Assembly: GCA_019058295.1 (NCBI GenBank)
Contig: JAHPZI010000001.1
Span: 60,686-124,685 of the forward strand
Length of the DNA: 64,000 bases
Source of the DNA: Promethearchaeota archaeon
Lineage (GTDB): Archaea > Asgardarchaeota > Lokiarchaeia > Sigyniarchaeales > SOKP01
Direction of reading: 5' to 3'
The notes beneath the pieces were generated by a model. That model had not been told where the DNA came from. It did no database searches and saw nothing but the letters and a program-made list of their open reading frames with translations. This document shows, piece by piece, positions 1 through 64,000 of this stretch; positions within the stretch are counted from its first letter, which is position 1, and every line of letters begins with the position of its first letter. The position numbers and the translations under genes were made by a program.

Positions 1-1138
1 CCATTCAGATATCAATTTTACTGAATTAAAAAAAGCTATACAGGATCATAATATTAATGAAGCTGTTTTTGACAATATTTATGAGGTAAATTATCGCGAT
101 GATGTGGTTAAAATTGGAGATGTAGTGAGTTCGTTTGGAGACCGAAGTATTTTCACACATCAGCAGGATTTACAAAAATTAAATATCCCGATCTATAGCT
201 GGGCTTCATGGTTAGATGCGAATTTTGCGGATGTTGTTATCGAACGTTTTTTGAATTTGACAAATCCCCAGATTGCTATTATTGGTGATTGGAATCATGG
301 CGCCCATCTTCCAGCTAATCCATTTGATCCATCACGAGCAGCGGTAGTCCCTTCTCCGCATGAGCGTATTAAAACTGAAATTAGCTTTTTCAATAAAGTT
401 CTAAAAGGAAATTTTTCCGAAAAAACCTTATACTACTATACGATGGGTGAAGAGAGGTGGAAAAAATCAGAAATTTGGCCTCCATTAGGTCAGACTTTGC
501 AGAGATGGTATTTACAAGAGAATAATGGTTTTTCTAAAGAGGAACCTGAAGCAAATGAAGGAGCAGACGATTATAAGGTCAATTATAGAGCAACCACCGG
601 TTTTTTTAATCGTTGGATGGGACCTGCTGGTACGCCTATTAGATATACCACTAGAACAAAAGACGATGAAAAATTACTTTTATATACGAGCCTTCCTTTA
701 GAAAATGATTTAGAAATAACCGGAAATCCAATAATTACTTTATATCTTTCTTCAACACATGAAGATGGAGCAGTATTCGTCTACTTAGAAGATGTTGATG
801 AAGAGGGTAATGTAACTTATTTTACTGATGGAAACTTGCGATTAATCCATAGAAAAATATCATCAGAGAAACCCCCCTATAAAACACTTATCCCCTATCA
901 TACATTTTTGAAAAAAGATGCTCTTCCACTAGTTCCGAATGAGGTTTCAGAAATAAAATTTGGCTTACATGCAACTTCTGTTTTAGTTAAGAAAGGTCAT
1001 AGAATTCGTTTAGCAATTGCAGGGGCAGATAAAGAGGTTTTTAAACGCTATCCTGCTAAAGGAAAACCCATAATTACCATTGAACGGAATAAAAAAAATC
1101 CGTCTTTTATTGATATTCCAATTATAAATAGAGAGTAA
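1..1138 (+). CDS. CocE/NonD family hydrolase, C-terminal part (5'-truncated by window edge)
   Basis: Frame is open from position 2; IGDWNHG, YYYTMGEERWK..WPP, YTS.PLE.DLEITG.P and KKGHRIRLAIAG motifs of the PepX_C/CocE C-domain. Confidence 0.85.
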   Translation, partial: HSDINFTELKKAIQDHNINEAVFDNIYEVNYRDDVVKIGDVVSSFGDRSIFTHQQDLQKLNIPIYSWASWLDANFADVVIERFLNLTNPQIAIIGDWNHGAHLPANPFDPSRAAVVPSPHERIKTEISFFNKVLKGNFSEKTLYYYTMGEERWKKSEIWPPLGQTLQRWYLQENNGFSKEEPEANEGADDYKVNYRATTGFFNRWMGPAGTPIRYTTRTKDDEKLLLYTSLPLENDLEITGNPIITLYLSSTHEDGAVFVYLEDVDEEGNVTYFTDGNLRLIHRKISSEKPPYKTLIPYHTFLKKDALPLVPNEVSEIKFGLHATSVLVKKGHRIRLAIAGADKEVFKRYPAKGKPIITIERNKKNPSFIDIPIINRE

Positions 1139-1169
1139 AAAATAAAAATTTAATAATTAAAAAGAAGAG

Positions 1170-1556
1170 ATGATTAAAATGGAAGAGTTTTTTCCAAAAT
1201 TGAGTGATATATTCAATGAAAAAATAGAAATCAGAGAAAATAAAGAACAATTATTAATTGAATTGAAAATAAATAAAGAAGATCTTATTCCTGGAGATTT
1301 AGGGAAACCTAATGAGGTAAAAGAAATGATAAGAAAGTTTGGTGGAGTTAAAGAAGATATATCGATGGACGTTGCCGTTGATGAAAAAGCCAATATCATT
1401 ACTATAAAATTGCAAAATAATGAAGATTTTGAAACAATAAGTACTGCTATGAAAAATCTGTGGGAACGAGCATCCAATCTTTTAATAGAAGCCTTTAGTG
1501 TGGAACCAGGAACAGTTGGAAAATTTAAAGATCTTGGAGACTTTGATGAGAATTAA
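1170..1556 (+). CDS. hypothetical acidic protein
   Basis: 128-aa ORF, co-oriented and 31 nt downstream of the hydrolase; no recognised motif. Confidence 0.65.
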   Translation: MIKMEEFFPKLSDIFNEKIEIRENKEQLLIELKINKEDLIPGDLGKPNEVKEMIRKFGGVKEDISMDVAVDEKANIITIKLQNNEDFETISTAMKNLWERASNLLIEAFSVEPGTVGKFKDLGDFDEN

Positions 1557-1598
1557 TAAAGCACTAGTCAAGATTCCCGTTCGAAAGTAAATTAAATA

Positions 1599-2558
1599 TT
1601 AATTATTCAAAATCCATTGATTAGTGCCAACTTCAACAATTTTTTCTTTTTTTACAAGTTCAGCAATATGACTCATAATCATATTATGTTCGAAAAAATA
1701 AATTATACTTCTACGGTTATCTTTAAAGGGTTTAATATAATTTTCACTAAAAAACAACCCTTTAAAAATCAAATCATCTAATCCTTTAGGGGTGTTCGTA
1801 TCAAACATATTAAGTAGTTTATTTTCATATTCATTTATTTTTATTAGAAGCTTGTTAAAGATTTCGGGTTGTTTTTCGAAAATAGTAGGGCCGTGTCCGC
1901 TTGCGATGATATAATCATCATTTAGATAAATATTCTCGATCTTTTTAATGGATTCTCTTACAGTTTTTATATCACTATATTTAAAGCCATACCAAGCACC
2001 CATTTTTGTTAGGCCAATATCAGCAACGAATAAGATTTTTCTTTTTTTTTCACGTTTATCCTCTATGGAGAACGCTGTGTGACCGGGGGAATGTCCTGGA
2101 GTATGTATTGTTTTCAGATGTATACTATCAAATTCATATTCCGTTCCAGGGTTAAACCCTATTACAGAGTTTAATTCTTTAAAATTTAATTCTTTAAAGG
2201 CAAACTTCTTAAAATCCTCTCCAATTCCATAATCGAATGTCCCATTATCCCTAACAAAGTTATTAAAATCTAATAAATACTTATCTTCTGGAATTGGACA
2301 ATAAAACTTAATGTTAGGATTATTTTCTTCATAAAAATGCAAATTATAAACATGATCTAGATGTACATGAGAGACAAAATATGCTTCTATTGGATCTTTT
2401 AGTAATTTTTTAATTTCCTTTTCATAAAAGCAATTGCAATCAATTAATATGCTTCCCAAATTCTTATTTTTAATTAAAATGCCTTGACATTTAAACCAAA
2501 ATGGAGTATTTGAATACACAAGAAATATATCATCGACTAGTTTTTCATAAATCAACAT
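1599..2558 (-). CDS. MBL-fold metallo-hydrolase
   Basis: SHVHLDH, TPGHSPGH, D and SGHG metal-binding motifs. Confidence 0.85.
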   Translation of the reverse strand: MLIYEKLVDDIFLVYSNTPFWFKCQGILIKNKNLGSILIDCNCFYEKEIKKLLKDPIEAYFVSHVHLDHVYNLHFYEENNPNIKFYCPIPEDKYLLDFNNFVRDNGTFDYGIGEDFKKFAFKELNFKELNSVIGFNPGTEYEFDSIHLKTIHTPGHSPGHTAFSIEDKREKKRKILFVADIGLTKMGAWYGFKYSDIKTVRESIKKIENIYLNDDYIIASGHGPTIFEKQPEIFNKLLIKINEYENKLLNMFDTNTPKGLDDLIFKGLFFSENYIKPFKDNRRSIIYFFEHNMIMSHIAELVKKEKIVEVGTNQWILNN

Positions 2559-2886
2559 ATAATAAAAGAAAGGGTTAAATCCAAATTAAATTAATTATTA
2601 TGCTCAAAAAATTTATTGAATTCTTCTTAAATATTATATTCTTGAACAAATTATATCAAGCTATAAATCTCATTAGAAATAATTATGAATTAATTCCGTA
2701 AAATTAATAAAAAATCGATAGTAAATGCTTTAATAAAAGAATGAAAAGGGGGAAAAAAAGGAGAAATAACCAAATATATAAATATCTTTATATCTTAAGA
2801 GTAAAATGTAGATATAAACAATTAATTACTATTAAAAAACCAATTAAAAAACATTAGTATATTTGGTTTTGAGGGATTGTGATAGA

Positions 2887-3174
2887 ATGGCTTTATATTG
2901 TTATTATTGTGGTTCAGAGATCACCTGGAAAAGAAGGAGAATTGTCCATGTTAATATTTGCCAAAAAACACCTATTACTCACTTCTGTAACCAAGATTGC
3001 AAATTAAATTGGATTTTTAATAGACCCAATATAAAGCCTGATAAAAATAGCACTGGTAATTGGGTTAACCAAAAAGTTGAATCTATTTTTGATATGGAAG
3101 GAATAGAGGATGAATCAGACGAAGTAGTGAAGTATCTAAAAGATAATAATTTAAGAATCCTTAGGGAAGCTTGA
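2887..3174 (+). CDS. small zinc-finger protein (TRASH/MYM-like)
   Basis: CYYC...HFCNQDC pattern; ATG 2887 preferred over TTG 2863. Confidence 0.6.
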   Translation: MALYCYYCGSEITWKRRRIVHVNICQKTPITHFCNQDCKLNWIFNRPNIKPDKNSTGNWVNQKVESIFDMEGIEDESDEVVKYLKDNNLRILREA

Positions 3175-3187
3175 ATAATAGAATTAA

Positions 3188-4081
3188 TTATGGATTATTT
3201 TTCATAAACTCTATGATAACCTTCGCCAGCTCAGGACCTTTATCCTCCTGTACAAAATGGGAGGCGTCTTTAATCGTTGGGTGTTTTAGTCCTTGAGTAC
3301 CTGGAACAAGTTTTTGCCAAAGTATATACCCCCCTGCAGTGATCGGATCTTTATCTGAAAACGCTGTTAAAAACGGTTTTTCCCATTTTTTAAATTGTTC
3401 CCATGCGCTTGTATTTGCTTCGAACTCTGGATCATCCTTACTAATTGGGACTAAAGATGGCATGATTCGTGCGCCTGCTTTGTAAGTATCATCAGGAAAT
3501 GGAGCATCGTATCCTTTTAAAATATCCTTTGATAATTTGGTGAATGTCCCCCCTTGGATGATACGTTTAATGTCAAGTTTAGTAACCACCCTAGAAAATT
3601 CCCGCCATCGAAGAAATGGCTTAGGCATGCTTTGCGCACCTGTGGGTAATCCTCCATTTGATAATACAATTCTATTAAATCGTTCCTGATTTTCAATAGC
3701 AACTCTTAATCCTATTAAAGATCCCCAATCTTGACAAAATAACGTAATATTTTGAAGATCAAGAGATTTTACTAATTTTGTCATCCATTCTACATGTTTG
3801 CGGTAAGTATGGTCGCTTTGTTCACTAGGTTTATCAGAACGACCGAATCCTACCAAATCTGGTGCCACGGTTCTATAGCCAGCTTTCACGAAAATAGGTA
3901 TCATATGTCTGTATAAGAAGGACCACGAAGGCTCACCATGCATTAGTAAAACAACTTCGGCGTCTTTCGGTCCTTCATCCACATAGTGAATTCGGATATC
4001 ATCCACTTCTAAATAGCGGGGTTCATAGGGAAAATCGGGGAGATTTTCAAACCTTTCGTCGGGTGTTCGTAATAATTTCAT
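3188..4081 (-). CDS. haloalkane dehalogenase family alpha/beta hydrolase
   Basis: LRTPDERF, HGEPSWS, QDWG nucleophile elbow, HFVQED. Confidence 0.9.
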   Translation of the reverse strand: MKLLRTPDERFENLPDFPYEPRYLEVDDIRIHYVDEGPKDAEVVLLMHGEPSWSFLYRHMIPIFVKAGYRTVAPDLVGFGRSDKPSEQSDHTYRKHVEWMTKLVKSLDLQNITLFCQDWGSLIGLRVAIENQERFNRIVLSNGGLPTGAQSMPKPFLRWREFSRVVTKLDIKRIIQGGTFTKLSKDILKGYDAPFPDDTYKAGARIMPSLVPISKDDPEFEANTSAWEQFKKWEKPFLTAFSDKDPITAGGYILWQKLVPGTQGLKHPTIKDASHFVQEDKGPELAKVIIEFMKNNP

Positions 4082-4269
4082 TTTTTTTCTTCTCTATTTG
4101 ATTATTAACTTTTTCTTTATATGTTAAGTTATTAAAATACTATATTATCATATAAATCCAATAGGTATTTATCTAACTTTGTTTTGGGGAGTTAATGCTT
4201 CGATTGCTACCCATCTCAAAATAATAAATAATTAAAAAGAAAAAAATTTGATTTAATTTTAATTTTATT

Positions 4270-6372
4270 TTACCGTTTGATTTTTAACCGTCTTTTAATC
4301 AATATAGCGGAAATCACAGAAACTGCACCGATTGCAGATATCGCAGAGATAAGACCTACAACTAATAGTAAATTTTCTTCAGGTTTTCCATCATCATCAT
4401 CGTCATCACCAATACCCGGTTGAGGTGAGGGCTGAGGTTGAGGCTTAGTTTTATCCACAGTTTCAGGATCTACTGTGATAAAAATTTCGAAATCTTTTTG
4501 GTCAAAACCAAGTGCAGTGATGTTCCCCATTAATATTATATGATCTTCGCCAGGTTCGACAGTTATAGGGATTAAAGATATACTATAATTTCCATCTCCA
4601 ATGGGAACAATGTCTCCCGAAACATCAGTTCCGTTCCAATTAAGCGACCAAACTGCACCCTCAATTCCTTGAGTAGGGTCACTCGCATCAAACACGTAAA
4701 ATGTCATATTAAAATAATTATCCGAATAAAATTGGTCTACAATATCCATACATAATTTGGAAACTTCTGCTTCTACTGCTAGTTCCATTTCGAAATATTT
4801 ATCTCCATAATATTTTGCGGTGACTGTCATATTAAATAAGATTGGATCTTCGCCAGGGGCAACAAGTTCCGGTGTTAGCGATACCTTATATAAACCAATT
4901 CCAAGTTTCTCGATGTCATTTGAAGGTACATCCTCTCCGTTCCACCACATTTGCATAGAGTCGATGTTAAAATCAATATCCCAATCATAAAAAATATCAA
5001 ACCCACTACTAATCTTGATATAAATAACAAATTCTGTTGTCGAAAACGATTGGTTAACAACTTCTACACAAATGCTAGGTGCTGAAGTCAGTTTAAGGTT
5101 AAGATCAAAAGTATTAAGAGTTCCATCGTCATTCATAAAATCTCCACCCCTTACTATTATATTTCTTTCAACTATATTATTGTCAGCGGAAAAAACTAGT
5201 TCTATTCCATACCAATCATTAAAATATAAATAATTTCCCGTAATTTCATTGTCATCATGACCTATCACTATCCCATCTTGAAGATTATTGTTAATGATGT
5301 TTCCCAAAATTTTATTATTATCTCCTCCAATTACCATCCCAAAATTTTGGTCATTTGTATTGGTATTACTTGCGGTGTTTCCCGAAATTATGTTGTTGTC
5401 GCAAGTGCTTACCGTTTCTATCCCGTTTTCCCCATTATCGTTTGCAGAATTTTCTGAAATTGTGTTGTTGTCGCAATAATCATCTAAAAATATCCCATCT
5501 AAAAGATTATTATTAGCTGTGTTCCCCGAAATTGTGTTGTTGTCGCAATAATAGAGATAGATTCCGTATTGAACATTATAGTTTGCGGTGTTTCCCGAAA
5601 TTGTGTTGTTGTCGCAATAATCATATAATACGATTCCATATCGCTTGTTATTATTTACGGTATTATTAGCAATTGTGTTGTTATCACATCCACTCTCTAT
5701 TTGAATTCCATCATTGCCTACAGCAGCATCAGAATAGCTAAAATTATTTTTTGTAATGATATTAAAATCACAATCATCTTGTAATCTTAATCCAGAATCC
5801 AAATTACCCGTTCCATTATTTTTTGTTATGGTATTATTACGGCATCCAACGCTCAAACAAATTCCATTATTGATGTTGTTTGAGACATTATTCCCAATAA
5901 TCGTACCATTACATGTATTTTCCAGTTTAATACCCCCATCATAACCACTATAACCACCACCCCTACCCGCATTGTACACCGTACAATTTCTAATCTTAAA
6001 TAAGATATTTTTAGAATTATTTATAAAAATTCCTGAATCCCGTCCCGTTGCGTCAACGGTTACATTCTCGATTATATAATATCCATCTTCAAAATAACAC
6101 CAATCATAAGTACTATTTGTTAGCGACCAGTTATTAGGGATGCTCCCGTCAATATGAATAAAGGTTTCCGTCCAAGAACCCGAGTTTTTCGGTCTTTTTT
6201 CACTAATCTCGTCTCTAATTTCCACCTTATTGTCAATATTCTCTTGGTAATTGCTTAAATTATGAGTACTAAGCGTCAAATTAATAGTGCTAATAGTTGA
6301 TATGGCAAAAATTATTCCTAAAACTAATAGAGTTTTCATTGCTTTTTGTTTAGATTTCATTTTTAATTTCAC
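4270..6372 (-). CDS. membrane-anchored right-handed beta-helix (NosD/CASH) surface protein
   Basis: N-terminal signal/TM, repeated GIxLxxxCDNNTISGNTANxN units, Pro/Asp linker, C-terminal TM and basic tail. Confidence 0.8.
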   Translation of the reverse strand: MKLKMKSKQKAMKTLLVLGIIFAISTISTINLTLSTHNLSNYQENIDNKVEIRDEISEKRPKNSGSWTETFIHIDGSIPNNWSLTNSTYDWCYFEDGYYIIENVTVDATGRDSGIFINNSKNILFKIRNCTVYNAGRGGGYSGYDGGIKLENTCNGTIIGNNVSNNINNGICLSVGCRNNTITKNNGTGNLDSGLRLQDDCDFNIITKNNFSYSDAAVGNDGIQIESGCDNNTIANNTVNNNKRYGIVLYDYCDNNTISGNTANYNVQYGIYLYYCDNNTISGNTANNNLLDGIFLDDYCDNNTISENSANDNGENGIETVSTCDNNIISGNTASNTNTNDQNFGMVIGGDNNKILGNIINNNLQDGIVIGHDDNEITGNYLYFNDWYGIELVFSADNNIVERNIIVRGGDFMNDDGTLNTFDLNLKLTSAPSICVEVVNQSFSTTEFVIYIKISSGFDIFYDWDIDFNIDSMQMWWNGEDVPSNDIEKLGIGLYKVSLTPELVAPGEDPILFNMTVTAKYYGDKYFEMELAVEAEVSKLCMDIVDQFYSDNYFNMTFYVFDASDPTQGIEGAVWSLNWNGTDVSGDIVPIGDGNYSISLIPITVEPGEDHIILMGNITALGFDQKDFEIFITVDPETVDKTKPQPQPSPQPGIGDDDDDDGKPEENLLLVVGLISAISAIGAVSVISAILIKRRLKIKR
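5455..5621. repeat. nucleotide-level repeats of beta-helix coils
   Basis: gaaattgtgttgttgtcgcaataat occurs three times at about 66-69 nt spacing. Confidence 0.7.
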
Positions 6373-6491
6373 CTATAAATTTTATAGATTAAATATAAAT
6401 TGACAAAGATGTATTTAATATTTTTGTAATAGGTGATTTAGAATTAAAATCAAGAAATTATATAAAAAAAGAGAGGTATAAAAAAAGAGAT

Positions 6492-7595
6492 TTAGAGCGT
6501 TTTTAATCTTGGAGGTGGTACAAAGACATTTCTAGGGTCAGTTCTTTCTAATGTTATTGCCTCTTCAGGGCAATGATAAGCACAAACGCCACATCCTATG
6601 CACCTATCCACGTCCACCTCTGCTTTATCATCATCATTTAATTCAATTGCTTCTGCATTACATTTTTCCACACATGTACCGCATCCAACGCAATCTTCTT
6701 CACTAATTTTTGCTAAATGAGTCGACCTGCTCATTAAAGGAATACCTCCGGCATAGTGATTATCGAAGGTACCACAACAACACTTACAACATTGGCACAT
6801 GCCTTCGATTTCTCTCATAGGATCTAATGCATTATGAAAAGCTTTATGGACTAATCCCGCTTCTTCACTCTCTTTCATAATTTTTAAAGCATCTTCTTTA
6901 GATATTTCTTCTGCAAAATTTTCTCTTATGAGATATTCAGCACCCTTACCAAAACCAAAGCAATTTTTACGTAGATCAGTAGTTTTGCACGGGTCATCAA
7001 TCAGATCCTTACGATGTCGGCAATAACAAGTCATTAAAGCAATTTTTTCCGTTTCTTCTAAAATCTTTGAAACTTCCTCTGTGGGGATAATTTTCTCTTG
7101 TTTAATATCAATCTCTTCCTCGACAGGTACAACTCTATCAATTGTTACACCAGCATCTTTAAGAGTTTTCATCATAAAATCATAATTCTCTTGAGTTCCT
7201 TTTACCATCTCACCGAAGAATTTTTGCCATAAGCTTGCGATTTTTTTAGTAGTGTCATTTGTTTCTCCACGCATAAGAGTAAATTCTAACATCCCCGGGA
7301 AAAATGGCGGGATACGATAAACCATAACACCCGTGCTTCTACTGGGGATTGCAGTGAGTCCTCCGCTGTGATTAAGATCTTTAATTATATTGTTTAAGGT
7401 CTCATCATCCAAATCTGTTATTTCTTTGATTTGATCGATGTTATAAGATGGTTTTTTTAATAAAAGAAGAAATTTAGCTTGTTCTTCAGTGATAACCATT
7501 TTTAAAATTTCAATAACAGTGTCATTTACCGGCATCGGAAAAGTACCAGCTTTTATAAATCTTCTCGCAACTTTATACCATAATTTTTCTGACAT
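6492..7595 (-). CDS. 4Fe-4S dicluster protein with N-terminal helical domain
   Basis: CYCRH, CQCCKCCCG and two C-terminal CxxCxxCxxxC motifs. Confidence 0.85.
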   Translation of the reverse strand: MSEKLWYKVARRFIKAGTFPMPVNDTVIEILKMVITEEQAKFLLLLKKPSYNIDQIKEITDLDDETLNNIIKDLNHSGGLTAIPSRSTGVMVYRIPPFFPGMLEFTLMRGETNDTTKKIASLWQKFFGEMVKGTQENYDFMMKTLKDAGVTIDRVVPVEEEIDIKQEKIIPTEEVSKILEETEKIALMTCYCRHRKDLIDDPCKTTDLRKNCFGFGKGAEYLIRENFAEEISKEDALKIMKESEEAGLVHKAFHNALDPMREIEGMCQCCKCCCGTFDNHYAGGIPLMSRSTHLAKISEEDCVGCGTCVEKCNAEAIELNDDDKAEVDVDRCIGCGVCAYHCPEEAITLERTDPRNVFVPPPRLKTL

Positions 7596-7650
7596 TTTTT
7601 TCTTATTCCTGATTTTTTTTTATTAAACTATATTAAAGCTATTTTATGTT

Positions 7651-8142
7651 TCAAAATAATTTAGGAATCCATTTTGGTACTTTTTTCTTGTATTCTAGAA
7701 ACTCATTGCCAAACATTTTTTCAAGCTTTTTTTCCTCGTAATTAACCATCCTATTATAAACAAAGAAAATGATTATGAAGAAAACAATGCTAATTATAGA
7801 AATTGATAATAAGAGAACTGCAACGTAAATTAAAAGAATACTAAGATATAATGGATTTCTAACACGACCCATTATTCCACTAGTTATAAGAGTATCTGAA
7901 GGTTCATTATGATCAAATAAAGTTTTGTGTGATAAATACATTATTATTAATGCTAAACCCAATACAGTTATGAATAAGATTATTCTGAGTATTAGTGGAA
8001 CAAAATTATTTAAGCAAACTGAAATCAGAAAAATCCAAGAATCTAAGACCCAAATTACAATAAAAATAATTGGTAATGATATTTGTAATAAATGCGAGTG
8101 CGGGATTTCTCGACTATCGTGATTATTATGTTTATCATTCAT
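7651..8142 (-). CDS. isoprenylcysteine carboxylmethyltransferase/PEMT family membrane protein
   Basis: TM helices, RNPLYL, EEKKL..MFG.EF.EYKKKVPKWIP. Confidence 0.8.
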   Translation of the reverse strand: MNDKHNNHDSREIPHSHLLQISLPIIFIVIWVLDSWIFLISVCLNNFVPLILRIILFITVLGLALIIMYLSHKTLFDHNEPSDTLITSGIMGRVRNPLYLSILLIYVAVLLLSISIISIVFFIIIFFVYNRMVNYEEKKLEKMFGNEFLEYKKKVPKWIPKLF

Positions 8143-8294
8143 TTTTTATGGATCATCCTTTTTTATTTAAAATATTTACATATAGTACTGTGTGAATGAA
8201 TATTAGATCTTATAAAAATAATGATTTCTATCTAATTCTTATACATTCAAATATTATATCTATTAATTATTCATGAAAATTAGTAAAAGAAAAG

Positions 8295-8453
8295 ATGAAT
8301 GATAGAAAAAACCACGCTGACAATTGCGGTTGCGAACATCATTCGCATGAGGATCATGCCTCCCATCACATAGATGGTAAATGTCCTAGCGACTTATTTG
8401 TTGATAATCTAATAGAAATATTAAAAAAGGATTTTGAAAAAGATTCTGAATAA
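8295..8453 (+). CDS. small His/Cys-rich protein (52 aa), absent from ORF track
   Basis: Own translation: MNDRKNHADNCGCEHHSHEDHASHHIDGKCPSDLFVDNLIEILKKDFEKDSE. Confidence 0.6.
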   Translation: MNDRKNHADNCGCEHHSHEDHASHHIDGKCPSDLFVDNLIEILKKDFEKDSE

Positions 8454-8638
8454 AAATAATAACTTTAAACGACTTCTATTTAAATTAGAAACAATATTTT
8501 TTTACAATAATTTTCCTATTTATTAATCATTGGAAACATACAAATATATAATTAGCATTAATTTATTTTTTATTAGTAAAATAAAGGCTAACTATTGATA
8601 ATATTTTAGAGAGCTTCTTTTTTTTAGGTTACAGACCT

Positions 8639-9799
8639 ATGTCTGAAAATATACCCAAAGAAATCATTGGAATCGCTAAAGCGTCAGAATGGATTCATAT
8701 AAAACAATTTATAAAAGCTCTCTTAGAATTGACGCTTGATACCAAAGAAGAATATTCCTTTCTTGCCCTCAATGCCTCAATTAATAATAAAAAGCATGAA
8801 GAATATGATGCTCAAATTAAAAATAAAGATCAAATTGAATTACTAACATCTATTACTGATTTTGAAAAAATTTCATTATATCAATATTCTGAGTATAAAA
8901 GAAATATCATTAACCTCTCCAAAGATAAGCAAGTAATAGTTCTTACTGCTCAATATATGGGACCTGAGATTGATCACACTAACTATTTCGATTTTACCAT
9001 CTATTTAGATAGTTTTGATCTTCCCTATTTCAGCGATAATAAAGGAAATATCTTTGATTGCCACGAGTTAATGGAAATCATTAGTAAATTCAAACCTGGT
9101 GCGAGAAAAAAAGTAATAAAACGAGAGAAGCCTAAAAAACCAGTAACCTCCAAATCTGAAATTGATACCTATGAGAGATTAACTGAGAAAAATGCTATAT
9201 GGAGCGATCATGAAACGAAATCTTTTCAAAAGTGGAAAATGAGAATCCAAAAAAGATTTAGGGAGGAAACAGGGGGAGTTCCTTATTTTAAAGGAAAAAT
9301 TACTCAAAAATATAAACTATACTTAAATAATCTCGTTAAAAAACCAAAAGGAAAAAAGCCAGTAAAAAAGAAATCCGTTACTAAAGAAAGAACGGTAAAA
9401 AAACCAGCTGTGATGAAAAAAGTAAAAAAACGAGAGAAGCCTAAAAAAACAGTAACCTTCAAACCTGAAATTGATACCTATGAGAGATTAACTGAGAAAA
9501 ATGCTATATGGAGCGATCATGAAACGAATGCTTTTCAAAAGTGGAAAATGAGAATCCAAAAAAGATTTAGGGAGGAAACTGGGGGGCTTACTTCTTATAA
9601 AGGAAAAATTACTCAAAAATATAAACTATACTTAAATAGTCTTGTTAAAAAACCTAAAGCTGAAAAATCAACAATAAAAAAGCCTGCTAAAAAGAAACCA
9701 GTAGCAAAAAAGAAACCTGTTGCTAAAAAAATAACGGTAAAAAAGCCTGCTAAAAAGAAACCCGTTGCTAAAAAGAAACCAGTAGCTAAAAAGAAATGA
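8639..9799 (+). CDS. basic protein with duplicated ~80-aa domain and histone-H1-like Lys/Pro/Ala tail
   Basis: Near-identical internal repeat at 309-nt offset; C-terminal KKPAKKKPVAKKK repeats. Confidence 0.75.
   Translation: MSENIPKEIIGIAKASEWIHIKQFIKALLELTLDTKEEYSFLALNASINNKKHEEYDAQIKNKDQIELLTSITDFEKISLYQYSEYKRNIINLSKDKQVIVLTAQYMGPEIDHTNYFDFTIYLDSFDLPYFSDNKGNIFDCHELMEIISKFKPGARKKVIKREKPKKPVTSKSEIDTYERLTEKNAIWSDHETKSFQKWKMRIQKRFREETGGVPYFKGKITQKYKLYLNNLVKKPKGKKPVKKKSVTKERTVKKPAVMKKVKKREKPKKTVTFKPEIDTYERLTEKNAIWSDHETNAFQKWKMRIQKRFREETGGLTSYKGKITQKYKLYLNSLVKKPKAEKSTIKKPAKKKPVAKKKPVAKKITVKKPAKKKPVAKKKPVAKKK
9107..9653. repeat. intragenic direct duplication (~240 bp, two copies)
   Basis: ~9107-9344 vs ~9416-9653, e.g. 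gaaattgatacctatgagagattaactgagaaaaatgctatatggagcgatcatgaaacga in both. Confidence 0.9.
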
Positions 9800-9812
9800 G
9801 TTAAATTAGAAA

Positions 9813-11714
9813 TTATAGATATTTTTCTAACCCAAGTTCTTTTACTTTATCTTGAGTAGGTAGACCATTCTCTTTATCCCAACCTCGTTCGTCATAATAA
9901 TCGTCGAGTAGTTGGTTTGCGATGTCATGAGTAATCTTAGTTTCACCAAAAAAATCTATAAACTCTAGCTCATTAACCCCAAATTTTAATGGTTTGAACC
10001 ATCCTTTAGGAAACTTGTCGTCTTTTCGTGAAAATCCTTCCTTCATATTCATTATTTTCATTAAATTCCACGTACGTTCAGCAGCCATTCTCAAATCCTC
10101 CGAACTCCTCTCGAACCCCGTTACAGCGTTATAGAATTCTGATGCAGATTCCAGCCCCCAAAAGCGATTCATTTGAGCTCTCGCACACAGCCCTAAAGAT
10201 GTTAACACAGTATACCAATCTTCAGAATAGCGCGTTAATCTGCCCACATTTACAATCATTTCAGGAAAAGGCGGAGAAAAAAGCCTTTTTATAGCAGATT
10301 CAGGGATGCCCATTCGCTTGAAATGAGCTATAAATTTATCCTTGGAAGAACCAGCACCAACATAAGTGGGAGACCCTCCAGAAGCTACATGAGCACCTTT
10401 AGGGTTTACAACCTGTTCAAATTCCATTGTGCCAAGATGTAAAAATCGAGGCTCGAAAATTACATCTAGACCTTTAACAACCAGCATTTCCTCACCAATA
10501 TCATCGTAAGTTTCAGCTAATTTATTCCATCCATCCGCCAAGATGTCTCCAAATCCTTTTCTATGTGTAATCATTTCAATTAATTGAATAAATGTATTGT
10601 AATCCGCACTCCACTCTATTTTCGTGTTTTCCTTAGTAAAAATTCCTTCCTTATACAATTTATTACAAAATTCTAAAAGTGAAACCATGGTTAACGAATC
10701 CAAACCATATCTATTTATCAAATCAAACGTTTTAATTGCTTCAGTATAAGATTTTAATCCTTCGAACATAAACATCAAAAATGGATTAATAACCGAAGAA
10801 GTATAATTAATTAGCCCTGCAAAGTCGCCCTCTTTAAGTTCAAGAATATCTTTATCACCCATTGGACATGAAGGACATGCGATACGTCGCTTTTTTAATT
10901 TTTTAAGATAGAATCTATCTGTACATTGTCGAGCCTTTTTGTTTTGCCCAGACGCTTTTAACATCATTCCGACAGGCAGACTTCTTAACATTCCTAGCTC
11001 GTGCCAAGATTCTCGATGAGGATAGGTTCGGATGCGCTCAAAAAGATTTTTATATAGTTTGTTGAATTCTTTGGGTTGTGCGATAGAAATGCCTTTAGAT
11101 CCTTTTGCTACGATTGCTTTTAGGTTTTTGGATCCCATAATCGCAGCCAACCCTCCACGACCGAAAGTAGAAGTTCTATCGATTAAAGTCAATGAGGAAA
11201 AAACTAAATTTTCGCCCGCTTGACCGATTGCGATAGTGCCGCAGGATTCATATTTTTTTATAAGAGCATCGTGCGTTTCTACGATATCATTACCCCACAA
11301 TTGTCTGGCATCGCAAATTTCGACATGGTCGTCCCAAATTAGTAAATATACAGGTTTATCCGACTTTCCAGAGATTATAACATGGTCAAATCCAGCGTGT
11401 TTCAATTGAAAACCAAAGCTCATACTTCCGCAGGAATTAGCAATTGCGCCGGTTGCGGGAAATCTCGAGATAGCAACAGTCCGCGAGGCACCTGGCGTAG
11501 CAGTCCCGACTAAAGGTCCAGTGCCAATAATAATTAGGTTTTCAGCAGATAAAGGGTCGATATTAGGCTTAAACCGTTCAGCAAAAAGTTTGCAATTTAT
11601 TCCTATTCCACCTATAAATTGTTTTAGGTCCTCTAGATTTTCTTTAGTAAGCGAAATTTTGTTGTCCGTTAAATTTACATTAAGAATATTGCCTGTGTAG
11701 CCGTGCCATTCCAT
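9813..11714 (-). CDS. aor: aldehyde ferredoxin oxidoreductase family (W/Mo) protein
   Basis: GYTGNILNVNLT, GRGGLAAIMGSKNLKAI, YY.ERGWD..G.PT motifs; true start is ATG 11714, overlapping the upstream stop (TAATG). Confidence 0.85.
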   Translation of the reverse strand: MEWHGYTGNILNVNLTDNKISLTKENLEDLKQFIGGIGINCKLFAERFKPNIDPLSAENLIIIGTGPLVGTATPGASRTVAISRFPATGAIANSCGSMSFGFQLKHAGFDHVIISGKSDKPVYLLIWDDHVEICDARQLWGNDIVETHDALIKKYESCGTIAIGQAGENLVFSSLTLIDRTSTFGRGGLAAIMGSKNLKAIVAKGSKGISIAQPKEFNKLYKNLFERIRTYPHRESWHELGMLRSLPVGMMLKASGQNKKARQCTDRFYLKKLKKRRIACPSCPMGDKDILELKEGDFAGLINYTSSVINPFLMFMFEGLKSYTEAIKTFDLINRYGLDSLTMVSLLEFCNKLYKEGIFTKENTKIEWSADYNTFIQLIEMITHRKGFGDILADGWNKLAETYDDIGEEMLVVKGLDVIFEPRFLHLGTMEFEQVVNPKGAHVASGGSPTYVGAGSSKDKFIAHFKRMGIPESAIKRLFSPPFPEMIVNVGRLTRYSEDWYTVLTSLGLCARAQMNRFWGLESASEFYNAVTGFERSSEDLRMAAERTWNLMKIMNMKEGFSRKDDKFPKGWFKPLKFGVNELEFIDFFGETKITHDIANQLLDDYYDERGWDKENGLPTQDKVKELGLEKYL

Positions 11715-11959
11715 TATTGCTCCACCTCCTTTAGTTCTAACGCTCCATAAAGGCAGTGTTGAGCACATTGATTACAGTGAGTGCACCCCTCTAAAAATAA
11801 AATTTTTGGCGTTAAGCTATATTGATTCGAAATCTGAATAAACGCTTCTGAGGGAGAAAATATTTGTTTATGAACATAGGAACAATTTAGTTGGCAAATA
11901 AGGCATCCAGTACATTTTTCCTCATGGACGATGATTTCATAGAGAATTTTATTAACCAT
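11714..11959 (-). CDS. 4Fe-4S ferredoxin subunit of the AOR operon
   Basis: CTGCLICQLNC and CTHCNQCAQHC; translationally coupled to aor. Confidence 0.85.
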   Translation of the reverse strand: MVNKILYEIIVHEEKCTGCLICQLNCSYVHKQIFSPSEAFIQISNQYSLTPKILFLEGCTHCNQCAQHCLYGALELKEVEQ

Positions 11960-12054
11960 AATAATACCTTATTATTTCAATTAAAATATAAAACCATCGA
12001 TACTTATATAATAAAATATTTTAATGCGCTTTTGCATAAAATCGAGATTGAATT

Positions 12055-12822
12055 TCAACTTGTTGGTGTTGGTTTTTCTTTTATCTCTAGTTTTAGCATT
12101 TTTTGTACCCAATCGGGCATTACAAATCCCATGTAGAAAAAGAGAGCTGTCAATAATAAAATTATTCTAATTAGCACTAAAAATATTGGATCAGGTGTAA
12201 ATAAAGCATCTATAGGAGCCCCAATCATAAAACATATTAATGATATTAATATAAATCTACCTCTCCATTGAATCTTTGGATCATCCTTTGTTCTTATTGA
12301 CGCGATAGCAAAATGTAAAAATGTAGGAGCGCCAATAAGCAGAAGAACTGCTATAAAAATTAGGACAAAACCTCTATATTCAATATCTAACTCTGTTTTT
12401 TTAATTCCAATCATATAATCTATTGGTGCACCTGGGGCAAAAAACAAAAAATAAAACACATATACATAAAAGATTATTGAAGCTATCCCAGTAATGATTA
12501 AAACATATTTTTTCCAATTTGGATATAATAAAGAAGTGTAAATATAGAACCACATTAAAAATGCAATAGGGATGCCCATTGTGCCTAATAATATATAAAT
12601 TTCATAAGCAATTATTTTTCCAGTGATGAGCCAATATAAATATCCAAATCCGCTTGGCATCCAAGGTGTATTTATAAATAACATAAATAAACAGAATGCA
12701 TAAAGTAGCTTATTTTTTCGCCTTATCGCAATACTTAAAACGAAAATAGCTAAAATGAGTGTAAAGCATATTGAAATTAAAATAAGTAACCCAGCAAGTT
12801 GAGTTGATTGGTCCATTTTCAC
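12055..12822 (-). CDS. multi-pass (about 7 TM) membrane protein
   Basis: Seven hydrophobic segments; similar layout to 63266..63994. Confidence 0.7.
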   Translation of the reverse strand: MKMDQSTQLAGLLILISICFTLILAIFVLSIAIRRKNKLLYAFCLFMLFINTPWMPSGFGYLYWLITGKIIAYEIYILLGTMGIPIAFLMWFYIYTSLLYPNWKKYVLIITGIASIIFYVYVFYFLFFAPGAPIDYMIGIKKTELDIEYRGFVLIFIAVLLLIGAPTFLHFAIASIRTKDDPKIQWRGRFILISLICFMIGAPIDALFTPDPIFLVLIRIILLLTALFFYMGFVMPDWVQKMLKLEIKEKPTPTS

Positions 12823-12933
12823 AACAACATTGAAATATAACTAAGTTCGCAAGGATTAATTATTATTTATGTTACTTTTTAATATAAATTATACTATTTT
12901 GTGATAAGTATTTAATATGGCGAAAAACGAAAT

Positions 12934-14604
12934 TTATCGCCATTCAGCTCCACACATGCCACATTTATATTTCTTACCGTATAATCCTGCCACAGCTGAA
13001 ATAATTTTGGTCTTGTCAGGCATTTCTCGAATGAGCAGTTTATTAGTATTTCCGCATTTCGGACATAATCTTCTCCCAGTAGACGATTCAAGAATTACTT
13101 CTTCTTGTTCTTGAGTTGAGGTAGGTTCACTCGTTTCTGATAATTTTTCTGATTCCACAAGTTCCACAGGTTCCAAAAGTTCGCTTGGTTCGCTTATTTC
13201 ACTTGGTTCGCTTATTTCACTTGGTTCGCTTATTTCACTTGGTTCACTTGGTTCAAATTTGGGCGGAGGTGAGATTTCGGGCTCACTTGTTGGCTCTTCA
13301 ATCCATTCGCTTATTTCAGTTTCTTCGCTTTTTTCAGGCTCTTCGCTTAGTTCACTTGCTTCATCATAGGAAAGAGGTAAGGTTTCGGGCTCAATCGCTT
13401 GCTCTTCAATCCATTCGCTTATTTCAGTTTCTTCGCTTTTTTCACTTACTTCTTGCTGTGGAATTTGGCCAGATTCTTCAATTGAATCTATAACTTGATC
13501 TCGTGCTTTTATTCTCTCTTGTACAATTCCTTTAGGAATTGAGATAACATTTTGATCCTCCATTACATTAGTTTCGGGAGCCACATGTTTCGATTCTACA
13601 TCAACATGTAATAAAAGTGCTGCTTTTAACATCTTATTTTTTTCATCTAGATTTTTGTTTTCATTCTCTAATTCAGCAACTTTTTTTTCCAATTCAATAA
13701 TATTATTTTCATAATTAGTAATAGTTGATTGGTCAATTGCAGGAGTTTGTTCGATTTCACGTAAAGCTTTGTTTTTCTCTTCTAAATCGGAAATTGTTTC
13801 AAGTAATCCATCAATTTTATCCTGCAGGTCAGCAACGATTGCCTCTCGTTCAGATTTCATTTTTTCTATATTTTTGCTATGTGTTTCATTGACTTCTTCT
13901 AAGGAGGAAATTTGATCCACATATTCAATAATTTTAAGATTCATATTATCAATAACTTCTTGGTTGATTTCTACACTATCGATAACTTCTTGAAGTTTTT
14001 CTTTTTCCTCTTCTAAATCAGCAATTTTTTTATTTAAGCCAGCAATTTCATTTTCAAAATTTGATTTTTCTTCCTTTAGGGCGTCCACTGAATCCAAGTC
14101 ATTTTCTACTACTGAAGTATCTTTTGCCGTATCCATATTTTGTAGAAGTATTTCATTTTTCTCCTCCAAATCAGCAATTTTTTTATTTAAGCCAGCAATT
14201 TCATTTTCAAAATTTGATTTTTCTTCCTTTAGGGCGTCGATTAAATTCAGGGCATTCTCAAAATTTGAATTTTCTTTTAACTCATCAATGATTTTTCTAG
14301 ATTTTTCAAGTTCCGATTTTAATTCATCAATTTTAGATTCCAACGCTTTAATATTACTCTCTTTTTTGCCTATTTCATCTCTTTGCGACGTAACCATATC
14401 CTTTAAGATTTTGACGTCTTCCGCATCAACGCTCATACTTTTAGAACTAATATCGTTTTCTATAATTAATGATTTCTGCTCCGGTATTTGCCCCCCCAAA
14501 CTTATAATCTCGTCTTGTAATTGTTTAATAGTGTTTTCTAATTCTAAACGATGTTTCAGTTCTCGTTCTGCTGATTCAATAAAATCTTTTACCTCTTTAC
14601 TCAT
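12934..14604 (-). CDS. long coiled-coil protein with acidic repeat linker and C-terminal zinc ribbon
   Basis: Heptad-rich N-terminal ~330 aa, EPSEIS repeats, CPKC...CGMC. Confidence 0.75.
   Translation of the reverse strand: MSKEVKDFIESAERELKHRLELENTIKQLQDEIISLGGQIPEQKSLIIENDISSKSMSVDAEDVKILKDMVTSQRDEIGKKESNIKALESKIDELKSELEKSRKIIDELKENSNFENALNLIDALKEEKSNFENEIAGLNKKIADLEEKNEILLQNMDTAKDTSVVENDLDSVDALKEEKSNFENEIAGLNKKIADLEEEKEKLQEVIDSVEINQEVIDNMNLKIIEYVDQISSLEEVNETHSKNIEKMKSEREAIVADLQDKIDGLLETISDLEEKNKALREIEQTPAIDQSTITNYENNIIELEKKVAELENENKNLDEKNKMLKAALLLHVDVESKHVAPETNVMEDQNVISIPKGIVQERIKARDQVIDSIEESGQIPQQEVSEKSEETEISEWIEEQAIEPETLPLSYDEASELSEEPEKSEETEISEWIEEPTSEPEISPPPKFEPSEPSEISEPSEISEPSEISEPSELLEPVELVESEKLSETSEPTSTQEQEEVILESSTGRRLCPKCGNTNKLLIREMPDKTKIISAVAGLYGKKYKCGMCGAEWR
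13184..13255. repeat. 18-bp tandem repeat x3 plus two 9-bp half units
   Basis: cttggttcgcttatttca x3 then cttggttca x2, encoding EPSEIS units on the minus strand. Confidence 0.9.
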
Positions 14605-14751
14605 TTTATAAAACTCTTGATTTTTTTTACAAAAAAAAGATTAATTTAATAAAAAATAAGAAAATCATTATTAAAAAATTTAAGGAAATAGTAATGATAA
14701 ATTATGAATTTAGATATTTTAAAGAATAAACGTAGGATTTTAAAAACTATG

Positions 14752-15927
14752 TTATTTTTTTAGCATTTCTTTCTCTTTTCTGAATTTTCTTTTCTCTATT
14801 CTTTTTTTGACAACGCAAAATACTTCGCCTCTCATCATTGTGGTAAAACAAGAATTACAGCTTTTACAAAGTGCGGGAGATAAATCACCACTCTTCCAAC
14901 GATTTGGTAGGTCTGGTTCATAAAGCAATGCTCTACACATAGATATAAAATCAGCGTGATTCTCTTTTAGAATTTTTTCTGCAGATATGGGATTTTTAAT
15001 ACCGCCTACAAGAATTAATTGACAATTATTCATGATTGGTTTTAATTTTTTAGCAGTAGATAAAAAATAATTCTCATCCTCCGGAGTTTTAATCACATTG
15101 CTGGGGTACGCCTTTTTTAATTCTCTCATTGATTCTAGCATTGACTCTCCACCACCTCCGCTAGTTTCAATTGCGTCATATCCCACATCTACAAGAATTT
15201 TCGTAATTTCTTTTGCTTCATTTACGGTGAGACCCCCTGAAATAAAATCTTGTGTTTGTAATTTAATAATTATCGGAAAATTTTTCCCAATCTCATCCCT
15301 AAGTTGATTGTAAATATCGACTAAAATTTTAGTCCGTTTTTGAGTATCACCTCCATACTCATCATTACGCTTATTTGCGAAGGTAGAAATAAAATCGCTA
15401 AGTAAATAACCATGAGCAGCATGCACTTGTACCATATCATAACCGATCTCATAGGCTCTACGACCTGCATCTACAAATCTTTCAATAATAGCTCTAATTT
15501 CTTCTACAGTTAATTCTCGAGGTATTAACTTTGTATATTTATTAGGAATTGGGGAAGGTCCAACAGGGGGATATCTTGGATCAATCAATTGACGACCAAT
15601 ATGAACAAATTGTGGAGCAATTCTAACCTCAGAATAATCGTGAACCGCTTTAACTAATTTTTTTTGTCCTGGTATAAAAGAATCGTCGTATAAATTGGTT
15701 TGGTCTGGGGATCCAGAACTTTTAGGATCAACAGCAATAGCCCCTGTGATTATTAATCCTGTTCCCCCTTGGGCTAAATCTGTGTATAATTTTATAAGTC
15801 GGTCAGTTACATACCCATCTTTGGTTGCCCTTCTTTCATAGGTCCCAGATCGGACAATTCTATTTTTAATTTGGACGTTTCTAATTTTTCCAGAACTAAA
15901 AAGGTATTTTAATTCTATTTTAATCAC
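14752..15927 (-). CDS. NADH:flavin oxidoreductase (Old Yellow Enzyme family)
   Basis: KNRIVRS, HAAHGYLLSDF, NKRNDEYGG, C-terminal CKSCNSC. Confidence 0.9.
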   Translation of the reverse strand: MIKIELKYLFSSGKIRNVQIKNRIVRSGTYERRATKDGYVTDRLIKLYTDLAQGGTGLIITGAIAVDPKSSGSPDQTNLYDDSFIPGQKKLVKAVHDYSEVRIAPQFVHIGRQLIDPRYPPVGPSPIPNKYTKLIPRELTVEEIRAIIERFVDAGRRAYEIGYDMVQVHAAHGYLLSDFISTFANKRNDEYGGDTQKRTKILVDIYNQLRDEIGKNFPIIIKLQTQDFISGGLTVNEAKEITKILVDVGYDAIETSGGGGESMLESMRELKKAYPSNVIKTPEDENYFLSTAKKLKPIMNNCQLILVGGIKNPISAEKILKENHADFISMCRALLYEPDLPNRWKSGDLSPALCKSCNSCFTTMMRGEVFCVVKKRIEKRKFRKEKEMLKK

Positions 15928-15991
15928 CCATAGTTAGAAAAAGTTCTATAAATAATTCAAATTTATTCTAAAAAAGTATTAAATGATTTAT

Positions 15992-16876
15992 TTATTTCAT
16001 TTTAGCGATTTCTTCGTTTATTTGTCGCATACGCTCCTCTATACTTTCAATACCCAATTTTTGCGCAAATTCTTCAAGTTTTTCTGTATCTTGGTCTAAA
16101 ATTCTTCTCCATATTAACCCGCCATCAACGACGAGAGCATGCCCAGAAACAAAATTAGAATCCTCACTAGCTAACCAGAGAGCAGCTTTGGCGATGTCTT
16201 CCGGGAGACCAGCTCGTTTAATTGGTTGTATCTCATTTAAAAGGATTTTTGCCAATACTGCTAACCGTTCTGCCTTATCTTGTGGCAATCCGATTCCTTT
16301 TCCAAAGATTGGTGTTGCAATTCCTCCAGGACAAATAGAATTCACACGAATATTATGTTCACCTACTTCCTCAGCAACTGTACGAGTTAGATGGATGATT
16401 GCTGCCTTGGCAGCGCTGTAAACATGAGGTGCCATGCCAGTTCTGAGTCCTGCCACACTGGCAGTGCTAATTATACAACCCGATCCTTGTTTTTTCATCA
16501 CTGGAATTGCATTTTTCATTCCGAGAAATACGCTGCGGAACATTACTTCCATAGTCACATCGAATGCATCTGTAGGTATATCTTCAATCGGCCCTCCAGC
16601 ACCTCCAAAACCTGCGTTATTAAACATAACATCAAGGCGTCCGAATTTTTCCACAGCAAAATCGATGGCAGCCTTGATTTCAGATTCATTACGTACATTC
16701 GTATGAAGATATATCGCATTTGATCCGAGCTCTTCGGCAAGGGCTTTACCTCTCTCATCTTGTATATCGCCAAATATAACACGAGCTCCCTCTTCAATAA
16801 ATAGACGAACAGAGGCCTTACCTATACCACTTGCTCCACCTGTTATTATAACTACCTTATCATCAAGTCTACCCAT
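15992..16876 (-). CDS. short-chain dehydrogenase/reductase
   Basis: TGGASGIG, NNAG, YSAAK. Confidence 0.9.
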   Translation of the reverse strand: MGRLDDKVVIITGGASGIGKASVRLFIEEGARVIFGDIQDERGKALAEELGSNAIYLHTNVRNESEIKAAIDFAVEKFGRLDVMFNNAGFGGAGGPIEDIPTDAFDVTMEVMFRSVFLGMKNAIPVMKKQGSGCIISTASVAGLRTGMAPHVYSAAKAAIIHLTRTVAEEVGEHNIRVNSICPGGIATPIFGKGIGLPQDKAERLAVLAKILLNEIQPIKRAGLPEDIAKAALWLASEDSNFVSGHALVVDGGLIWRRILDQDTEKLEEFAQKLGIESIEERMRQINEEIAKMK

Positions 16877-17035
16877 TTTAACACATCATTTTTTCTAATA
16901 AAATTTATTTAAATTTGATTTTCTAAATATTCCTTAAATTAAAATTGTAATGTATGATGGATTTTGGATATCTTATTTTTTATATTTAATTATTTAATTA
17001 TTTATATTTCTTCTCCTTATTATTTATATTAATTA

Positions 17036-17998
17036 TTGATTTTACGACTGATTATTATGAAGAAATTAAAGGGTAAGAATTGTCTTATTACGGGTGCTGC
17101 CTCTGGAATAGGGCGTCAATTAGCACTCCAATTGGCAAAAGAGGGAATGAATCTTTTTCTTTCTGATATTGTTATGGATAAGTTAGAAGAAGTCAAGGAA
17201 GAAATTGAAAAAATGGGAAATAAGGTATTTATTTGTAAATGTGATGTTTCTAAGTTCGATGAGATGCAACACTTAGCTGATGTATTTTTCAAGAAATATG
17301 AAGACTTAGACTTATTAATTAATAATGTTGGCATTGCAGGTGGTGGATTTATTGAAGCAATTGAATTAAGCGAATGGAAAAGGGTTTTTGAGGTGAATTT
17401 TTGGTCTATTGTTTATGCAATTAAGATCTTTTTACCAAAAATGCTTGAAAGAGGTTCAGGTCATTTTGTGAGTACAGGTTCTGGTGCTGGGATTGTGGGA
17501 TTACCAGCACATCCTCATTACGTAGCATCGAAATTTGCCGTTGTTGGGCTTACTGAAGCTTTATATAGCGAATTGTATAATTCTGGGATCAATTTTTCTG
17601 TAATCTGTCCAATTCGTGTGAATACAAACATAGGTATGACAAGTCCAATAACTATAGATCCTAGTTTATTAACAGAAACAGATCCAGAAGAAATTAAAAA
17701 GAAATTTCAGACTTTTAGGGAGATCTGGTGGGAGGATTATTTTTCTATGGCGATAGAACCAGAGTATGCGGCTAAAAAGTATATAAAAGGGATAAAAAAA
17801 AACAAGTTATATATTTTTGATAAACGACGTGTTAGATTGGCTATGTTTATTAAAGCTGTGGGTCTTAAACATGTGTATAAAGCTGTTTTAAGAAAACTAA
17901 GTGAAGAGGATATTTCTGCCATTGAAAAGGGACTCGTTGAATCTGGATTATCTACAAGAGACCATCTATTAAAAGAATTAGGCAATAGGATTATGTAA
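17036..17998 (+). CDS. short-chain dehydrogenase/reductase
   Basis: TGAASGIG, YVASK; probable start ATG 17057. Confidence 0.9.
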   Translation: MILRLIIMKKLKGKNCLITGAASGIGRQLALQLAKEGMNLFLSDIVMDKLEEVKEEIEKMGNKVFICKCDVSKFDEMQHLADVFFKKYEDLDLLINNVGIAGGGFIEAIELSEWKRVFEVNFWSIVYAIKIFLPKMLERGSGHFVSTGSGAGIVGLPAHPHYVASKFAVVGLTEALYSELYNSGINFSVICPIRVNTNIGMTSPITIDPSLLTETDPEEIKKKFQTFREIWWEDYFSMAIEPEYAAKKYIKGIKKNKLYIFDKRRVRLAMFIKAVGLKHVYKAVLRKLSEEDISAIEKGLVESGLSTRDHLLKELGNRIM

Positions 17999-18076
17999 AT
18001 CCTATATCATTTTTTTCCCTTCCATACTCTCCTTGTAATGAATATCTTTTCCCCAAAATTTTTAGATCTTTTATAA

Positions 18077-18538
18077 TTATTCTAATTCTTCTTCCAATAA
18101 TTTATCATAATCTATACCAAGGTGTAGCATTGCCTTTATATCACTTTTGAATCTCTCAAAATACACTCTCTTATCTTCAACCGGTAATTTCATTTTATCA
18201 GCATAATTACTCGTGAATCTATTTGTAATTTTAGTTGAGAATTGAATTATTTCATCAGAACTTGCTTCAATATCACATTTTATAATAATGAGATAATTTA
18301 TTTTTTCAATTCTTTTAATAAAAAATCTACCAGAACCTAACATTACTTCTTTCACTTCATTGTCCTGGACTTGAGTCGCAATGGTTTTTAAACCTTGAAG
18401 GAAATGGGATAACAGAGCAACATTGTTTTGTTTAGCACCTTGAATATAGCTTTCAAAGATGAAAATGGGCACTCCATTATCGTCAATAATGTAAATCCAA
18501 TTAATCTGATTCGATAAATATGTTAATTTCGTTGAAAT
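18077..18538 (-). CDS. longin/roadblock-like small protein
   Basis: Frame extends upstream of 18472 (WIYIIDDNGVPIF) to ATT 18538 behind AGGTG; LLSHFLQGL helix resembles longin-type domains. Confidence 0.6.
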   Translation of the reverse strand: MSTKLTYLSNQINWIYIIDDNGVPIFIFESYIQGAKQNNVALLSHFLQGLKTIATQVQDNEVKEVMLGSGRFFIKRIEKINYLIIIKCDIEASSDEIIQFSTKITNRFTSNYADKMKLPVEDKRVYFERFKSDIKAMLHLGIDYDKLLEEELE

Positions 18539-18545
18539 TTTACAC

Positions 18546-19103
18546 CTACTTCATTTGGATTAGATATTTATCAAACACGGTATAAATTGAAGTTTTAAAC
18601 AATTTATAATCAAATTCAGGAGGAATAATACCTATCAATTCGTCAATTAATTTTGATTCAACGATTTCATCAATTTTTTCAAATTTTTCCTTCTTGTTTA
18701 AATTAGGATCATACTTATGAAGGAAAATCGATAATTCTATGGGATGTCCCCATTCTTTAAGTAAATTGATGATCTTTTCACAATATTCCAATGCTAATTC
18801 ATATCTTTTAATGTCCTGGACATCAATCACAAAAATTATTTTTTTCGCGCCTTCTAAATAGTTCTTAAAATTAGTTAAATACTCTTCTCGGAACTTTTCC
18901 TGGCCTCCAAAATCCCAAATACTCATTAAGGACTCCTCCGTTTCGAATGTTTTAATATCACAACCAATAGTTGGCTTAAGTGAGCAATAGGATAAAATAT
19001 TGCTATCTTTACTTAAACTAATAAGAATAGAAGTTTTACCACTATTATCGAGCCCCATTATTAAAATTTTATATTGTTTCGGTTTAGGAGATACGCTACT
19101 CAT
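18546..19103 (-). CDS. small GTPase (Arf/Rag-like)
   Basis: G1 GLDNSGKTS, G2 PT, G3 WDFGGQ, G4 HKYD. Confidence 0.9.
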   Translation of the reverse strand: MSSVSPKPKQYKILIMGLDNSGKTSILISLSKDSNILSYCSLKPTIGCDIKTFETEESLMSIWDFGGQEKFREEYLTNFKNYLEGAKKIIFVIDVQDIKRYELALEYCEKIINLLKEWGHPIELSIFLHKYDPNLNKKEKFEKIDEIVESKLIDELIGIIPPEFDYKLFKTSIYTVFDKYLIQMK

Positions 19104-19202
19104 TTTTGAATTCCTCTTATTTTTTTAGATAATATATGCTGATAAATTATTTGTTATTAACTCATTTAATTACTTCTTATTTAAAATTTAATGTTAAGAA
19201 AA

Positions 19203-21578
19203 TTAAATATCAGTTGGTTGGAAGACTTTTTTCTCTATCAAGTCGAAAATTAACTGGGTTCTTTTTGGATCATATGCTTGTTCCGGCATTAGAAAAGTTG
19301 TGAAAAAGTAGTCTAACTTATTTTGCTTCATGATTGATTTTGTCTTCTGAATTAAAGATATCTCAGCGGCACTCAGTTCTATACCTTCGATGTCTACAAT
19401 CTTTAAAGGAGATATAAAAGAAGTATTTAAATGACGCTCAATTAATCCCTTTATTCCCGCAAAAGGTTCAAGGTTTCCAGCAAATTTTTCGAGTAATTCA
19501 CCATATTCGCGGTCGATATCGTATGATAATGCCGTAACTGATTTTAAGAACTCTTCTGAGGGACGATCTTTTAAAATAAAGATTAGCCTGAAGTCTTTAA
19601 ATTCAGACATTAAAATCTTTGAATCTTTATACTCTAAAGATATTGATTGGGATTGTTCATAGGAACTTGTAAGTTCAATTCCAAACGCCCGAATTGCATC
19701 TAAAAATCCCGAAATTAGAGTTGCATCCAATTTTTTCCCCGCAAAAAATTGTTCATACACATTTAATGCTGATTTTTTGTTAATCACTATTACGTAATTG
19801 AGATTAAAAGCATCTAAAAATTTATTATAAAGCCTTTCTTTCTTTAATTCTCGACTTTTCATAACCTTTTTATAAGCTGTTAAAGATGCAAAGCCCCCTG
19901 CTATAACTAAACCTGTTATTATAACAGCAATTATGACTAACGAATAATCTACTTCTGTTGTAGTTTTAGAATCGTCATCATCGCCACTAGGAGGTAAGAG
20001 TGTTGTAACACCCCCTCCACCTGTAATTTCAAACTTCTGAGTTTGAACACCTGCATCTGTCTCATTATTCCAAAATACCAACGCAGTCCATTCACCAGAT
20101 ATCGCACTTGGGAGGATAGTATGATTTAAGGGAAACTCGTTTGATGATGTAACAACAACTAATTTTTCTGCTTGTTTCGATCCTATTGTATTCAATAGAA
20201 TAAAAGTGTAATTACCCAATTTTGCGGGATCATGAACAAAAAATTCCAAGTTTTCCCCAACTTTAAAAGTGGTTAATGGAACGCGTAATTCAACATCCAA
20301 ATTTGTTGAATTTGCGATAATATTCAAATCAGTATTTGGGTTTATAGTATTGTTTAAGATGTATACAGAATTTCCATTTATATTAACATCTAAACTATCC
20401 GTTATGTTATTAGTTCCGTTGAAAACACTTACATATTTCCAATTATCAGGATATTTATATTTAATTGAATAGTTATATCCAAATCTATCAAGAGTTGGAT
20501 CTACAGTCCAAAGATTATCTATGTTCTTCTTAATTAATATGGAACCCCCAGAAGTTAGAGTATTGTTTAACCTTATGTAATAACTTATATTGAAATAAAG
20601 AGCATTAGAAATATTATTCTTAACTGGAATATTCAAAATTGATGTATTTGGGAAATATTGATCTAATGACACACTCAAGTTACCTTTTCCAGCTTCATTT
20701 CCATCAATAATTGAATGATCAATTCCATTAATTTCAGCAGTCAAATCGATTTCACTTGGATAGAATGTTGTATTTATTTGCCGGATTAATCTATAAGTAA
20801 AGGGTTGACCTGGAGATCTATAATCACTCGACCATCCTAAAGTCCTAGAATATCTAGAGCTATTTAAATTAGGATTATTAGCATCATAACTCTTATAATA
20901 CCATTGATAACTCATTTGGGTGGGGGGGGTTAAAGCTATTGATGTTCCATTCATTACAAAATAATAATATCCATTAGAGAGGTCAATCGGAGTGGAAAAT
21001 GTTTGTCTATGCCAGCCTATTCCAGCGGCTTTTGACATATTGAGTAATATTGGATTTCCATATTCAGTATTTTCATCAGGTGCTCCCACTGGATCAGAAC
21101 CGAATACATGGAAATACATATCTGTCGGTTGTAGAGAACTATTAAAACCATAAATATCTACACCATAAAGAATAGTAGGAACGTCGATTTTGAATTGAGC
21201 ACCTAACATGGGAAAATTTTTATCCAATGTATGTGAAGGATCGAGTTGTTCGAAATCTATAACTGTTTTTGTCTCATTTTCAAAATCTATGTCAGTTATA
21301 TTAAACTCAATATTAGTGGCATTCCATCTTGATGTACCTAAATTTATATCGATTGAACTGATATTTGTCATTGTACCTTTATTTTCAGCAGTTTCAAGCA
21401 TCGTGAAATTTTGATAAACTGTCAAAGTTTTATCATAATATTCATAGCTAGATGCTTTTAAACTTTCCTCACTATCTCGAGCGTAAGAACTATTAACATT
21501 ACTATAAAAAGCTGAAGCGATTATTGAATAAATTAAAACACTTAAAAAAATAATTCTTTTATTCATTGAACTCTTCAA
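19203..21578 (-). CDS. single-pass membrane protein with large extracellular region and cytoplasmic longin-like domain
   Basis: Signal peptide, Asn-rich ectodomain, DDDD linker, TM, then LDATLISGFLDAIRAFGIEL longin-like segment. Confidence 0.7.
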   Translation of the reverse strand: MKSSMNKRIIFLSVLIYSIIASAFYSNVNSSYARDSEESLKASSYEYYDKTLTVYQNFTMLETAENKGTMTNISSIDINLGTSRWNATNIEFNITDIDFENETKTVIDFEQLDPSHTLDKNFPMLGAQFKIDVPTILYGVDIYGFNSSLQPTDMYFHVFGSDPVGAPDENTEYGNPILLNMSKAAGIGWHRQTFSTPIDLSNGYYYFVMNGTSIALTPPTQMSYQWYYKSYDANNPNLNSSRYSRTLGWSSDYRSPGQPFTYRLIRQINTTFYPSEIDLTAEINGIDHSIIDGNEAGKGNLSVSLDQYFPNTSILNIPVKNNISNALYFNISYYIRLNNTLTSGGSILIKKNIDNLWTVDPTLDRFGYNYSIKYKYPDNWKYVSVFNGTNNITDSLDVNINGNSVYILNNTINPNTDLNIIANSTNLDVELRVPLTTFKVGENLEFFVHDPAKLGNYTFILLNTIGSKQAEKLVVVTSSNEFPLNHTILPSAISGEWTALVFWNNETDAGVQTQKFEITGGGGVTTLLPPSGDDDDSKTTTEVDYSLVIIAVIITGLVIAGGFASLTAYKKVMKSRELKKERLYNKFLDAFNLNYVIVINKKSALNVYEQFFAGKKLDATLISGFLDAIRAFGIELTSSYEQSQSISLEYKDSKILMSEFKDFRLIFILKDRPSEEFLKSVTALSYDIDREYGELLEKFAGNLEPFAGIKGLIERHLNTSFISPLKIVDIEGIELSAAEISLIQKTKSIMKQNKLDYFFTTFLMPEQAYDPKRTQLIFDLIEKKVFQPTDI

Positions 21579-21729
21579 ATATCTATTAATTGATAACTAG
21601 TCAAACTAATAATCATAATTATTTAAATGTTAATTTAATAATTCAAAAATTATCTCATTATAATTATTAAGAAAATGAAAAATCACTCTGATTGATGATT
21701 GATTTTGAATAAAAAAAGAAAAAAATAAT

Positions 21730-22332
21730 TTAGCTCTTAAGTTTTTGGAGCAAGAAAGCAAAATTTTTTCCTAAATTTTTAAAAGTTTCAATTCCTTCCT
21801 TGTCTTTCTTGAAAGCATCTGGAACCATTACATTCGGATTTACGCCTAAATTCCAATAGCTAGAACCGACAACAAACATTTCATTAATTAAGAAGAAGTA
21901 ATTTATACTCGAGAAAACATGAGTTGCTCCTGCTCGCCTTACAGCGACTACTGCTGCGCCAACTTTATGTTTGAGAAGGTCCCCATTAACTTTACTTACA
22001 AGCCCCGCTCTTTCAATTAATGCTTTTATTGTAGTACACGTATCTGCAAAAAATGTGGGAGAGCCTAGTATTATACCATCCGCTTCAAGTATTTTTTCAA
22101 TATAGTCATTCATTTTATCAGTTTTGACGGCACATCTCTTGTTTTTATTTTGTAAACATTGATAACAAGAGTTACATCCTTGGAGTTTATCCATACCAAT
22201 CCAATTATAATCCACTTCAACTCCAGCAGCCTTCAATTCATCCATTACAATATTTAAACATTGGTAGGTAACACCTTCCTTCCTAGGACTTCCATTAAAT
22301 ACAACAACATTCATTTCTAATATTCTCTCCAT
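21730..22332 (-). CDS. iron-sulfur flavoprotein / flavodoxin-like (FMN_red)
   Basis: NGSPRKEG.T, CNSCYQC...C, GSPTF. Confidence 0.85.
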   Translation of the reverse strand: MERILEMNVVVFNGSPRKEGVTYQCLNIVMDELKAAGVEVDYNWIGMDKLQGCNSCYQCLQNKNKRCAVKTDKMNDYIEKILEADGIILGSPTFFADTCTTIKALIERAGLVSKVNGDLLKHKVGAAVVAVRRAGATHVFSSINYFFLINEMFVVGSSYWNLGVNPNVMVPDAFKKDKEGIETFKNLGKNFAFLLQKLKS

Positions 22333-22412
22333 TGTTTTAGGGTTTAATTTATAAAAACAATTTTATTGTTTATAAGCTTTTTTTTTATATATAAAGATTT
22401 TAATCAAGATTT

Positions 22413-23663
22413 ATGGGAAATAATAGCAAAAATCAACCAGAACTACTTGCTCCAGCGCAAGATTGGAATACTTTAAAAATTGTAAGAGGTTTAACGGACG
22501 CGGTTTATTTTGGAGTAGAAAATTATAATATGCGAGCAAAGGCTAGAAATTTTAAACAAGAAGAATTATTTGAAATTTCTGAATATTGTCATGACTCAAA
22601 ACCAAGAATTAATGCTTATTTATGTACTAATATTTTAATTTATGACTCAGAATTACAAGATTTAGAATCTTTAATCGCAGATGCTAAAGATGCTAATATC
22701 GATGCTATTATTACCCACGATCTTGCATCGATTAAAATTGCAAAAAGAAATAATATGAACTTTCACGTATCTACGCAAGCAAATATCTCTAATATTGAAT
22801 CTGCTAAATTTTACGAAGATTTAGGAGCTGAAAGAATAGTTCTTGCTCGGGAGTTATCTCTCAAACAAATTGCCGAAATAAAGGCGCACTTAAAAAAAAT
22901 AAAGATTGAATGTTTTGTCCACGGTTCAATGTGTACCTCCATTTCCGGAAGATGTTATTTTTCGGCCACAATTACCGATTCTGAGGAATATTCTGCTAAT
23001 CGAGGGAATTGTGTTCAGCCATGTAGAAGAGAATGGAGGCTAGTTGATGAAGAAGATAATGAATTTATTTACAACGGACAGCTATTTTTAAACGCAAAGG
23101 ATCTCTGTATGATTGAATATATTCCGGAGTTAATTAATGCCAATATCGACTCATTTAAAATCGAAGGTCGGATGAAAGATCCTTTATATGTTAAGACTGT
23201 GACAGAATGTTATCGGGAAGCGATAGATTGTTATTTTAATGGAACCTACTCTAAAGACAAAGTTAAAAAGTGGTTAGAACGTTTATCAAAAGTTTTTAAT
23301 CGAGGGTTTCATACTGGTTTCTTTTTTCACAGACCTAACGTGGAAGATATTGAATTAGAGAAAAGAGGCAATATTTCTCCTTATAAAAAAAATTATATTG
23401 GGAAGATTTTATCTTTTCATAAAAAAAGCATGTCAGCCAATATTCTGGTTGAAAAAAGGGAATTCTTTTTAAAAGTAGGCGACCAAATTATAATTAGTGG
23501 AAAAGAATCATATAATATTGAAAACGTAAAAAAAATAATTTTTAGAGGAGAAAAAGTTAAAAAAGTGATCAGGAGAGAAAAAGATAATCCTATTAGAATT
23601 AATCTCCCTCTAAATAAGGAGTATTCAACAAACGATAAAATTTATATCGTTTCCAAGGTTTAA
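22413..23663 (+). CDS. peptidase U32 family protein (tRNA/rRNA hydroxylation type)
   Basis: PELLAPA, H.STQAN, E.FVHG.MC.S.SGRC, NRG.C.QPCR, KIEGR. Confidence 0.9.
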   Translation: MGNNSKNQPELLAPAQDWNTLKIVRGLTDAVYFGVENYNMRAKARNFKQEELFEISEYCHDSKPRINAYLCTNILIYDSELQDLESLIADAKDANIDAIITHDLASIKIAKRNNMNFHVSTQANISNIESAKFYEDLGAERIVLARELSLKQIAEIKAHLKKIKIECFVHGSMCTSISGRCYFSATITDSEEYSANRGNCVQPCRREWRLVDEEDNEFIYNGQLFLNAKDLCMIEYIPELINANIDSFKIEGRMKDPLYVKTVTECYREAIDCYFNGTYSKDKVKKWLERLSKVFNRGFHTGFFFHRPNVEDIELEKRGNISPYKKNYIGKILSFHKKSMSANILVEKREFFLKVGDQIIISGKESYNIENVKKIIFRGEKVKKVIRREKDNPIRINLPLNKEYSTNDKIYIVSKV

Positions 23664-23716
23664 GTCTAAAAATTTTAAACTAGAATGTTTTAATTAGGTA
23701 TAATTAAAGATCAACC

Positions 23717-24391
23717 ATGAGTTTTAAGGAAAAACGAAAGGAATTAGTTGAAAGCCTAATTAAAAGGAAAATTTTAACTAAAACAAAAGTAATTGATGCA
23801 ATGCTAAAGGTACCAAGAGAGAAATTTTTAGCTGAAAAAGCGCAATCTTCAGCTTATTTGGACACTCCCTTATCAATCGGATTAGGACAAACAATTAGCG
23901 CCCCTCATATGAACGCCATGATGTGTGAATATCTTGAGCTTAAAGAAGGAGATAAAGTTTTAGAAATAGGAACGGGTTCAGGATATCATGCTGCTCTATG
24001 TGCTGAATTAGTAGCTCCAGAGAATTCTCAAAATCCGGGTCACGTTTTTACTATTGAAAGGCACAAAGAATTAGTAGAAAGAGCAAAAATAAGTCTTAAG
24101 GAAACTGGCTACAATAGCTCTGTTACAGTTATCCACGGAGATGGGACTTTAGGATACGGGGAAGCTGCTCCTTATGATAAGATATTAGTTACTGCTGCGT
24201 CACCAGAAAAAGTACCTCCCCCTTTGAAAAAGCAATTAAAAGATGGGGGCATTCTTTGTATACCTGCAGGTTCTAAAAGTTTTGGTCAAAATTTATATAT
24301 AGTAAGAAGGAAAGGAGAACAATTTAAAAGCAAAAAGATTACAGGTGTTCGGTTTGTCCCTTTACTAGGCCGACATGGATTTAAAGAATAA
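23717..24391 (+). CDS. pcm: protein-L-isoaspartate O-methyltransferase
   Basis: GQTISAPHM, VLEIGTGSGY, APYDKI.VTAA, VRFVPL. Confidence 0.93.
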   Translation: MSFKEKRKELVESLIKRKILTKTKVIDAMLKVPREKFLAEKAQSSAYLDTPLSIGLGQTISAPHMNAMMCEYLELKEGDKVLEIGTGSGYHAALCAELVAPENSQNPGHVFTIERHKELVERAKISLKETGYNSSVTVIHGDGTLGYGEAAPYDKILVTAASPEKVPPPLKKQLKDGGILCIPAGSKSFGQNLYIVRRKGEQFKSKKITGVRFVPLLGRHGFKE

Positions 24392-24425
24392 ATTTTTCTA
24401 ATCTATTGAATCGAAATCAGAAAGT

Positions 24426-24587
24426 TTATAAATCAGAAGGTTTGTTATTTTTTCGTTTAATTAATTTCGCTCGCAGATTCCTTATGGTTTCGTTTTTTTG
24501 AATGGTTTCACGGACATTTTTATTTGCAATAGGCCAGGAAACGCGTTTTTCGAAATTATTGTTTCTCATGAGATTTAATATTTTCAT
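24426..24587 (-). CDS. possible small basic protein (53 aa), absent from ORF track
   Basis: Own translation MKILNLMRNNNFEKRVSWPIANKNVRETIQKNETIRNLRAKLIKRKNNKPSDL fills the gap; no motif. Confidence 0.35.
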   Translation of the reverse strand: MKILNLMRNNNFEKRVSWPIANKNVRETIQKNETIRNLRAKLIKRKNNKPSDL

Positions 24588-24694
24588 GTTTTATTATTAC
24601 TTTAATAATATTTTAGATTCAGTATTTATAAAGATAGTTAAATCCGACAAAATTACATTATTGTGAAAAAATATATTAGTAAAAACTGAGAAAA

Positions 24695-26887
24695 TTATCC
24701 AATTTTAAGTATAAGATTAATTGCAAATTCTTTATCAAGTTTAAAAATAGGAGCTATATTTATTCCTTGATATATGCTTTGATATCCTTCATCAGTGTGA
24801 ACGTAAGCTATAATTGGGAATTTATTAATATTGATTAAATCTTTACTACCTGAAAGTAATATTTCAAAGTTTAAATCATAGGTTTCATCGTATGCTTTAA
24901 AATGTGAACATTTAAATTGATATGGTTCTAATAGTTCTTTTTCTTTTTCACTTTTAAGATTTAATTCCATGCTTTCCCATTGGAAATTCTCTGTATTACC
25001 ATTAAAGAAAATTGGAAGATCGAACGCAATTCGTATGTAATTTATGATATTTTCCAATATTTCACCCTTACCAGGAATCTCCTCAAATTTACCCTTAATA
25101 GCTATTAAAATTTTATTTTCTTCGATACCAATTTTTTTAGTGATGATACAGGGAATTCTTTCATCAGAATTAGGATCCTTTATGCTTCCAACCTTTTCAA
25201 GCTCAATATGAGCTGAAGTTTTAATTTTTTCGTTTTTGGTAACTCTAAATTCACCGTTAACAAAATCACCAAATTCATAAAACTTATCCTCTTGAAGTTG
25301 TTCAAAAGTCACGTCATCGTGTAAAAATCTTAAGCGGAACATAGTTTTTCTATATCTATCTACCATAATCTCATTTGACTCAATCTTCTCGTCTTTATGA
25401 TAAGCTTCATACCATCGCGTTAACGTACTCAACAAATTATAAGATTTTGGTTTGAAATCTAATTCAAACAATGTTCCCCCATCAGAAGGGTCAAAATATG
25501 CGTTAAGAACATCTGATTCAATTAGGATGTCTAATTTACTATTCTTATTAAAATCTAGAGGAGTTATTGAGATATAAGAAGAACTTATGTTTGGATAAAT
25601 CACGGGCATTACCTCATCGATTATTTTTTCAGCATTTATTAAATGCGTATATACAGAAAATCTTAGGAACTGTAAATAAATTCCTCCAAACATTCCGTGC
25701 CAATAACAATCGTTGCATTGTGCTTTATAAATTTCATCCCATGCCTTGTCTATTTTTCCTTTAATTTCTGAGTCAAGTGCTTTATCTGAGTTTTCTTTTA
25801 ACCGTTCTTCAATTTGAATTAATTTTTCTCTTACATAAAGCATTTTTTTGTGCATATTATTTGATTCTGGATATTTTACGAGAAAATATCGCCAAAATCC
25901 CCCCGATAAAAATTGATATGCTTCCTTCCAATCTTCATCTTTTTTAATATTTTTTCTAATTTTTTTATACTTCTTCCTGATATGCGTTGGCAATACCCAT
26001 TCTTCCATCTTATCATAGCTTGCTGTAGGAATATACAATAAACTTTTCGCAGGATGTTGCCTCATATATTCTGATAAGGTTATTGATTTAATCCAGTTGT
26101 TATTTACGATTTGTTCAAAAAAAGCTGGAATAAATGGTTTTTTTCCATCTCCATCATGATGACCAAATCCGTCCACATAACAGATTTCATGTGTGGTCCC
26201 CCATACACCCATTTTTTCCGCATCAGATATTAAAAGAGCAATTCTATCTCCATTTTCATCAGCCGCTTTTCTTAAGTAATCAATTGATAAATAGGTTGGT
26301 TTCCATGGTGTTAAATATCGCAGTTCTTCATTTATTGGAAATATTCTCAAAGTCTTTCCTTCATCTTCGGTAACATAAGTATAGAACGTATCATCTTCAG
26401 CAAGACCGCAAGATCTTAGATGATTATCATCAACAATAATGTATTTTAATCCAACCTCATTCAAAAATGATGGATAACTCGGTTCCCATACTCTTTCAGA
26501 TAACCAAGCACCTTTTACTTCTAAGCCGAATTCCTTATTGATTAGGTTAGATAATTTTTTCATTTGAGCGATTCGATCTCTATGTGGAATAATCGCAAAC
26601 ATAGGTTCGTAATATCCACCACCGATTATCTCAATTTGACCTCGTTTTGCCATGGTTTTTAGTTTTTCAATGAATTCTGGTTTATTTTCTAAAAACCACT
26701 CAAGTAAATTTCCGGAAAAATGAAGTGTAACTTTAACTTCTGGAAACTTATATATATTATTTATTAAAGGTCCATATGCTTTTTTAAAACAATCTTCAAA
26801 CACCCATTGAAAATTATCGACGGGTTGATGAAAATGAAAAACCATGGGTAAGTATATAGTTTTTTCAACCATTAGATAGGACACCAA
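24695..26887 (-). CDS. GH57 alpha-amylase / 4-alpha-glucanotransferase
   Basis: HFHQP, GGGYYEP, WLSERVW (catalytic E), SDAEKMG (catalytic D), AQCNDCYWHG. Confidence 0.9.
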   Translation of the reverse strand: MVSYLMVEKTIYLPMVFHFHQPVDNFQWVFEDCFKKAYGPLINNIYKFPEVKVTLHFSGNLLEWFLENKPEFIEKLKTMAKRGQIEIIGGGYYEPMFAIIPHRDRIAQMKKLSNLINKEFGLEVKGAWLSERVWEPSYPSFLNEVGLKYIIVDDNHLRSCGLAEDDTFYTYVTEDEGKTLRIFPINEELRYLTPWKPTYLSIDYLRKAADENGDRIALLISDAEKMGVWGTTHEICYVDGFGHHDGDGKKPFIPAFFEQIVNNNWIKSITLSEYMRQHPAKSLLYIPTASYDKMEEWVLPTHIRKKYKKIRKNIKKDEDWKEAYQFLSGGFWRYFLVKYPESNNMHKKMLYVREKLIQIEERLKENSDKALDSEIKGKIDKAWDEIYKAQCNDCYWHGMFGGIYLQFLRFSVYTHLINAEKIIDEVMPVIYPNISSSYISITPLDFNKNSKLDILIESDVLNAYFDPSDGGTLFELDFKPKSYNLLSTLTRWYEAYHKDEKIESNEIMVDRYRKTMFRLRFLHDDVTFEQLQEDKFYEFGDFVNGEFRVTKNEKIKTSAHIELEKVGSIKDPNSDERIPCIITKKIGIEENKILIAIKGKFEEIPGKGEILENIINYIRIAFDLPIFFNGNTENFQWESMELNLKSEKEKELLEPYQFKCSHFKAYDETYDLNFEILLSGSKDLININKFPIIAYVHTDEGYQSIYQGINIAPIFKLDKEFAINLILKIG

Positions 26888-27032
26888 TTATTTAAGTGTA
26901 TAAACATCATTAAGATTTGGTAGAATTTAAGATTATAAATTATTCTTGATCTTAAAATTTATTTTAAGAATTGGAAAAATAAAAAATAATATGGATTAAA
27001 AATATAAAAAATAATCTAATTCTTTAGATTAC

Positions 27033-27521
27033 TTAATATCTTGTTCTTGTAGCTTGTATACGTATCTTGGCCTTAGTGTCTTCATCTTTGTCTTGTACAA
27101 TTACATATCTTGTTTTCTCGGGTAGTTGGATTTCAATTGTTTCTTTAGCTATTTCTTGATCTTTCTTTAAATGGTCTTTTTCTCGCAAAATGACATCTAA
27201 ATTAATAGTAAGAGATTTTCCCTTTCTCACTGTTTTAAATTCACTCCAAATAGTCATATCTGCCTTACTTGTGAAGACCTGATTTTTAGCTAATTTTATA
27301 ACTCCTTTATGAGGGTATCTGGACTTGAGCATCTTATCGCCATCGACTCTAAGATAAAACTCTCCTACTCGACCAAGTGCATCATAATCTTTTCTAGTCT
27401 TTAATGAAAGTAAATCTAAGCTAACTTGAAACCTCTCCTTTTCCTTTCCCACATTATCTTGACTGAAGCTTTCATCTGTTGCATGAGTTTTTTTACCTTT
27501 TACATACATTCGACGTGGAAT
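27033..27521 (-). CDS. hypothetical beta-sandwich protein, possibly C2-like
   Basis: Frame extends to ATT 27521 behind GGTGA; alternating strand pattern. Confidence 0.6.
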   Translation of the reverse strand: MPRRMYVKGKKTHATDESFSQDNVGKEKERFQVSLDLLSLKTRKDYDALGRVGEFYLRVDGDKMLKSRYPHKGVIKLAKNQVFTSKADMTIWSEFKTVRKGKSLTINLDVILREKDHLKKDQEIAKETIEIQLPEKTRYVIVQDKDEDTKAKIRIQATRTRY

Positions 27522-27642
27522 TTTATATCACCTTTTTTTTTATAATTCTAATAAAGTTTACAAATATATAGTTTAACAAAATTTAAGTATTTTTAATAAC
27601 AACACCATATATTAAATAAAGAATACTATAATTAGGGGATAC

Positions 27643-29112
27643 ATTATAGTAGAAAATCAAAGTTTTAATAACGAAAACGATTTAATACCGCTCAAGGAAA
27701 AGCTATCCTATTCCTTTGCGAACATGCCGGGTATCTTTTTCGGGGCCATGATGGGCGTGATTCAGTCGTTTTATTACGCTTGGATGGGTTTGCAATGGAT
27801 ATGGATTACCATTGCTCAAATCATTTACGCTATTTGGAACGTCGTAAATGATCCTCTCTTTGGCAACCGTATTAACAACACAAAATATGTGAATAAAAAG
27901 GGAGAACTTCAAAGATACATTCCCTACATAAAGTTTGGGGCTCCGATTTTTAGTCTTGCTTTTGCGTTAGTGTTTTTTCCACCCGATACGCTTCGGGGTA
28001 AATCCGATTTTTCTTTTCAGTTTTGGCTTTTTGTTTGGTATTTAGTGTCACAATTAGCTTATGATACGATGTTTACCATAGTGCTCTGTGCGTGGGTTGC
28101 ATTGTTACCACAAATGAGCTTAAATCAGAGAGAGCGTGAAAAAGTCCAGCTTTTATGTTCCATATTTGGATTCCCCGCAATAATAATTGGATTTGCGGTT
28201 CCAGTTGCTCTATTATCGAATCCAACGCCTAATTCCATTTTTATATTTCAAGTACTTGTAGTAATTATTGCTATGTTCGGAGTTATTCCTTATTTGATCA
28301 TTGCAAAATATGTATATGAACGCCCTGAATTTAATCCAGAAAAATCGGTTGGGATCTTTAAATCCTTTAAATTGGCTTTTAAAAATCGATCCTATCTCGT
28401 TTATGTTATTTATGATGGGATTTCCGTTTTTATAATCAACATTAACATGGTTGCGCTTCCATTTTTTCTTTATTGGGTGCTCGGAAACTCACCTGGATTT
28501 AATGCACTTCTATTTTGGATTGGTCCTATAATCTGTCTAGTTATCGGTATAGTATTATCCTTAAAAATTGCGGAAAAGACATCCACAAAATTTGCTATAA
28601 CATTCTATCTTTCTATAATTTCAATTGGATTTTTGCTTGTGTTCTTGTTGGCATTAACAGGTAATTGGATTCTAATTTCTATAGGATTTTGTATCATCTT
28701 TTTAGGATATCCCGGGGATTTTATACATCATAATCCTATGCGGGCTGATACAATTGATTATGATCAATGGAAAGTTTCCGGCGAAAGACGGGAGGGTCTT
28801 TATGCGGGTATCGGGGCTATACTTTCAAAACCAATGATTAGCGTTGCTCTAGCAGTTCCTCCCATTATAATGACAGCATACGGTCTGATTTATGTTAAGG
28901 ATAGCTTACAACCGACAATGGGGCTCGAAATGGCACAATTAGCCTTGATTATTTCGATGGGGTTAATACCCGGTATTGTTGCTCTCATCGGTTTAATTAT
29001 TTGGGTGCTGTTTTATCCCTTAAAAAAAGATCTCGTAATCGAGATGAAAACGGAATTAGCTAAAATTAACGAAGAAATGAAAAAGAAGTATCAAGAAAAA
29101 CAAAAAGTATAA
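27643..29112 (+). CDS. MFS/GPH family sugar transporter
   Basis: About 12 TM, WNVVNDPLFG, ADTIDYD...GERREGLY; the N-terminal KEKLSY motif lies upstream of ATG 27724, so start is ATT 27643 or ATA 27646. Confidence 0.85.
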   Translation: MIVENQSFNNENDLIPLKEKLSYSFANMPGIFFGAMMGVIQSFYYAWMGLQWIWITIAQIIYAIWNVVNDPLFGNRINNTKYVNKKGELQRYIPYIKFGAPIFSLAFALVFFPPDTLRGKSDFSFQFWLFVWYLVSQLAYDTMFTIVLCAWVALLPQMSLNQREREKVQLLCSIFGFPAIIIGFAVPVALLSNPTPNSIFIFQVLVVIIAMFGVIPYLIIAKYVYERPEFNPEKSVGIFKSFKLAFKNRSYLVYVIYDGISVFIININMVALPFFLYWVLGNSPGFNALLFWIGPIICLVIGIVLSLKIAEKTSTKFAITFYLSIISIGFLLVFLLALTGNWILISIGFCIIFLGYPGDFIHHNPMRADTIDYDQWKVSGERREGLYAGIGAILSKPMISVALAVPPIIMTAYGLIYVKDSLQPTMGLEMAQLALIISMGLIPGIVALIGLIIWVLFYPLKKDLVIEMKTELAKINEEMKKKYQEKQKV

Positions 29113-29219
29113 TCTTATGTTCTCTTTTTTTCCATTTTTTTTTTAAAAAAGTTCTATAATAGAGATAACCTATAATTATTAGGATAAATTTACTAATTAT
29201 TAATAATACGCAGTAATGA

Positions 29220-30950
29220 ATGGTTAAAATGTTAAAAAATTTAGATAGAAGTATGTTGCAGAATATTTACAACTCTAATGAATTTAAAGGATGGCTTCTT
29301 TCGAGGAGATGGTTCGGAGATAAGTCTGCCTTATCTAACTTAGAGTTCAACGTGAATATTGAATATTTTACCATTCTTTCAGAAAGGATTTTTCTTAATA
29401 TTATAAAAATTGAAACTCCTGTTTACTCAAAATCATATTTTCTGCCTGTCATTTATTATAAAAAAATTCAAGAGATTCTTGAACAAAGTGAAAATAACAA
29501 GGATAATATTGTAAGACTAACTGAAATTACATTTAGTAAGAAACTTGCGCTTACTATAGGAAATGAGCATAAAATTTTTACACTCAATTTGTTGGAAGCA
29601 GAATATTGTATTTTTTTCTGGAAAAAGATTTTATTTGACAAAGATATTATTGAGGAATTTCCTTCACTTTCTTTGGATCTTTCCCTCTACACTGAACAAT
29701 TTCAAGATGATATCAGTAAGAAAGAAGTGCAAAACTTAATAGAGGCAAGTTTATTTCCTAATCGATATAATTACTCACTTCAGCAGCTAGGAGCTGGGAA
29801 TACTACTAATACCCTATTCTTACTAATTCTAGACAAAAAAACCCCTGACCAAAATCCAGTTTCCTTTGTTTTAAAATCGTACAAGGTATATGCGGAAAGT
29901 TTAGAACCTTCTATATTATATGTTTTAGTGAGAAATAACTTTCCAAATGCGCCTAAAATCTATGGAACGATAAAAATAAAAGGAATCGAAACCCTTGGAA
30001 TAATTGAAAGTGTCCAAAATGTTGGGAATATAGGAGCTATAGTCTGGAATGAACTCAACGATATGATCTATGATGTTTTCAAAAAGATAGATGCAGACTA
30101 TTCTCATCTTTCCGAAAAAAGCGATATTTCTAATTTTATCAAAAAATATTTCGTTGAGACTCTAAAAATTTCAGAACAAATGGGTATATATATTAATAAA
30201 CTGCATGAATCACTGATATTGCCAGACGAAAAAGATTTTAATGTAGAGATAGTTGATAGCGAAAATTATTTGAGAAATTACACGGAAAAGCTGAATTCTG
30301 TAATCTCCGAATTACAGAATAATATCAGTCAGAAATCGGAAAAAACCTTTTATAATTTACCAAAAATAAAATCTATCTTACTTGACATATCTATTATTAT
30401 TGAGAAATTCCGTTCACAGTTCGAAGACTCCCAAATAAAAATCCAACCTGTCCATCAAGATCTACATATGGAACAAATCCTCTATAATAAAAGCAATGAA
30501 GGGGATTTTGATTTCTGTTTTATCGATTTTGAGGGGGATCCTCAACTTACAACAGAAGAAAAGAAAAAAAAATATCCAGTTGAAAAAGATTTAGCGTCTC
30601 TTTTAAGGTCTCTTAGTTATATTAAATTCAACACTTTACTTAATTTTATTGAGAAAAAAATAATCCAAAAATACCTTATAGAAGTGCCTGAAGAAATTCT
30701 ATATAGCCTCTACTTCCGAAAAGCTGTAATAGGTAAAGGAAAAGTCTTAGAGACTGTCTTAAAAGTACTTAACGTTTGGGAAGAAAAAATAATGAGAAAA
30801 TTCATAAAAACTCTTAACCCAAACATCACTTTAACAAATTATTTCACTATAGAGCGCGCTTTACATGAGCTTAACTACGAACTCTTATTTAGACCAAATA
30901 AGACAATTGTACCAATTTTAGGGTTAAAAGAAATTATCGAAAAATATTGA
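29220..30950 (+). CDS. maltokinase-like (Mak/Pep2) phosphotransferase
   Basis: WL..RRWFGDK N-terminus, HQDLHMEQIL, IDFEG.P, D.AS.LRSL.Y, E..YEL..RP. Confidence 0.8.
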   Translation: MVKMLKNLDRSMLQNIYNSNEFKGWLLSRRWFGDKSALSNLEFNVNIEYFTILSERIFLNIIKIETPVYSKSYFLPVIYYKKIQEILEQSENNKDNIVRLTEITFSKKLALTIGNEHKIFTLNLLEAEYCIFFWKKILFDKDIIEEFPSLSLDLSLYTEQFQDDISKKEVQNLIEASLFPNRYNYSLQQLGAGNTTNTLFLLILDKKTPDQNPVSFVLKSYKVYAESLEPSILYVLVRNNFPNAPKIYGTIKIKGIETLGIIESVQNVGNIGAIVWNELNDMIYDVFKKIDADYSHLSEKSDISNFIKKYFVETLKISEQMGIYINKLHESLILPDEKDFNVEIVDSENYLRNYTEKLNSVISELQNNISQKSEKTFYNLPKIKSILLDISIIIEKFRSQFEDSQIKIQPVHQDLHMEQILYNKSNEGDFDFCFIDFEGDPQLTTEEKKKKYPVEKDLASLLRSLSYIKFNTLLNFIEKKIIQKYLIEVPEEILYSLYFRKAVIGKGKVLETVLKVLNVWEEKIMRKFIKTLNPNITLTNYFTIERALHELNYELLFRPNKTIVPILGLKEIIEKY

Positions 30951-30971
30951 AAATCATGTAAATAAAAAAGA

Positions 30972-31601
30972 TTATTCTTCTTCTAATCTCGCAAACTCGT
31001 ACGCATAATAGGATTTAGCTCTCTCAATAGGGCCAATTTTTTTAATGTAATCTTTTTTTTTCTTACTGTCTTTTTCAATCACAGCTGTAGTAAAATCCAT
31101 CTCGAATTCATCTTCAGGGGAATAATTAAAGATTTTATAGACAAAAGCCTCAATAAACTTTTCTGGACCGAATTTATTTGAAAATAAAATATAATTCTCT
31201 TTATCTATAAATTTATTGAAAAAGCCTAGATGCATGCATAGATCAAGTTTATAATCAATATTTTCCAATTGACCTTGCAACCTTGCTAAATCGTTAATAA
31301 ATCGAGCAAATTTTAGCCCATATTCTATTTGCGTTTCTTCTTCAAGAGTATGGAGTAATTTTCTAAATGTAGACTTCTTTATACAAATTAAATCCCTATC
31401 ATCTATCGATCTATTCGAGTCTTGGTCAATGATTATGTATTTTGCGATCTCTAAATAGTTTCTAATCACATTAGCTTTAGTAATACCCTTAGTATTTTTA
31501 ATATCTTCTAAAATTTGATCTAATTCTTTACTGATTCTAACTGTTAAAACGCTCGTTTCTTCTTTTTTTCGATCTATTAATCCAGTTTTACTATCACTCA
31601 T
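30972..31601 (-). CDS. ribbon-helix-helix transcription regulator
   Basis: VLTVRISKEL...L......GITKANVIR. Confidence 0.7.
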   Translation of the reverse strand: MSDSKTGLIDRKKEETSVLTVRISKELDQILEDIKNTKGITKANVIRNYLEIAKYIIIDQDSNRSIDDRDLICIKKSTFRKLLHTLEEETQIEYGLKFARFINDLARLQGQLENIDYKLDLCMHLGFFNKFIDKENYILFSNKFGPEKFIEAFVYKIFNYSPEDEFEMDFTTAVIEKDSKKKKDYIKKIGPIERAKSYYAYEFARLEEE

Positions 31602-32191
31602 TTAATAACCTCTATAATTAAATTTAATATTAAAAATTTTAAGATTTTAATTTAAATAACTCAAATTTTTAAAGTAATAATTGTATACATTTTTATTTAT
31701 ATAAATATAATAGTGACAAAAGAATTTAAATTCTCCATTTGTTTTATTATGTTTTGGTATTTTTTTTATTATTTTATAGTAATTAGCTTCATACTCTTAA
31801 ATTTTAAAAAAGAGTTAATTAACCTTCCTTCTTATTAATGATTAAATATAATTCTTGAATAAAAATTAATAATGCTACAATTATTTGTAATAAGAATTGA
31901 TTCTCAATTTAGGTTTTTAACTAAATATATATTGAAATCTTCTTAGATATTACATAATTTTTAATATTTTCAAAAATCGGGGCATTTTTAATATAAATAA
32001 TGTTTCATAAATATAAATGATCTTCTAAGAGAAACAAAAATTTAAAAAAATATCAAGGAATTTATACTACAAATGCATACAAAGTAATTTTATAATAACT
32101 ATATTTACAAACGAATATATATATTTGTTTTTTATATTTATTTTTCTTTCTTATATTTGTAAAGAAAAACGAAAGAAGGGAAAAAAATATT

Positions 32192-32515
32192 ATGGAAATT
32201 TCAGAAAATCAAATTTTGGCAGTCGAATTAATAAACAAGAGTCATTCTGTTGTAGTTGAATCCGATGACCAAATAGAAGAAATTGTAAAAGCGTTATCTA
32301 GTCAAACTAGGCGCAAAATTTTACGACAGATTCAAACTGAGCCTATGGATGTAAGTAAAATTGCGGCGAACTTAGAGATGACTGAGGCAAATATATCTGC
32401 CCAAATAAAAAAATTGGAGAAAGCAAAATTAGTTTCATGTGAATACAAATCAGGGCAGCACGGAGTAAGAAAAATTAGTCAATTACAATATGATGAAATT
32501 AAAATTAGATTTTAA
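32192..32515 (+). CDS. ArsR-family winged-helix regulator
   Basis: KALSS.TRRKIL, IAANL.MT.ANIS.QIKKLE.A.LV. Confidence 0.85.
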   Translation: MEISENQILAVELINKSHSVVVESDDQIEEIVKALSSQTRRKILRQIQTEPMDVSKIAANLEMTEANISAQIKKLEKAKLVSCEYKSGQHGVRKISQLQYDEIKIRF

Positions 32516-32609
32516 TCTATCAATATTCTCGATTATAATAAATTAACAAATATTAATTAAATTTAACTTCCTAAGAATACTCAAAAGGCAAAATTAGTTA
32601 AAATTTTGT

Positions 32610-32981
32610 TTAATCTTTACTTAATTTTGAGGTAATTTCTTTCAAATATAGTTTCATCAAGTGCCTTTCATTAGAACAAAATTCTATTTTAAGCTTATTG
32701 GACAAATTATTGGAGTTTAAGTAGATAAAACGATTTTTATTGAGTAATTCAAGATAAGTATTTTTATCTTTTTTAAGTTGTTCATTGATGAAGTTTTTAT
32801 ACTCCTTCTTAAAAAAACTGGGAGTTAAGGTTGATTGTGGATTGCTCTCTAAAATAGCGGTATAATTTTCCTTAAGTACGCCTGAACTCATAAAAACTTT
32901 TAAGCTTTTTTTTTTATAAAATAATACATAGGAATTTATTAAAAAAAGAGGGGGCTTTTGGTTTAGTATTTTTCTGAGCAA
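32610..32981 (-). CDS. hypothetical protein
   Basis: 123-aa ORF downstream of the radical SAM gene; start uncertain. Confidence 0.45.
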   Translation of the reverse strand: MLRKILNQKPPLFLINSYVLFYKKKSLKVFMSSGVLKENYTAILESNPQSTLTPSFFKKEYKNFINEQLKKDKNTYLELLNKNRFIYLNSNNLSNKLKIEFCSNERHLMKLYLKEITSKLSKD

Positions 32982-33038
32982 AATAGGCTTAATCTAATAT
33001 AACGAAAAGAAAAAGATAATATATATACAATTCAAATA

Positions 33039-34592
33039 TTATTTTTCTGAAGTCACAATAAGATCTTCCTGAGGTGGGGTGAATATTGGAGTACCATTAA
33101 CAACTTTTTCGATATTTTTTTGTCCATCCATTTGTTTTAATTCGTCAGAAATGACGTGGTGTGACATTCCCATAGTATGGAGCATCGAAAGACCCCCTTT
33201 AATTCCTTGTGTACCCAATCGAAATATACATTTAAGCATCCAATTGAACTTACCGAATGGATTGAGATACTCCTTTGCTCTTCTTTTCATCCAAGCTCCG
33301 TCTAAATAATAATAAGAATAGGCTTCTGCAACTAAACGATACATTTCTATATTTGTTAGTTGTTCAGTACGCATCATAGGATGAAATAGGTCGTAGTTTT
33401 TATAATTATGGGTAGTAATCATTCCTTTTAATTTCATCTCGTCGTAAAAAGGAGTTCCGGGGAAGGCAGTTATTGGAGTAAATTGCACGCAATCCATATC
33501 AAGTGATTTAGCATATTGGATATTTTGTCGTACCATTGTCTTAGTTTCACCTGGAAAGCCAATTATTACTCCTCCAAAAATCGATATACCTCTATCTCTT
33601 AGCATTTTTATTACTTTTCTTACCATGGTAGGAGTTAAGTTTTTCTTATTCATCGCATTAAGACTTTTTTGATGAACAGATTCAACTCCAAGGAAAACTT
33701 GCCCAAAATTTGCTTTATCTAAAAGATCTATTAACCATTGGTTGTGATATAAGGTGTCGACGCGAGATTGACAACTAAATTGCATTTTATTATTAACTCC
33801 TGACCGTATGATCGCATCTAATATTTTTTTGGTACGTTTAACATTAATAGTAAAATTATCCTCACAGAAGAATATAAAATTATTTCGCCAATCCACATCG
33901 TAGACTTCTCTCATAATTCTTAGTAAGCTTTTAGTTCGATATACAATATGTTGAGTTGGATCCTTCCACATTTTAATAATACAGCAAAACTTACAGTTAT
34001 GCGGACAACCCCTTGAAGTTTCTACTTGTTGAGTAGTTGTACCTATATAAGAGTAAACTTTACCCTTTAGAAGATCTCGGCGTGGTAAGGGAAAATTGTC
34101 TAAATCACATTCTAATTTTCTCTCGTTGTTATGAATTACATTCCCTTCTTTATTTTTATAAGAGAGACCATCAATATCTTTTAAGGAAATATTATTTCTA
34201 TTGCCATCAATATAATCTATAATTTCTTTAAATGTATGCTCTCCTTCTCCTCTAACGGTATAATCTACAGCAGGATGTTGAGCTACATACTCTGGAACTA
34301 ATGTTGGGTGATATCCTCCAAGAATTGTAGTACAGCCATGTTCTTTAGCCATTTCAGCTACCTCAAAAGCATGATAAATTTGAGGAGTCATACTAGTTAT
34401 AGCAACTACATCATATCGATTTAATTCGCGACGGAATCGTTTTTCTCGGTATTTATCAACTTTGAAATCAAATAATTTTGCGTCATGTTCAGGAACCATA
34501 GCCGCAATTGAAATAAGACTTAATGGGGCTCCTTTAATTATTGAATCAAGTCCAGATTCTAATTTCGCCGGATTAACATATAAAATTTTCAT
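33039..34592 (-). CDS. B12-binding radical SAM protein
   Basis: GGYHPT, GEGE, SRGCPHNCKFC, GVES, FPGTP. Confidence 0.9.
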   Translation of the reverse strand: MKILYVNPAKLESGLDSIIKGAPLSLISIAAMVPEHDAKLFDFKVDKYREKRFRRELNRYDVVAITSMTPQIYHAFEVAEMAKEHGCTTILGGYHPTLVPEYVAQHPAVDYTVRGEGEHTFKEIIDYIDGNRNNISLKDIDGLSYKNKEGNVIHNNERKLECDLDNFPLPRRDLLKGKVYSYIGTTTQQVETSRGCPHNCKFCCIIKMWKDPTQHIVYRTKSLLRIMREVYDVDWRNNFIFFCEDNFTINVKRTKKILDAIIRSGVNNKMQFSCQSRVDTLYHNQWLIDLLDKANFGQVFLGVESVHQKSLNAMNKKNLTPTMVRKVIKMLRDRGISIFGGVIIGFPGETKTMVRQNIQYAKSLDMDCVQFTPITAFPGTPFYDEMKLKGMITTHNYKNYDLFHPMMRTEQLTNIEMYRLVAEAYSYYYLDGAWMKRRAKEYLNPFGKFNWMLKCIFRLGTQGIKGGLSMLHTMGMSHHVISDELKQMDGQKNIEKVVNGTPIFTPPQEDLIVTSEK

Positions 34593-34739
34593 TTAAATAC
34601 TCATTCAATCAATGAAAAATTTTTAGGATTAATTTTATTTATCGGAGGAATTAATTGATAAAAAATTAAGAAATCTCTTATTTTCATTGTTAAGTTTATT
34701 GAATTTAAATTGATTTATAAACTTACACATAATAAATCT

Positions 34740-35885
34740 TTATTTTTCCAAGAAATAAGATACTAAAATATTTTTAATTTCTTCGAAATGACCTAAATGT
34801 ACCTTTAAAAGATCAGCTAAAGATTCACGAAGACCTACTTTTTCCATTCTTTCTGTAATCTTAAAATATGGTGTTTCTTTTAATTTTTTGACTAATAATT
34901 TGTGTTTTTCACTCCCTTCTAAAAGGAATTCAATCGGATTTATTTCTTCAACCCCTAACATTTTTTGAATGAATGACAACAACATTGTATCAAATGTTAA
35001 TCTCATTATCACTTCTTTATCGAAATCGGCTTTTTTAGAGAATAAATAATTCTTAAGAAGGGAAATTGACTGTTTAAACATTTCTATTGAGTCAAAACCA
35101 AGTTCTTTAATTTTTTCGTTGAAGGCTCGATTTTCTGTAACTCTTAAGCATACTGCCGCAAATGTTTGATATTCCGCTACAAAATGAATAAATCGAGCTT
35201 TAGCATTAAGCATCGTATCTTTTGATTTTTCCTCGTCTATTAATTCTCCTAAATTATCAAGAGATTTTCTGAAATAAGTCGCAATATCGTTAAATTTGTT
35301 TGCTGCAGCTTCATATTCCTTCATAACTAATAAATTAAGCGCTCTTTTCTCTTCTAATTCATAAAGCTCGTCAAATTTATTGATTTTCATTACAGCCTGT
35401 AAAATCAATCTTTTCCCCTTATCAATTGTTAGTCTAGAACGCTCGTAAGTTTGTCCAGCTTTTAGCAATAAAACCGAAGAAAGATTAAGATAATCTTCGG
35501 GATCAATCTCGTATAAATAAGAGGACGCTTTTTCCCAACTTTCTCCAGCACCCTCCCAATCATTCATTTTATATAATATATTTGCTAATTGCATTAGTAA
35601 TTTCGCTGAAACTTCATACAACTTCAATTGTTCTGTCTTTCGAATAATTAAATCTAATCGGTGAGTGGCCTGAATATTATTTTTATATTGCATAATTATT
35701 TTAGCGATTCGAATATAAAGCTCATCTAATTTGATATAACTCCCAAAATCAAGATAAATTTGAGCAGCTTTTTCATAAAGTTTTATAGCTTTTTCTCCTT
35801 CGCCTTTATCGACTAAATCTTCTGCTTGGTCTATTAATTGTATTGCTTCGAGTTCTTTTTGTTCTCTGTCGTAGTTATCGATCAT
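34740..35885 (-). CDS. TPR/alpha-SNAP-like helical repeat protein
   Basis: A..LYEKAAQIY, AGESWEKAS, AAANKFNDIA helical repeats. Confidence 0.6.
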   Translation of the reverse strand: MIDNYDREQKELEAIQLIDQAEDLVDKGEGEKAIKLYEKAAQIYLDFGSYIKLDELYIRIAKIIMQYKNNIQATHRLDLIIRKTEQLKLYEVSAKLLMQLANILYKMNDWEGAGESWEKASSYLYEIDPEDYLNLSSVLLLKAGQTYERSRLTIDKGKRLILQAVMKINKFDELYELEEKRALNLLVMKEYEAAANKFNDIATYFRKSLDNLGELIDEEKSKDTMLNAKARFIHFVAEYQTFAAVCLRVTENRAFNEKIKELGFDSIEMFKQSISLLKNYLFSKKADFDKEVIMRLTFDTMLLSFIQKMLGVEEINPIEFLLEGSEKHKLLVKKLKETPYFKITERMEKVGLRESLADLLKVHLGHFEEIKNILVSYFLEK

Positions 35886-35961
35886 TTGCTCTATTTAGAA
35901 TGTTTCAAATAATTGTTTTCAAAAAATTTATTATTATATTATATAGTTAAATTTAGTTTTT

Positions 35962-36846
35962 TTATATTTTATCAAGTAGTTTAATATTTTTATTTTTCAG
36001 TATATTTTTAAACTCTAAAGCTTGATAAGTTGAAGCAAAACTCTCTTTGGCGTCTTCAATGGCCCCATAAAAAATAAAATTGGAAAACCATGAAGCTATA
36101 AACATTATACTTGCTCTTCTATAGCGAGTGTGGAATTTTACATTTAATCGAGGTGAAGAATATTTGAATAGAAAAAGATTTGGTGCTGTACCAACCGGTA
36201 GTTTTAATGATGTACAGATTAACAGTTGAGTCTCTAATATGTGAGCTAAACTCTCTAGAGTGATAACCCCTCCATCAATCCATATTCTCTCAATACCTAA
36301 ATTATTTAATCCTTCTAATAAATTAATATTAGTAGATTCGTTTTTCTTAGTTAAATACGCATATCTTTGAGTGGAAGTCATATTTTCTGAGCCAAGGATC
36401 AATACTACAATAGAGTTAATTTTATATTTTTGAAGAATTTCAATTTCTTTTTTATTTTTAAGGTTTGAAATCGCATTATATATGTATTCTTCTGGTTTTA
36501 TCCCCCTCTCTTTAAGGTATTCAATTCCTGTAACCCGGGCGTCAAATGTTCCCCCTAAAACGAATGGAGTTTCAAAATGATCTAAATAAAATTCCAGATA
36601 TTTTATCATCGCTTTTGGTGTGGTTCCCGAGATTTCTATTAAATCTGGCAAATTATATTTTTTGGCTAAAGATTTATGTGTTAAAATTCGTTTTTTTGCT
36701 TTCTCTTCATTAAAAATTTCTTCATTTTTGCGATCTATCAAAGTTTGTCCTTGATAAAAAAGAGTTCCTATCATTATGGGGCGTAATTCAAAATTTCCTC
36801 GACCCAATTTTATATTACCATATACATATGGACTACAATCTGTCAT
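35962..36846 (-). CDS. tetrahydromethanopterin S-methyltransferase subunit H-like protein
   Basis: P.MIGTLFY.G, F.EEKA, IYNAI, LPVG, F.FYG.IE pattern of the MtrH family; divergent. Confidence 0.7.
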   Translation of the reverse strand: MTDCSPYVYGNIKLGRGNFELRPIMIGTLFYQGQTLIDRKNEEIFNEEKAKKRILTHKSLAKKYNLPDLIEISGTTPKAMIKYLEFYLDHFETPFVLGGTFDARVTGIEYLKERGIKPEEYIYNAISNLKNKKEIEILQKYKINSIVVLILGSENMTSTQRYAYLTKKNESTNINLLEGLNNLGIERIWIDGGVITLESLAHILETQLLICTSLKLPVGTAPNLFLFKYSSPRLNVKFHTRYRRASIMFIASWFSNFIFYGAIEDAKESFASTYQALEFKNILKNKNIKLLDKI

Positions 36847-36962
36847 TTTCCAACTATTTTTTAATAATTTTTAATTTTGATTTGTATCATTAAAATTATG
36901 AAGTAATGTTTAAGAATTTATAATTACATACAAAAATAATTAAAATTTTTTATTATATAAGC

Positions 36963-38162
36963 TTAATAAAGGTGCAATTTAACTCCACAGCTCTTGCATT
37001 GTCCATTCTCTAAGTTTTGAAAGCATTCTACATGGTATAGCGTTTCACATTCAGGATTACCGCATTTAACAACTTGTTGATTTTCTTCAAAGATATAAGA
37101 ACAAACTGGACAAGATTTATAAATAGCATCAGCTCCTAGTTCTGAAATATTCTCTAGACTTGCGGGAAGAACTTCAGATTTTTGAGAACCTTCTTGCTTT
37201 TGATACCTAGATCCAGATAAGGAACGTAATTTTTGTGCTTGAGTTACCTCTGAGGGAATTTTTAATAAATAAAAGCAGTGAGGACATCTACATGTTCCTG
37301 ATTCTATCAGCGAATTATCTGATTGAGACATTGCCCATGCGCCTAGACAATGAATATGATATGGTGTTTGACAATTTGGGCAATATCGCCCAGTAAGAAA
37401 GAAATTACCTTTGGTTGTGGGATCCTCTTCTTGAAAACAGATAGAACACTTTTTAAAATCCGCCTCACCTCTTAGTTGTTTTATTCTTAGTTCTTGTGAT
37501 TCAGTTAAATCTTGAACTCTTAATAGATTAGCAGCGATTTTTCTAAGAAAAGTTGGATTTTCAGAAAGAGATTCCATTCCTAATCCTGAAATTTTAATAT
37601 TTGAGGCAGCAAAATCTTGAGCAGAATCTATTAATGATTTATAATTATTTCCGTAATAATATCTTCCTTTGGTAAGATCAGTTAATTTTTTCAAAATATT
37701 AAGTTGACCTATCACGCCTATTCTGAAAGCGTCAATTTTTATACTAAGCCCTCTCGCAAGTTGAGCCATTTTCATAGGATCAATAGCGGATTGAGTATAA
37801 TTTCCATCAGAAATTATAAGAATTCTAGGAATATTAGCCATAACTTTTCGTAATTCTGCGATTAAAACTTTAATCGAAATTCCTAAACCATCAGCCATAT
37901 TAGACTTTCCTCCAATAGTAAGCGAGTCTAACATATCAATGATTTGATCTTCAAAATTGGTAAAATCTAAAACCTTCTGAGCGCTATCTGAAAATGTTAC
38001 AATTGCAAAAGCACTTTTACTATCTTTTTCAAATCTTTTCTTAATTAGTTCTTTTATGGCACTTATGCAACAGGAGAACCTATTGGGTTCATAATCAGTT
38101 CTAAACATACTTCTGCTTGTATCTAAGCAAATAACAATATTTTCAGAGACTCTACTTGGCAT
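36963..38162 (-). CDS. vWA-domain protein with two C-terminal RING/PHD-like fingers
   Basis: DTSRS MIDAS, ISDG; CSIC..CPNC..H..C..CPHC and CPVC..C...C..H..C..CKSC. Confidence 0.8.
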   Translation of the reverse strand: MPSRVSENIVICLDTSRSMFRTDYEPNRFSCCISAIKELIKKRFEKDSKSAFAIVTFSDSAQKVLDFTNFEDQIIDMLDSLTIGGKSNMADGLGISIKVLIAELRKVMANIPRILIISDGNYTQSAIDPMKMAQLARGLSIKIDAFRIGVIGQLNILKKLTDLTKGRYYYGNNYKSLIDSAQDFAASNIKISGLGMESLSENPTFLRKIAANLLRVQDLTESQELRIKQLRGEADFKKCSICFQEEDPTTKGNFFLTGRYCPNCQTPYHIHCLGAWAMSQSDNSLIESGTCRCPHCFYLLKIPSEVTQAQKLRSLSGSRYQKQEGSQKSEVLPASLENISELGADAIYKSCPVCSYIFEENQQVVKCGNPECETLYHVECFQNLENGQCKSCGVKLHLY

Positions 38163-38399
38163 GTTCTCAGAAACTTTTGGTAAACTATCTTTTTTATATA
38201 TCTTAATTTATAAAGATATATCTTTTAAGGTAAAATAATGCTTTTAATTATAATTCTTTTATTATAAAAAATTTTTTGCGAAATTTTTATTTATAAGATA
38301 AACAATTACTAATTAAAGAATAATAAATAAACAATTTCTTAAAGAAGAAATATAAATCCTCATATAATTAATAAAGAAAATAAAATAGCCTGAGTTCCA

Positions 38400-39602
38400 A
38401 TGTCAAAAATTAATAATATTCAGAAGATTAAAGATTTTTTCAAATCAAATGTTACAATTAATGAAATTAAAGAAGTTTTAAATTTTACACCGGATACTTT
38501 ATTTGGTATTGATAAAGTTAATGCCGAAAAGCTTAAAGATTCAAATATTAAAACTATTTCGGATTTAGCAAATATTAACATCGATGATCCTCCTAAAGTA
38601 GATGTACTACCTCAAATTTTAATTAAATGGATCAAGGTCGCTAAAGTTCTTGAAAAAGCAGTTAAAGAACAATTAAAGGCACAAAAGAAACTTTTACTCA
38701 TAGGATTGGATAATGGGGGTAAAACATCAATTTTAGCCGTTCTTCAAGATAAATTCTCAATTATTAAAGATCTATTACCTACTAGAGGTGTTTCAAGAGA
38801 GAAACTTGACTTCTTCGGATACCCGATTATATCGTGGGATCTTGGAGGACAAGCACAGTACCGTGAAAAGCTTTACTTTAATAAACCAGAATTATTTTTT
38901 GGAGAAGCAGATCTTATTCTATACGTTATTGACATACAAGATACAGCAAGATTCGAAGAAGCAGCTAATTACTTTAGTCAAGTATTAGACATTTTATTGG
39001 ATTTAAAGGAGTATCCCCCAATTTTAATAATTTTAAATAAATCAGATCAAGATGTTAGGCGAACCTTGACGTGGCAGAAAAGTGTAGATGTAATTAAAAG
39101 TAAATTCGATGTTATTCTTGACAGACATGAAAAGTTCAAAGCTGAATATTGCGATGCTTCAATTTTTCAAAAAGAAACAATAATGCAAATGTTCAGTAAT
39201 GCATTAATGAAAGTTTCCGAAACTTCTGAAATCGTAGAAAACATTCTTGAGGATTTCACAACTCAAATTGAAGGGAGAGCTTTAAGTTTGATCTCAATGG
39301 ATGGATTAATTTTTGGAAGTTATTTTAAAATAAAAACAGATGAGATATTAGTTAATAATTCAGCTTTGTTATTACAAACGCTCTCAAACTTTCATAATTC
39401 TCTTGGTTTACTCAGGGAAAAGAGTATATCTTTAGAACTTCCTTTAAATAATTTAACTATTCGCGGAGAAAAGTTATTTGAATATTCTGAGTTAGAGATT
39501 CCAGTTTATCTATGGTCCCTATCAGATAAACCAGAAAAATTAGATGAAAAACTAGATTTTTTTAGATCGCAATTGCTACCCTTAATTAATTTGTTCATCT
39601 AA
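38400..39602 (+). CDS. small GTPase with N-terminal HhH-like and C-terminal roadblock-like domains
   Basis: GLDNGGKTS, PTRG, WDLGGQ, NKSD; LISMDGLIFG roadblock-like strand. Confidence 0.8.
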   Translation: MSKINNIQKIKDFFKSNVTINEIKEVLNFTPDTLFGIDKVNAEKLKDSNIKTISDLANINIDDPPKVDVLPQILIKWIKVAKVLEKAVKEQLKAQKKLLLIGLDNGGKTSILAVLQDKFSIIKDLLPTRGVSREKLDFFGYPIISWDLGGQAQYREKLYFNKPELFFGEADLILYVIDIQDTARFEEAANYFSQVLDILLDLKEYPPILIILNKSDQDVRRTLTWQKSVDVIKSKFDVILDRHEKFKAEYCDASIFQKETIMQMFSNALMKVSETSEIVENILEDFTTQIEGRALSLISMDGLIFGSYFKIKTDEILVNNSALLLQTLSNFHNSLGLLREKSISLELPLNNLTIRGEKLFEYSELEIPVYLWSLSDKPEKLDEKLDFFRSQLLPLINLFI

Positions 39603-39639
39603 ATTTTAAGTTATTATTTCTTTTATTTCCAACATTATT

Positions 39640-39855
39640 TTATTCTAATTCCTTTTGAGCATCGAGCAAATATTTACTACATTGCTCCATCGTTTCTATT
39701 GCCTTATCTAAATTTTCAACGACGTTCTTTAATCCTTTAGCTTCTGCGATATTCCGCCATTTTAGAAAATTCTCTTTATGCGAATCGTTATGATTCGCCC
39801 AATGTTGGCATAATTTCGATAATTTTAAAATATCTTTATCTTTTTTATCTAAAAT
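39640..39855 (-). CDS. CooJ-like nickel-binding helical protein (71 aa), absent from ORF track
   Basis: Own translation ...KLSKLCQHWANHNDSHKENFLKW...; H-W-x2-H-x3-H motif; ATT start directly after an in-frame TGA; immediately downstream of cdhA. Confidence 0.7.
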   Translation of the reverse strand: MLDKKDKDILKLSKLCQHWANHNDSHKENFLKWRNIAEAKGLKNVVENLDKAIETMEQCSKYLLDAQKELE

Positions 39856-39927
39856 TCATCACTTTATCTTTTGTAAATATTAAAACTCGTAAATTAATTT
39901 AAAAAAAAAAAATAAAAAAAATAAAAT

Positions 39928-42279
39928 TTAGCCTTCTCGGCACAATCTTTTCAGTAAGGTAGGATCAATTATCTCTTTTGGCTCCCAATTTTTACTTTTC
40001 AAATATTCCTGTATTTCAGATTTTAAATTGATTGGAATATCGGCTTCAACGCGAATGTATTTTTCTAAATCGTTTGGAAAGTCAACGCCTTTATATTTTC
40101 GTTCTAAGTCAATCCAATGAGATAATTTTATCATACGTCCTTTGGAATTATCTGCTGGCCTTAAACACATTTTAGCAACCAAACAAATAGCCTGTTCAAT
40201 AGATTCGGCGGTGGTTAAAAGATGTTCTGGACCAGGTCCAACTAAATGATCACCTGTGCCGTCTCGTGCATTCCATACTTTCCATGTGTCCTCATCATCT
40301 GATCTACCAATATACATACGTCTGTATTCAGCTGAATGGGGCCCACATACTGCTGGAATACCCATTCCATTACAACTACTTGCTATGCTTGCTGCTTTTT
40401 GCGACATTGCACCCCAGGCTACTCCACAAGCTCCAACTCGATTTAAGATATAATCCGCTATTTCTTCATAATTACCTCTTAAAGGACGTCGAGCAAATAT
40501 ATTTGCAACTTTAATTGCTGCACCATTTATATGTGGATTTGAAACACATGAACCCACATTAACTAAACCTCCTCGGTCGAAATCACCAGGATATCTATCA
40601 TATAATGTCTTGCCTTCTTCGTCTTTTACAAGACCTATATCCATAGCACCACAGCCAGAAACTACAACAATATAATTTCTTTTGCAGAATTCTTCAGCCA
40701 TCGTATATAATTCTTGGATTTCTTTTCCATAGTTGGCACAACCAATAATGGCTACAATACCAGGAATTTCTCCTAAGACGATCGGGGCACCTACATTTCG
40801 AATTTCAGTATCCTGAATGGGCCCTCGCCCTACTCTTAGGTCGAATTTTTCGTTTCTAATCTTTTCACGCCCTGCATACATAATTAGAGTAAGAGGTGAA
40901 ACATCTTTCATGCATTCGGCTTCACATCTACCACAATCTAAGCAGTGATCAAATGCGTCTGATAATATGGAAAAATCTCCGTCCTTTGCAGCATTTACAC
41001 CTGCAACTAGTGGAAGATCATTGGGACAATTTCTCTGGCAATTTCCGCAACCATTACATCTCATTGCCATATCTATACACCCTTGTTCGTCTGGAACTGC
41101 GCTTTTTGCTTTCCTAATTGGCTTTACCTTTATTGCCGTTTCTACTGCAACCTGCCCTGCTTTTATTGGATCTAAAATTAATACACCTTTAGCTTTTCCA
41201 CTAACTAAATCGTCTATAATTTGATCAACCGGGTCATCAGATCTATCTGGTAATCCATTCATATTTTTCTCATTTGTAGCGATAAATGGTGCATTTACTA
41301 GTTGCGCTTGTTCATAACATCTCAAGTTAACGCATTGCTCATCCACCATTACTACATCTGCTAAACCAGAACGAATGAAATGCATTTGACGGGCGAGAGA
41401 ACCAACAACTTTAGCTCCACTGTAATATCTTGTTAAATCTAAGGCAGTACAACAGATTGCCCCTACATCAACTTTGTTTTCTAATCCTTTTTCCCGCATA
41501 TAATCAACTAATTCAATTCCAGGTGCTACGTTATGGCCAACCATTAAAATTGTAGCCTTATTTTCCGTATCTAAAGTACCCATTCCCAATTCTACAATAG
41601 GTACATCAGGATCTCCTACAGGAAAACCATATGCAGCAATTTGAACGGCATCAGCTATTTCCATTCCAACAGCATCACATAATCCCGCTAAGAAACTTTT
41701 TGATTCATAATCTAAATAACTTGATTCTTGACCAGTATGACCCGCCGCAAGAAGATGAGTAATATTGAATTGAACCCATTTCATTGCTTCTTCCAAATCT
41801 TCTAAAGTTTCTGGTTTCATCCCTACAATCAATCGTGTACATGGCATTTCTACAGCAATATTGTTTCCAAAATTGATTGGGACATTACCAAATTTATGTT
41901 TTAGCCAGTGAATTAGATGATCTCCATGAGCGCTATGACAGGACGCACCAATACAACAAGCTATTTCTACAATTCGAGCTTGTTGGGTTTCCATATTTAT
42001 TCCGCATGCGCCGGTCCTACCCTTTGAAAGGTTGCATTTACCGAAGGTACAAAGGCAACACATATCACATATAGGCATATAGTATGGTTTATAGCGTTCC
42101 ATTAATTTGAAAAACCAAGTTCGCAATGTTGGAATATGGGGCATTGGAGTTGGACCCATTGGCTCCCATTCCGTCTCGTCTCCGAAGCTTACTTTTCCTG
42201 TCGTTAATTCGAAACCCTTAATACTTCCTAGTGGCCCAGAGTAAGAATCTATTTTTAATTTTGCGCCTTTTTTACTCAT
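39928..42279 (-). CDS. cdhA: CO dehydrogenase/acetyl-CoA synthase complex alpha subunit
   Basis: CDMCCLCTFGKC, GHNV, ICCTA, two extra 4Fe-4S motifs, GSCVSNPH, WGAMSQKA. Confidence 0.95.
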   Translation of the reverse strand: MSKKGAKLKIDSYSGPLGSIKGFELTTGKVSFGDETEWEPMGPTPMPHIPTLRTWFFKLMERYKPYYMPICDMCCLCTFGKCNLSKGRTGACGINMETQQARIVEIACCIGASCHSAHGDHLIHWLKHKFGNVPINFGNNIAVEMPCTRLIVGMKPETLEDLEEAMKWVQFNITHLLAAGHTGQESSYLDYESKSFLAGLCDAVGMEIADAVQIAAYGFPVGDPDVPIVELGMGTLDTENKATILMVGHNVAPGIELVDYMREKGLENKVDVGAICCTALDLTRYYSGAKVVGSLARQMHFIRSGLADVVMVDEQCVNLRCYEQAQLVNAPFIATNEKNMNGLPDRSDDPVDQIIDDLVSGKAKGVLILDPIKAGQVAVETAIKVKPIRKAKSAVPDEQGCIDMAMRCNGCGNCQRNCPNDLPLVAGVNAAKDGDFSILSDAFDHCLDCGRCEAECMKDVSPLTLIMYAGREKIRNEKFDLRVGRGPIQDTEIRNVGAPIVLGEIPGIVAIIGCANYGKEIQELYTMAEEFCKRNYIVVVSGCGAMDIGLVKDEEGKTLYDRYPGDFDRGGLVNVGSCVSNPHINGAAIKVANIFARRPLRGNYEEIADYILNRVGACGVAWGAMSQKAASIASSCNGMGIPAVCGPHSAEYRRMYIGRSDDEDTWKVWNARDGTGDHLVGPGPEHLLTTAESIEQAICLVAKMCLRPADNSKGRMIKLSHWIDLERKYKGVDFPNDLEKYIRVEADIPINLKSEIQEYLKSKNWEPKEIIDPTLLKRLCREG

Positions 42280-42557
42280 TTTTACATCATTTTTTTCAGA
42301 TTTTTTTTTAAGAAAGATAACAATAATTAATTTTATCTTCGTTTTTATTTTAAATTTTATAATCTATGGTATCTATAACTTGCTGGAATTTAATATTTAA
42401 TGCTTATATTCCAAAATTGAAATTACAAATTTGATTAGAGAAAAAAAGTGTGAAATTTCACTCAATGCGAAATTATATTTAGTCAAATTAAACACAAAAA
42501 GTAAAAAGAACCAATTAATTAGGAAAAAGAAATTGCGTAAGATTCGATTAAGCTAAC

Positions 42558-43163
42558 TTATACGTTATATTTTTCCATATAATTGGAAATTGGACCTGAT
42601 TTTATCTCTGTATCAATATCCTTTGCGTCAAACTCATCTATTAACAAGTCATATTTGAATATATCTGCTTCGTCGTCTTTTAAAAAACACTGAACTTCAT
42701 CACCATCAGCATCTATTCCTATTTGTTCTAAAACCCCATTAAAAATGCCTTGATAAAGAATACATATATTTTTTGCCATGATATTATCTTTTTCTTCTTT
42801 TGAGATGGGATTTTCTACAGAAATAAATATTTTATCTTTTAAAAAGGCAGATGTTAAAACACCATAACCTAAATGCTCGAATGCGTCTAAGACATTGACA
42901 ATTACTTCCTTTTTATTAGATAAAGTTTCTTCACTCCAATTTGCGTCACCATATAATTTTTCAATAAAGTATTTTGCCACCGTTTTTCCAACCCAAATAA
43001 CTATATCTTCTGAATTTGCTCCTGCAAACTCTGAAAATTCAATTAAATCAATTGGTCTTAACATTAATAACCTTAAATCTAAATCTCTAAAGAAAAGATG
43101 TCCACGACTTTCCTCGATTGTTATTTGCTCTTCTTTCTTAGATTTTTTAAATCTTTTAGACAT
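42558..43163 (-). CDS. V4R-domain protein
   Basis: LGYG.L, ICILYQGIFNG.L, EVQC pattern. Confidence 0.7.
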   Translation of the reverse strand: MSKRFKKSKKEEQITIEESRGHLFFRDLDLRLLMLRPIDLIEFSEFAGANSEDIVIWVGKTVAKYFIEKLYGDANWSEETLSNKKEVIVNVLDAFEHLGYGVLTSAFLKDKIFISVENPISKEEKDNIMAKNICILYQGIFNGVLEQIGIDADGDEVQCFLKDDEADIFKYDLLIDEFDAKDIDTEIKSGPISNYMEKYNV

Positions 43164-43265
43164 AATTACTCTCTTTTATACTATTTTATTCAATAATTAT
43201 TATTTATTTCTTTAAGAATTTAACTTTTTTTTAAAAAAATAATTTATAAAAATTTTATAAAAAGA

Positions 43266-44288
43266 TTAAATTAGGTCAAATATCATTTCAATTACATGAT
43301 TAATATTGAAATTAGTCTTAACTGATGTAAATAGTAACTTCCATTCTCTATTGTCGATTTTTTCGAATTCAAAATATTCAATAATTTCCTTGTTAAGTCT
43401 ACCAATTTGTTCTTTGTTATTTTGAACGGAGTGATCAAGTAAATCAATTTTATTAGCTAAAATCAATAATGGAATTCCAAAAATCTCGTATCTATTTATA
43501 ATTTTCCAAAATTCTCTTTTTGACTCTTCGAATCTTATTTGATTTGCTACATCAATCATAAATATTATAACATTAGATTCTTGAAGTCCTATTAACCATT
43601 TTTTTCTAAAAATGGTTTGACCGGGCATATCCCAAATAGCTAAAAGTCCCTTAGATTCATCTTGAATGTATTCTATATTAAACTTTCTCGTCGGAACAAA
43701 ATAGTTTTCATCATATTGCCCCGTTTTTATCCTTCTTAGTAAAGAGGTCTTTCCAACTTCATCCAAACCAAATAAAAAACATTTTGAAAACGAATCATGG
43801 TAATGAAATTGAATTTCAGGATGTCTTTCCACATATTCATCTCCATATCTACGAATATCAATAAAAACTGTAATTAAGAAATTTTCGATTTCAATTTCAT
43901 CTTTAAATGTACATATTTTTTCGATATTTAGCAATTCGTTTAATAGTTCTTCAAATATCTCTTTATAATCGTAGGGATTATCTTCTTTATCAAGATTTAA
44001 TCCAATAATGATCTTACCGTTAATACAAGTTGTATAAATATTAAAACCATCCATTATTTGAGGGACTGGAGTATCAATTAAATAAAGATAATTAGTGTTG
44101 TTGGACTTGCTAATTGATTTACGCGTTCTATATCTATGGATAAGATCGCCATGATCATGTCCATAAATTATTTTGCTGAGTTGATCTTTATCATCTATCG
44201 TAATAATGTCATTTGGATAACTGTAAATATTGAGTTGATCCAAATCTTGGAAATTTTTACCCTTAAGAAGAAAAATGTTAGATAACAA
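43266..44288 (-). CDS. Arf-like small GTPase with N-terminal longin/DENN-like domain
   Basis: GLDEVGKTS, PT, WDMPGQ, NKID, TSVK. Confidence 0.85.
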   Translation of the reverse strand: MLSNIFLLKGKNFQDLDQLNIYSYPNDIITIDDKDQLSKIIYGHDHGDLIHRYRTRKSISKSNNTNYLYLIDTPVPQIMDGFNIYTTCINGKIIIGLNLDKEDNPYDYKEIFEELLNELLNIEKICTFKDEIEIENFLITVFIDIRRYGDEYVERHPEIQFHYHDSFSKCFLFGLDEVGKTSLLRRIKTGQYDENYFVPTRKFNIEYIQDESKGLLAIWDMPGQTIFRKKWLIGLQESNVIIFMIDVANQIRFEESKREFWKIINRYEIFGIPLLILANKIDLLDHSVQNNKEQIGRLNKEIIEYFEFEKIDNREWKLLFTSVKTNFNINHVIEMIFDLI

Positions 44289-44434
44289 ATATTATTTCAA
44301 AAATAGTAATTTCTTTAAGTGTGTAAATAAAAAATGTTTAAAAAATGTTTTGAATAAGATTTCTTATAATATGTTAAATCTTAATTAAGAAAATCATCGT
44401 AGAATTCTTTCAATTTGAAGGTTTCGCTTTAATT

Positions 44435-45886
44435 TTAAGAGGAGGAATTTTCTTTTTTTTTTGATGCCCTATTTTTTGAAGATTCTGAGGATTCTGAAGG
44501 CTCTTTTTTATCAGCTATCTGTTCTTGTGTAGCTTTATCTTTGTCTGGTTTATCTTCTGGAAGGGAACTTGGTGTTGGAGATATTTTAGCCCCTACAGGA
44601 GTTTCGCAGATAGGACATTCCGCCCAACCTTTCCTAAGACTATACCCACATTTTACGCATTCTGTTAGATCTTTATCTTCTTCCCATTGAGGAATATCTA
44701 AACTTCCTCCTTTTCTTTTACGAGCTAATTCCTGTAAATCTTCCTCGGTCCAGACCTCCATACCCTGGGGTATCCCGCCGGTTCTTTTTTCGGCCATCAT
44801 TCTTAAATTTTCTTCAGTCCAATATTCCATTCCTGGAGGGGGTGCTCCACCCCTTTGTTGGGATGCTTGAGCAAGCTCTTCTGCAGTCCAGGCTTGCAAT
44901 TCTTGGCCTCCTGGGGTTCTTACAGTTCCTGTTGGCTGTGAAGGAGTTTGAGTTTGTATTTGACCCGCTTTTTGAGAAGATGGGACCCCACAACACGCAG
45001 CTGAGAACTTTATCAATGCTTCAAAACATTTTCCAAATCTATCTGAATCATTTCCCTCGTCTAAAACTAAAATTAATGAAGTATTATCGTTAATAAAAGG
45101 AATTGCTATCCCGCATACTGATACATTAGATATGCGATTAGATTCTAATCCACTGCGAATTTTCCCCATTGATGTTAATAAATCACTTTTATTCATTAAA
45201 AAATCACATATCGGATCGCCATGGCGTTGATACCCGGCATGATATTTTTCTAATTGGGTACTTGTCCTTATAGAATCCAATGCTTTAATTATCGCACTCA
45301 CGTAAGAATAGATTTGAGATTTTGGCTCTTTTTGAGAATCATCTAATTTATATCCTTCTAAATCAAGATCACCCATAAAAGGCGCGAATAATGGCTCAGC
45401 ATCCTTCATTTTACCGTAAATAATTATTTTAGAAATTAAACACTTGATTTCTCCATAATAAGCTATTGCATTATCAAGTAAATTAACTTTTTTTTTATCT
45501 ATTACTATGCGAGGCACGCTCCGAAAAATAACGTCCACCCAAGGCATTTCCTTTACAGGTATTATTGCTACACAAGTTTTTTCAATTAATTTACGTAACG
45601 CATTTGCATAATCCTTAAACATCTGTTTTAATTCCTTTTGAAAATCCTTGTATTGTTCTCCCTCTAATTCTTTTTCTGCTTTTTCTAAGAAGCTTTCAAA
45701 TTTTTCTTTATTTTTTTTGAGATTTCCACCTAATTTCTTAATTTCATCAATAATATTATCTTTAAAAATGAAAGTAGCGTCTTCAATCAAATTATTTTGA
45801 AATTCAGTAAGTTTTGAATCTAAATACTCAGAAACATCAATCTGAAGACTATTTATAAATTTTTCAAATAATTTTTGTTCTGCCAA
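44435..45886 (-). CDS. hypothetical protein with WTEE repeats and C-terminal zinc ribbon
   Basis: Three ~23-aa repeats containing WT.E.L; CVKC...CPIC. Confidence 0.7.
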   Translation of the reverse strand: MAEQKLFEKFINSLQIDVSEYLDSKLTEFQNNLIEDATFIFKDNIIDEIKKLGGNLKKNKEKFESFLEKAEKELEGEQYKDFQKELKQMFKDYANALRKLIEKTCVAIIPVKEMPWVDVIFRSVPRIVIDKKKVNLLDNAIAYYGEIKCLISKIIIYGKMKDAEPLFAPFMGDLDLEGYKLDDSQKEPKSQIYSYVSAIIKALDSIRTSTQLEKYHAGYQRHGDPICDFLMNKSDLLTSMGKIRSGLESNRISNVSVCGIAIPFINDNTSLILVLDEGNDSDRFGKCFEALIKFSAACCGVPSSQKAGQIQTQTPSQPTGTVRTPGGQELQAWTAEELAQASQQRGGAPPPGMEYWTEENLRMMAEKRTGGIPQGMEVWTEEDLQELARKRKGGSLDIPQWEEDKDLTECVKCGYSLRKGWAECPICETPVGAKISPTPSSLPEDKPDKDKATQEQIADKKEPSESSESSKNRASKKKENSSS

Positions 45887-46034
45887 TTATATTACCAATT
45901 TTAAATAGTTCATTTTTATTTCTACTTGTTCATAATTATATCAACGAGAAGTATATAAAAATTTAATTAAAATTGATGAGTAATAATGTTTTGATAAGTA
46001 GTGGTTGATTTAAATAAACGATTTTTTGATTCAT

Positions 46035-46133
46035 TTAGGGATTCCATCTAACAAACTTTTCTAAAAGTAGTGTTCAATCGTATTTAAATATCATAAAAAA
46101 GATGTTCAACGATATATTAGAGAGGATCCCTAA
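46035..46133. repeat. imperfect 17-bp inverted repeat pair enclosing ~65 bp
   Basis: ttagggattccatctaa (46035-46051) vs ttagagaggatccctaa (46117-46133), 14/17 complementary. Confidence 0.6.
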
Positions 46134-46374
46134 TATTTTTAATAAATTATTGAGAATAATAAAAATAATTAAAAAAAAATTTAAAAATTGAAATTCGCTT
46201 TAAATTTAAGGAGAAGAGAATCTTTTAAAAAAAATTAATCCAATAATATAAAACATTAATAAGAGAAAACATTTATAGGAGAAAAATAAAAATTCATATA
46301 TTAACCACAAAAAAAAAACATTTAAATATCAAATTATAATAAATTATATTATAATAAAATTTATCAAGAAGGCG

Positions 46375-46457
46375 GTTGTAAGAACCCTTTTTGCAACAAA
46401 TAATGCTTTTTAGTCTATTTTCATATCAGTTTCAATTAGGCAGGTGTAAATGGACTA
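46375..46457 (+). promoter_or_regulatory. putative structured 5' leader (two 10-bp stems)
   Basis: 46375-84/46388-97 and 46411-20/46448-57 pair fully, with G-U wobbles on the + strand. Confidence 0.4.
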
Positions 46458-46496
46458 TTTTCATTGGTTGTAGCAATAAAAAAATGGTGTTATAGA

Positions 46497-46784
46497 ATGA
46501 AAATTGTAACTGTAAACGTTCCAGAATCTTATATAGACGCAATCGAAAAATTAGTTGGAGAAAATGGTCTCTACCCATCTAGGTCAGAATTAATAAGATG
46601 TGCCGTGCGCGAATTCCTGTTAAAAGAGTTAAGAATGGCAAAAAACATAACCAAATATGATGAGACTGAAATTGACGATTTTGACAGCGAACATTTCGTA
46701 AGGGTTCCAATAGAAAGTAAAGATAAAGAGGAACCCGTGCGTTCATTTAAAACCTATAAAATTCTCAGAAGGCTTGAAATTTAA
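46497..46784 (+). CDS. CopG/Arc/MetJ ribbon-helix-helix regulator
   Basis: MKIVTVNVPE.Y...IEKLV...G.YPSRSELIR.AVREFL; ATG 46497 behind TGGTG. Confidence 0.88.
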   Translation: MKIVTVNVPESYIDAIEKLVGENGLYPSRSELIRCAVREFLLKELRMAKNITKYDETEIDDFDSEHFVRVPIESKDKEEPVRSFKTYKILRRLEI

Positions 46785-46836
46785 AATTCTCAAAATTAAG
46801 GATTTGCATAAAAATATATAGGGAATGGCATCTATT

Positions 46837-46870
46837 AGGGAATTATTTTCCTTCTTTTTTTATTTTTTTT
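46837..46870 (+). terminator. putative T-tract terminator
   Basis: Short hairpin followed by long oligo-T downstream of the RHH gene. Confidence 0.4.
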
Positions 46871-47125
46871 GAAACTGACCCCTCAAATCTTTTGTTCAAA
46901 AAAAATTTTTTTTTTTACTTCAATATAAAATTTTTTCATTTTTTTGTTTGTACTATTGTTGTTTTTTCATAAAATTTGAGTTAAGTTAAAAGAGATTAGA
47001 AGCTAAAATTTATTAAATACAATTGCTAAATTAATTCTGATAATAAAATAAAAACAGAACAAATCTTATAGATTTAATTTATAAAAAGATATAATTACAG
47101 ATGTCCATATAAGGAGGTTTTTTTT

Positions 47126-48394
47126 ATTTCGGCTAAAAACGAAAAATCCACTAAAGGAAGGTATACTCCTAAGTTTATGGAATGGGGAATTATTACTAAA
47201 GAAAATTTCAAGTCAGCTTACGATGTTCCGATAAAAAGATGGGATCCTTTATCTACAGTTTCTATTAGTACAGCAGATTTTGGCCTTCGAAAGGAGCGTG
47301 TTAGATACTATGGCCATTATTCTTATTTATCTCCTATCAGGGGTGAAAGACCAAAGGCTTATAATAGTGGAGAAAAGAGCGATGAGTTTCAAGATTGCAC
47401 AGACTATCCAATTGATGAAGTTAAAGACATATTTATGAGTATTACTGAGGGAAAAAAAGTGTATTATGGTGATGGAACCCAGATTGGAGATGGATTTACG
47501 ATTATTGTAACTGAGGATGAGAAAAAAAAGGATTCTCCTTTTTTAAATACACCTCATAAGATTGAAAGGATTCCTGATTCTTGTAAAGCAATTACATTGA
47601 TAAATCGATATCCTTCAATGGCTCGCATTGTAGATGATGAGATTAAAACTTCAATGGAAAAGATTTTACCCCACCATTTAAAACTTGCACAGGGAATAAA
47701 TTTGCTTACCATCTCAAGACATTTTTATCCTTCGTTATGTTTTAAGTTAATTCCGGAAAATGTTTTGTTGGGCATTTTACTCTCAATGAAAGCCGCAATA
47801 CTTTATTCTGTTGAAGAGGCTATAGAAAGAGATTATTATGATATTCTTGTTTCACCTTTTTTCAATATAGGGATAAAAGCAGGGGGTTCACAACCCAGAA
47901 TCCATAGTCAAGTTTATATAGATTTGAATATGGATGGTCATGGGTCACGATTAGAGGGACATCTTAGAGCATTTAAAGAAATGGGTGATAATTGTCATCT
48001 ATGTGAAACTACTCATGGAGATAGCGATCGAATTATTTTAAAAACAAAATATTGGACGTTTTATACTACGGGGAGTCCCGTAAGAAATTATCACATCAGA
48101 TTTCATCCAAAAGAACATATTAGAAGATATACCCAATTAAATGTTAACCAATTACTTGATTTGGCAAAATCTTTAAAGATCATATTTGTAGCGTTAGACG
48201 ATATTGAAATTGATAAAAATCGAAATATTCTATTCAATTGTTGTCCTTATGGATACGACGCAAATTTTCACTTATTTGGCGATATTATCCCGCACGAGAT
48301 AATTGGTGGTGCTGAGATGGCAGATGATATGCGTGTTGCAAGAAAATTACCTAATGAAGCGGCAGATGAAATAAGGAGAGCAATTTCTGGATGA
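47126..48394 (+). CDS. GalT-like (HIT superfamily) nucleotidyltransferase
   Basis: RWDPL, NRYP, GGSQPRIHSQ, CHLC, GAEM; frame extends to ATT 47126 behind AAGGAGG. Confidence 0.7.
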   Translation: MSAKNEKSTKGRYTPKFMEWGIITKENFKSAYDVPIKRWDPLSTVSISTADFGLRKERVRYYGHYSYLSPIRGERPKAYNSGEKSDEFQDCTDYPIDEVKDIFMSITEGKKVYYGDGTQIGDGFTIIVTEDEKKKDSPFLNTPHKIERIPDSCKAITLINRYPSMARIVDDEIKTSMEKILPHHLKLAQGINLLTISRHFYPSLCFKLIPENVLLGILLSMKAAILYSVEEAIERDYYDILVSPFFNIGIKAGGSQPRIHSQVYIDLNMDGHGSRLEGHLRAFKEMGDNCHLCETTHGDSDRIILKTKYWTFYTTGSPVRNYHIRFHPKEHIRRYTQLNVNQLLDLAKSLKIIFVALDDIEIDKNRNILFNCCPYGYDANFHLFGDIIPHEIIGGAEMADDMRVARKLPNEAADEIRRAISG

Positions 48395-48508
48395 GGAATT
48401 TATGAAAGAATAATATTAAAAAGTAATAGATTAAAAAGTAATAGAGACTTAAATAAAATCCTTAGTTTTAAATCTATAAATTTTCTTATTATTAATATAG
48501 AATAGAGG

Positions 48509-49672
48509 ATGGTTTCAACGATGACAAGAGAATGGTCTGGGATAATCCTTGCGGGTGGTAAAGGTAAGCGTTTAATGCCTTTAACATCGGAAATTCCAAA
48601 ACCATTAGTGAAAGTCACTAATAAACCAATGATTGATTATTCTATAGCACACTTGATATATGCAGATATTAAGCATATCATTCTCGCATTAGCATATATG
48701 GGCGAAGATATTAAAAAGCATATAAAAAATACATGGACTCCCGATAAACTCGGTGATGTAGAATTAGAATGTGAAATTCATGATAGCAAAGGTACTGCTG
48801 ACGCCTATAGATTACTCACAGATAATCTTGACTCAGAAAATGTTGTTGTCAGTATGGCAGATATAGTTACTTCTCTTCCAATGAAAGATTTTATGGGCTT
48901 TCATAAAGAAAAGGACGGTATGGCCACTATTTCAATGAAGATGGTTGAAAGCCATACTTCTCAATATGGGGTTGTTTTATTAGATAAAAATAGAAAAATT
49001 TATTTATTTTTAGAAAAACCAATGCCTATGGAACTATATTTAAGCAGTATGGCACAAAGAACTGATTTGTTCCTACATACGAATATAATCAACACAGGAA
49101 TTTACTGTTTTAAAAAAGACATTGGAGAAATTCTTCATGAAACAGGATTAATGGATTTTGGCGGTGAAGTATTTCCATATCTTCTTGAAAGTAAATATGA
49201 ATTGTATGGTTTTGTCAGAGATTATTACTGGATGGATGCTGGTAATTATCAAACCTATATGTGGGCGAATTGGGATTTATTGAGGAGATATGCATGGCCA
49301 ATTTCACCAAATGGAGAGGAATACGATGGAGTTTATGTCATGGGAACAATTAATTCGGGTAAAGATATAACTATTGAGAAACCAACTTGTTTTGGAGAAT
49401 ATGTTAAAATTGACGATAATGTGAAAATACGCGAATTAACTACGATTGGAAACAAGGTAACTATTGGAGAGGACGCTATAATAGAAAAAAGTGTTATATG
49501 GGATGACGTGAAAATAGGGGCTGGATGTTATATTAACGAATCAATAATCTGTAACGACTGTACAATAGGGAATAATGTTGTTTTAGAAAGAGTAATTGTA
49601 CCTCCCTATTGTAAAATTTCAAGTAATAACCAATTGAGAGATATAACCCTAGAAGTAGGAAAAAATATATAA
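48509..49672 (+). CDS. sugar-1-phosphate nucleotidyltransferase with left-handed beta-helix
   Basis: ILAGGKGKRLMPLT...PKPL, EKP, NTGIY, DFG..VFP, YWMDAG, hexapeptide repeats. Confidence 0.88.
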   Translation: MVSTMTREWSGIILAGGKGKRLMPLTSEIPKPLVKVTNKPMIDYSIAHLIYADIKHIILALAYMGEDIKKHIKNTWTPDKLGDVELECEIHDSKGTADAYRLLTDNLDSENVVVSMADIVTSLPMKDFMGFHKEKDGMATISMKMVESHTSQYGVVLLDKNRKIYLFLEKPMPMELYLSSMAQRTDLFLHTNIINTGIYCFKKDIGEILHETGLMDFGGEVFPYLLESKYELYGFVRDYYWMDAGNYQTYMWANWDLLRRYAWPISPNGEEYDGVYVMGTINSGKDITIEKPTCFGEYVKIDDNVKIRELTTIGNKVTIGEDAIIEKSVIWDDVKIGAGCYINESIICNDCTIGNNVVLERVIVPPYCKISSNNQLRDITLEVGKNI

Positions 49673-49703
49673 TCTGATTTTTTCCGAACTACCCTTAAAA
49701 AAG

Positions 49704-51449
49704 TTATTTCTTAGCAAACGGTTCAAGATCCAAATCCATAAAAATACCATCGTTAGATTCGAGTGTTCCTAAAAAGTGCCATTCCCCCTCATCAACGTGA
49801 GCGCCTTTACCATAGAGTTCGGCCATTTTATATAACCTATCAAAATTTTCATAGTGTAAAGCAACTCTATTTTCAGCATAATCTCTTGCTGACCAAGTCG
49901 TCATTAAAAATTGCCAATCACTACTTTCCAAAAGTAAAAGCTCTCGCGCCATTTGTTTTAATATTTTCAATAAATGTTCATCAGCATTATCTTTATATTT
50001 CGCAATGATCTCTTCACTCTTACCTTCACACTCATAAATCTTCTCCCATGTCCAAGTTGTCCATTCATTCAACCACACCCAGTGAGAACTTGCTTGTCCC
50101 CACGAGCCTTCAATGATCTGTACAACTTTATTTGGCGGATTTTCTTCGAGATAAAGCCTTGTGTTAGTTAATTCTATTTCAGGATCATCTTCTATCCATC
50201 TTAATACTCTCGCTAACCACCAATTTCCTTCAAACCACCAATGCCCAAATAATTCACAATCATAAGGAGCAACAATAATTCCGTTGTTCCCAAAATTATT
50301 TTTATAATCTCTCAAGATATCCTTAATGAGATTAACATAATGACTTCCATTTTCATCTAATTTTCTTGGAACATCATCTGGCCAATATAACATTTTTGCA
50401 CCAAGGTCTACTTTTGCACCAGTTACCTTCCAATATCGTAAACCCCCAGGATAGTGCTTTTTATGGAAATCTAAATATTCAGCACAGCCAGGATAACCAT
50501 GTTCACCTGACCATACCACAATCCCTGTCTTTTCATCCCTTGTAAAGAATCCAACAGGGGCTGGGGTAGATGGATCTGTAGATACTAAATAAGCTTCATA
50601 TTGTGATTTTTCAAAAGAAGTGGGAATTTCTTCATATTGCGATTCAAATTGTTTCCAGAGTTCTTTAAGTAAAGGAAACCTCGCAGCATAAACACCTTGG
50701 GACTTTCCACCTAATAAAAGGGTAGTATCAATAAAAAAATATTTAAGACCATTCTTAGCGACAAAATATTCAACCCCAGGTCGTTCATATTCTTCTCTTG
50801 AAATAGGGTTTTTCCATCGATACCCAGGACGATAGCCACATTCTGGAAGCCAAACTCCTGTAGGGGCTCTCCCAAAATGATGTTTATAATTATCAACTGC
50901 TGTTTTAAATTGAGCATCAATTGAAGTATCTTTAGATAATAACGGGCAATATCCATGAGTAGCACCACATGTGATAATATCGATCAAATCCATATCTTGG
51001 AGTTTTTTAAAAGCACCAATGATATCTCTATTAAATCTATGAAGAAAATCGTCTCTTACTCGTTCGTAAAATTCCTCCCACCATTTTGTTAATCTGATTC
51101 TACCTTCTTCAAATTTATTTCTCGTAAAATCGTCGTGATCATGAAATGCTGCACTTACTTTCTCGTCTAAGTAACCGAGGAACCCATTAATGAAAGATGG
51201 ATGTCTAAGCATTTCGCATAATACTGGTGTGAGTCCAATAGTTAATTTAGGATGATATCCATCATCAATCAATTTGTAAAGTTCTTGAAGCAATGGGATA
51301 TATGTCTCTGCAGTAGCTTCATTTACCCAGCTAGTTCCGTGTGGCCATATTCTGGATTATGTGAGAAAAACACATAATTTTCCATGATTTAAGACCCACG
51401 GAAGGTGAGAGTGAAGAACTAAACAAAAACTTCCCAATTTCTCTGGCAT
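49704..51449 (-). CDS. GH57 1,4-alpha-glucan branching enzyme, interrupted by a 30-nt insert (571 aa if removed)
   Basis: ATG 51449 gives MPEKLGSFCLVLHSHLPWVLNHG, in frame with WPHGTSWVNEATAETYIPLL and the 529-aa ORF; catalytic WLPEC and PYDCELFGHWW intact; in-frame TAA at 51357-51359. Confidence 0.9.
51350..51379 (-). other. putative 30-nt BHB-like mRNA intron in the branching enzyme gene
   Basis: TGGA-AAA-TTATGTG-TTTTTCT-CACATAA-TCCA-GAA; removing 30 nt restores HG-x-WPHG; boundaries ambiguous by 1-2 nt. Confidence 0.75.
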
Positions 51450-51696
51450 AAAAACAAAAATACGCAATTTCTTAATAATTTTGCCACATTCAATAAATGC
51501 TAAAAATCTCTAAAAAAAGCACAATTAATCGATTTAATTAATTTAAAATCAGTTTTTTTATTTTACTTTTCATTTCTTAAATACTGTGAGATTTTCTTTT
51601 TTTTTAAAAAACAGAAAAATTTAAGAACTTAAACCATATGCAATTAATAATATATATCCAATTGAAATTGAAAAGAAAATATAAATATTTGATTAA

Positions 51697-53079
51697 ATGG
51701 TTGAAAATCTTAAGGAACTTGCAAAGAACGGACGGATCATCGGAAGGGCTAATTTTGTGTTCACGCCAGAGATAGCAAGTAGCATAGGTTCAATTCATGG
51801 TAGTTTATTCAAGCAAAATGAATCTATAGTGATGGGGAGGGATTATCATAATGATTCTAGAATGCTTAAGCGAGGATATACCTCAGGTTGCATGAGTACT
51901 GGAGTGAATCTGTTAAATTTATCGGATTGTGCATATCCTTTATTACAATTCACGATTCGAAGATTTGGAGCGAGTGGGGGTGCTTATTTTTCGGCAGGGC
52001 ATTTATATAGTGAAGATGTTGGAGTAAGATTTGTTGATGCAGGGGGAATTGAATTATCTTCTTTAGAAATTCAAAAAATAATCAATGCTTATAATAATTA
52101 TCCTGAGCAAATACGTAGAGTTGAGCCAAACGAAATTGGTCAAATTACTTCAATCCCTCAGACTAAAGAGATTTATATTAAATCTTTACAGCAATTTATG
52201 AACAAGAAAAGAATAAGAAAAGCGGATCTTAAGATTGTAGTTGATTGTTCTTATGGTCCTAGCGGTAAGATTACGCCATTGTTATTAAATGAGATTGGGG
52301 TAGAGGTCATTGCATTAAATACACATTACCGTCAGAGATCGAGGAATCCAGTTCCCAACATTCATACTATTAGAAACTGTGCAGATATTGTGAAAGCGTC
52401 CAATAGTCATCTTGGTGTATGTTTTGATGTCGATGGTTCCAGAATTCTGGTGTTAGATGAAAGTGGATTAGAAATAAATTTTGAAGATTTACTAATGCTT
52501 TTTATATCTTATGACGAAAGGATAACAAAATCTAAAGCAAACACCATTATAACTACTCCTACAATTTCTTCAACCGCAAAAGATTTTATCAAAGAATCTG
52601 GATATCCATTAAAGGAAGTTGAAAATTATCCTGGAGAGATTTCTAGAAACATTAGACAAGAACGGGCTTGTTTTGCCGCGGCGGATACATTAAAATTTTA
52701 TTTTCCTGAATTTGCTCCGTTTAGCGATGGAAACTTCATTCTTTTAAAGCTCCTTGAAATAATGACTATTCAGGAGGATTTATTAAGTTCATTGACTAGA
52801 GGGTTCCCGAAAGGTATAAAGGTAAATAAATCAATTACAGTCTCTCAAGATATAATTGAAACTTTTCACAATCAATTAAGAAAAGCTGTTGAGGAAAATG
52901 GTTTTAAATATCATGATATCATAAATGAATTAAAGATTATTGACGAGGAGCAAAAAGTTTGTACGCAGGTAAAAATTTCTTTATACAGAAATGCGATACT
53001 TCTTTCTGCAGAATCTGAGAATGTTAACGCAGCGAAAACTATGATAACCGAGCTTGAGAAAATGATTGTTAATTTATAA
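51697..53079 (+). CDS. phosphohexomutase (PGM/PMM)-fold protein with degenerate active site
   Basis: MGRD, KIVVDC.YG, FDVDGSR; expected TASHN is SAGHL. Confidence 0.75.
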   Translation: MVENLKELAKNGRIIGRANFVFTPEIASSIGSIHGSLFKQNESIVMGRDYHNDSRMLKRGYTSGCMSTGVNLLNLSDCAYPLLQFTIRRFGASGGAYFSAGHLYSEDVGVRFVDAGGIELSSLEIQKIINAYNNYPEQIRRVEPNEIGQITSIPQTKEIYIKSLQQFMNKKRIRKADLKIVVDCSYGPSGKITPLLLNEIGVEVIALNTHYRQRSRNPVPNIHTIRNCADIVKASNSHLGVCFDVDGSRILVLDESGLEINFEDLLMLFISYDERITKSKANTIITTPTISSTAKDFIKESGYPLKEVENYPGEISRNIRQERACFAAADTLKFYFPEFAPFSDGNFILLKLLEIMTIQEDLLSSLTRGFPKGIKVNKSITVSQDIIETFHNQLRKAVEENGFKYHDIINELKIIDEEQKVCTQVKISLYRNAILLSAESENVNAAKTMITELEKMIVNL

Positions 53080-53208
53080 ATCAATTTTTATAAAAAAGAT
53101 TTCTACTATTTTAATTTCTTTAAATAAGAATTAAAAGTTTAAAAATACTTGAGATTTAATAATAATAATATAAATTATATTAAACTAAAAAATAAAAAGA
53201 TGTGAATC

Positions 53209-53910
53209 ATGGCAGTAGATGCAGCTGGAATGATCTTTTTGGTATCATTTTTTATAATATGGGGAGTCTTCCTGATCTGGGATTTCTTTCGTAGAATTTC
53301 ATGAATCTCTCATGAAGTACGCAAAGGAGAAAAATATGGCTTCCTAGCTTACATATTAGCTGTAATTCCAGTTAATATGTTATGGGGGTTCGGTTTCAAT
53401 ATTTTAGGTGTTTATATTGTCCTTTTTGTATTATGGATAATTTGTCTTTTTCGTGATTTAATCTTAGTATATGGCAAAACAAAAGAATATGATGATATAT
53501 TGCTATTTTTAGGAATTGGAATTCTAATTCAAGTAATTTTAACAGGAATACTGCCATATATGAATGAAAGTATGCAAACTAATTGTGTGGCAGCCTGGGT
53601 CTTTTGGTTTCCTGATGTTTATAATCCAAATACAAATGCTATACAAAGTTGGGTTAATGCTAACTATCTATTAGGATTTAGAGTAGCAGCAACAGGCATG
53701 GTAATATTAGCTATTTTACCAATGATCTTAGATTTATACTACACGGAAGAACATGTTAATCTTTTAGCAATAATTATTATAGATTGTGTTTTTGTGGCCC
53801 CTTTTCTCTGGCTGGCATACGTTTGGATGGGAGGCATCGGTTGGCCATTGACTTTCTTATTTGCGGTGCTTTTATTTATAGTTTTATTACTATTAACAAG
53901 AGAGAGATAA
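53209..53910 (+). CDS. multi-pass membrane protein, interrupted by a 30-nt insert (223 aa if removed)
   Basis: ATG 53209 encodes a first TM helix (MAVDAAGMIFLVSFFIIWGVFLIWDFFR) in frame with GEKYGFLAYILAVIPVN and the 177-aa ORF; in-frame TGA at 53302-53304. Confidence 0.8.
53295..53324 (+). other. putative 30-nt BHB-like mRNA intron in the membrane protein gene
   Basis: CGTA-GAA-TTTCATGA-ATCTC-TCATGAAG-TACG-CAA; same geometry as, and 17/30 identity to, the 51350-51379 element. Confidence 0.72.
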
Positions 53911-54029
53911 TTAAATATCTTTTTTTTATTTTTTTTTTGTTTGTTATTAAATTTTTTATGCTTATTTTTATATATAATTATAGGTTAAAGAGTGATAATC
54001 TAAATTTTAATTAAAAAAGAGATTTTATA

Positions 54030-55025
54030 ATGGCAAAAAAAAAAGGTCAATTAGATACGGATGATGAGGTCAATGAGTCAAATCTTAATAAAACCTACTC
54101 TTTAAAAGATTTACCGGGAGTAGGAGAAGCGACTTTAAAAAAATTAAAAGAGGCTGGAATTACATCTATTAGATCCCTTGCGATGGTCCCCAAACAATCA
54201 TTAATGGATGATGCGTCCATTGGCGAAAAGACAGCTGAAAAATTAATTAAACTTGCCCAAGATATTGAAAAAATGGGATTTAAATCAGCCAATGAGATTT
54301 GGGAAAAAAGAAAAGGATTGAAAAAATTGACTACGGGAAGTCAAAATTTGGACGAATTGTTAGCCGGGGGTATAGAAACAGGGGCAGTAACAGAGATTTT
54401 TGGGGAATATAGAACAGGTAAGACTCAGCTTGCTCATCAACTTTGCGTTAATGTACAATTAAAAGAAGAGGAAGGAGGCCTTGAAGGTAGCGCTTTATAT
54501 ATAGATAGTGAAGGAACATTTAGACCTGAAAGAATACTTCAAATGGCAGAAGCAAAGGATTTGGATCATAATAAAGTATTAAAAAATATTACAATTGGAC
54601 GAGCGTATAATAGTGACCACCAGATTCTCTTAATAAAGGATGCTCCAAAAATCATAGAAGAAAAGAATATTAAGGTAATTATTGTTGATTCGCTAATTAG
54701 TCATTTTCGCGCCGAATATATTGGAAGGGGTACACTTGCCTCTAGACAGCAAATATTAAATAGCCATATTCATGATTTATTAAGATTAACCGAAACTTAT
54801 GAATTAGCCGCCGTTTTTACAAATCAAGTCTCATCTAGACCAGATGTTTTTTATGGGAATCCTATAACCCATACCGGAGGTCATATAGTCGCCCATGGTG
54901 CTACTATTAGAATTTATTTGAGAAAAGGAAAAGGAGAGCAGAGAGTTGCTAAAGTTGTTGATGCTCCTCATTTACCAGAAGAAGATGCTGTTTTTTCTAT
55001 AACTGAAGATGGTATTGGAGATTAA
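54030..55025 (+). CDS. radA: DNA repair and recombination protein RadA
   Basis: N-terminal Hh[34 protein letters not shown]; no intein. Confidence 0.96.
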
Positions 55026-55036
55026 AGATTAAGTTA

Positions 55037-55588
55037 TTATGTGTCCACTGCGATATAATCCCATTCTTCATTCTCTTTAATTAACCATTCTAATGCATAA
55101 TGCCATTCATAAATAATAGAAGGATCATAGCCATCTGGGAGTTCCTTATCATTAATTTGGGCATCTCTTAATTCCCAGTTGATTCTATAAATACGTTCAA
55201 ACATATCTATAATCTCCTCTGGATCTCTTAACTGAACATTTTGTGCATCAATTTTAGAATAAAAATCATCAGCTTTTAATACCTCTTTGATCTGCTCTAA
55301 ATTAATTTCATCTTTAGGAATCTCCGAGAAATTAAAATGATTCAAAGCCCATAACAAAATATACACTGCTTCTGCTCGCCAACCTAATTGCAGAGCAATA
55401 AATCTTGAATCCTCTTCCGGACTGAGGAGAAAGTTTTTTTCATTTTCAGAAACTTCAGACCAAAGGTCCTTATCTTTGAGAATTTTTATAACTTCTTCTT
55501 TTTTTCTTCCAGTTGCAGCTTGGAATACTCCAATTAAAACCTTTATTCTTCGGGCAACTTCTTTGGGGTTTCGCATATTGAATCTCAA
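55037..55588 (-). CDS. DUF4272-like protein
   Basis: EVARR, WR.EA...LLWAL, E.H.ALEWL....WD...DT. Confidence 0.65.
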   Translation of the reverse strand: MRFNMRNPKEVARRIKVLIGVFQAATGRKKEEVIKILKDKDLWSEVSENEKNFLLSPEEDSRFIALQLGWRAEAVYILLWALNHFNFSEIPKDEINLEQIKEVLKADDFYSKIDAQNVQLRDPEEIIDMFERIYRINWELRDAQINDKELPDGYDPSIIYEWHYALEWLIKENEEWDYIAVDT

Positions 55589-55723
55589 CTAATTTTATTT
55601 AGGAATTTTCTTAATAGATTTAAAAATTTTTTAGTATTTTTACTTAAGGATTATATTATATTAATTAATCTTTTAGATTTATCTAAATTAGTTCTTATTA
55701 AGATATAGAGAGAGTGTATAATC

Positions 55724-56443
55724 TTGGTAAAATTAACAATTCTTATTGATGATATAGATCATTCAGAAGTAGGGTATAAAAAATCATTTGGTTTTGCCGC
55801 GCTGATTGAAAAAGAGAACAAAAAAATATTGTTTGATACGGGAACATATTCAGAACCATTATTAGCAAATCTGAAAACATACGGAATTTCACCATTATCT
55901 TTGGATGCAATCATTTTATCACATAATCATAATGATCATACTGATGGACTTCCAGGTATTTTGAAAGAAAATGATGATATCCCAGTATATGTGAATAAAT
56001 ATTGGGACATTCCAGTCAGTTTTCAAGGGAAGCGAATTCCTAAGAAGAATTTAGTCGTAAATAATGAAGCTCGTGAATGTAAGGATATAACATCCGGAAT
56101 TTATTTGACTAATTCTCATTATTCTTCCGATTATGGACGGATATATGAGCATGCCTGCTATATTGATACCGGAAACTCTTATCTATTAATATGTGGGTGT
56201 TGCCATCCTGGATTAACCACATTTTTACAAGACCGAACTCAACTCGGAATTCCCTTAGATGCAAATTTACATCTAATTGGTGGGATGCATGGGTTTAGGT
56301 TTTCTGATAGTGAGGCTGAAGAATTGGATCCAATAGCGAAATCAGTCATCTTATGTCATTGTACATCTTATGCAAGCGATTATAGAAGACAATTTGGAAA
56401 AAGATGTACTCTAGGAATTGTTGGTAAGACTTTAGAATTTTAA
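55724..56443 (+). CDS. MBL-fold metallo-hydrolase
   Basis: LFDTG, SHNHNDHTDGL, GCCHPG, IGGMH, HCT. Confidence 0.85.
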   Translation: MVKLTILIDDIDHSEVGYKKSFGFAALIEKENKKILFDTGTYSEPLLANLKTYGISPLSLDAIILSHNHNDHTDGLPGILKENDDIPVYVNKYWDIPVSFQGKRIPKKNLVVNNEARECKDITSGIYLTNSHYSSDYGRIYEHACYIDTGNSYLLICGCCHPGLTTFLQDRTQLGIPLDANLHLIGGMHGFRFSDSEAEELDPIAKSVILCHCTSYASDYRRQFGKRCTLGIVGKTLEF

Positions 56444-56462
56444 GTTTTCCTCTATAATCCCT

Positions 56463-57053
56463 TTAATTGTTTTCAATTTTTTTTAAGTGAAAATGTCGAG
56501 ATAAATGAAAATATAATCCTAGGAAGTATATTATAACAATTAAAATGTATTCAAAAGCAAAGAAAATTATAAAAAACATCATTAGAATAAAAAGTAATGC
56601 TTCTATTGTCAATGCTACTTTACTATTATAATATTTAAAATCAAAAAAGCTTGTTGGATTTTTATATTGATCTAAATATTGGGGCAATTTTTCCTCCTCT
56701 TCTTTAGACATAAAAAGTCTTGGACCGAAGGTTTTTTTTGGAAAATAAAAAAAATTTGTACCCCAATCAAATAAATCAATAAAAACATGTATAAAATATG
56801 AAAAACCACTGATTATTAATGCAGGCCAATAAAATATTATTCCAAGTACAAATATAATGATGCTTGGAAATACAGAATGAGTAATCAAATTTCTATGATT
56901 TTCATCTTTTGCATATTTGGAAAAAAAAATATCAAAATCACTTATAACAGAAGCTAAAACAATCATAATGAATTCAAGCAAGGAAAAGCAGAAATAATAA
57001 TGAAATACAGACGCAATTATTACCCCAATTGCGAAATGACTATTAATATGTAT
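56463..57053 (-). CDS. membrane-bound metal-dependent hydrolase (YdjM-like)
   Basis: Extended N-terminus (M)HINSHFAIG from ATA 57053; SDFD, HRNLITHS, HVFID. Confidence 0.75.
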   Translation of the reverse strand: MHINSHFAIGVIIASVFHYYFCFSLLEFIMIVLASVISDFDIFFSKYAKDENHRNLITHSVFPSIIIFVLGIIFYWPALIISGFSYFIHVFIDLFDWGTNFFYFPKKTFGPRLFMSKEEEEKLPQYLDQYKNPTSFFDFKYYNSKVALTIEALLFILMMFFIIFFAFEYILIVIIYFLGLYFHLSRHFHLKKIENN

Positions 57054-57064
57054 TTAAATTCACC

Positions 57065-58045
57065 TTATTGTGAAATATAATTTTTACTTTTTACTCTTTC
57101 TAAAACCTTTTCTTTTGTTTCAAATCCATATGAACCAGTCTTTTCGACATTAAAAGAAGCTGCAGAGGATGCTAAATAGGCTGCTTTTTCAATAGAGTGC
57201 CATGTTTTATCAGACTTTATAAACTCATATAAAAATATGGCAAAATAAACATCTCCTGCGCCAGTTTCGTCAACTACGCCCCGAGATTTGAAAGCCGGTA
57301 ACTTTAATATTTTTTTTCCTTTTTTAACAATTAACGACCCTGCTTCTCCCAAGGTCATTATAAATATTCCTTTAAATTCCATGTATTTAAAATATTCCAT
57401 GGCTTCATAAATATCGTCTTTTTGAGACAATATCTTCATTTCTTCTTCGGAACCTTTTAAAATTAGTTTATCTCCGATTAATTTTACTATGTTTTCAATA
57501 TTTGAGATAATTTTTTCATCCCTTATTATAGAAACATGACCATCTTCAATATTTCTAATGAATCCTTGAAGTTCTACGGCGATATAAGCATTTGGGAAAT
57601 AATTTAAAATATCAGTAATGTACTCGTAAGAAATCTCATTACATAATGGTGCTAAAACAATTACATCTGGAGGATTATTAAGATACTCCTTAGGAATATC
57701 CTTAATTTCAAGATTAGGACTCTTTGATTTAAGGGTTAGAGTTCTTGAATGATTAAAATAATTTAAGATAAAATTAGTATTATTTACTTCAAACCATTTT
57801 AATCCTTTTAAATCTATATCTGTATTTTTAATTAATTTTAACAGACTTTTATCGAAATTTAAGCTCCCTAAATTGGAGATAATTTTGATTTTAATATTAT
57901 TCGTATAGGAAGAGAGAGATAAAGAGCCAAAAGAAACGCTTCCCCCCAGGGAGGGTTTGTGTTTTTTTTGAAATCTTATAATAGTATCAATTGCGATGTG
58001 TCCAATAAAAAATATTGAGGGACGATTTTTTATTTTATTCCTCAT
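57065..58045 (-). CDS. PfkB-family carbohydrate kinase
   Basis: GH...D, LGGS, TLGEAGS, DETGAGDVY. Confidence 0.88.
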   Translation of the reverse strand: MRNKIKNRPSIFFIGHIAIDTIIRFQKKHKPSLGGSVSFGSLSLSSYTNNIKIKIISNLGSLNFDKSLLKLIKNTDIDLKGLKWFEVNNTNFILNYFNHSRTLTLKSKSPNLEIKDIPKEYLNNPPDVIVLAPLCNEISYEYITDILNYFPNAYIAVELQGFIRNIEDGHVSIIRDEKIISNIENIVKLIGDKLILKGSEEEMKILSQKDDIYEAMEYFKYMEFKGIFIMTLGEAGSLIVKKGKKILKLPAFKSRGVVDETGAGDVYFAIFLYEFIKSDKTWHSIEKAAYLASSAASFNVEKTGSYGFETKEKVLERVKSKNYISQ

Positions 58046-58897
58046 TTATTTTTTCTGTAATTCTTCAATTTTTTTATTCTTTTCCTTTATTGCTAGCTTT
58101 AACTTATTTATTTTGCCTTGTAATTCATCGACTAATCCGGACATAGGACCGCCGCTAGGTGTTGTTTCTTCAGCTACCTTAGAAATCTTCAACTCATTGA
58201 TCATCTTATCCTTTTCTTTCAATTGCTCCTGAAGTTCTTCTATTACACTCTCGGATGGTTGTTCTTCGGTAGTTGCTGTGGCTTTTTCTTCGAGTTGTTC
58301 CTTCAATTTTGAAATTTCGTTATTAAGCATCTCGTTTTCTTTCTTTAATTCCGTAATTTCATTAGACAATCCTGAAGTATCACCTGATTGGGTCTGTTTA
58401 AGTGTTTCATTCTCTTTTTTTAATTTTGCTACAGTTTTCTTATATTTATTACAGCTTTCTTGGAGATCTTGACATAAAATTTCTAATGGTTTTGAACTTT
58501 CTAAAGTAGCTTCTGGTGCTGCAGGTTCTTCAACAGGTGTCACAGAATCACCCGAAGATTTTTCTTTCATTTCTACTAAATCTTTATTTAAAGAAACGTT
58601 TTCTTCTGTTAAGGTGGTAATTTTAGATTGAAGATCTTTTATATTATTTTCTAAATCTGAAATTTTGTTTGTTAAATCTTTCTTTAAATCATCCTTCTCA
58701 CCAATAGATTGTTCAAGGGTTTTTTCTAAACCTTGAAGCACCTCATCTCTTTTTTCTATTTTCTCTATCAATTCCTCGTTTTGTTTTTCAAGTGCTTCAA
58801 TTTTTTCGAGTGTATCGCCAATTATGCTTGGAGATTTACTATCAGATTTCATCTTTTTCAACTTACTAATAAAATCTTCCTTTGACATTTTTCTCAA
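58046..58897 (-). CDS. coiled-coil protein
   Basis: Heptad-rich segments; probable start ATG 58888. Confidence 0.7.
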   Translation of the reverse strand: MRKMSKEDFISKLKKMKSDSKSPSIIGDTLEKIEALEKQNEELIEKIEKRDEVLQGLEKTLEQSIGEKDDLKKDLTNKISDLENNIKDLQSKITTLTEENVSLNKDLVEMKEKSSGDSVTPVEEPAAPEATLESSKPLEILCQDLQESCNKYKKTVAKLKKENETLKQTQSGDTSGLSNEITELKKENEMLNNEISKLKEQLEEKATATTEEQPSESVIEELQEQLKEKDKMINELKISKVAEETTPSGGPMSGLVDELQGKINKLKLAIKEKNKKIEELQKK

Positions 58898-58961
58898 TTA
58901 ATTTATTTTTTTAGAATTATAATTCCAGAAAATTTCTCAATTAATTTATTGTTTTAGAATT
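58890..58961. repeat. 29-bp direct repeat (43-bp period) upstream of the coiled-coil gene
   Basis: tttctcaattaatttatt(t/g)ttttagaatt twice. Confidence 0.8.
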
Positions 58962-58999
58962 CCTTAATATATTTTTCTATATGAGTGAAATTTGTTTGT

Positions 59000-59908
59000 T
59001 TATTTTATAATAAGACCAGAAAAGTATCCCACCGAATATTCACAGGGTCCAGTGCCCCCTCCTTTATCGTAAGACATATAATACTTTAAGGCTTTATTTT
59101 TACATTGATTATTAGTTAATTTATTACAAATTAGCATTAAGGAAGTAATCGTTTGTGGTCCACATACTGAGGTATTTTGAGCCATTTTAAAAGTCTTTTT
59201 CGGGTCTCCCTCTACAAATGCATCCATAACTGCTTGATCTTTTTTACGCATATCATCTAGTTCATTTTTTGGATTTGAAATGTTTCTAGGTTGTTTATGT
59301 GTCATATCAGAAGATGCTACAATAACGCAATCTTTTTCACAAGATTTAATTGCATTTGAGATATCTGTTGATAATTTTTCTATTGTATCATAATTTTTCG
59401 AAGAAATTTTTATTGGAACTATTTTAATATCTTTATCTTGAGCACAATATTTAATAAATGGTAATTGAACCTCTATATTGTGCTCTCTCCCAAAAGGAAA
59501 ACCGATAAACGCTGAATTGTCTGAAATAATTGTTTTACTATTTTTAACAATTTCCTTTGATAATTCTGAATCTATACTTAAATTTCCTAATGGCGTTTCC
59601 CAGATTCCCTCTTCCATCAAACCAACTTTTCCATATCCGACATGATCGGTTCCTAACACTATAACTGTATCAGGAATTTTTTCTTTAAATAAATTTAAAT
59701 AAGTAAATGCCGAAGCACATCCTGAATAAATGTATCCTGCGTGAGGAGATACTCCACCAATACTTGTTCTTTGTTCTTGGTTTAACGTACTAAATTCCTT
59801 TCCAGGACCAAAATCTTTATTTAAGAAAGATTCATTTAGGATTCTAAGTAAATCTGGTTTAAATCGTGGATAAAAACTTCCTGCGACTGCAGCTTTTCTT
59901 ACAATCAA
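59000..59908 (-). CDS. MEMO1 family protein (AmmeMemoRadiSam protein B)
   Basis: R.AAVAGSFYP, PHAGYIYSG, EH.IEVQLPF, ASSDMTH, CG, VGY. Confidence 0.9.
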   Translation of the reverse strand: MIVRKAAVAGSFYPRFKPDLLRILNESFLNKDFGPGKEFSTLNQEQRTSIGGVSPHAGYIYSGCASAFTYLNLFKEKIPDTVIVLGTDHVGYGKVGLMEEGIWETPLGNLSIDSELSKEIVKNSKTIISDNSAFIGFPFGREHNIEVQLPFIKYCAQDKDIKIVPIKISSKNYDTIEKLSTDISNAIKSCEKDCVIVASSDMTHKQPRNISNPKNELDDMRKKDQAVMDAFVEGDPKKTFKMAQNTSVCGPQTITSLMLICNKLTNNQCKNKALKYYMSYDKGGGTGPCEYSVGYFSGLIIK

Positions 59909-60123
59909 TTTTTTTCTATTATTTTATGTTTATAATATTAAAATTATTCACTTAGTAATTTAAATAATTTCATATTAAATAAAGAGATTGAAGATTCATT
60001 ATTTTAAATCAGACATTAATACTTAACCCAAAAAGGCTATTTTATTGAAAAATTCATATGTTTGAATAAATAAATGTTCTTAAGTTATTCAAAGGGTTAA
60101 TAAATTATCCAAGATAATTCTAC

Positions 60124-60729
60124 TTGATGGAAAAAAAGGAAAACATTCAGATTTCGCTTGATAATATCAACGAAGATGATATCCCGGATAAAATTCCAAC
60201 GAAATTCATTAATTCGAGAGTTGTCATTTTTAATCCTCTTTATGCCTCTTACTTGTATGTGAAGGAAAAGTTTTTTGGCTCTCCCCTTGGAATAAGTAAA
60301 CCGCGCCTTGAGTATTTCTCAAAACCTTCGGAATTATCGCTTATTGAAGCTTATTACCTATTAGAAAATGATAAGATTACTATTTTTGATGTTAAAAGAG
60401 AAAAAGATCTTAGTGCTAAGGAATTTTTTGAAATTGCCAAACAAATACACCATAAATTTGAGGAAAAATATGTAATTTATAAAGATTTAAGAGAAAAAGG
60501 ATATGTTCCTCGACCAGGGCTGAAATTTGGAGCTGATTTTGTAGTATATAAGAAAGGACCAGGATTAGAGCACTCTCCCTTTATTGTACACGTATTACCT
60601 CATGAATCTAAAATTAGTGCAATCGATATGGTCAGAGCTGGAAGATTAGCTACATCTGTTAGAAAAAAATTTGTTATTGCAAATCCCCAAACTATAAACT
60701 ACTATTTTTTTACGTGGTTTAAGCCATGA
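60124..60729 (+). CDS. endA: tRNA-intron (BHB) splicing endonuclease
   Basis: LSLIEAYYL, Y.DLR.KGY, GLKFGADF.VY..GPG..H, R...SVRK (Tyr/His/Lys triad). Confidence 0.92.
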   Translation: MMEKKENIQISLDNINEDDIPDKIPTKFINSRVVIFNPLYASYLYVKEKFFGSPLGISKPRLEYFSKPSELSLIEAYYLLENDKITIFDVKREKDLSAKEFFEIAKQIHHKFEEKYVIYKDLREKGYVPRPGLKFGADFVVYKKGPGLEHSPFIVHVLPHESKISAIDMVRAGRLATSVRKKFVIANPQTINYYFFTWFKP

Positions 60730-60748
60730 ATTTTAAAAAAAAAGATTA

Positions 60749-61378
60749 TTATTCATATATCAGAACTCTTATTAAATCTGCTATATCGTGAATACGATCT
60801 GCTAGTTGTTCTAATATAACGATACTATCACGAATTCTTAGAAGCTTTCTGACATCTAAATCTTTATTATCATAGAGATAGTTTAAAAATTCTCGGAAGA
60901 TTAGATCTATTTCGTTCTCAATCTCATGAATGGACGTAGTATTATTAAACACTTCCTTAGGATTGTCTCTTAAGTATTTAATTGTTTTTTTTAGAGCATC
61001 AGTCATTTTAATTATTTTATTGATTAATTTATCATATTTCTTTTTTATATCATCACTTATATCATAATCAATATAAGTTAAAATGTCAACAAATTCAAGT
61101 GCATTATTAATTAAATTGTCCATCCTTAAAACAAGTGCGATATAATCCCCTAATCCAGCTCCAACTTCTGCAAACTCTTGAATTACTCGTATTTTGATCT
61201 GGTCTGCATCTTCTTCGGATAATATTAGTTTATTACGTTTCTTTTCAAGCGTATCTTTATTTTTTTCGTAATTTTCTGCCCAACCGGAATAAAAGACGCC
61301 CATATCACTAACAACGGAGTATATTATCCTCGAATGTTCAATAAGCATTGTAATTATTTGTTCTTTAATTTTATTCAT
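60749..61378 (-). CDS. DUF47 / PhoU-like protein
   Basis: EEDAD, IENEID, LEQLADR..DIAD. Confidence 0.8.
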   Translation of the reverse strand: MNKIKEQIITMLIEHSRIIYSVVSDMGVFYSGWAENYEKNKDTLEKKRNKLILSEEDADQIKIRVIQEFAEVGAGLGDYIALVLRMDNLINNALEFVDILTYIDYDISDDIKKKYDKLINKIIKMTDALKKTIKYLRDNPKEVFNNTTSIHEIENEIDLIFREFLNYLYDNKDLDVRKLLRIRDSIVILEQLADRIHDIADLIRVLIYE

Positions 61379-61541
61379 CAGTAATCATTACATTTTTTTT
61401 TAATTCTGCTTTTGAATATATTTTATATTTAAAATAATAAAAATAATATATTTTTTATAGGAGTTAATTACATAATTTATTTAGTATAATTATACATTAA
61501 ATCTTTATGATGTTTAAAAAAGATATTATTGGGGGTAAAAA

Positions 61542-62261
61542 CTGAGTAAATTAAAAACTTATAACGATATAACTGGTTATGCAAAAATAGCCAGAAGATA
61601 TTTTGTGAATAATTTTTATGACGGAATGTTAACAATTCTAGGCATCCTCTTAGGATTTTTTGTAATTCTTCTTAGTAAACCTAATCAACCTATCCAATCT
61701 AATTACGTTATTTTAACAGGATTAGGTACTTCAATTTCTATGCTTATTTCAGGAATTTCTGGGTCATATCTTTCTGAGAAGGCAGAACAAAAAAAAGGAC
61801 AAAAAGAATTAAAACAGGCAATGGGAATTAAGCTTGAGAAAGAAGAAGAAAAAGTTATAGATACATTAGATGAGAAAGAGATTCAAAAAGCAATGGTTGT
61901 ACCACCTAAAACCTTAAGTAATAAGACGCATAAAAAGGCTTTAATTAGAAGAAAACCGAGAGAAAAGAAAGCTAAGTCTCTTCACGAGAAAGCTGAAACT
62001 TTTACAGGAATAGTTGTTTCTTTAGTTAATGGGATAAGTCCATTCTTAGGAGGAGTAGTTGCTATAATCCCTTTTTTCTTTATAGCAGAGGCAGGATTTA
62101 TGATTTTTATCATTTCCTTTATAATAATTTTTATTTGTATAATTTTCCTGGGGACATTTTTAGGCATTATCTCGAAGGAATCCATCCCAAAAAATATAAT
62201 TCAAATGTTATTAGCTTTTGGTTTAACGATCATTCTTACAGTTTTGTTTTTAAGAGGTTGA
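61542..62261 (+). CDS. VIT1/CCC1-like membrane protein
   Basis: IARRYFVNNFYDG.LT.LG, SG.SG.YLSEKAE; frame starts at CTG 61542. Confidence 0.75.
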   Translation: MSKLKTYNDITGYAKIARRYFVNNFYDGMLTILGILLGFFVILLSKPNQPIQSNYVILTGLGTSISMLISGISGSYLSEKAEQKKGQKELKQAMGIKLEKEEEKVIDTLDEKEIQKAMVVPPKTLSNKTHKKALIRRKPREKKAKSLHEKAETFTGIVVSLVNGISPFLGGVVAIIPFFFIAEAGFMIFIISFIIIFICIIFLGTFLGIISKESIPKNIIQMLLAFGLTIILTVLFLRG

Positions 62262-62404
62262 ATTTCTTTTTTTACAACAATATAATTTATATTCTGTTGA
62301 GATTGATAAGTTTTAATAAAAATATTTTACTTCTCTAAAAAATTATTGAATTTAGAACATATGAAAATTAATTATAATTAGTTGATACAAATAGGAAGAT
62401 TATA

Positions 62405-63181
62405 TTGAAAACAGTTGGAGTCGATATTGGTTCATTAGTAACTAAAATTGCTCTTTTGGATGACAGCAATATGATTGATTATCGTATTGATCGTTCGACC
62501 TTTGATTTTAAGAGAATTGGACATAATTTATTCGATGATATATTAGAGAAAAATAATTTAAAAAGAGCTGATGTATATGTTATGTCAACTGGGTATGGCC
62601 GAAATTCAATAGATATTGCTGATGATCGAATAACAGAGATTACTGCTCATGCGAAAGGAGCTCAATATTTTTATCCAGAAGCGCATTCAGTTATAGATAT
62701 TGGGGGTCAAGATAGTAAGGCAATTTTAATTTCTAAAAAAACCGGAAATGTCATAGATTTTCAAATGAATGATAAATGCGCAGCGGGAACTGGCAGATTT
62801 TTAGAAGTCATGGCCCATGCTCTTGAAATACCAATTGAAGAAATAGGAGAATTAGCGTTAAATTCGAAAAAACCAGCAGCAATTAGTTCTACATGTACAG
62901 TTTTCGCTGAGAGTGAAGTAATTTCACTTTTCGCTAGAGGTGCTTCCAAAATAGATATTGCAGCAGGGATTCACAAATCTATTGCAAGAAGAGTTGCAGG
63001 AATGGCTAAACGAATCGGTGTTGGGCAAAAATTAGTTTTTTGTGGCGGAGTAGCAAAAAATATAGCAGTTAAAAAATATCTAGAAATAGAGCTTGGATTC
63101 GAAATAGTTACGCCAGAATATCCACAACTTACAGGAGCTATTGGAGCTGCTTTAATTGGACAAGAGAATATGAAAAAATAA
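62405..63181 (+). CDS. 2-hydroxyacyl-CoA dehydratase activase (BadF/BadG/HgdC ATPase)
   Basis: GVDIGS..TK, TGYGR, DIGGQDSK, MNDKCAAGTGRFLE, CTVFAESEVIS. Confidence 0.92.
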   Translation: MKTVGVDIGSLVTKIALLDDSNMIDYRIDRSTFDFKRIGHNLFDDILEKNNLKRADVYVMSTGYGRNSIDIADDRITEITAHAKGAQYFYPEAHSVIDIGGQDSKAILISKKTGNVIDFQMNDKCAAGTGRFLEVMAHALEIPIEEIGELALNSKKPAAISSTCTVFAESEVISLFARGASKIDIAAGIHKSIARRVAGMAKRIGVGQKLVFCGGVAKNIAVKKYLEIELGFEIVTPEYPQLTGAIGAALIGQENMKK

Positions 63182-63265
63182 TCTATTTTGGTTCCAATTA
63201 TAATTAGTTAATTCTCACATTACTTTTAAAAAAAATGAGAAAAAAAAAAAATATTTCTTTTTTGC

Positions 63266-63994
63266 TTATTCGGATGGTCTAATACCCCAAAATGCACAGA
63301 AAACACCGGGAATCATCGCGAATCTGACAATAAAAAGTAAATCTTCATGTGGTGTGATTATAGAACCCAAAACAACGGTATCCAATAAAACACAAGAACC
63401 AATTATAATCGAAGAGAGGATTATAAATCCAGCCCTTTTTTTCAAATCACCGGCAGTCATTTTACTGAACTGGTAGAATCCAAATAACGTAATCAAGGAT
63501 GTTATCGAAACCATAATTAACAATAAATAGTACACAACTGATTCAGGACTAAGCCAATCGTCGTAAATTACTCCTTTGGGAACATCAGGACATACAACTG
63601 CTTGCTGAAAAGTAGCATATAAGAATATATAATAAAGAGCCATTAAAGAGAAATAGATGATAAGTATGGGTTTTTTAAATTTCGGGTAACCAAAGACGTC
63701 CCATGTAAAAAAAATGATAGCCGTCGATCCAACTGGCACTGTAGAATAGGAAAAATAACTTATTACGGGCTTAACCCACGCTGGATTGGAACCATTTATC
63801 ACAACAGCGAAAAATGTTATAGTAATACCTGTCCATCCTAATGCTATAGCAGCTGAAAATATAAAAAGGACAAGATACTGTTTTCTTTTTTCCTTTAAAT
63901 AGAACTTTAGAATTATAATTCCAAGAATCCAAGCCGTGCAAACTAGCAAAAAAGCACTAAATCCATTTAACCAAGATAAAGTTTGAATCGCCAT
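63266..63994 (-). CDS. multi-pass (about 7 TM) membrane protein
   Basis: Seven hydrophobic segments; layout like 12055..12822. Confidence 0.7.
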   Translation of the reverse strand: MAIQTLSWLNGFSAFLLVCTAWILGIIILKFYLKEKRKQYLVLFIFSAAIALGWTGITITFFAVVINGSNPAWVKPVISYFSYSTVPVGSTAIIFFTWDVFGYPKFKKPILIIYFSLMALYYIFLYATFQQAVVCPDVPKGVIYDDWLSPESVVYYLLLIMVSITSLITLFGFYQFSKMTAGDLKKRAGFIILSSIIIGSCVLLDTVVLGSIITPHEDLLFIVRFAMIPGVFCAFWGIRPSE

Positions 63995-64000
63995 TTTAAT

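What the first reader, a model, noticed from the sequence alone, without database searches (positions are those of the whole stretch)
51350..53324. Candidate family of 30-nt hairpin mini-introns in protein-coding genes, with conserved sequence, covarying stems and an off-register BHB
Seen: two unrelated genes on opposite strands carry inserts that align without gaps, AATTATGTGTTTTTCTCACATAATCCAGAA and AATTTCATGAATCTCTCATGAAGTACGCAA (17/30 identical). Stem differences are compensatory (ATG/CAT vs TCA/TGA). In each, 4 nt near the 3' end are the exact complement of that gene's own upstream exon (TGGA/TCCA; CGTA/TACG). Geometry is identical: 4-bp helix, NAA bulge, 21-nt hairpin, 4-nt complement, NAA. 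Both sit at codon ~24-29, hold an in-frame stop and fall in different codon phases. Known: archaeal EndA cuts bulge-helix-bulge motifs after the second bulge nucleotide, and BHB introns in mRNAs are rare (crenarchaeal cbf5 is the classic case). Inference: this is a dispersed mRNA-intron family in an Asgard archaeon. Canonical cuts would excise 28 nt and frameshift both genes, while the frame needs 30 (or 27). That implies a shifted cleavage register, end trimming before ligation, or ribosomal bypass of the hairpin. A manual scan found no third copy in the window.
Basis: partly seen in the sequence, partly recalled or inferred. Interest (0 to 1): 0.97.

Follow-up and report, generated by a model that had tools for sequence, protein, structure and literature searches.

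The report
Two 30-base tRNA-type mini-introns in protein genes
Two protein genes of this Asgard archaeon each carry an exact 30-base hairpin insert with a stop codon, and both inserts have the shape of a tRNA-type intron; they belong to a large, fast-changing set of such mini-introns in this genus's protein genes, a kind of mRNA splicing I found published for only one archaeal gene (cbf5).

Summary
Both 30-mers are exact 30-nt insertions that orthologues lack: GH57 branching enzyme reads NHG^IWPHG and the membrane protein reads FFRR^GEKYG.

Insert 2 is identical in three related genomes and present in a metagenome from another study. Its host gene is under purifying selection (dN/dS 0.27). Insert 1 occurs only in this strain.

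The "off-register BHB" puzzle dissolves. If U24 closes the intron hairpin with A2 instead of pairing with exon A-1, both inserts fit the canonical bulge-helix-bulge layout. The price is a central helix with 3 of 4 pairs (a relaxed motif).

The same 1+9+5+9+4+2 architecture occurs in argG, uL11 and HMG-CoA synthase of this genome. Six further 29-32-nt inserts are polymorphic against the nearest relative. All lie on the sense strand and all restore textbook motifs.

The two inserts are not a sequence family: 17/30 identity lies within the class range and no other copies exist.

Two EndA paralogues are present. RtcB was found only in relatives. No RNA read bridged either site, so splicing is inferred, not shown.

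This scan has reported the same kind of mini-intron before on other Asgard genomes.

The parts
51350..51379 (-). Mini-intron 1 (30 nt) in the GH57 branching-enzyme gene. Sense strand: A | AUUAUGUG(U) UUUUC (U)CACAUAAU | CCAG | AA. It holds an in-frame TAA.
   Evidence: Absent from all orthologues and from a related strain's contig. BHB register with 3/4 central pairs and an 8-bp stem.
49704..51452 (-). GH57 1,4-alpha-glucan branching enzyme gene (571 codons once the 30 nt are removed). Exon 1 is about 51380-51452; exon 2 runs from 51349 down to the stop.
   Evidence: Pfam Glyco_hydro_57 plus BE_C. Single match in G000. dN/dS 0.14 against G007 with no indels.
51381..51384 (-). Exon 1 half of the central helix H for intron 1 (sense AUGG, 3 of 4 pairs with intron CCAG). 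The 5' bulge is A-A|A at 51379-51381.
   Evidence: Geometry function checked on the tRNA-Pro(UGG) intron, then applied to this insert.
53295..53324 (+). Mini-intron 2 (30 nt) in a conserved membrane-protein gene: A | AUUUCAUGA AUCUC UCAUGAAGU | ACGC | AA. It holds an in-frame TGA.
   Evidence: Identical in G000, G007 and G005; absent from G002, G006 and more distant orthologues. BHB register with 3/4 central pairs and a 9-bp stem, which is also the RNAfold minimum-free-energy fold for the 5' bulge and hairpin.
53209..53910 (+). Membrane-protein gene (223 codons after removal, no Pfam family), conserved in 39 of 41 related genomes.
   Evidence: dN/dS 0.27 between the two intron-bearing genomes (binomial P = 0.002).
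53290..53293 (+). Exon 1 half of the central helix H for intron 2 (UCGU, 3 of 4 pairs with intron ACGC). The 5' bulge is A-G|A at 53293-53295.
60124..60729 (+). EndA splicing endonuclease, catalytic-subunit type (201 aa). A second paralogue lies on contig C26.
   Evidence: Pfam tRNA_int_endo, 108 bits. The closest solved chains are the Aeropyrum, Sulfolobus and Pyrobaculum heterotetramer subunits. Second paralogue.

Best explanation
Both inserts are relaxed bulge-helix-bulge (BHB) mini-introns in pre-mRNA.

Proposed fold. After transcription, the last exon-1 nucleotides pair with four intron nucleotides just before the 3' end, and three of the four pairs form. A 23-nt intron hairpin stacks on this helix. 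The splice sites lie in A-rich 3-nt bulges: A-N|A at the 5' site and A-A|N at the 3' site.

Proposed reaction. The heteromeric (alpha-beta)2-type splicing endonuclease EndA cuts after the second nucleotide of each bulge. This releases exactly the 30 nt. An RtcB-type ligase then joins the exons and restores HG-I-WPHG and FFRR-GEKYG.

Shown here:
- the exact 30-nt insertion;
- the fold;
- the class of like inserts;
- purifying selection on a host gene;
- presence of EndA.

Inferred: cleavage, ligation and the cleavage register.
For: 1. Exact 30-nt presence or absence against orthologues.

2. My BHB geometry reproduces the tRNA-Pro(UGG) intron of this genome at shift 0, with 4/4 central pairs and a 7-bp exon helix. 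Under that geometry both inserts score 3/4 central pairs plus 8- or 9-bp stems at exactly L = 30.

3. The same 1+9+5+9+4+2 = 30 architecture interrupts argG (SGGL^DTS), uL11 (PIGPV^VGPTG) and HMG-CoA synthase in G000.

4. Aligning 593 kb of G007 to G000 gave 6 G007-only inserts of 29, 30 (four of them) and 32 nt.
- All are on the coding strand and all restore motifs such as DTYWQ^TETGG, GAV^GANMGRNIFQ and EAMAE^KQVT.
- In 5 of 5 testable cases the canonical cut register is among the best fits to the intron-less orthologue, and uniquely best in one.
- Lengths of 28, 29 and 32 nt cannot be translated through.

5. The single-copy uL11 gene keeps its intron in 5 genomes.
- 100% of central-helix cells stay paired through GC, GU and AU changes.
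- One of these is an exon-plus-intron double change.

6. The gene holding insert 2 has dN/dS 0.27 between two intron-bearing genomes, with no indels (P = 0.002). The intron itself has 0 changes in 30 nt.

7. The enzymes.
- There are two EndA paralogues, and the one in the window is closest to crenarchaeal heterotetramer catalytic subunits.
- Asgard (alpha-beta)2 EndA carries the L1 loop linked to relaxed-motif cleavage (PMC5829648).
- cbf5 pre-mRNA introns also often use relaxed motifs (PMC2738675).
- RtcB is present in G007, G004 and G006.

8. With the strictest filter, sense-strand candidates outnumber antisense decoys 11 to 1.
Against: - No RNA evidence: no RNA-run contig bridges either site.
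- The central helix has only 3 of 4 pairs in both inserts.
- The exon-exon helix is absent for insert 1 and is only two G-U pairs for insert 2.
[quoted passage not shown] That figure allows a +/-3-nt window and ignores the hairpin (bioRxiv 10.64898/2026.10.13.758758).
- A rival conformer with a 4/4 helix is isoenergetic: e1 -9.2 vs -8.4 kcal/mol, e2 -8.6 vs -8.7 kcal/mol. It is the minimum-free-energy fold for insert 1. It would give a frameshifting 28-nt excision.
- In the minimum-free-energy fold of insert 2 the 3' bulge AAA is paired with upstream U's.
- RtcB was not found in G000 itself, which is 79% complete.
- Insert 1 is recent and strain-specific, so selection since its insertion cannot be measured.
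Confidence: 0.78

Rival explanations
1. Insert 1, or both inserts, are plain gene-disrupting insertions. On this reading the 30-nt hairpins landed in the genes, the mRNAs keep them, and the genes are pseudogenes or are re-initiated downstream.
For: - Insert 1 exists only in this strain, so no post-insertion selection can be shown.
- Its BHB is relaxed and lacks an exon-exon helix.
- A TTG-initiated 529-aa ORF remains downstream.
- There is no RNA evidence.
Against: - Insert 2 is retained, identical, in three diverged genomes while its gene evolves at dN/dS 0.27 without indels.
- Both genes are single matches in G000.
- The restart ORF of the GH57 gene would lose the conserved HSHLPW...HG.WPHG block.
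- The same kind of insert sits in single-copy uL11, argG and HMG-CoA synthase, which cannot all be dead.
- This hairpin-plus-helix architecture is rare by chance, about 2.7e-5 per position.
Confidence: 0.1
2. Programmed translational bypass or read-through. The mRNA keeps the 30 nt, and ribosomes either hop over the hairpin (as in T4 gene 60 or the Magnusiomyces mitochondrial 'byps') or read through the stop and make a 10-residue longer protein.
For: - Both inserts are multiples of 3, hold a hairpin and hold a stop.
Against: - The codon before the gap and the triplet before the resumption codon do not match: GGA vs AGA, and AGA vs AAA.
- The stop is 7 or 3 codons into the insert, not next to the take-off codon (read).
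- The matched-codon requirement is from my own knowledge of T4 gene 60 and the Magnusiomyces byps.
- Class members of 28, 29 and 32 nt share the same architecture.
- Exon-intron central-helix pairing is conserved by covariation in uL11. Bypass does not need that pairing.
- The two stops differ (TAA and TGA), so a single recoding event is unlikely.
Confidence: 0.05
3. EndA cuts in the reader's 4/4-helix register and removes 28 nt. The frame is then corrected by end trimming, or the event serves as a frameshifting off-switch that competes with the productive 30-nt register.
For: - The two conformers are isoenergetic, and the 4/4 form is the minimum-free-energy fold for insert 1.
- A 28-nt version of the architecture (1+8+5+8+4+2) exists in uL11 of G006 and G002.
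Against: - The DNA-level insertion is 30 nt in both genes.
- In 5 of 5 testable relatives' introns, the DNA boundary fits the canonical cut sites.
- A 28-nt excision runs into stops within a few codons (read).
- Purifying selection on gene 2 requires a productive product.
- No enzyme for 2-nt trimming before RtcB ligation is known to me (own knowledge).
Confidence: 0.07

Closest known systems
BHB intron in cbf5 pre-mRNA of Crenarchaeota (Desulfurococcales and Sulfolobales; Watanabe 2002, Yoshinari 2006, Yokobori 2009 = PMC2738675)
   Same: [quoted passage not shown]
- The motif is often relaxed.
- The host has a heteromeric splicing endonuclease.
- The intron is gained and lost between related lineages.
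   Different: - cbf5 is one gene in one phylum, with RT-PCR proof of splicing.
- Here there are many genes per genome in an Asgard lineage.
- The form is a stereotyped ~30-nt one (9-bp stem, 5-nt loop, A-rich bulges).
- Presence or absence varies between genomes about 90% identical in DNA (blastn).
- There is no RNA proof yet for these two.
Non-canonical tRNA introns of Asgard and TACK archaea (Marck and Grosjean 2003; bioRxiv 10.64898/2026.10.13.758758)
   Same: - Same predicted enzyme and same geometry.
- Similar sizes: tRNA-Pro introns of 28 and 30 nt in this genome.
- Repeated independent gains, and relaxed motifs in a substantial minority.
   Different: - The host RNA is an mRNA, so the exon half of the motif is coding sequence.
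- Removal must be exact to the nucleotide to keep the reading frame.
- That preprint does not treat protein-coding genes.
Programmed ribosomal bypass elements (T4 gene 60; 'byps' of Magnusiomyces mitochondria)
   Same: Short (27-55 nt) hairpin-bearing inserts with stops inside coding sequence. They look mobile and are absent from orthologues (own knowledge).
   Different: - Bypass needs matched take-off and landing triplets and a stop next to the take-off codon. Neither is present here (read).
- Bypass does not need exon-intron pairing, yet that pairing is conserved here.
Ire1/RtcB unconventional splicing of HAC1/XBP1 mRNA
   Same: Spliceosome-independent removal of a small mRNA intron (26 nt in XBP1) at stem-loop cut sites, joined by an RtcB or tRNA ligase (own knowledge; PMC6592678 listed).
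   Different: - A different endonuclease (Ire1) and twin 7-nt loops rather than a BHB.
- It is a regulated frame switch in one mRNA, not a constitutive repair of many genes.

Membership tests
Archaeal BHB (EndA-spliced) intron | An intervening sequence that is absent from intron-less homologues and whose exact removal restores the functional sequence | tested here: met
   Exactly 30 nt are extra in both genes. Removal gives NHG^IWPHG and FFRR^GEKYG, as in 19 and 30+ orthologous loci respectively.
Archaeal BHB (EndA-spliced) intron | [quoted passage not shown] | tested here: inconclusive
   - In the register that removes 30 nt, 3 of 4 central pairs form in both inserts. The outer pair is A.G or U.C.
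- A 4/4 helix exists only in a register that removes 28 nt.
- Other bona fide-looking class members also have 3/4 pairs: the acs insert L106 and the HMG-CoA synthase insert.
Archaeal BHB (EndA-spliced) intron | At least one flanking helix: intron hairpin h' and/or exon-exon helix h | tested here: met
   - h' is 8 bp (insert 1) and 9 bp (insert 2). The hairpins fold with z-scores of -3.5 and -4.4.
- The exon-exon helix h is absent for insert 1 and is 2 G-U pairs for insert 2. The motif class is therefore HBh'.
Archaeal BHB (EndA-spliced) intron | Cuts after the second nucleotide of each bulge reproduce the true intron boundaries | tested here: met
   - The rule reproduces the tRNA-Pro(UGG) intron.
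- It is among the best-fitting registers in 5 of 5 relatives' mRNA introns.
- For the two inserts the predicted cuts fall within the 4 (insert 1) and 2 (insert 2) registers that the orthologues allow.
Archaeal BHB (EndA-spliced) intron | The host encodes a splicing endonuclease able to cut relaxed motifs, and an RtcB-type ligase | tested here: inconclusive
   - Two full-length EndA paralogues, consistent with an (alpha-beta)2 enzyme.
- I did not inspect the L1 loop.
- RtcB was not found in the 79%-complete G000, but is present in G007, G004 and G006.
Archaeal BHB (EndA-spliced) intron | Spliced mRNA junction and/or a circular excised intron seen in RNA | tested here: inconclusive
   The one RNA run that holds part of the stretch has contigs inside both genes, but none crosses either insert.
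Repeated mobile-element family (copies related by descent) | Several copies with sequence identity above background, at different loci | tested here: not met
   - No second copy within 8 mismatches in G000, or within 3 mismatches in 41 genomes.
- e1-e2 identity of 17/30 lies within the class spread.
- By contrast, the uL11 and uS11 inserts are 21/30 identical within G000, or 23/30 against the G004 uL11 copy.
Programmed translational bypass element | Identical take-off and landing triplets, with a stop or hungry codon next to the take-off codon | tested here: not met
   GGA vs AGA for insert 1, and AGA vs AAA for insert 2. The stops lie 7 and 3 codons into the inserts (read).

The most novel reading that the evidence does not exclude
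These two inserts may be snapshots of an ongoing, genome-wide gain and loss of stereotyped 30-nt BHB mini-introns in Lokiarchaeia-type Asgard protein genes.

The supporting observations:
- The density is about one polymorphic site per 85 kb between genomes about 90% identical in DNA.
- Each copy is unique in sequence.
- All are built to one plan: A, then a 9-bp stem, an ANYTC loop, a 4-nt exon complement, then AA.
- They often sit inside the most conserved protein motifs.

That pattern would imply a dedicated insertion route. One possibility is reverse EndA/RtcB splicing of small hairpin RNAs into mRNAs, followed by reverse transcription. Another is a DNA-level hairpin inserter. Either would make this lineage a living model of intron gain in the closest prokaryotic relatives of eukaryotes.

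The isoenergetic 28- and 30-nt registers could also let some copies act as splicing-dependent on/off switches.
Probability: 0.3. Interest if true: 0.92.

Novelty: new variant of a known kind. Interest (0 to 1): 0.72.

Why it matters
EndA-type splicing of archaeal mRNA is published, as far as I could find, only for cbf5 in Crenarchaeota. Six of my seven full-text searches turned up no paper on Asgard mRNA introns.

If dozens of protein genes per genome need endonuclease splicing in the archaeal lineage closest to eukaryotes, several things follow.
- Gene callers mis-annotate many essential genes as split or truncated. Examples here are uL11, uS11, argG, HMG-CoA synthase, the CODH/ACS subunits and actin.
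- The substrate range of the Asgard (alpha-beta)2 EndA must extend to relaxed motifs in coding RNA.
- Intron gain and loss can be watched at strain level.

For these two loci specifically, the work replaces an exotic reading (shifted cleavage or bypass) with an ordinary one. It also gives a precise, testable junction for each.

Tried and rejected
1. RNA evidence. One metatranscriptome run held 6% of the words. Its contigs lie inside both genes but none bridges an insert, so this says nothing either way.

2. Sequence-copy searches for e1 and e2. I searched G000 with up to 10 mismatches and 41 genomes with up to 3 mismatches. Only the orthologous copies of e2 came up.

3. Genome-wide BHB plus ORF-restoration scans.
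- With loose criteria there was no enrichment over shifted-window controls: about 51,000 hits against about 51,000. That control is poor, because a shifted window still removes the stop.
- The structural motif alone is no more frequent than in the reversed genome: 173 against 209 hits at L = 30.
- Only with coding-score filters and an antisense decoy did enrichment appear: 11 against 1 in the strictest bin.
- I therefore give no total intron count for G000.

4. Local-duplication origin. The longest intron-flank matches equal the shuffled controls.

5. Target-site duplication. Boundary repeats are 3, 1, 2, 1, 0 and 2 nt, which is not consistent.

6. Rfam. No family matches in 49000-55000 at E up to 1.

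7. A 30-nt insertion in G000 at C15:77648 is an ordinary in-frame coding indel without a stop, not an intron.

8. Pfam Profilin as an Asgard marker. Nothing matched anywhere, controls included, so it is uninformative.

9. ARAGORN finds only 9 intron-bearing tRNAs and handles non-canonical positions poorly. I used it only to validate the geometry.


Full report
OBSERVATION

Both 30-mers are present once each, at 51350-51379 on the minus strand and at 53295-53324 on the plus strand.

The first lies in a GH57 1,4-alpha-glucan branching enzyme gene (Pfam Glyco_hydro_57 plus BE_C). The unspliced frame reads ...HLPWVLNHGKLCVFLT*SRIWPHGTSW....

The second lies in a conserved membrane-protein gene with no Pfam family. 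It reads ...WDFFRRIS*ISHEVRKGEKYGF..., and the same frame stays open to 53910.

COMPARISON WITH ORTHOLOGUES

I searched 40 related genomes with each protein.

For GH57, every orthologue read gives NHG[IV]WPHG with no insert. This includes G007 and G005 at 94% identity. Their matches are exactly 30 nt shorter.

For the membrane protein, the orthologues read FFRRGEKYG. The 30 nt are present and identical in G000, G007 and G005. They are absent from G002 and G006 (87% identical) and from all more distant genomes.

The boundaries are ambiguous by a GAA repeat for insert 1 (four registers) and by one A for insert 2 (two registers).

READ AND CONTIG EVIDENCE

The contig of the probable source run holds both inserts. 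A contig from another sample of the same study lacks exactly 30 nt at site 1. A contig from an unrelated soil study spans insert 2 without a gap. The inserts are therefore real DNA, and insert 1 is a strain-level polymorphism.

The only RNA run that holds any of the stretch has no contig crossing either site. There is no RNA evidence in either direction.

GEOMETRY

The canonical motif, read 5' to 3', is:
- exon helix h;
- central helix H (4 exon nucleotides);
- bulge b1 (3 nt, cut after the second);
- intron helix h' and its loop;
- H' (4 intron nucleotides);
- bulge b2 (3 nt, cut after the second);
- the other strand of h.

This layout matches the description in bioRxiv 10.64898/2026.10.13.758758. 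My implementation reproduces the tRNA-Pro(UGG) intron of this genome at shift 0, with 4/4 central pairs and a 7-bp anticodon stem.

That gives a 4/4 helix, but symmetric cuts then lie 28 nt apart.

If U24 instead closes the intron hairpin with A2, both inserts take one and the same layout:
- b1 = A-A|A for insert 1 and A-G|A for insert 2;
- a 23-nt hairpin, 8 or 9 bp;
- H' = CCAG or ACGC, pairing 3 of 4 with exon AUGG or UCGU (the outer pair is A.G or U.C);
- b2 = A-A|U or A-A|A.

The two conformers are isoenergetic. For e1 the energies are -9.2 and -8.4 kcal/mol, and for e2 they are -8.6 and -8.7 kcal/mol. Thermodynamics does not decide between them. The reading frame and the orthologues do.

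No shifted cleavage, trimming or bypass is needed. The cost is a relaxed (HBh'-type) motif.

Relaxed motifs are what heteromeric EndA enzymes carrying the L1 loop cleave, and Asgard archaea have that enzyme type (PMC5829648). [quoted passage not shown]

THE CLASS

An ORF-restoring scan at L = 30 found the same 1+9+5+9+4+2 architecture in three other G000 genes:
- argG: junction SGGL^DTS, 4/4 central pairs;
- uL11: PIGPV^VGPTG, 4/4 central pairs, 7-bp exon helix;
- HMG-CoA synthase: RELVA^KAWDF, 3/4 central pairs.

For an unbiased sample I fetched 0.98 Mb of G007, which is about 90% identical to G000 in DNA, and aligned 593 kb of it. Indel lengths peak at 30 nt.

Six G007-only inserts have BHB geometry. 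All six lie on the coding strand and restore textbook motifs:
- CODH alpha: P^ICDMCCLC, 30 nt;
- an unnamed gene: 30 nt;
- class I aldolase: GAV^GANMGRNIFQ, 32 nt;
- MoxR ATPase: EAMAE^KQVT, 29 nt;
- acetyl-CoA synthase: YYGCV^LCQSFAP, 30 nt;
- acetyl-CoA synthetase: DTYWQ^TETGG, 30 nt, 3/4 central pairs.

Insert 1 is the only G000-only case.

In 5 of 5 testable cases the canonical cut register is among the best fits to the intron-less G000 sequence. In one case it is uniquely the best.

Across 11 introns, 7 have 4/4 central pairs and 4 have 3/4. The two inserts of this finding are therefore ordinary members in that respect.

With coding-score filters, sense-strand candidates outnumber antisense decoys 11 to 1 in the strictest bin. 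Looser scans are swamped by background, so I give no genome total.

uL11 AS A CONTROL FOR FUNCTION

uL11 is a single match in G000. Its intron is shared by G000, G007 and G004 (30 nt) and by G006 and G002 (28 nt, with a stem one pair shorter). At least one further intron site lies about 8 codons downstream in G005 and G022.

On the five-genome alignment:
- 96.9% of cells pair;
- all four central-helix pairs vary yet stay paired (GC, GU, AU);
- one variation is a G-C to A-U double change, made of a synonymous exon change plus an intron change;
- sliding the 3' partner by one column drops pairing to 45-51%.

With only five sequences the statistics are weak (34 of 500 shuffles reach the observed score). 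Still, an essential single-copy gene that carries a frame-breaking 28-nt version of the insert cannot be translated through.

SELECTION

The gene with insert 2 differs between G000 and G007 by about 27 substitutions, with no indels. dN/dS is 0.27, and a binomial test for an excess of synonymous changes gives P = 0.002. The intron-less pair G002 and G006 gives 0.14.

The intron itself has 0 changes in 30 nt, where synonymous divergence is 0.10.

GH57 gives dN/dS 0.14 over 571 codons. Because insert 1 is recent, this does not isolate the period after insertion.

ENZYMES AND TAXON

Two full-length EndA paralogues are present. The one in the window (60124-60729) is closest to the catalytic subunits of the Aeropyrum, Sulfolobus and Pyrobaculum heterotetramers. 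The other is divergent.

RtcB was not found in G000, which is 79% complete. It is present in G007, G004 and G006.

A 407-bit Pfam actin hit supports the Asgard assignment.

IS IT A SEQUENCE FAMILY?

No.
- Nine 30-nt introns aligned in register share on average 11.7 of 30 positions (sd 2.8).
- The e1-e2 pair, at 17, ties with uL11-L041 for the maximum.
- What is conserved across the class is A1, a loop of the form A-N-Y-U-C, and A29-A30.
- The 'compensatory' stem differences are what any two hairpins show when laid in one register.
- No further copies exist.

Real sequence kinship does occur elsewhere. The uS11 insert of G000 is 21/30 identical to the G000 uL11 intron and 23/30 identical to the G004 copy.

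No signal of local duplication or of a consistent target-site duplication was found. How new copies arise is unexplained.

RIVALS

- Pseudogenisation cannot be excluded for the strain-specific insert 1. It is contradicted for insert 2 by selection, and for the class by the essential genes involved.
- Bypass lacks matched take-off and landing triplets. It also does not explain the conserved exon-intron pairing or the 28-, 29- and 32-nt members.
- A 28-nt register would frameshift.

Rfam has nothing in the region.

PRIOR WORK

I found no paper on BHB introns in Asgard mRNAs.

Earlier notes of this scan describe the same kind of mini-intron in other genes of this genome and in other Asgard genomes. 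One of those notes reports an RNA-derived contig that lacks a 29-nt insert. These are unverified AI notes. I re-derived the uL11 and uS11 cases myself and used the rest only as leads.

VERDICT

The two inserts are very probably EndA-spliced relaxed-BHB mini-introns (confidence 0.78), one of them a recent strain-level gain. Splicing itself remains to be shown in RNA.

Noticed in passing
window 42074 (G000 C1:102759); L041:12006-12035: G007 carries a canonical 30-nt BHB insert (4/4 central helix, 9-10-bp stem) in a CODH-alpha-like gene, at P^ICDMCCLC. G000 lacks it at the orthologous site inside this window.
   Followed up: partly
L051, L062, L072, L082, L106 (G007 contigs): Five more G007-only mini-introns (30, 32, 29, 30 and 30 nt), all on the sense strand. 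Four hosts are identifiable: class I aldolase, MoxR ATPase, acetyl-CoA synthase and acetyl-CoA synthetase. Those four sit inside the most conserved motif of the protein.
   Followed up: partly
G000 C30:126695-126724 (-), L119; L122-L128: The single-copy uL11 gene carries a textbook hBHBh' intron. It is 30 nt in G000, G007 and G004, and 28 nt in G006 and G002. The central helix covaries between exon and intron. A second, different intron site lies about 8 codons downstream in G005 and G022.
   Followed up: yes
G000 C1:158861-158890 (-): The uS11 gene (PYAA^MQCGF) has a 30-nt insert that is 21/30 identical to the G000 uL11 intron and 23/30 identical to the G004 copy. At the register that restores Met, only 1 of 4 canonical central pairs forms. 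This is either a much more relaxed substrate or a different junction.
   Followed up: partly
G000 C2 (-), L120 (argG); G000 C7:54449-54478 (+), L121: argG (SGGL^DTS) and HMG-CoA synthase (RELVA^KAWDF) each hold a 30-nt insert of the same 1+9+5+9+4+2 plan, with in-frame stops.
   Followed up: partly
G006:C13:33313-34649: The RtcB ligase gene of G006 matches the Pfam model in two pieces that are 26 nt apart on one strand. This may be a mini-intron inside the ligase gene that would be needed to splice it.
   Followed up: no
nine 30-nt introns: Class-wide conserved positions: A1, loop A11-N-Y-U14-C15, and A29-A30. By eye, the two middle nucleotides of the exon half of the central helix form a Watson-Crick palindrome (CG, GC or AT) in about 8 of 11 introns. 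I did not test this statistically.
   Followed up: partly
window 49704-53910 vs L002/L022 (G007 C100): Synonymous divergence between G000 and G007 is 0.39 in the GH57 gene but 0.10 in the membrane-protein gene about 2 kb away. This hints at recombination or mosaic ancestry in the interval that also differs by insert 1.
   Followed up: no
G000 C2:177094-178152 (-): The actin homologue matches Pfam Actin only up to position 390 of 410, in a 368-aa open frame. This agrees with a first-reader note that mini-introns cut off its C-terminus. I did not check it.
   Followed up: no
G000 C28 about 203700-203830: A run of about 100 N (an assembly gap) flanked by a short direct repeat. It appears as a false 106-nt 'insertion' in the G000-G007 alignment.
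   Followed up: no

What the first reader, a model, noticed from the sequence alone, without database searches (positions are those of the whole stretch)
51350..51379. Stop-containing insert splits the first conserved region of an intact GH57 branching enzyme
Seen: ATG 51449 reads LVLHSHLPWVLNHG-KLCVFLT*SRI-WPHGTSWVNEATAETYIPLL. The remaining 529 codons are uninterrupted and keep both catalytic residues. Known: archaeal GH57 branching enzymes have H-x-H-x-P followed by HG-x-WP-x-G, which exactly 10 codons less restores (HGIWPHG or HGKWPHG depending on register). Inference: the HxH motif lies before the stop, so the gene can work only if the insert is removed or skipped. Glycogen branching may be controlled at the splicing step.
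Basis: partly seen in the sequence, partly recalled or inferred. Interest (0 to 1): 0.92.

Follow-up and report, generated by a model that had tools for sequence, protein, structure and literature searches.

The report
tRNA-type mini-intron in Asgard GH57 gene
A 30-base hairpin insert with a stop codon interrupts an otherwise intact glycogen branching enzyme gene of an Asgard archaeon, and comparison with relatives indicates it is a tRNA-style intron cut out of the mRNA, a kind of intron so far documented in archaeal protein genes almost only for cbf5.

Summary
The GH57 branching-enzyme gene (minus strand, 51449-49704) carries exactly 30 extra bases (51379-51350, or equally 51380-51351) with an in-frame TAA. 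More than 100 orthologs read ...NHG(I/V)WPHG... with no loop at this point.

It is not a dead gene. Eight other assemblies carry a related 29-30-nt insert, seven alleles at this site and two at a second site 15 nt downstream. All nine genes are intact once the insert is removed. dN/dS is 0.03-0.07 with dS above 1, and exon 1 is under selection too. The inserts are 60-93% identical, against 34-53% at four-fold degenerate sites. Eight of 12 base pairs show compensatory changes, including an exon-intron pair.

The fold is a relaxed bulge-helix-bulge motif. It closely parallels a 30-nt tRNA-Pro intron in the same genome. Cutting after the second bulge nucleotide gives the ortholog consensus residue in three independent cases.

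The genome encodes two EndA paralogs. Its only uS11 gene and a neighbouring membrane-protein gene carry similar inserts.

No RNA read bridging the junction was obtained, so splicing is inferred. The regulatory idea has no support.

Earlier notes of this scan flagged similar mini-introns elsewhere in this genome. I found no paper describing them in Asgard protein genes.

The parts
51380..51449 (-). GH57 branching enzyme, exon 1 (ATG 51449; 23 codons plus the first base of the Ile codon; encodes beta-strand 1 with the HSHLP motif and NHG)
   Evidence: Exon 1 shows pN 0.06-0.18 against pS 0.5-0.8 among insert-bearing alleles.
51350..51379 (-). 30-nt mini-intron (51380-51351 gives the same product because of the A run); contains TAA at 51359-51357
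   Evidence: Exact 30-nt excess over more than 100 orthologs. Related inserts in 8 other assemblies. Covariation.
51356..51378 (-). Intron hairpin h': 8-bp stem 51378-51371 with 51363-51356, loop UUUUUCU 51370-51364
   Evidence: Six of 9 stem pairs show changes on both sides across alleles.
51382..51384 (-). Exon half of the central helix H (UGG: third base of the His codon plus GG of the Gly codon). It pairs with intron CCA 51355-51353. Bulge 1 is AAA 51381-51379, with the inferred cut between 51380 and 51379.
   Evidence: the pair made by the His-codon third base and the intron base is C-G in 7 alleles and U-A in 3.
51348..51355 (-). Intron half of H (CCA 51355-51353) followed by the 3' bulge GAAUA 51352-51348; inferred cut between 51350 and 51349
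   Evidence: AA|U is conserved at this position in 8 of the 9 GH57 alleles (AG|U in L036).
51335..51403 (-). Exon-exon outer helix clamping the motif: 51403-51393 pairs with 51346-51335, plus UCA 51387-51385 with UGG 51347-51345
   Evidence: Intron-less orthologs have the same complementarity, because the PW and WPHG codons are palindromic.
49704..51349 (-). GH57 branching enzyme, exon 2 (547 codons plus stop; GH57 catalytic domain and BE_C domain)
   Evidence: The spliced product is 571 aa, like the orthologs.
53295..53324 (+). Second 30-nt mini-intron of the same design, in a membrane-protein gene (exon 1 53209-53294, exon 2 53325-53910)
   Evidence: (48 bits to the family model). Full-length orthologs of 223 aa read ...WDFFRRGEKYGF... 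across the junction.
60124..60729 (+). Splicing endonuclease EndA, catalytic (alpha-like) paralog
   Evidence: PF01974, 108 bits; Tyr, His and Lys motif positions present, read by eye. The second paralog, which lacks the His, is on contig C26.

Best explanation
The 30 nt at 51379-51350 are an archaeal endonuclease-type (bulge-helix-bulge, BHB) mini-intron inside the mRNA of the only detected copy of this GH57 branching-enzyme ortholog. In the transcript, the last bases of exon 1 (UGG) pair with CCA near the 3' end of the intron, forming the central helix. A stable 8-bp intron hairpin sits on one side of that helix, and exon 1 pairs with exon 2 on the other. The two splice sites lie in A-rich bulges on opposite strands. 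The heteromeric splicing endonuclease (alpha subunit encoded at window 60124-60729, beta-like subunit on contig C26) is proposed to cut after the second nucleotide of the 5' bulge (AA|A) and at AA|U in the 3' bulge. An RtcB-type ligase would then join the exons to give ...NHG-I-WPHG... and a 571-aa enzyme. Shown: the insert, its fold, its conservation and covariation, the intactness of the host genes and the selection on them, and the presence of EndA. Inferred: that cleavage and ligation happen, the exact cut sites, and the enzymes responsible. The element is most likely a neutral or selfish passenger that was gained or lost repeatedly, not a regulator.
For: (1) The insert is an exact 30-nt excess over more than 100 orthologs.
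(2) Seven of the 129 genomes in the class that carry this gene, counting G000, have an insert containing TAA; two further alleles came from public contigs. Seven alleles have it at this site and two at a site 15 nt downstream.
(3) All 9 alleles give intact 570-594-aa ORFs once the insert is removed, and one insert is 29 nt long, which excludes read-through.
(4) dN/dS is 0.03-0.07 with dS above 1 between insert-bearing alleles, and exon 1 is also constrained.
(5) Insert identity is 60-93%, against 34-53% at four-fold sites of the same genes.
(6) Eight of 12 pairs have compensatory changes; 0 of 500 shuffles reach this, and slid controls collapse. This includes the exon-intron pair at the His-codon third base.
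(7) The canonical cut rule, 'between 2nd and 3rd bulge residue' (PMC2738675), applied to this fold gives I or V at site 1, M in L036 (its clade consensus, HGMDW) and RR in the membrane protein (ortholog consensus).
(8) tRNA introns of this genome are 28-31 nt. The tRNA-Pro(GGG) BHB reads CUGG/GG|C/hairpin AAAUUAU../ACAG/AU|G, which parallels AUGG/AA|A/AUUAUGUG../CCAG/AA|U here.
(9) There are two EndA paralogs. Asgard EndA is reported as the (alpha-beta)2 type with the L1 loop that allows relaxed motifs (PMC5829648).
(10) The single uS11 gene of this genome has a 30-nt TAA-containing insert within the conserved SSPYAAMQ motif, so the organism must be able to remove such inserts.
Against: There is no RNA evidence. 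The one metatranscriptome holding related sequence gave no contig of this organism bridging the junction. The motif is not a strict BHB: the central helix has 3 real pairs (2 in four alleles) and the 3' bulge is 5 nt, so the cut sites rest on the ortholog consensus and not on geometry alone. RtcB was not found in this 79%-complete genome, although it is present in 5 of 5 relatives tested. In this genus only G000 and the L001 genome carry the insert, so for this particular allele long-term maintenance is inferred from the family and not shown directly.
Confidence: 0.8

Rival explanations
1. Recent inactivating insertion: in this lineage the 30-nt element has simply broken the gene, and G000 carries a young pseudogene with no time yet for further decay.
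For: The closest allele (L011, 92% identical, same genus) lacks the insert, so the insert is young or was lost next door. No spliced RNA was seen.
Against: The same element family persists in other species over dS above 1 with dN/dS 0.03-0.07 and no second lesion in any of 9 alleles. The insert has the full set of conserved features, including its own exon-matched UGG:CCA helix. No other copy of this ortholog was detected in the genome (a second GH57 paralog seen in many relatives was also not detected, and the genome is 79% complete). The essential uS11 gene carries a like insert.
Confidence: 0.08
2. Programmed translational bypassing ('hopping', as in T4 gene 60 or the mitochondrial byp elements): the ribosome takes off at GGA and lands 30 nt downstream, so the insert stays in the mRNA.
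For: The take-off-like codon is GGA, as in gene 60. A hairpin follows it and a stop lies inside the gap. In L037, L038 and L039 the last three bases of the gap are also GGA.
Against: Matching take-off and landing codons are absent in 6 of 9 alleles (AGA, GAA, AAA, ACA). The stop is not adjacent to the take-off codon. The exon-intron covariation and the parallel with tRNA introns are predicted by endonuclease splicing and not by hopping.
Confidence: 0.04
3. The insert is removed from the RNA, but by something other than EndA and RtcB: another nuclease and ligase pair, or self-cleavage.
For: The 3' half of the motif is non-canonical (5-nt bulge). RtcB was not found in this assembly. No enzyme was tested.
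Against: Thirty nucleotides are too few for any known self-splicing intron. No Rfam family matches. Size, design and cut rule match the genome's own tRNA introns. Both EndA subunits are present.
Confidence: 0.06
4. Assembly or sequencing artefact, or stop-codon read-through giving a tolerated 10-residue loop.
For: Independent DNA runs did not cover this exact spot.
Against: Related inserts occur at the same codon in eight other independent assemblies. One of them is 29 nt and breaks the frame. The translated inserts share no peptide similarity, while the RNA stems covary.
Confidence: 0.02

Closest known systems
cbf5 pre-mRNA intron of Crenarchaeota (Watanabe 2002; Yokobori 2009, PMC2738675)
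   Same: [quoted passage not shown] The host has a heteromeric EndA. The pattern of gain and loss among relatives is patchy.
   Different: The lineage is different (Asgard, Lokiarchaeia-like) and the host gene is a metabolic enzyme. The element belongs to a roughly 30-nt sequence family that sits at two neighbouring sites of the same gene in different species and in an unrelated neighbouring gene. Splicing has been shown by cDNA for cbf5 but not here.
Archaeal tRNA introns, in particular the 30-nt tRNA-Pro(GGG) intron of this genome (G000 C21:216760-216865)
   Same: Same length class (28-31 nt) and the same layout: xUGG, a 3-nt bulge, an AU-rich hairpin, xCAG, then a bulge. An imperfect 3-of-4 central helix is seen in both. 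Both are presumably handled by the same enzyme.
   Different: The host is an mRNA. The outer helix is made of coding sequence and is not directly adjacent to the central helix, and the 3' bulge is 5 nt instead of 3. Sequence similarity to the tRNA intron is only suggestive (top 0.5% of 10,168 background hairpins).
HAC1/XBP1 mRNA splicing in eukaryotes (Ire1 cleavage, tRNA-ligase or RtcB joining)
   Same: A non-spliceosomal small intron (26 nt in XBP1) is removed from an mRNA by an endonuclease and a tRNA-type ligase, which restores or changes the reading frame.
   Different: The nuclease and the recognition motif differ (twin stem-loops cut by Ire1). That system is regulatory, and nothing here points to regulation.
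Translational bypass elements (T4 gene 60; byps of Magnusiomyces mitochondria)
   Same: Short (27-55 nt) stop-containing hairpin inserts in otherwise intact genes, and a GGA codon at the 5' edge.
   Different: Take-off and landing codons do not match in most alleles, and exon-intron base pairing covaries. See the membership test.

Membership tests
Archaeal BHB (EndA-spliced) intron | [quoted passage not shown] | tested here: not met
   The 5' half is canonical: 3-nt bulge AAA, an 8-bp h', and a central helix. The central helix, however, has 3 standard pairs plus an A.G mismatch, and the 3' bulge is 5 nt (GAAUA) before the exon-exon helix.
Archaeal BHB (EndA-spliced) intron | Relaxed motif (HBh' type) as accepted by (alpha-beta)2 EndA with the L1 loop | tested here: met
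   H (UGG:CCA), a 3-nt bulge and an 8-bp h' are present in the window (H falls to 2 standard pairs in four of the 10 family members) and are supported by covariation. The relaxed-substrate rule is taken from PMC5829648.
Archaeal BHB (EndA-spliced) intron | Cutting after the 2nd bulge nucleotide restores the correct reading frame and residue | tested here: met
   Window: 51379-51350 removed gives HG-I-WPHG. L036 gives HGMDW, its clade consensus. The membrane gene gives FFRRGEKYG, the ortholog consensus. L002 (29 nt) is restored to frame. The 3' cut is placed by reference to the 4-position helix, with the mismatch counted as a position.
Archaeal BHB (EndA-spliced) intron | Exon-intron base pairing maintained by compensatory change | tested here: met
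   His-codon third base paired with intron base: C-G in 7 alleles, U-A in 3. Overall 8 of 12 pairs have double changes, and 0 of 500 shuffles are as high.
Archaeal BHB (EndA-spliced) intron | Host encodes the splicing endonuclease and an RtcB-type ligase | tested here: inconclusive
   Two EndA paralogs were found, one with and one without the catalytic His. RtcB was not found in this 79%-complete genome but is present in 5 of 5 relatives, including intron-bearing ones. The L1 loop was not examined.
Archaeal BHB (EndA-spliced) intron | Spliced RNA, or an excised (often circular) intron, observed | not testable with these tools
   The single read-laying run found no contig of this organism across the junction. 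No spliced-form protein is in the protein collection.
Programmed translational bypass (gene 60 / byp type) | Identical take-off and landing codons, and a stop or undecodable codon directly after take-off | tested here: not met
   The GGA-to-GGA match occurs only in L037-L039. The others land on AGA, GAA, AAA or ACA. The codon after GGA is AAA or GAA.
GH57 glycogen branching enzyme (host gene) | GH57 catalytic domain plus BE_C domain, conserved region I (HxHxP...WPHG), and catalytic Glu and Asp motifs | tested here: met
   PF03065 (68.6 bits) and PF09210 (84.2 bits). Up to 87% identity to proteins annotated as 1,4-alpha-glucan branching enzyme. The motifs WLPECGY and YDCELFGHWW were read. Enzyme activity was not tested.
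Self-splicing intron (group I/II) or intein | Ribozyme core of hundreds of nt, or an in-frame protein-splicing domain | tested here: not met
   The insert is 30 nt and contains a stop. There is no Rfam match above noise.

The most novel reading that the evidence does not exclude
These roughly 30-nt elements are a mobile family of tRNA-intron-like mini-introns. They colonise protein-coding genes of Asgard archaea at sites whose sequence mimics an anticodon-loop BHB (here CAYGGA, next to palindromic CCATGG codons). They recur at the same codon in different genera, jump 15 nt within one gene, and also interrupt essential genes, namely uS11 and, in a relative, the RtcB ligase itself. If so, the closest prokaryotic relatives of eukaryotes would routinely splice mRNAs with the tRNA-splicing machinery.
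Probability: 0.4. Interest if true: 0.9.

Novelty: new variant of a known kind. Interest (0 to 1): 0.78.

Why it matters
Endonuclease-spliced introns in archaeal protein-coding genes are textbook rarities, essentially limited to cbf5 in Crenarchaeota. Here a metabolic gene of an Asgard archaeon carries one. The same genome has further cases in uS11 and a membrane protein, and relatives carry the same family at two sites of this gene and in RtcB. If RNA data confirm splicing, three things follow.

- Asgard genomes are systematically mis-annotated. Public databases already hold N-terminally truncated calls of this gene (539-544 aa) and of the membrane protein (177 aa).
- mRNA splicing by the tRNA machinery would be a regular part of gene expression in the lineage closest to eukaryotes. 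That bears on how interrupted genes and RtcB-type mRNA splicing (XBP1/HAC1) arose.
- Recurrent gain at one codon offers a tractable case for asking how archaeal introns arrive, which a 2026 preprint on Asgard tRNA introns leaves open.

Tried and rejected
- Direct RNA evidence. One run search and one read-laying were made. The metatranscriptome X19 holds near-identical pieces of the gene body, but the only piece reaching the insert is about 89% identical (a relative) and stops at 51352. X20's piece is an intron-less relative. The DNA runs X2 and X3 do not cover 51316-51560. Nothing can be concluded about splicing from this.

- Genome-wide census. Three custom scans were run (BHB-like hairpin plus restoration of the reading frame, with and without a codon-usage filter). 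None showed an excess of correct-frame over shifted-frame candidates (for example 2154 against 2208 and 2236). AT-rich intergenic hairpins swamp the signal, so I give no count of mRNA introns.

- Covariance model. The model built from the 10 family members found only its own two members in G000. Other mini-introns, such as the one in uS11, are too different in sequence.

- Metagenome pattern scan. It returned only chance matches, with none in a GH57 context.

- Homology of the GH57 intron to the tRNA-Pro(GGG) intron. The alignment score falls in the top 0.5% of 10,168 background hairpins. That is suggestive only, so I claim a structural parallel and not descent.

- Co-evolution of the exon-exon helix with the intron. 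Intron-bearing and intron-less alleles have the same flank complementarity (means -15.8 and -15.2 kcal/mol, p = 0.29). The site is intrinsically foldable and was not adapted to the intron.

- A co-conversion tract. WIN and its sister allele differ by 19% in the first 120 nt against 10% overall, but other windows of the gene are equally mosaic. This is not evidence for homing.

- Short-word BLAST of the inserts against the genome gave only noise.

- Literature. Seven searches found no report of BHB introns in Asgard protein-coding genes. Subscription journals are not covered.

Full report
**What is there**

On the minus strand, an ATG at 51449 opens a frame that reads MPEKLGSFCLVLHSHLPWVLNHG, then KLCVFLT-stop-SR, then IWPHGTSWVNEATAETY. 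It continues without interruption to the stop at 49704. Pfam assigns the downstream part to Glyco_hydro_57 plus the branching-enzyme C-terminal domain.

A search of the protein collection returned thousands of relatives. The 120 best (53-87% identity) are almost all from Asgard (Loki-/Promethearchaeota-labelled) metagenome bins. Every one that has its N-terminus reads ...LPWV(L/I)(N/G)HG(V/I)WPHG... with nothing between HG and xWPHG. The window therefore carries exactly 30 extra bases, not a natural loop with a point nonsense change.

The window lies in a 3.2-Mb, 31%-GC genome that is 79% complete.

**The insert has a design**

After the Gly codon GGA come three A residues. Then follows a perfect stem (UUAUGUG / CACAUAA, extendable by an A-U pair to 8 bp) with a 7-nt loop, then UCCA, then GAAUA. 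The UGG at the end of exon 1 pairs with CCA of the insert. Coding sequence on both sides forms an 11-bp outer helix (51403-51393 with 51346-51335).

The 81-nt region folds at -26.8 kcal/mol, against -13.2 +/- 2.7 for shuffles (z = -5.1).

**It is not a private lesion**

Three database orthologs had odd, N-terminally short gene calls (539-544 aa).
- DNA could be fetched for two of them, and each shows an insert of 30 or 29 nt.
- For the third, P0012, no DNA could be fetched.

A search of 161 genomes of the class found the ortholog in 129. A match with one internal TAA and 30 extra bases occurred in seven species: G000, and six species of another genus, g11.

After fetching those loci there are nine alleles.
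- Seven have the insert after (N/G)HG.
- Two (L002, L036) have it 15 nt further on, after WPHG.
- In all nine it comes directly after CAY-GGA.

Removing the insert gives an intact 570-594-aa ORF in all nine. L002's insert is 29 nt, so in that allele the two exons are in different frames, and neither read-through nor a tolerated loop is possible.

**Selection**

Between insert-bearing alleles dN/dS is 0.03-0.07, with dS from 1.1 to saturation. Exon 1 alone shows pN 0.06-0.18 against pS 0.5-0.8. Both exons have therefore been kept as coding sequence for as long as these species have diverged.

The inserts are 60-93% identical to each other, while four-fold degenerate sites of the same genes are only 34-53% identical. 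The inserts are either constrained or have moved more recently than the genes diverged. Either way they are not decaying junk.

**Structure is what is conserved**

I aligned the nine inserts plus a tenth from a neighbouring gene. On that alignment a structure of 3 exon-intron pairs plus a 9-pair hairpin is 91% paired.
- Eight of the 12 pairs have changes on both sides.
- No shuffle of 500 reaches the observed values.
- Sliding the partners by 1-3 columns drops pairing to 24-52%.

The most telling pair joins the synonymous third base of the exon's His codon to an intron base: C-G in seven alleles and U-A in three.

The peptide translations of the inserts have nothing in common. RNAalifold, run without my structure, recovers the hairpin and a two-part exon-exon helix, which leaves both junctions in an internal loop.

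**Where it is cut**

The literature rule for archaeal BHB introns, including the cbf5 mRNA intron, is cleavage between the second and third bulge residues (PMC2738675).

The A run allows two pairing registers.
- In the register where the hairpin takes the extra A-U pair, the 5' bulge is A-N-A and the central helix is (A)YGG:CCR(N). The rule then removes 51379-51350 and gives HG-I-WPHG.
- In the other register (4-bp UGGA:UCCA) the rule would remove 28 nt and break the frame.

Three cases where the alternatives differ favour the first register.
- L036 yields HGMDW, the invariant sequence of its clade, instead of HGVDW.
- The membrane-protein gene yields FFRRGEKYG, as in its closest orthologs.
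- L001, L037 and L040 yield V, the commonest residue at that position.

The 3' side is not canonical. After the central helix there are five unpaired bases before the exon-exon helix. The motif is therefore a relaxed BHB and not a strict one.

**Link to the tRNA machinery**

ARAGORN finds tRNA genes in this genome with introns of 28-31 nt. The tRNA-Pro(GGG) intron at position 37/38 has the layout CUGG / GG|C / AAAUUAU-hairpin / ACAG / AU|G, which is nearly superimposable on AUGG / AA|A / AUUAUGUG-hairpin / CCAG / AA|U of the GH57 insert. It too has only three of four central pairs. Sequence similarity between the two is suggestive but not significant.

The genome has two EndA paralogs.
- One lies in this window (60124-60729) and has the Tyr/His/Lys positions.
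- The other lies on contig C26 and lacks the His, as expected for an alpha/beta pair (read by eye).

Asgard EndA has been reported as (alpha-beta)2 with the loop that confers relaxed-motif cleavage (PMC5829648). A 2026 preprint reports heavy tRNA intron loads and repeated gains in Asgard archaea.

RtcB was not found in this incomplete genome, but it is present in all five relatives tested, three of which carry the intron.

**The organism must cope with such inserts**

Following leads from earlier notes of this scan, I checked two.
- The only uS11 gene of the genome has a 30-nt, TAA-containing hairpin insert inside the conserved SSPYAAMQ motif.
- A membrane-protein gene 2 kb from the GH57 gene, on the other strand, has a 30-nt insert (53295-53324) of the same family. 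Full-length 223-aa orthologs read straight across its junction.

**History**

On a protein tree, insert-bearing alleles are scattered among insert-free ones.
- The window's sister (92% identical, same genus) lacks the insert, and so does L001's sister.
- In genus g11, four bearers share a clade with two non-bearers.
- The two site-2 alleles are not sisters.

The site-2 inserts are 83-90% identical to the site-1 insert of L040. This indicates repeated gain, loss or short-range relocation.

All seven site-1 bearers use GGA for the Gly codon, against 12 of 25 non-bearers. The flanks fold equally well in non-bearers, because the PW and WPHG codons are palindromic. The site looks intrinsically permissive rather than adapted to the intron.

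**Alternatives**

- A young pseudogene cannot be fully excluded for this one allele, but it conflicts with the family-wide evidence.
- Ribosome hopping fails on codon matching and does not predict exon-intron covariation.
- Read-through fails on the 29-nt allele.
- An artefact fails on the nine independent assemblies.

**Limits**

- No RNA read across the junction was obtained.
- My attempts at a census failed.
- I found no publication describing such introns in Asgard protein genes, in a library that lacks most subscription journals.

**Verdict**

The insert is very probably a tRNA-type mini-intron in an mRNA. The splicing-as-regulation idea is unsupported.

Noticed in passing
window 53209-53910 (+), insert 53295-53324: A membrane-protein gene of unknown family is split by a 30-nt insert containing TGA, of the same design and sequence family as the GH57 insert (17 of 30 bases identical). 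Orthologs of 223 aa read ...WDFFRRGEKYGF... across the junction. Four database clusters of 177 aa start at MLWG..., which suggests the same insert and truncated gene calls in other metagenomes.
   Followed up: yes
L041 1718-1747 (-) = G000 contig C1, about 158861-158890: The only ribosomal protein uS11 gene of the genome has a 30-nt hairpin insert with an in-frame TAA inside the conserved SSPYAAMQ motif. Removing it restores GCG-ATG-CAG. Its helix register differs from that of the GH57 family.
   Followed up: partly
L165 211-239 (+) = G051 contig C13, about 33460-33488: In a same-genus relative, the RtcB RNA ligase gene is itself interrupted by a 29-nt hairpin insert between GVGY and DINCG. 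The enzyme expected to join the exons would then need splicing of its own mRNA.
   Followed up: partly
window 60124-60729 (+): The catalytic-type splicing endonuclease (EndA) gene lies in the same window, 9 kb from the intron-bearing genes. The non-catalytic paralog is on contig C26 (L046 1426-2031, minus strand).
   Followed up: partly
G000 contig C22, 30303-33335: A dense array of 27 intron-less tRNA genes sits within 3 kb, including tRNA-Ile(UAU). Elsewhere in the genome few tRNAs are detected unless introns are allowed. The array could belong to a mobile element or be a second, intron-free tRNA set.
   Followed up: no
L002 206-235 and L036 (site 2); proteins P0012, P0025, P0044: The same mini-intron family sits 15 nt downstream (after WPHG) in two other species. 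Public gene calls for insert-bearing alleles start at internal Met codons (539-544 aa instead of about 571), so these introns cause systematic mis-annotation.
   Followed up: yes
window 51330-51449 compared with L011: The first 120 nt of the gene differ by 19% from the closest allele, against 10% overall, with clustered changes right at the insertion site (TTAAATCATGGA against TTGGGACACGGT). Other parts of the gene are also mosaic, so recombination is likely but cannot be tied to arrival of the intron.
   Followed up: partly

What the first reader, a model, noticed from the sequence alone, without database searches (positions are those of the whole stretch)
53295..53324. Second copy of the insert interrupts a membrane protein gene directly upstream of radA
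Seen: ATG 53209 encodes a TM helix ending WDFFR, then RIS*ISHEVR, then KGEKYGFLAYILAV in the same frame. The TGA lies in the 5' arm of the hairpin TTTCATGA/TCATGAAG. Removing 30 nt gives WDFFRRGEKYG or WDFFRKGEKYG, a plausible short basic loop between helices. Flanking exons can also pair (tttctt with gagaaa). Inference: same mechanism as in the GH57 gene. The ORF track truncates this gene by 56 codons.
Basis: partly seen in the sequence, partly recalled or inferred. Interest (0 to 1): 0.88.

Follow-up and report, generated by a model that had tools for sequence, protein, structure and literature searches.

The report
tRNA-type mini-intron in Asgard membrane gene
A 30-base hairpin carrying a stop codon splits a conserved membrane-protein gene of an Asgard archaeon, and it has the shape and cut sites of the introns that archaea remove from tRNAs, so the mRNA most likely has to be cut and rejoined before the protein can be made; in print this is described for only one archaeal protein gene (cbf5).

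Summary
A 30-nt insert (window 53295-53324) with an in-frame TGA splits a 223-codon membrane-protein gene (ATG 53209, stop 53910).

- **Orthologs:** they are full length in 39 of 41 related Asgard genomes. Only G000, G007 and G005 carry the insert. All others lack exactly these 30 nt and read FRRGEKYG, which is the product predicted by cutting after the second base of each bulge.
- **Fold:** the insert folds as a slightly relaxed bulge-helix-bulge (BHB) motif.
- **Enzymes:** the genome encodes a two-subunit (alpha-beta) tRNA-splicing endonuclease, and the catalytic subunit lies in this window. The RtcB ligase was not found in this 79%-complete genome but is present in its closest relatives.
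- **Other cases:** I verified at least nine more inserts of the same build in this genome, of 29-31 nt plus one of 54 nt. They sit in GH57, ArgG, an HMG-CoA-synthase-like gene, actin (two), iorB, a Fe-S protein, a cold-shock gene, and less clearly uS11. Removing each restores a conserved motif.
- **Conservation:** the ArgG insert recurs in another genus with a compensatory stem change. The inserts come and go between near-identical species.
- **Gap:** no RNA read covers this intron, so splicing is inferred.

This scan has already noted the same phenomenon in at least 56 other genomes. Some of those notes report RNA support, which I did not check.

The parts
53209..53294 (+). Exon 1 of the membrane-protein gene: 28 codons plus 2 bases, one TM helix, ending ...WDFFR + AG
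   Evidence: The N-terminal stretch aligns to orthologs in related genomes from residues 1-8.
53295..53324 (+). 30-nt BHB-type mini-intron with in-frame TGA (53302-53304)
   Evidence: It is exactly the gap in the alignment against orthologs of G002, G006, G003 and G008. It was found independently by a geometry-first scan of the whole genome. It is identical in G007 and G005.
53325..53910 (+). Exon 2 of the membrane-protein gene (about 5 further TM helices, no Pfam family), including the stop codon
   Evidence: Conserved in 39 of 41 relatives.
53289..53292 (+). 5' strand of the central helix (U)CGU, in exon 1. It pairs with ACG(C) at 53319-53322: three pairs plus one U.C mismatch at the outer end.
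53293..53295 (+). 5' bulge AGA. The predicted cut is after 53294 (AG^A).
   Evidence: Unpaired in every fold. The same A-R-A bulge occurs in ArgG, actin and the Fe-S gene.
53296..53318 (+). Intron hairpin: 9-bp stem (53296-53304 with 53310-53318) and 5-nt loop
   Evidence: It is the centroid structure.
53319..53322 (+). 3' strand of the central helix ACG(C), the last paired bases of the intron
53323..53325 (+). 3' bulge AAA. The predicted cut is after 53324 (AA^A). In the constrained fold the bulge is 4 nt (CAAA).
53283..53289 (+). Exon-1 strand of the outer exon-exon helix UUUCUUU, pairing with GGAGAAA at 53326-53332
   Evidence: the BHB conformer is -17.4 kcal/mol against an MFE of -19.0.
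53326..53332 (+). Exon-2 strand of the outer helix
51350..51379 (-). Sister 30-nt BHB mini-intron (in-frame TAA) in the GH57 branching-enzyme gene (49704-51449, minus strand)
   Evidence: It is absent from G007, G004 and G010, whose sequence equals the predicted spliced product.
60124..60729 (+). Gene for the catalytic (alpha) subunit of the tRNA-splicing endonuclease EndA, the proposed cutting enzyme
   Evidence: Pfam tRNA_int_endo at 5.9e-31 plus the N-terminal domain. A second paralog, 28% identical and lacking the His, lies on contig C26.

Best explanation
The 30 nt at 53295-53324 are an archaeal bulge-helix-bulge (BHB) intron inside a protein-coding mRNA.

**Shown**
- The DNA carries a 30-nt insert with a stop codon.
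- Close orthologs lack exactly these bases.
- The transcript can fold into four stacked elements:
  - an exon-exon outer helix;
  - a 3-bp (nominally 4-bp) central helix, made of the last bases of exon 1 and the last paired bases of the intron;
  - one A-rich bulge on each strand;
  - a 9-bp intron hairpin.

**Inferred**
- The heteromeric (alpha-beta)2 splicing endonuclease cuts after the second base of each bulge (AG^A and AA^A). Its catalytic subunit is encoded 7 kb downstream.
- An RtcB-type ligase joins the exons. The Arg codon AG|A forms across the junction, and the mRNA encodes the 223-aa protein with ...WDFFRRGEKYG....
- The 30-nt intron is released, probably as a circle.
- Unspliced mRNA would give only a 31-residue peptide.

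This intron is one of a small population in this genome: at least ten members, mostly 29-31 nt. They are gained or lost precisely between closely related species.
For: **1. Exact indel.** Orthologs in G002, G006, G003 and G008 lack precisely 53295-53324 and read F-R-R-G-E-K-Y-G. This equals the product of the canonical BHB cut rule. G007 and G005 carry the identical insert with both exons open.

**2. Geometry-first detection.** A whole-genome scan defined cut sites only from helix and bulge geometry. It recovered this insert and also the GH57, ArgG, HMG-CoA-synthase-like, actin and Fe-S inserts. Each one restored a conserved motif in frame.

**3. Split codons.** In ArgG the invariant Asp of SGGLDTS exists only as G|AC across the junction. 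Only nucleotide-level joining can make it.

**4. Covariation in the sister ArgG intron.** The copy in another genus (G012, host protein 75% identical) shows:
- one compensatory A-U to G-C change;
- three wobble-compatible changes;
- no disruptive change;
- invariant bulges and central helix.

**5. Presence/absence with exact boundaries.**
- The GH57 intron is in G000 only.
- The HMGCS-like intron is in G000, G007, G005 and G002 but not in G006.
- The intron-less sequences equal the predicted spliced products.

**6. Machinery.**
- Two EndA paralogs of about 200 aa each. One has the catalytic His and one lacks it, which is the broad-specificity alpha-beta architecture (PMC5829648).
- RtcB is present in G007, G006, G002 and G005.
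- A bona fide tRNA-Pro intron of this genome has the same arrangement.

**7. Folding.** Unconstrained folds give the outer helix, bulge and hairpin arrangement for eight of the nine inserts folded. uS11 and, in part, the HMGCS-like insert do not fold canonically. For this insert the BHB conformer lies 1.6 kcal/mol above the MFE.

**8. DNA.** Contigs of two samples contain the insert with no intron-less allele.
Against: - No RNA evidence exists here. The one RNA run that holds parts of this locus does not cover either intron.
- The motif in this gene is not textbook. The central helix has 3 pairs plus a U.C mismatch, and the 3' bulge is 3-4 nt. In the MFE the three A's are paired.
- The three copies of this particular intron are identical, so it offers no covariation test of its own.
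- Exon 1 differs between G000 and G007/G005 mainly by amino-acid-changing substitutions: about 3 nonsynonymous to 1 synonymous in 86 nt. Relaxed constraint on exon 1 cannot be excluded.
- RtcB was not found in G000 itself, which is 79% complete.
- A control with shifted cut registers showed only a weak genome-wide excess of frame-restoring hits at the canonical register: 26 against 14-21, and 13 against 4-7 under a stricter filter.
Confidence: 0.78

Rival explanations
1. Programmed translational bypass. The ribosome takes off at the Arg codon CGU (53290-53292), skips 30 nt, lands on CGC (53320-53322) and resumes at AAA, as in T4 gene 60 or the 'byps' elements of yeast mitochondria. The product would be WDFFRKGEKYG.
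For: Two synonymous Arg codons lie exactly 30 nt apart. A hairpin and a stop codon lie between them.
Against: - Orthologs read RRG, not RKG.
- The stop is not adjacent to the take-off codon.
- In the sister inserts bypass cannot produce the conserved residues. The ArgG Asp and the HMGCS-like, Fe-S and iorB junction codons are split across the junction, and GH57 and ArgG have no matching take-off and landing codons.
- The 29- and 31-nt members and the RtcB insert follow the bulge cut rule exactly.
Confidence: 0.04
2. A recent disruptive insertion. Either the gene is a pseudogene, or it is now expressed only from Met 53377 as a 177-aa protein lacking the first helix.
For: - The insert is confined to three very close genomes and is identical in them.
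- The few exon-1 substitutions are mostly nonsynonymous.
- An ATG at 53377 opens a 177-codon ORF.
Against: - Both exons stay open and in one frame in all three genomes.
- The insert length is a multiple of three.
- Its ends fall exactly at BHB cut positions.
- Inserts of the same build sit inside indispensable motifs of ArgG, actin, a Fe-S protein and, in relatives, RtcB. One of them is conserved across genera with a compensatory change. This class of insert is therefore tolerated because it is removed.
Confidence: 0.08
3. The insert is removed from the RNA, but by machinery other than EndA/RtcB. Examples would be another structure-specific endonuclease acting on the internal loop between the exon-exon helix and the hairpin, or a self-cleaving fold.
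For: - This insert and the HMGCS-like one deviate from the canonical 4-bp/3-nt rule.
- The uS11 insert does not fold as a BHB at all.
- The narrow size class (29-31 nt) and the A-rich bulges are not features required by EndA.
Against: - Several members are textbook BHB motifs: the Fe-S gene, actin intron 1, the cold-shock gene, and RtcB of G002.
- Alpha-beta EndA enzymes are known to accept relaxed motifs (PMC5829648).
- No other candidate enzyme was seen.
Confidence: 0.07
4. Recoding: TGA is read as Sec or Trp, or read through, and the ten residues stay in the protein.
For: The insert is in frame and contains a single stop.
Against: - Orthologs lack the ten codons altogether.
- Sister inserts carry TAA, TAG, two stops, or shift the frame.
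- TGA ends ordinary genes here.
Confidence: 0.02

Closest known systems
BHB intron in the cbf5 pre-mRNA of Crenarchaeota (Aeropyrum, Sulfolobales, Desulfurococcales; PMC2738675)
   Same: An intron inside an archaeal protein-coding sequence, with a bulge-helix-bulge motif at the exon-intron boundaries. It is removed by the tRNA-splicing endonuclease, and it is patchily gained and lost among relatives.
   Different: - A different phylum (Asgard/Promethearchaeota).
- A different gene: a membrane protein of no known family.
- Many genes per genome rather than one, in a narrow size class of about 30 nt with A-rich bulges.
- Splicing has not been shown experimentally here.
Archaeal tRNA and rRNA BHB introns cut by EndA and joined by RtcB
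   Same: The same geometry as the canonical 37/38 tRNA intron:
- the central helix is formed by the last exon-1 bases and the 3' part of the intron;
- the cut falls after the second base of each bulge.

This genome's own tRNA-Pro intron is built this way. The genome has an alpha-beta EndA.
   Different: - The host is an mRNA, so the cut must preserve the reading frame.
- The exon half of the motif is coding sequence.
- Here the central helix has only three pairs.
Unconventional splicing of XBP1/HAC1 mRNA in eukaryotes (IRE1 plus RtcB or Trl1)
   Same: A very short intron (26 nt in XBP1) is excised from a coding mRNA by a protein endonuclease that recognises stem-loops. The exons are joined by RtcB without a spliceosome.
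   Different: - The endonuclease is IRE1, not EndA.
- The motif is twin stem-loops, not a BHB.
- It is regulatory and stress-induced.
- There is no evidence here that splicing is regulated.
Translational bypass elements (T4 gene 60; 'byps' in Magnusiomyces mitochondria)
   Same: Short structured inserts of 27-55 nt with stops inside otherwise intact genes, absent from orthologs.
   Different: Those stay in the mRNA and are hopped over between matching codons. Here the junction codons are split, and the boundaries follow the BHB cut rule.

Membership tests
Archaeal BHB intron (EndA substrate) | [quoted passage not shown] | tested here: inconclusive
   The 5' bulge AGA is clean. The central helix is CGU/ACG plus a U.C mismatch, so 3 pairs. 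The 3' bulge is AAA, or CAAA in the constrained fold. This is a relaxed (HBh'-like) form. Sister introns in the Fe-S gene, actin, the cold-shock gene and G002 RtcB meet the rule fully.
Archaeal BHB intron (EndA substrate) | Flanking helices: an intron-internal helix on one side and an exon-exon helix on the other | tested here: met
   A 9-bp intron hairpin and a 7-bp UUUCUUU/GGAGAAA exon-exon helix.
Archaeal BHB intron (EndA substrate) | Cutting after the second base of each bulge gives the functional product | tested here: met
   The cuts remove 30 nt and create AG|A. The product FRRGEKYG equals the intron-less orthologs.
Archaeal BHB intron (EndA substrate) | Splicing endonuclease and RtcB ligase encoded by the organism | tested here: inconclusive
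   EndA alpha and beta are both present. RtcB was not found in G000 (79% complete) but is present in G007, G006, G002 and G005.
Archaeal BHB intron (EndA substrate) | Structure maintained by compensatory change | not testable with these tools
   The three copies of this intron are identical. The test is met for the sister ArgG intron: one compensatory pair, three wobble changes and none disruptive.
Archaeal BHB intron (EndA substrate) | Intron absent from mature RNA | not testable with these tools
   The only RNA run holding the locus has 151-nt contigs on the GH57 and PGM exons and none over either intron.
Programmed translational bypass (gene 60 / byps) | Matching take-off and landing codons, with a stop directly after take-off | tested here: not met
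   CGU and CGC are synonymous but not identical, and the next codon is AGA, not a stop. The product would be RKG, whereas orthologs have RRG. The sister ArgG insert needs a split codon.
Transposable element (MITE or IS remnant) | Repeated copies with terminal inverted repeats and a target-site duplication | tested here: not met
   No second copy in the window at up to 3 mismatches. Inserts share 9-17 of 30 bases. Each carries 4 nt complementary to its own upstream exon.
Stop-codon recoding (Sec, Trp, readthrough) | Orthologs keep the codon position with Cys, Sec or Trp | tested here: not met
   Orthologs lack all ten codons.

The most novel reading that the evidence does not exclude
This Asgard genus carries a dynamic population of EndA-spliced introns of about 30 nt in protein-coding mRNAs.

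- They are inserted or lost precisely between species whose proteins are 85-98% identical.
- In 8 of 9 cases in this genome the exon ahead of the cut ends in AG or AA (iorB ends in AT).
- They often lie 57-86 nt after the start codon.
- They occur even in the gene for the RtcB ligase that must join them, which could form an autoregulatory loop.

That would be a prokaryotic system of mRNA intron gain and loss in the closest relatives of eukaryotes.
Probability: 0.5. Interest if true: 0.9.

Novelty: new variant of a known kind. Interest (0 to 1): 0.77.

Why it matters
In the literature I could search, endonuclease-type (BHB) splicing of an archaeal coding sequence is documented for one gene family, cbf5 in Crenarchaeota. 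A 2026 preprint on Asgard tRNA introns does not mention mRNAs.

- **What is new.** Here at least ten protein genes of one Asgard genome carry such introns. They include actin, argininosuccinate synthase and this membrane protein. The introns differ in presence between near-identical species.
- **Consequence for annotation.** If they are spliced, standard gene callers truncate or split these genes, and pseudogene counts are inflated. This gene loses 46 real codons.
- **Consequence for evolution.** The closest archaeal relatives of eukaryotes would routinely interrupt coding sequences with introns removed by enzymes that eukaryotes also inherited (TSEN, RtcB). Intron gain and loss would then be directly testable in a prokaryote.

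Tried and rejected
**RNA evidence**
- One RNA run (X19) and one probable-DNA 'metatranscriptome' (X20) were laid on 49704-55100. X19 covers parts of GH57 and PGM only, and nothing lies over 51350-51379 or 53295-53324.
- An X20 contig ends its match exactly at 51350 and continues with a diverged exon 1 without the insert. It comes from a relative, not from spliced RNA.

**Genome-wide census**
- Structure-plus-ORF filters gave as many hits with a decoy pairing rule as with real pairing.
- Hexamer coding scores did not remove gene-boundary false positives.
- The shifted-register control showed an excess only in the 29-31-nt class.
- I therefore report a verified minimum, not a total.

**Covariance model**
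- Model R1 was built from three introns. It finds the independent actin, Fe-S and ArgG introns at only about 17 bits, mixed with noise. It was not used for counting.
- MAFFT could not align seven introns structurally.

**Other points**
- uS11: a 30-nt deletion restores PYAAMQ, but I could not fit a canonical BHB to it.
- RtcB: no hit in G000 itself.
- 'Second copy' as sequence homology: 17/30 identity is not significant after correcting for 15 comparisons.
- Several scan hits were judged to be adjacent genes or non-coding upstream sequence, not introns. They were the proteasome alpha subunit, a DEAD-box helicase, KatG, and the hydrogenase small and large subunits.

Full report
**Observation.**

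- From the ATG at 53209 the frame reads one hydrophobic helix ending WDFFRRIS.
- It then meets TGA at 53302-53304 and continues in the same frame as ISHEVRKGEKYGFLAYILAV... to the stop at 53910.
- A plain ORF list starts the gene at 53377 (177 aa).
- The TGA sits in the 5' arm of a perfect 9-bp hairpin: 53296-53304 pairs with 53310-53318, with a 5-nt loop.

The window is about 31% GC. It encodes RadA, Arf- and Rag-type small GTPases and a GH57 branching enzyme. Its relatives in public records are Asgard (Promethearchaeota) MAGs such as AMARA_1S and TEKIR_6S.

**Orthologs settle the gene model.**

I read the TGA through and searched 41 related genomes in six frames.
- 39 have the gene. Nearly all full-length matches start at residues 1-12 of the long form, so exon 1 is part of the gene.
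- Only G000, G007 (95% identity) and G005 have a stop inside.
- G002 and G006 (86-87% identity) and all more distant orthologs have an open frame ten codons shorter.

In the DNA alignment the gap is exactly 53295-53324. The intron-less genes read TTT AGA AG|A GGC GAG AAA, that is F-R-R-G-E-K. The insert is identical in the three genomes that have it.

DNA contigs from two sediment samples carry the insert and show no allele without it. One of these contigs is from a G007-like variant strain.

**Anatomy.**

Read 5' to 3', the elements are:
- UUUCUUU (exon 1);
- CGU;
- the bulge AGA;
- the 9-bp hairpin;
- ACG, pairing back to CGU;
- C, then AAA;
- GGAGAAA (exon 2), pairing with UUUCUUU.

This is the arrangement of a canonical archaeal tRNA intron. 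The central helix is made of the last exon-1 bases and the 3' part of the intron, and one bulge lies on each strand.

The rule derived from the canonical 37/38 tRNA intron is to cut after the second base of each bulge. I checked this rule on the genome's own tRNA-Pro. Applied here it gives AG^A and AA^A. That removes exactly 30 nt and creates the Arg codon AG|A, so the product matches the orthologs.

The motif is slightly relaxed.
- The fourth central pair is a U.C mismatch.
- In the unconstrained MFE (-19.0 kcal/mol) the three A's pair with U's.
- The conformer with both bulges open costs 1.6 kcal/mol more.

**It is one of a family.**

I scanned the whole 3.2-Mb genome with a rule that fixes the cut sites from geometry alone, then asked whether removal joins two open frames. 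The scan returned this insert and the following others.

| Gene | Place | Length (nt) | Restored sequence |
|---|---|---|---|
| GH57 | window 51350-51379, minus | 30 | HG\|IWPHG |
| Argininosuccinate synthase | C2:55238-55267 | 30 | YSGGL\|DTS, with Asp as the split codon G\|AC |
| Thiolase-fold HMG-CoA-synthase-like gene fused to a DUF35 domain | C7:54449-54478 | 30 | VAK\|AWDFP |
| Actin | C2:177067-177097 | 31 | TFHR\|MWVTR |
| Ferredoxin-type protein | C17:37729-37757 | 29 | CVVACA\|EGA |

Following leads from earlier notes of this scan, I confirmed four more by eye and by folding.
- iorB: 31 nt, restoring GSE|MHG.
- A cold-shock gene: 54 nt, restoring GHVK|WFD.
- A second actin intron: 30 nt, no stop, restoring RRE|YKEMGP.
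- A uS11 insert: 30 nt, whose fold I could not make canonical.

The shared features are:
- a central helix of 4 positions with 3-4 pairs;
- a 5' bulge of A-(G/A/U)-A;
- a 3' bulge of A-(A/U)-N;
- an inner hairpin of 7-9 bp in most members (only 4 bp in iorB, two hairpins in the 54-nt insert).

Sequence similarity among the inserts is low, at 9-17 of 30 bases. Each one carries four bases complementary to its own upstream exon. They are therefore not copies of a transposon.

**Comparative evidence that the structure is functional.**

- **ArgG intron.**
  - It is present at the same site in G000, G007, G005 and in G012, a different genus whose protein is 75% identical.
  - It is absent from six other genomes of G000's own genus.
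  - The G012 copy keeps both bulges and the central helix unchanged.
  - Its stem differs by one compensatory pair (A-U to G-C) and three wobble-compatible changes, with none disruptive.
- **GH57 intron.**
  - It is present only in G000.
  - On the syntenic G007 contig that does carry the membrane-gene intron, GH57 is uninterrupted and reads HGIWPHG, the predicted spliced product.
- **HMGCS-like intron.**
  - It is in G000, G007, G005 and G002.
  - It is absent from G006, which is G002's close relative.
- **RtcB.**
  - In G002 and G006 the RtcB gene itself has a textbook 29-nt member: central helix TTGG/CCAA, bulges ATA and AAA, and an 8-bp stem.
  - It is absent from G007.

These inserts therefore sit in indispensable motifs of intact, conserved genes. 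They appear and disappear with base-exact boundaries.

**Machinery.**

The genome has two EndA paralogs of 201 aa each, 28% identical.
- One, in this window at 60124-60729, keeps the catalytic His.
- The other, on C26, lacks it.

This is the alpha-beta heterotetramer type, which is reported to accept non-canonical motifs (PMC5829648). It has also been reported in most Asgard genomes (bioRxiv 10.64898/2026.10.13.758758).

RtcB was not found in G000, which is 79% complete. It is present in its four closest relatives.

**Rivals.**

- **Translational bypass.** It is conceivable for this gene alone, because the Arg codons CGU and CGC lie 30 nt apart. But it would give RKG instead of the orthologs' RRG. 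It also cannot make the split junction codons of ArgG, iorB, the Fe-S gene or the HMGCS-like gene.
- **Dead gene, or re-initiation at 53377.** For this gene it is not formally excluded, because the few exon-1 substitutions are mostly nonsynonymous. It does not explain the exact BHB boundaries, the preserved frame in three genomes, or the family.
- **Recoding of TGA.** It is excluded by the orthologs.

**Limits.**

- No RNA read covers the intron, so excision is inferred.
- My attempts at a complete census failed against background noise. The count is a verified minimum of about ten.

**Relation to what is known.**

The papers I could search describe BHB splicing of a coding sequence only for cbf5 of Crenarchaeota (PMC2738675). 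They also describe a 5'-UTR case in Haloferax (PMC7714728). None describes it in Asgard archaea.

Earlier notes of this scan report the same phenomenon in at least 56 other genomes. Some report exactly spliced environmental RNA. I did not check those reports, and they are not counted as evidence here.

Noticed in passing
L031:1475-1503 (G002:C3, about 15991-16019); the same in G006:C13: The RtcB ligase gene of G002 and G006 is interrupted by a textbook 29-nt BHB insert. It has central helix TTGG/CCAA, bulges ATA and AAA, and an 8-bp stem. It lies inside the GVGY|DINCG motif. G007 has the gene uninterrupted. The ligase would be needed to splice its own mRNA.
   Followed up: partly
L043 (G012:C95), about 2660-2690 minus strand, compared with G000:C2:55238-55267: The ArgG intron is shared by two genera but missing in six genomes of G000's own genus. 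This means repeated exact loss, or transfer of the intron between lineages.
   Followed up: partly
window 51350-51379 (-) compared with L045 (G007:C100): The GH57 intron is present in G000 only. G007 lacks it on the same syntenic contig that keeps the membrane-gene intron, so gain or loss happened between genomes whose GH57 proteins are 92% identical.
   Followed up: yes
G000:C22:30303-33335: An array of 27 intron-less tRNA genes covering nearly all amino acids lies within 3 kb. Most other tRNA genes of the genome are scattered, and many have introns. It may be a mobile element, a viral insert or a binning contaminant.
   Followed up: no
G000:C16:12782-14988: ARAGORN calls a 'tRNA-Stop(tta)' with a 2114-nt intron. 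It is either an artefact or a tRNA gene with a very large insert.
   Followed up: no
window 53209-53294; G000:C2 ArgG; C7 HMGCS-like gene; window GH57; C22 cold-shock gene: Five of the ten verified introns lie 57-86 nt after the start codon. Exon 1 ends in AG or AA in 8 of 9 cases in this genome (iorB ends in AT). The sample is small and no test was done.
   Followed up: no
window 13162-13470 and 9092-9790: Two repeat regions inside ORFs: 9-nt periodic repeats on the minus-strand ORF 12934-14604, and Lys/Pro-rich 63-nt and 300-nt repeats in ORF 8639-9799. Both encode low-complexity repeat proteins.
   Followed up: no
G000:C1:158861-158890 (-): The uS11 gene has a 30-nt insert with TAA. Deleting it restores PYAAMQ, but its best fold puts the 5' junction inside a helix. 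It is a non-canonical member or is processed differently.
   Followed up: partly
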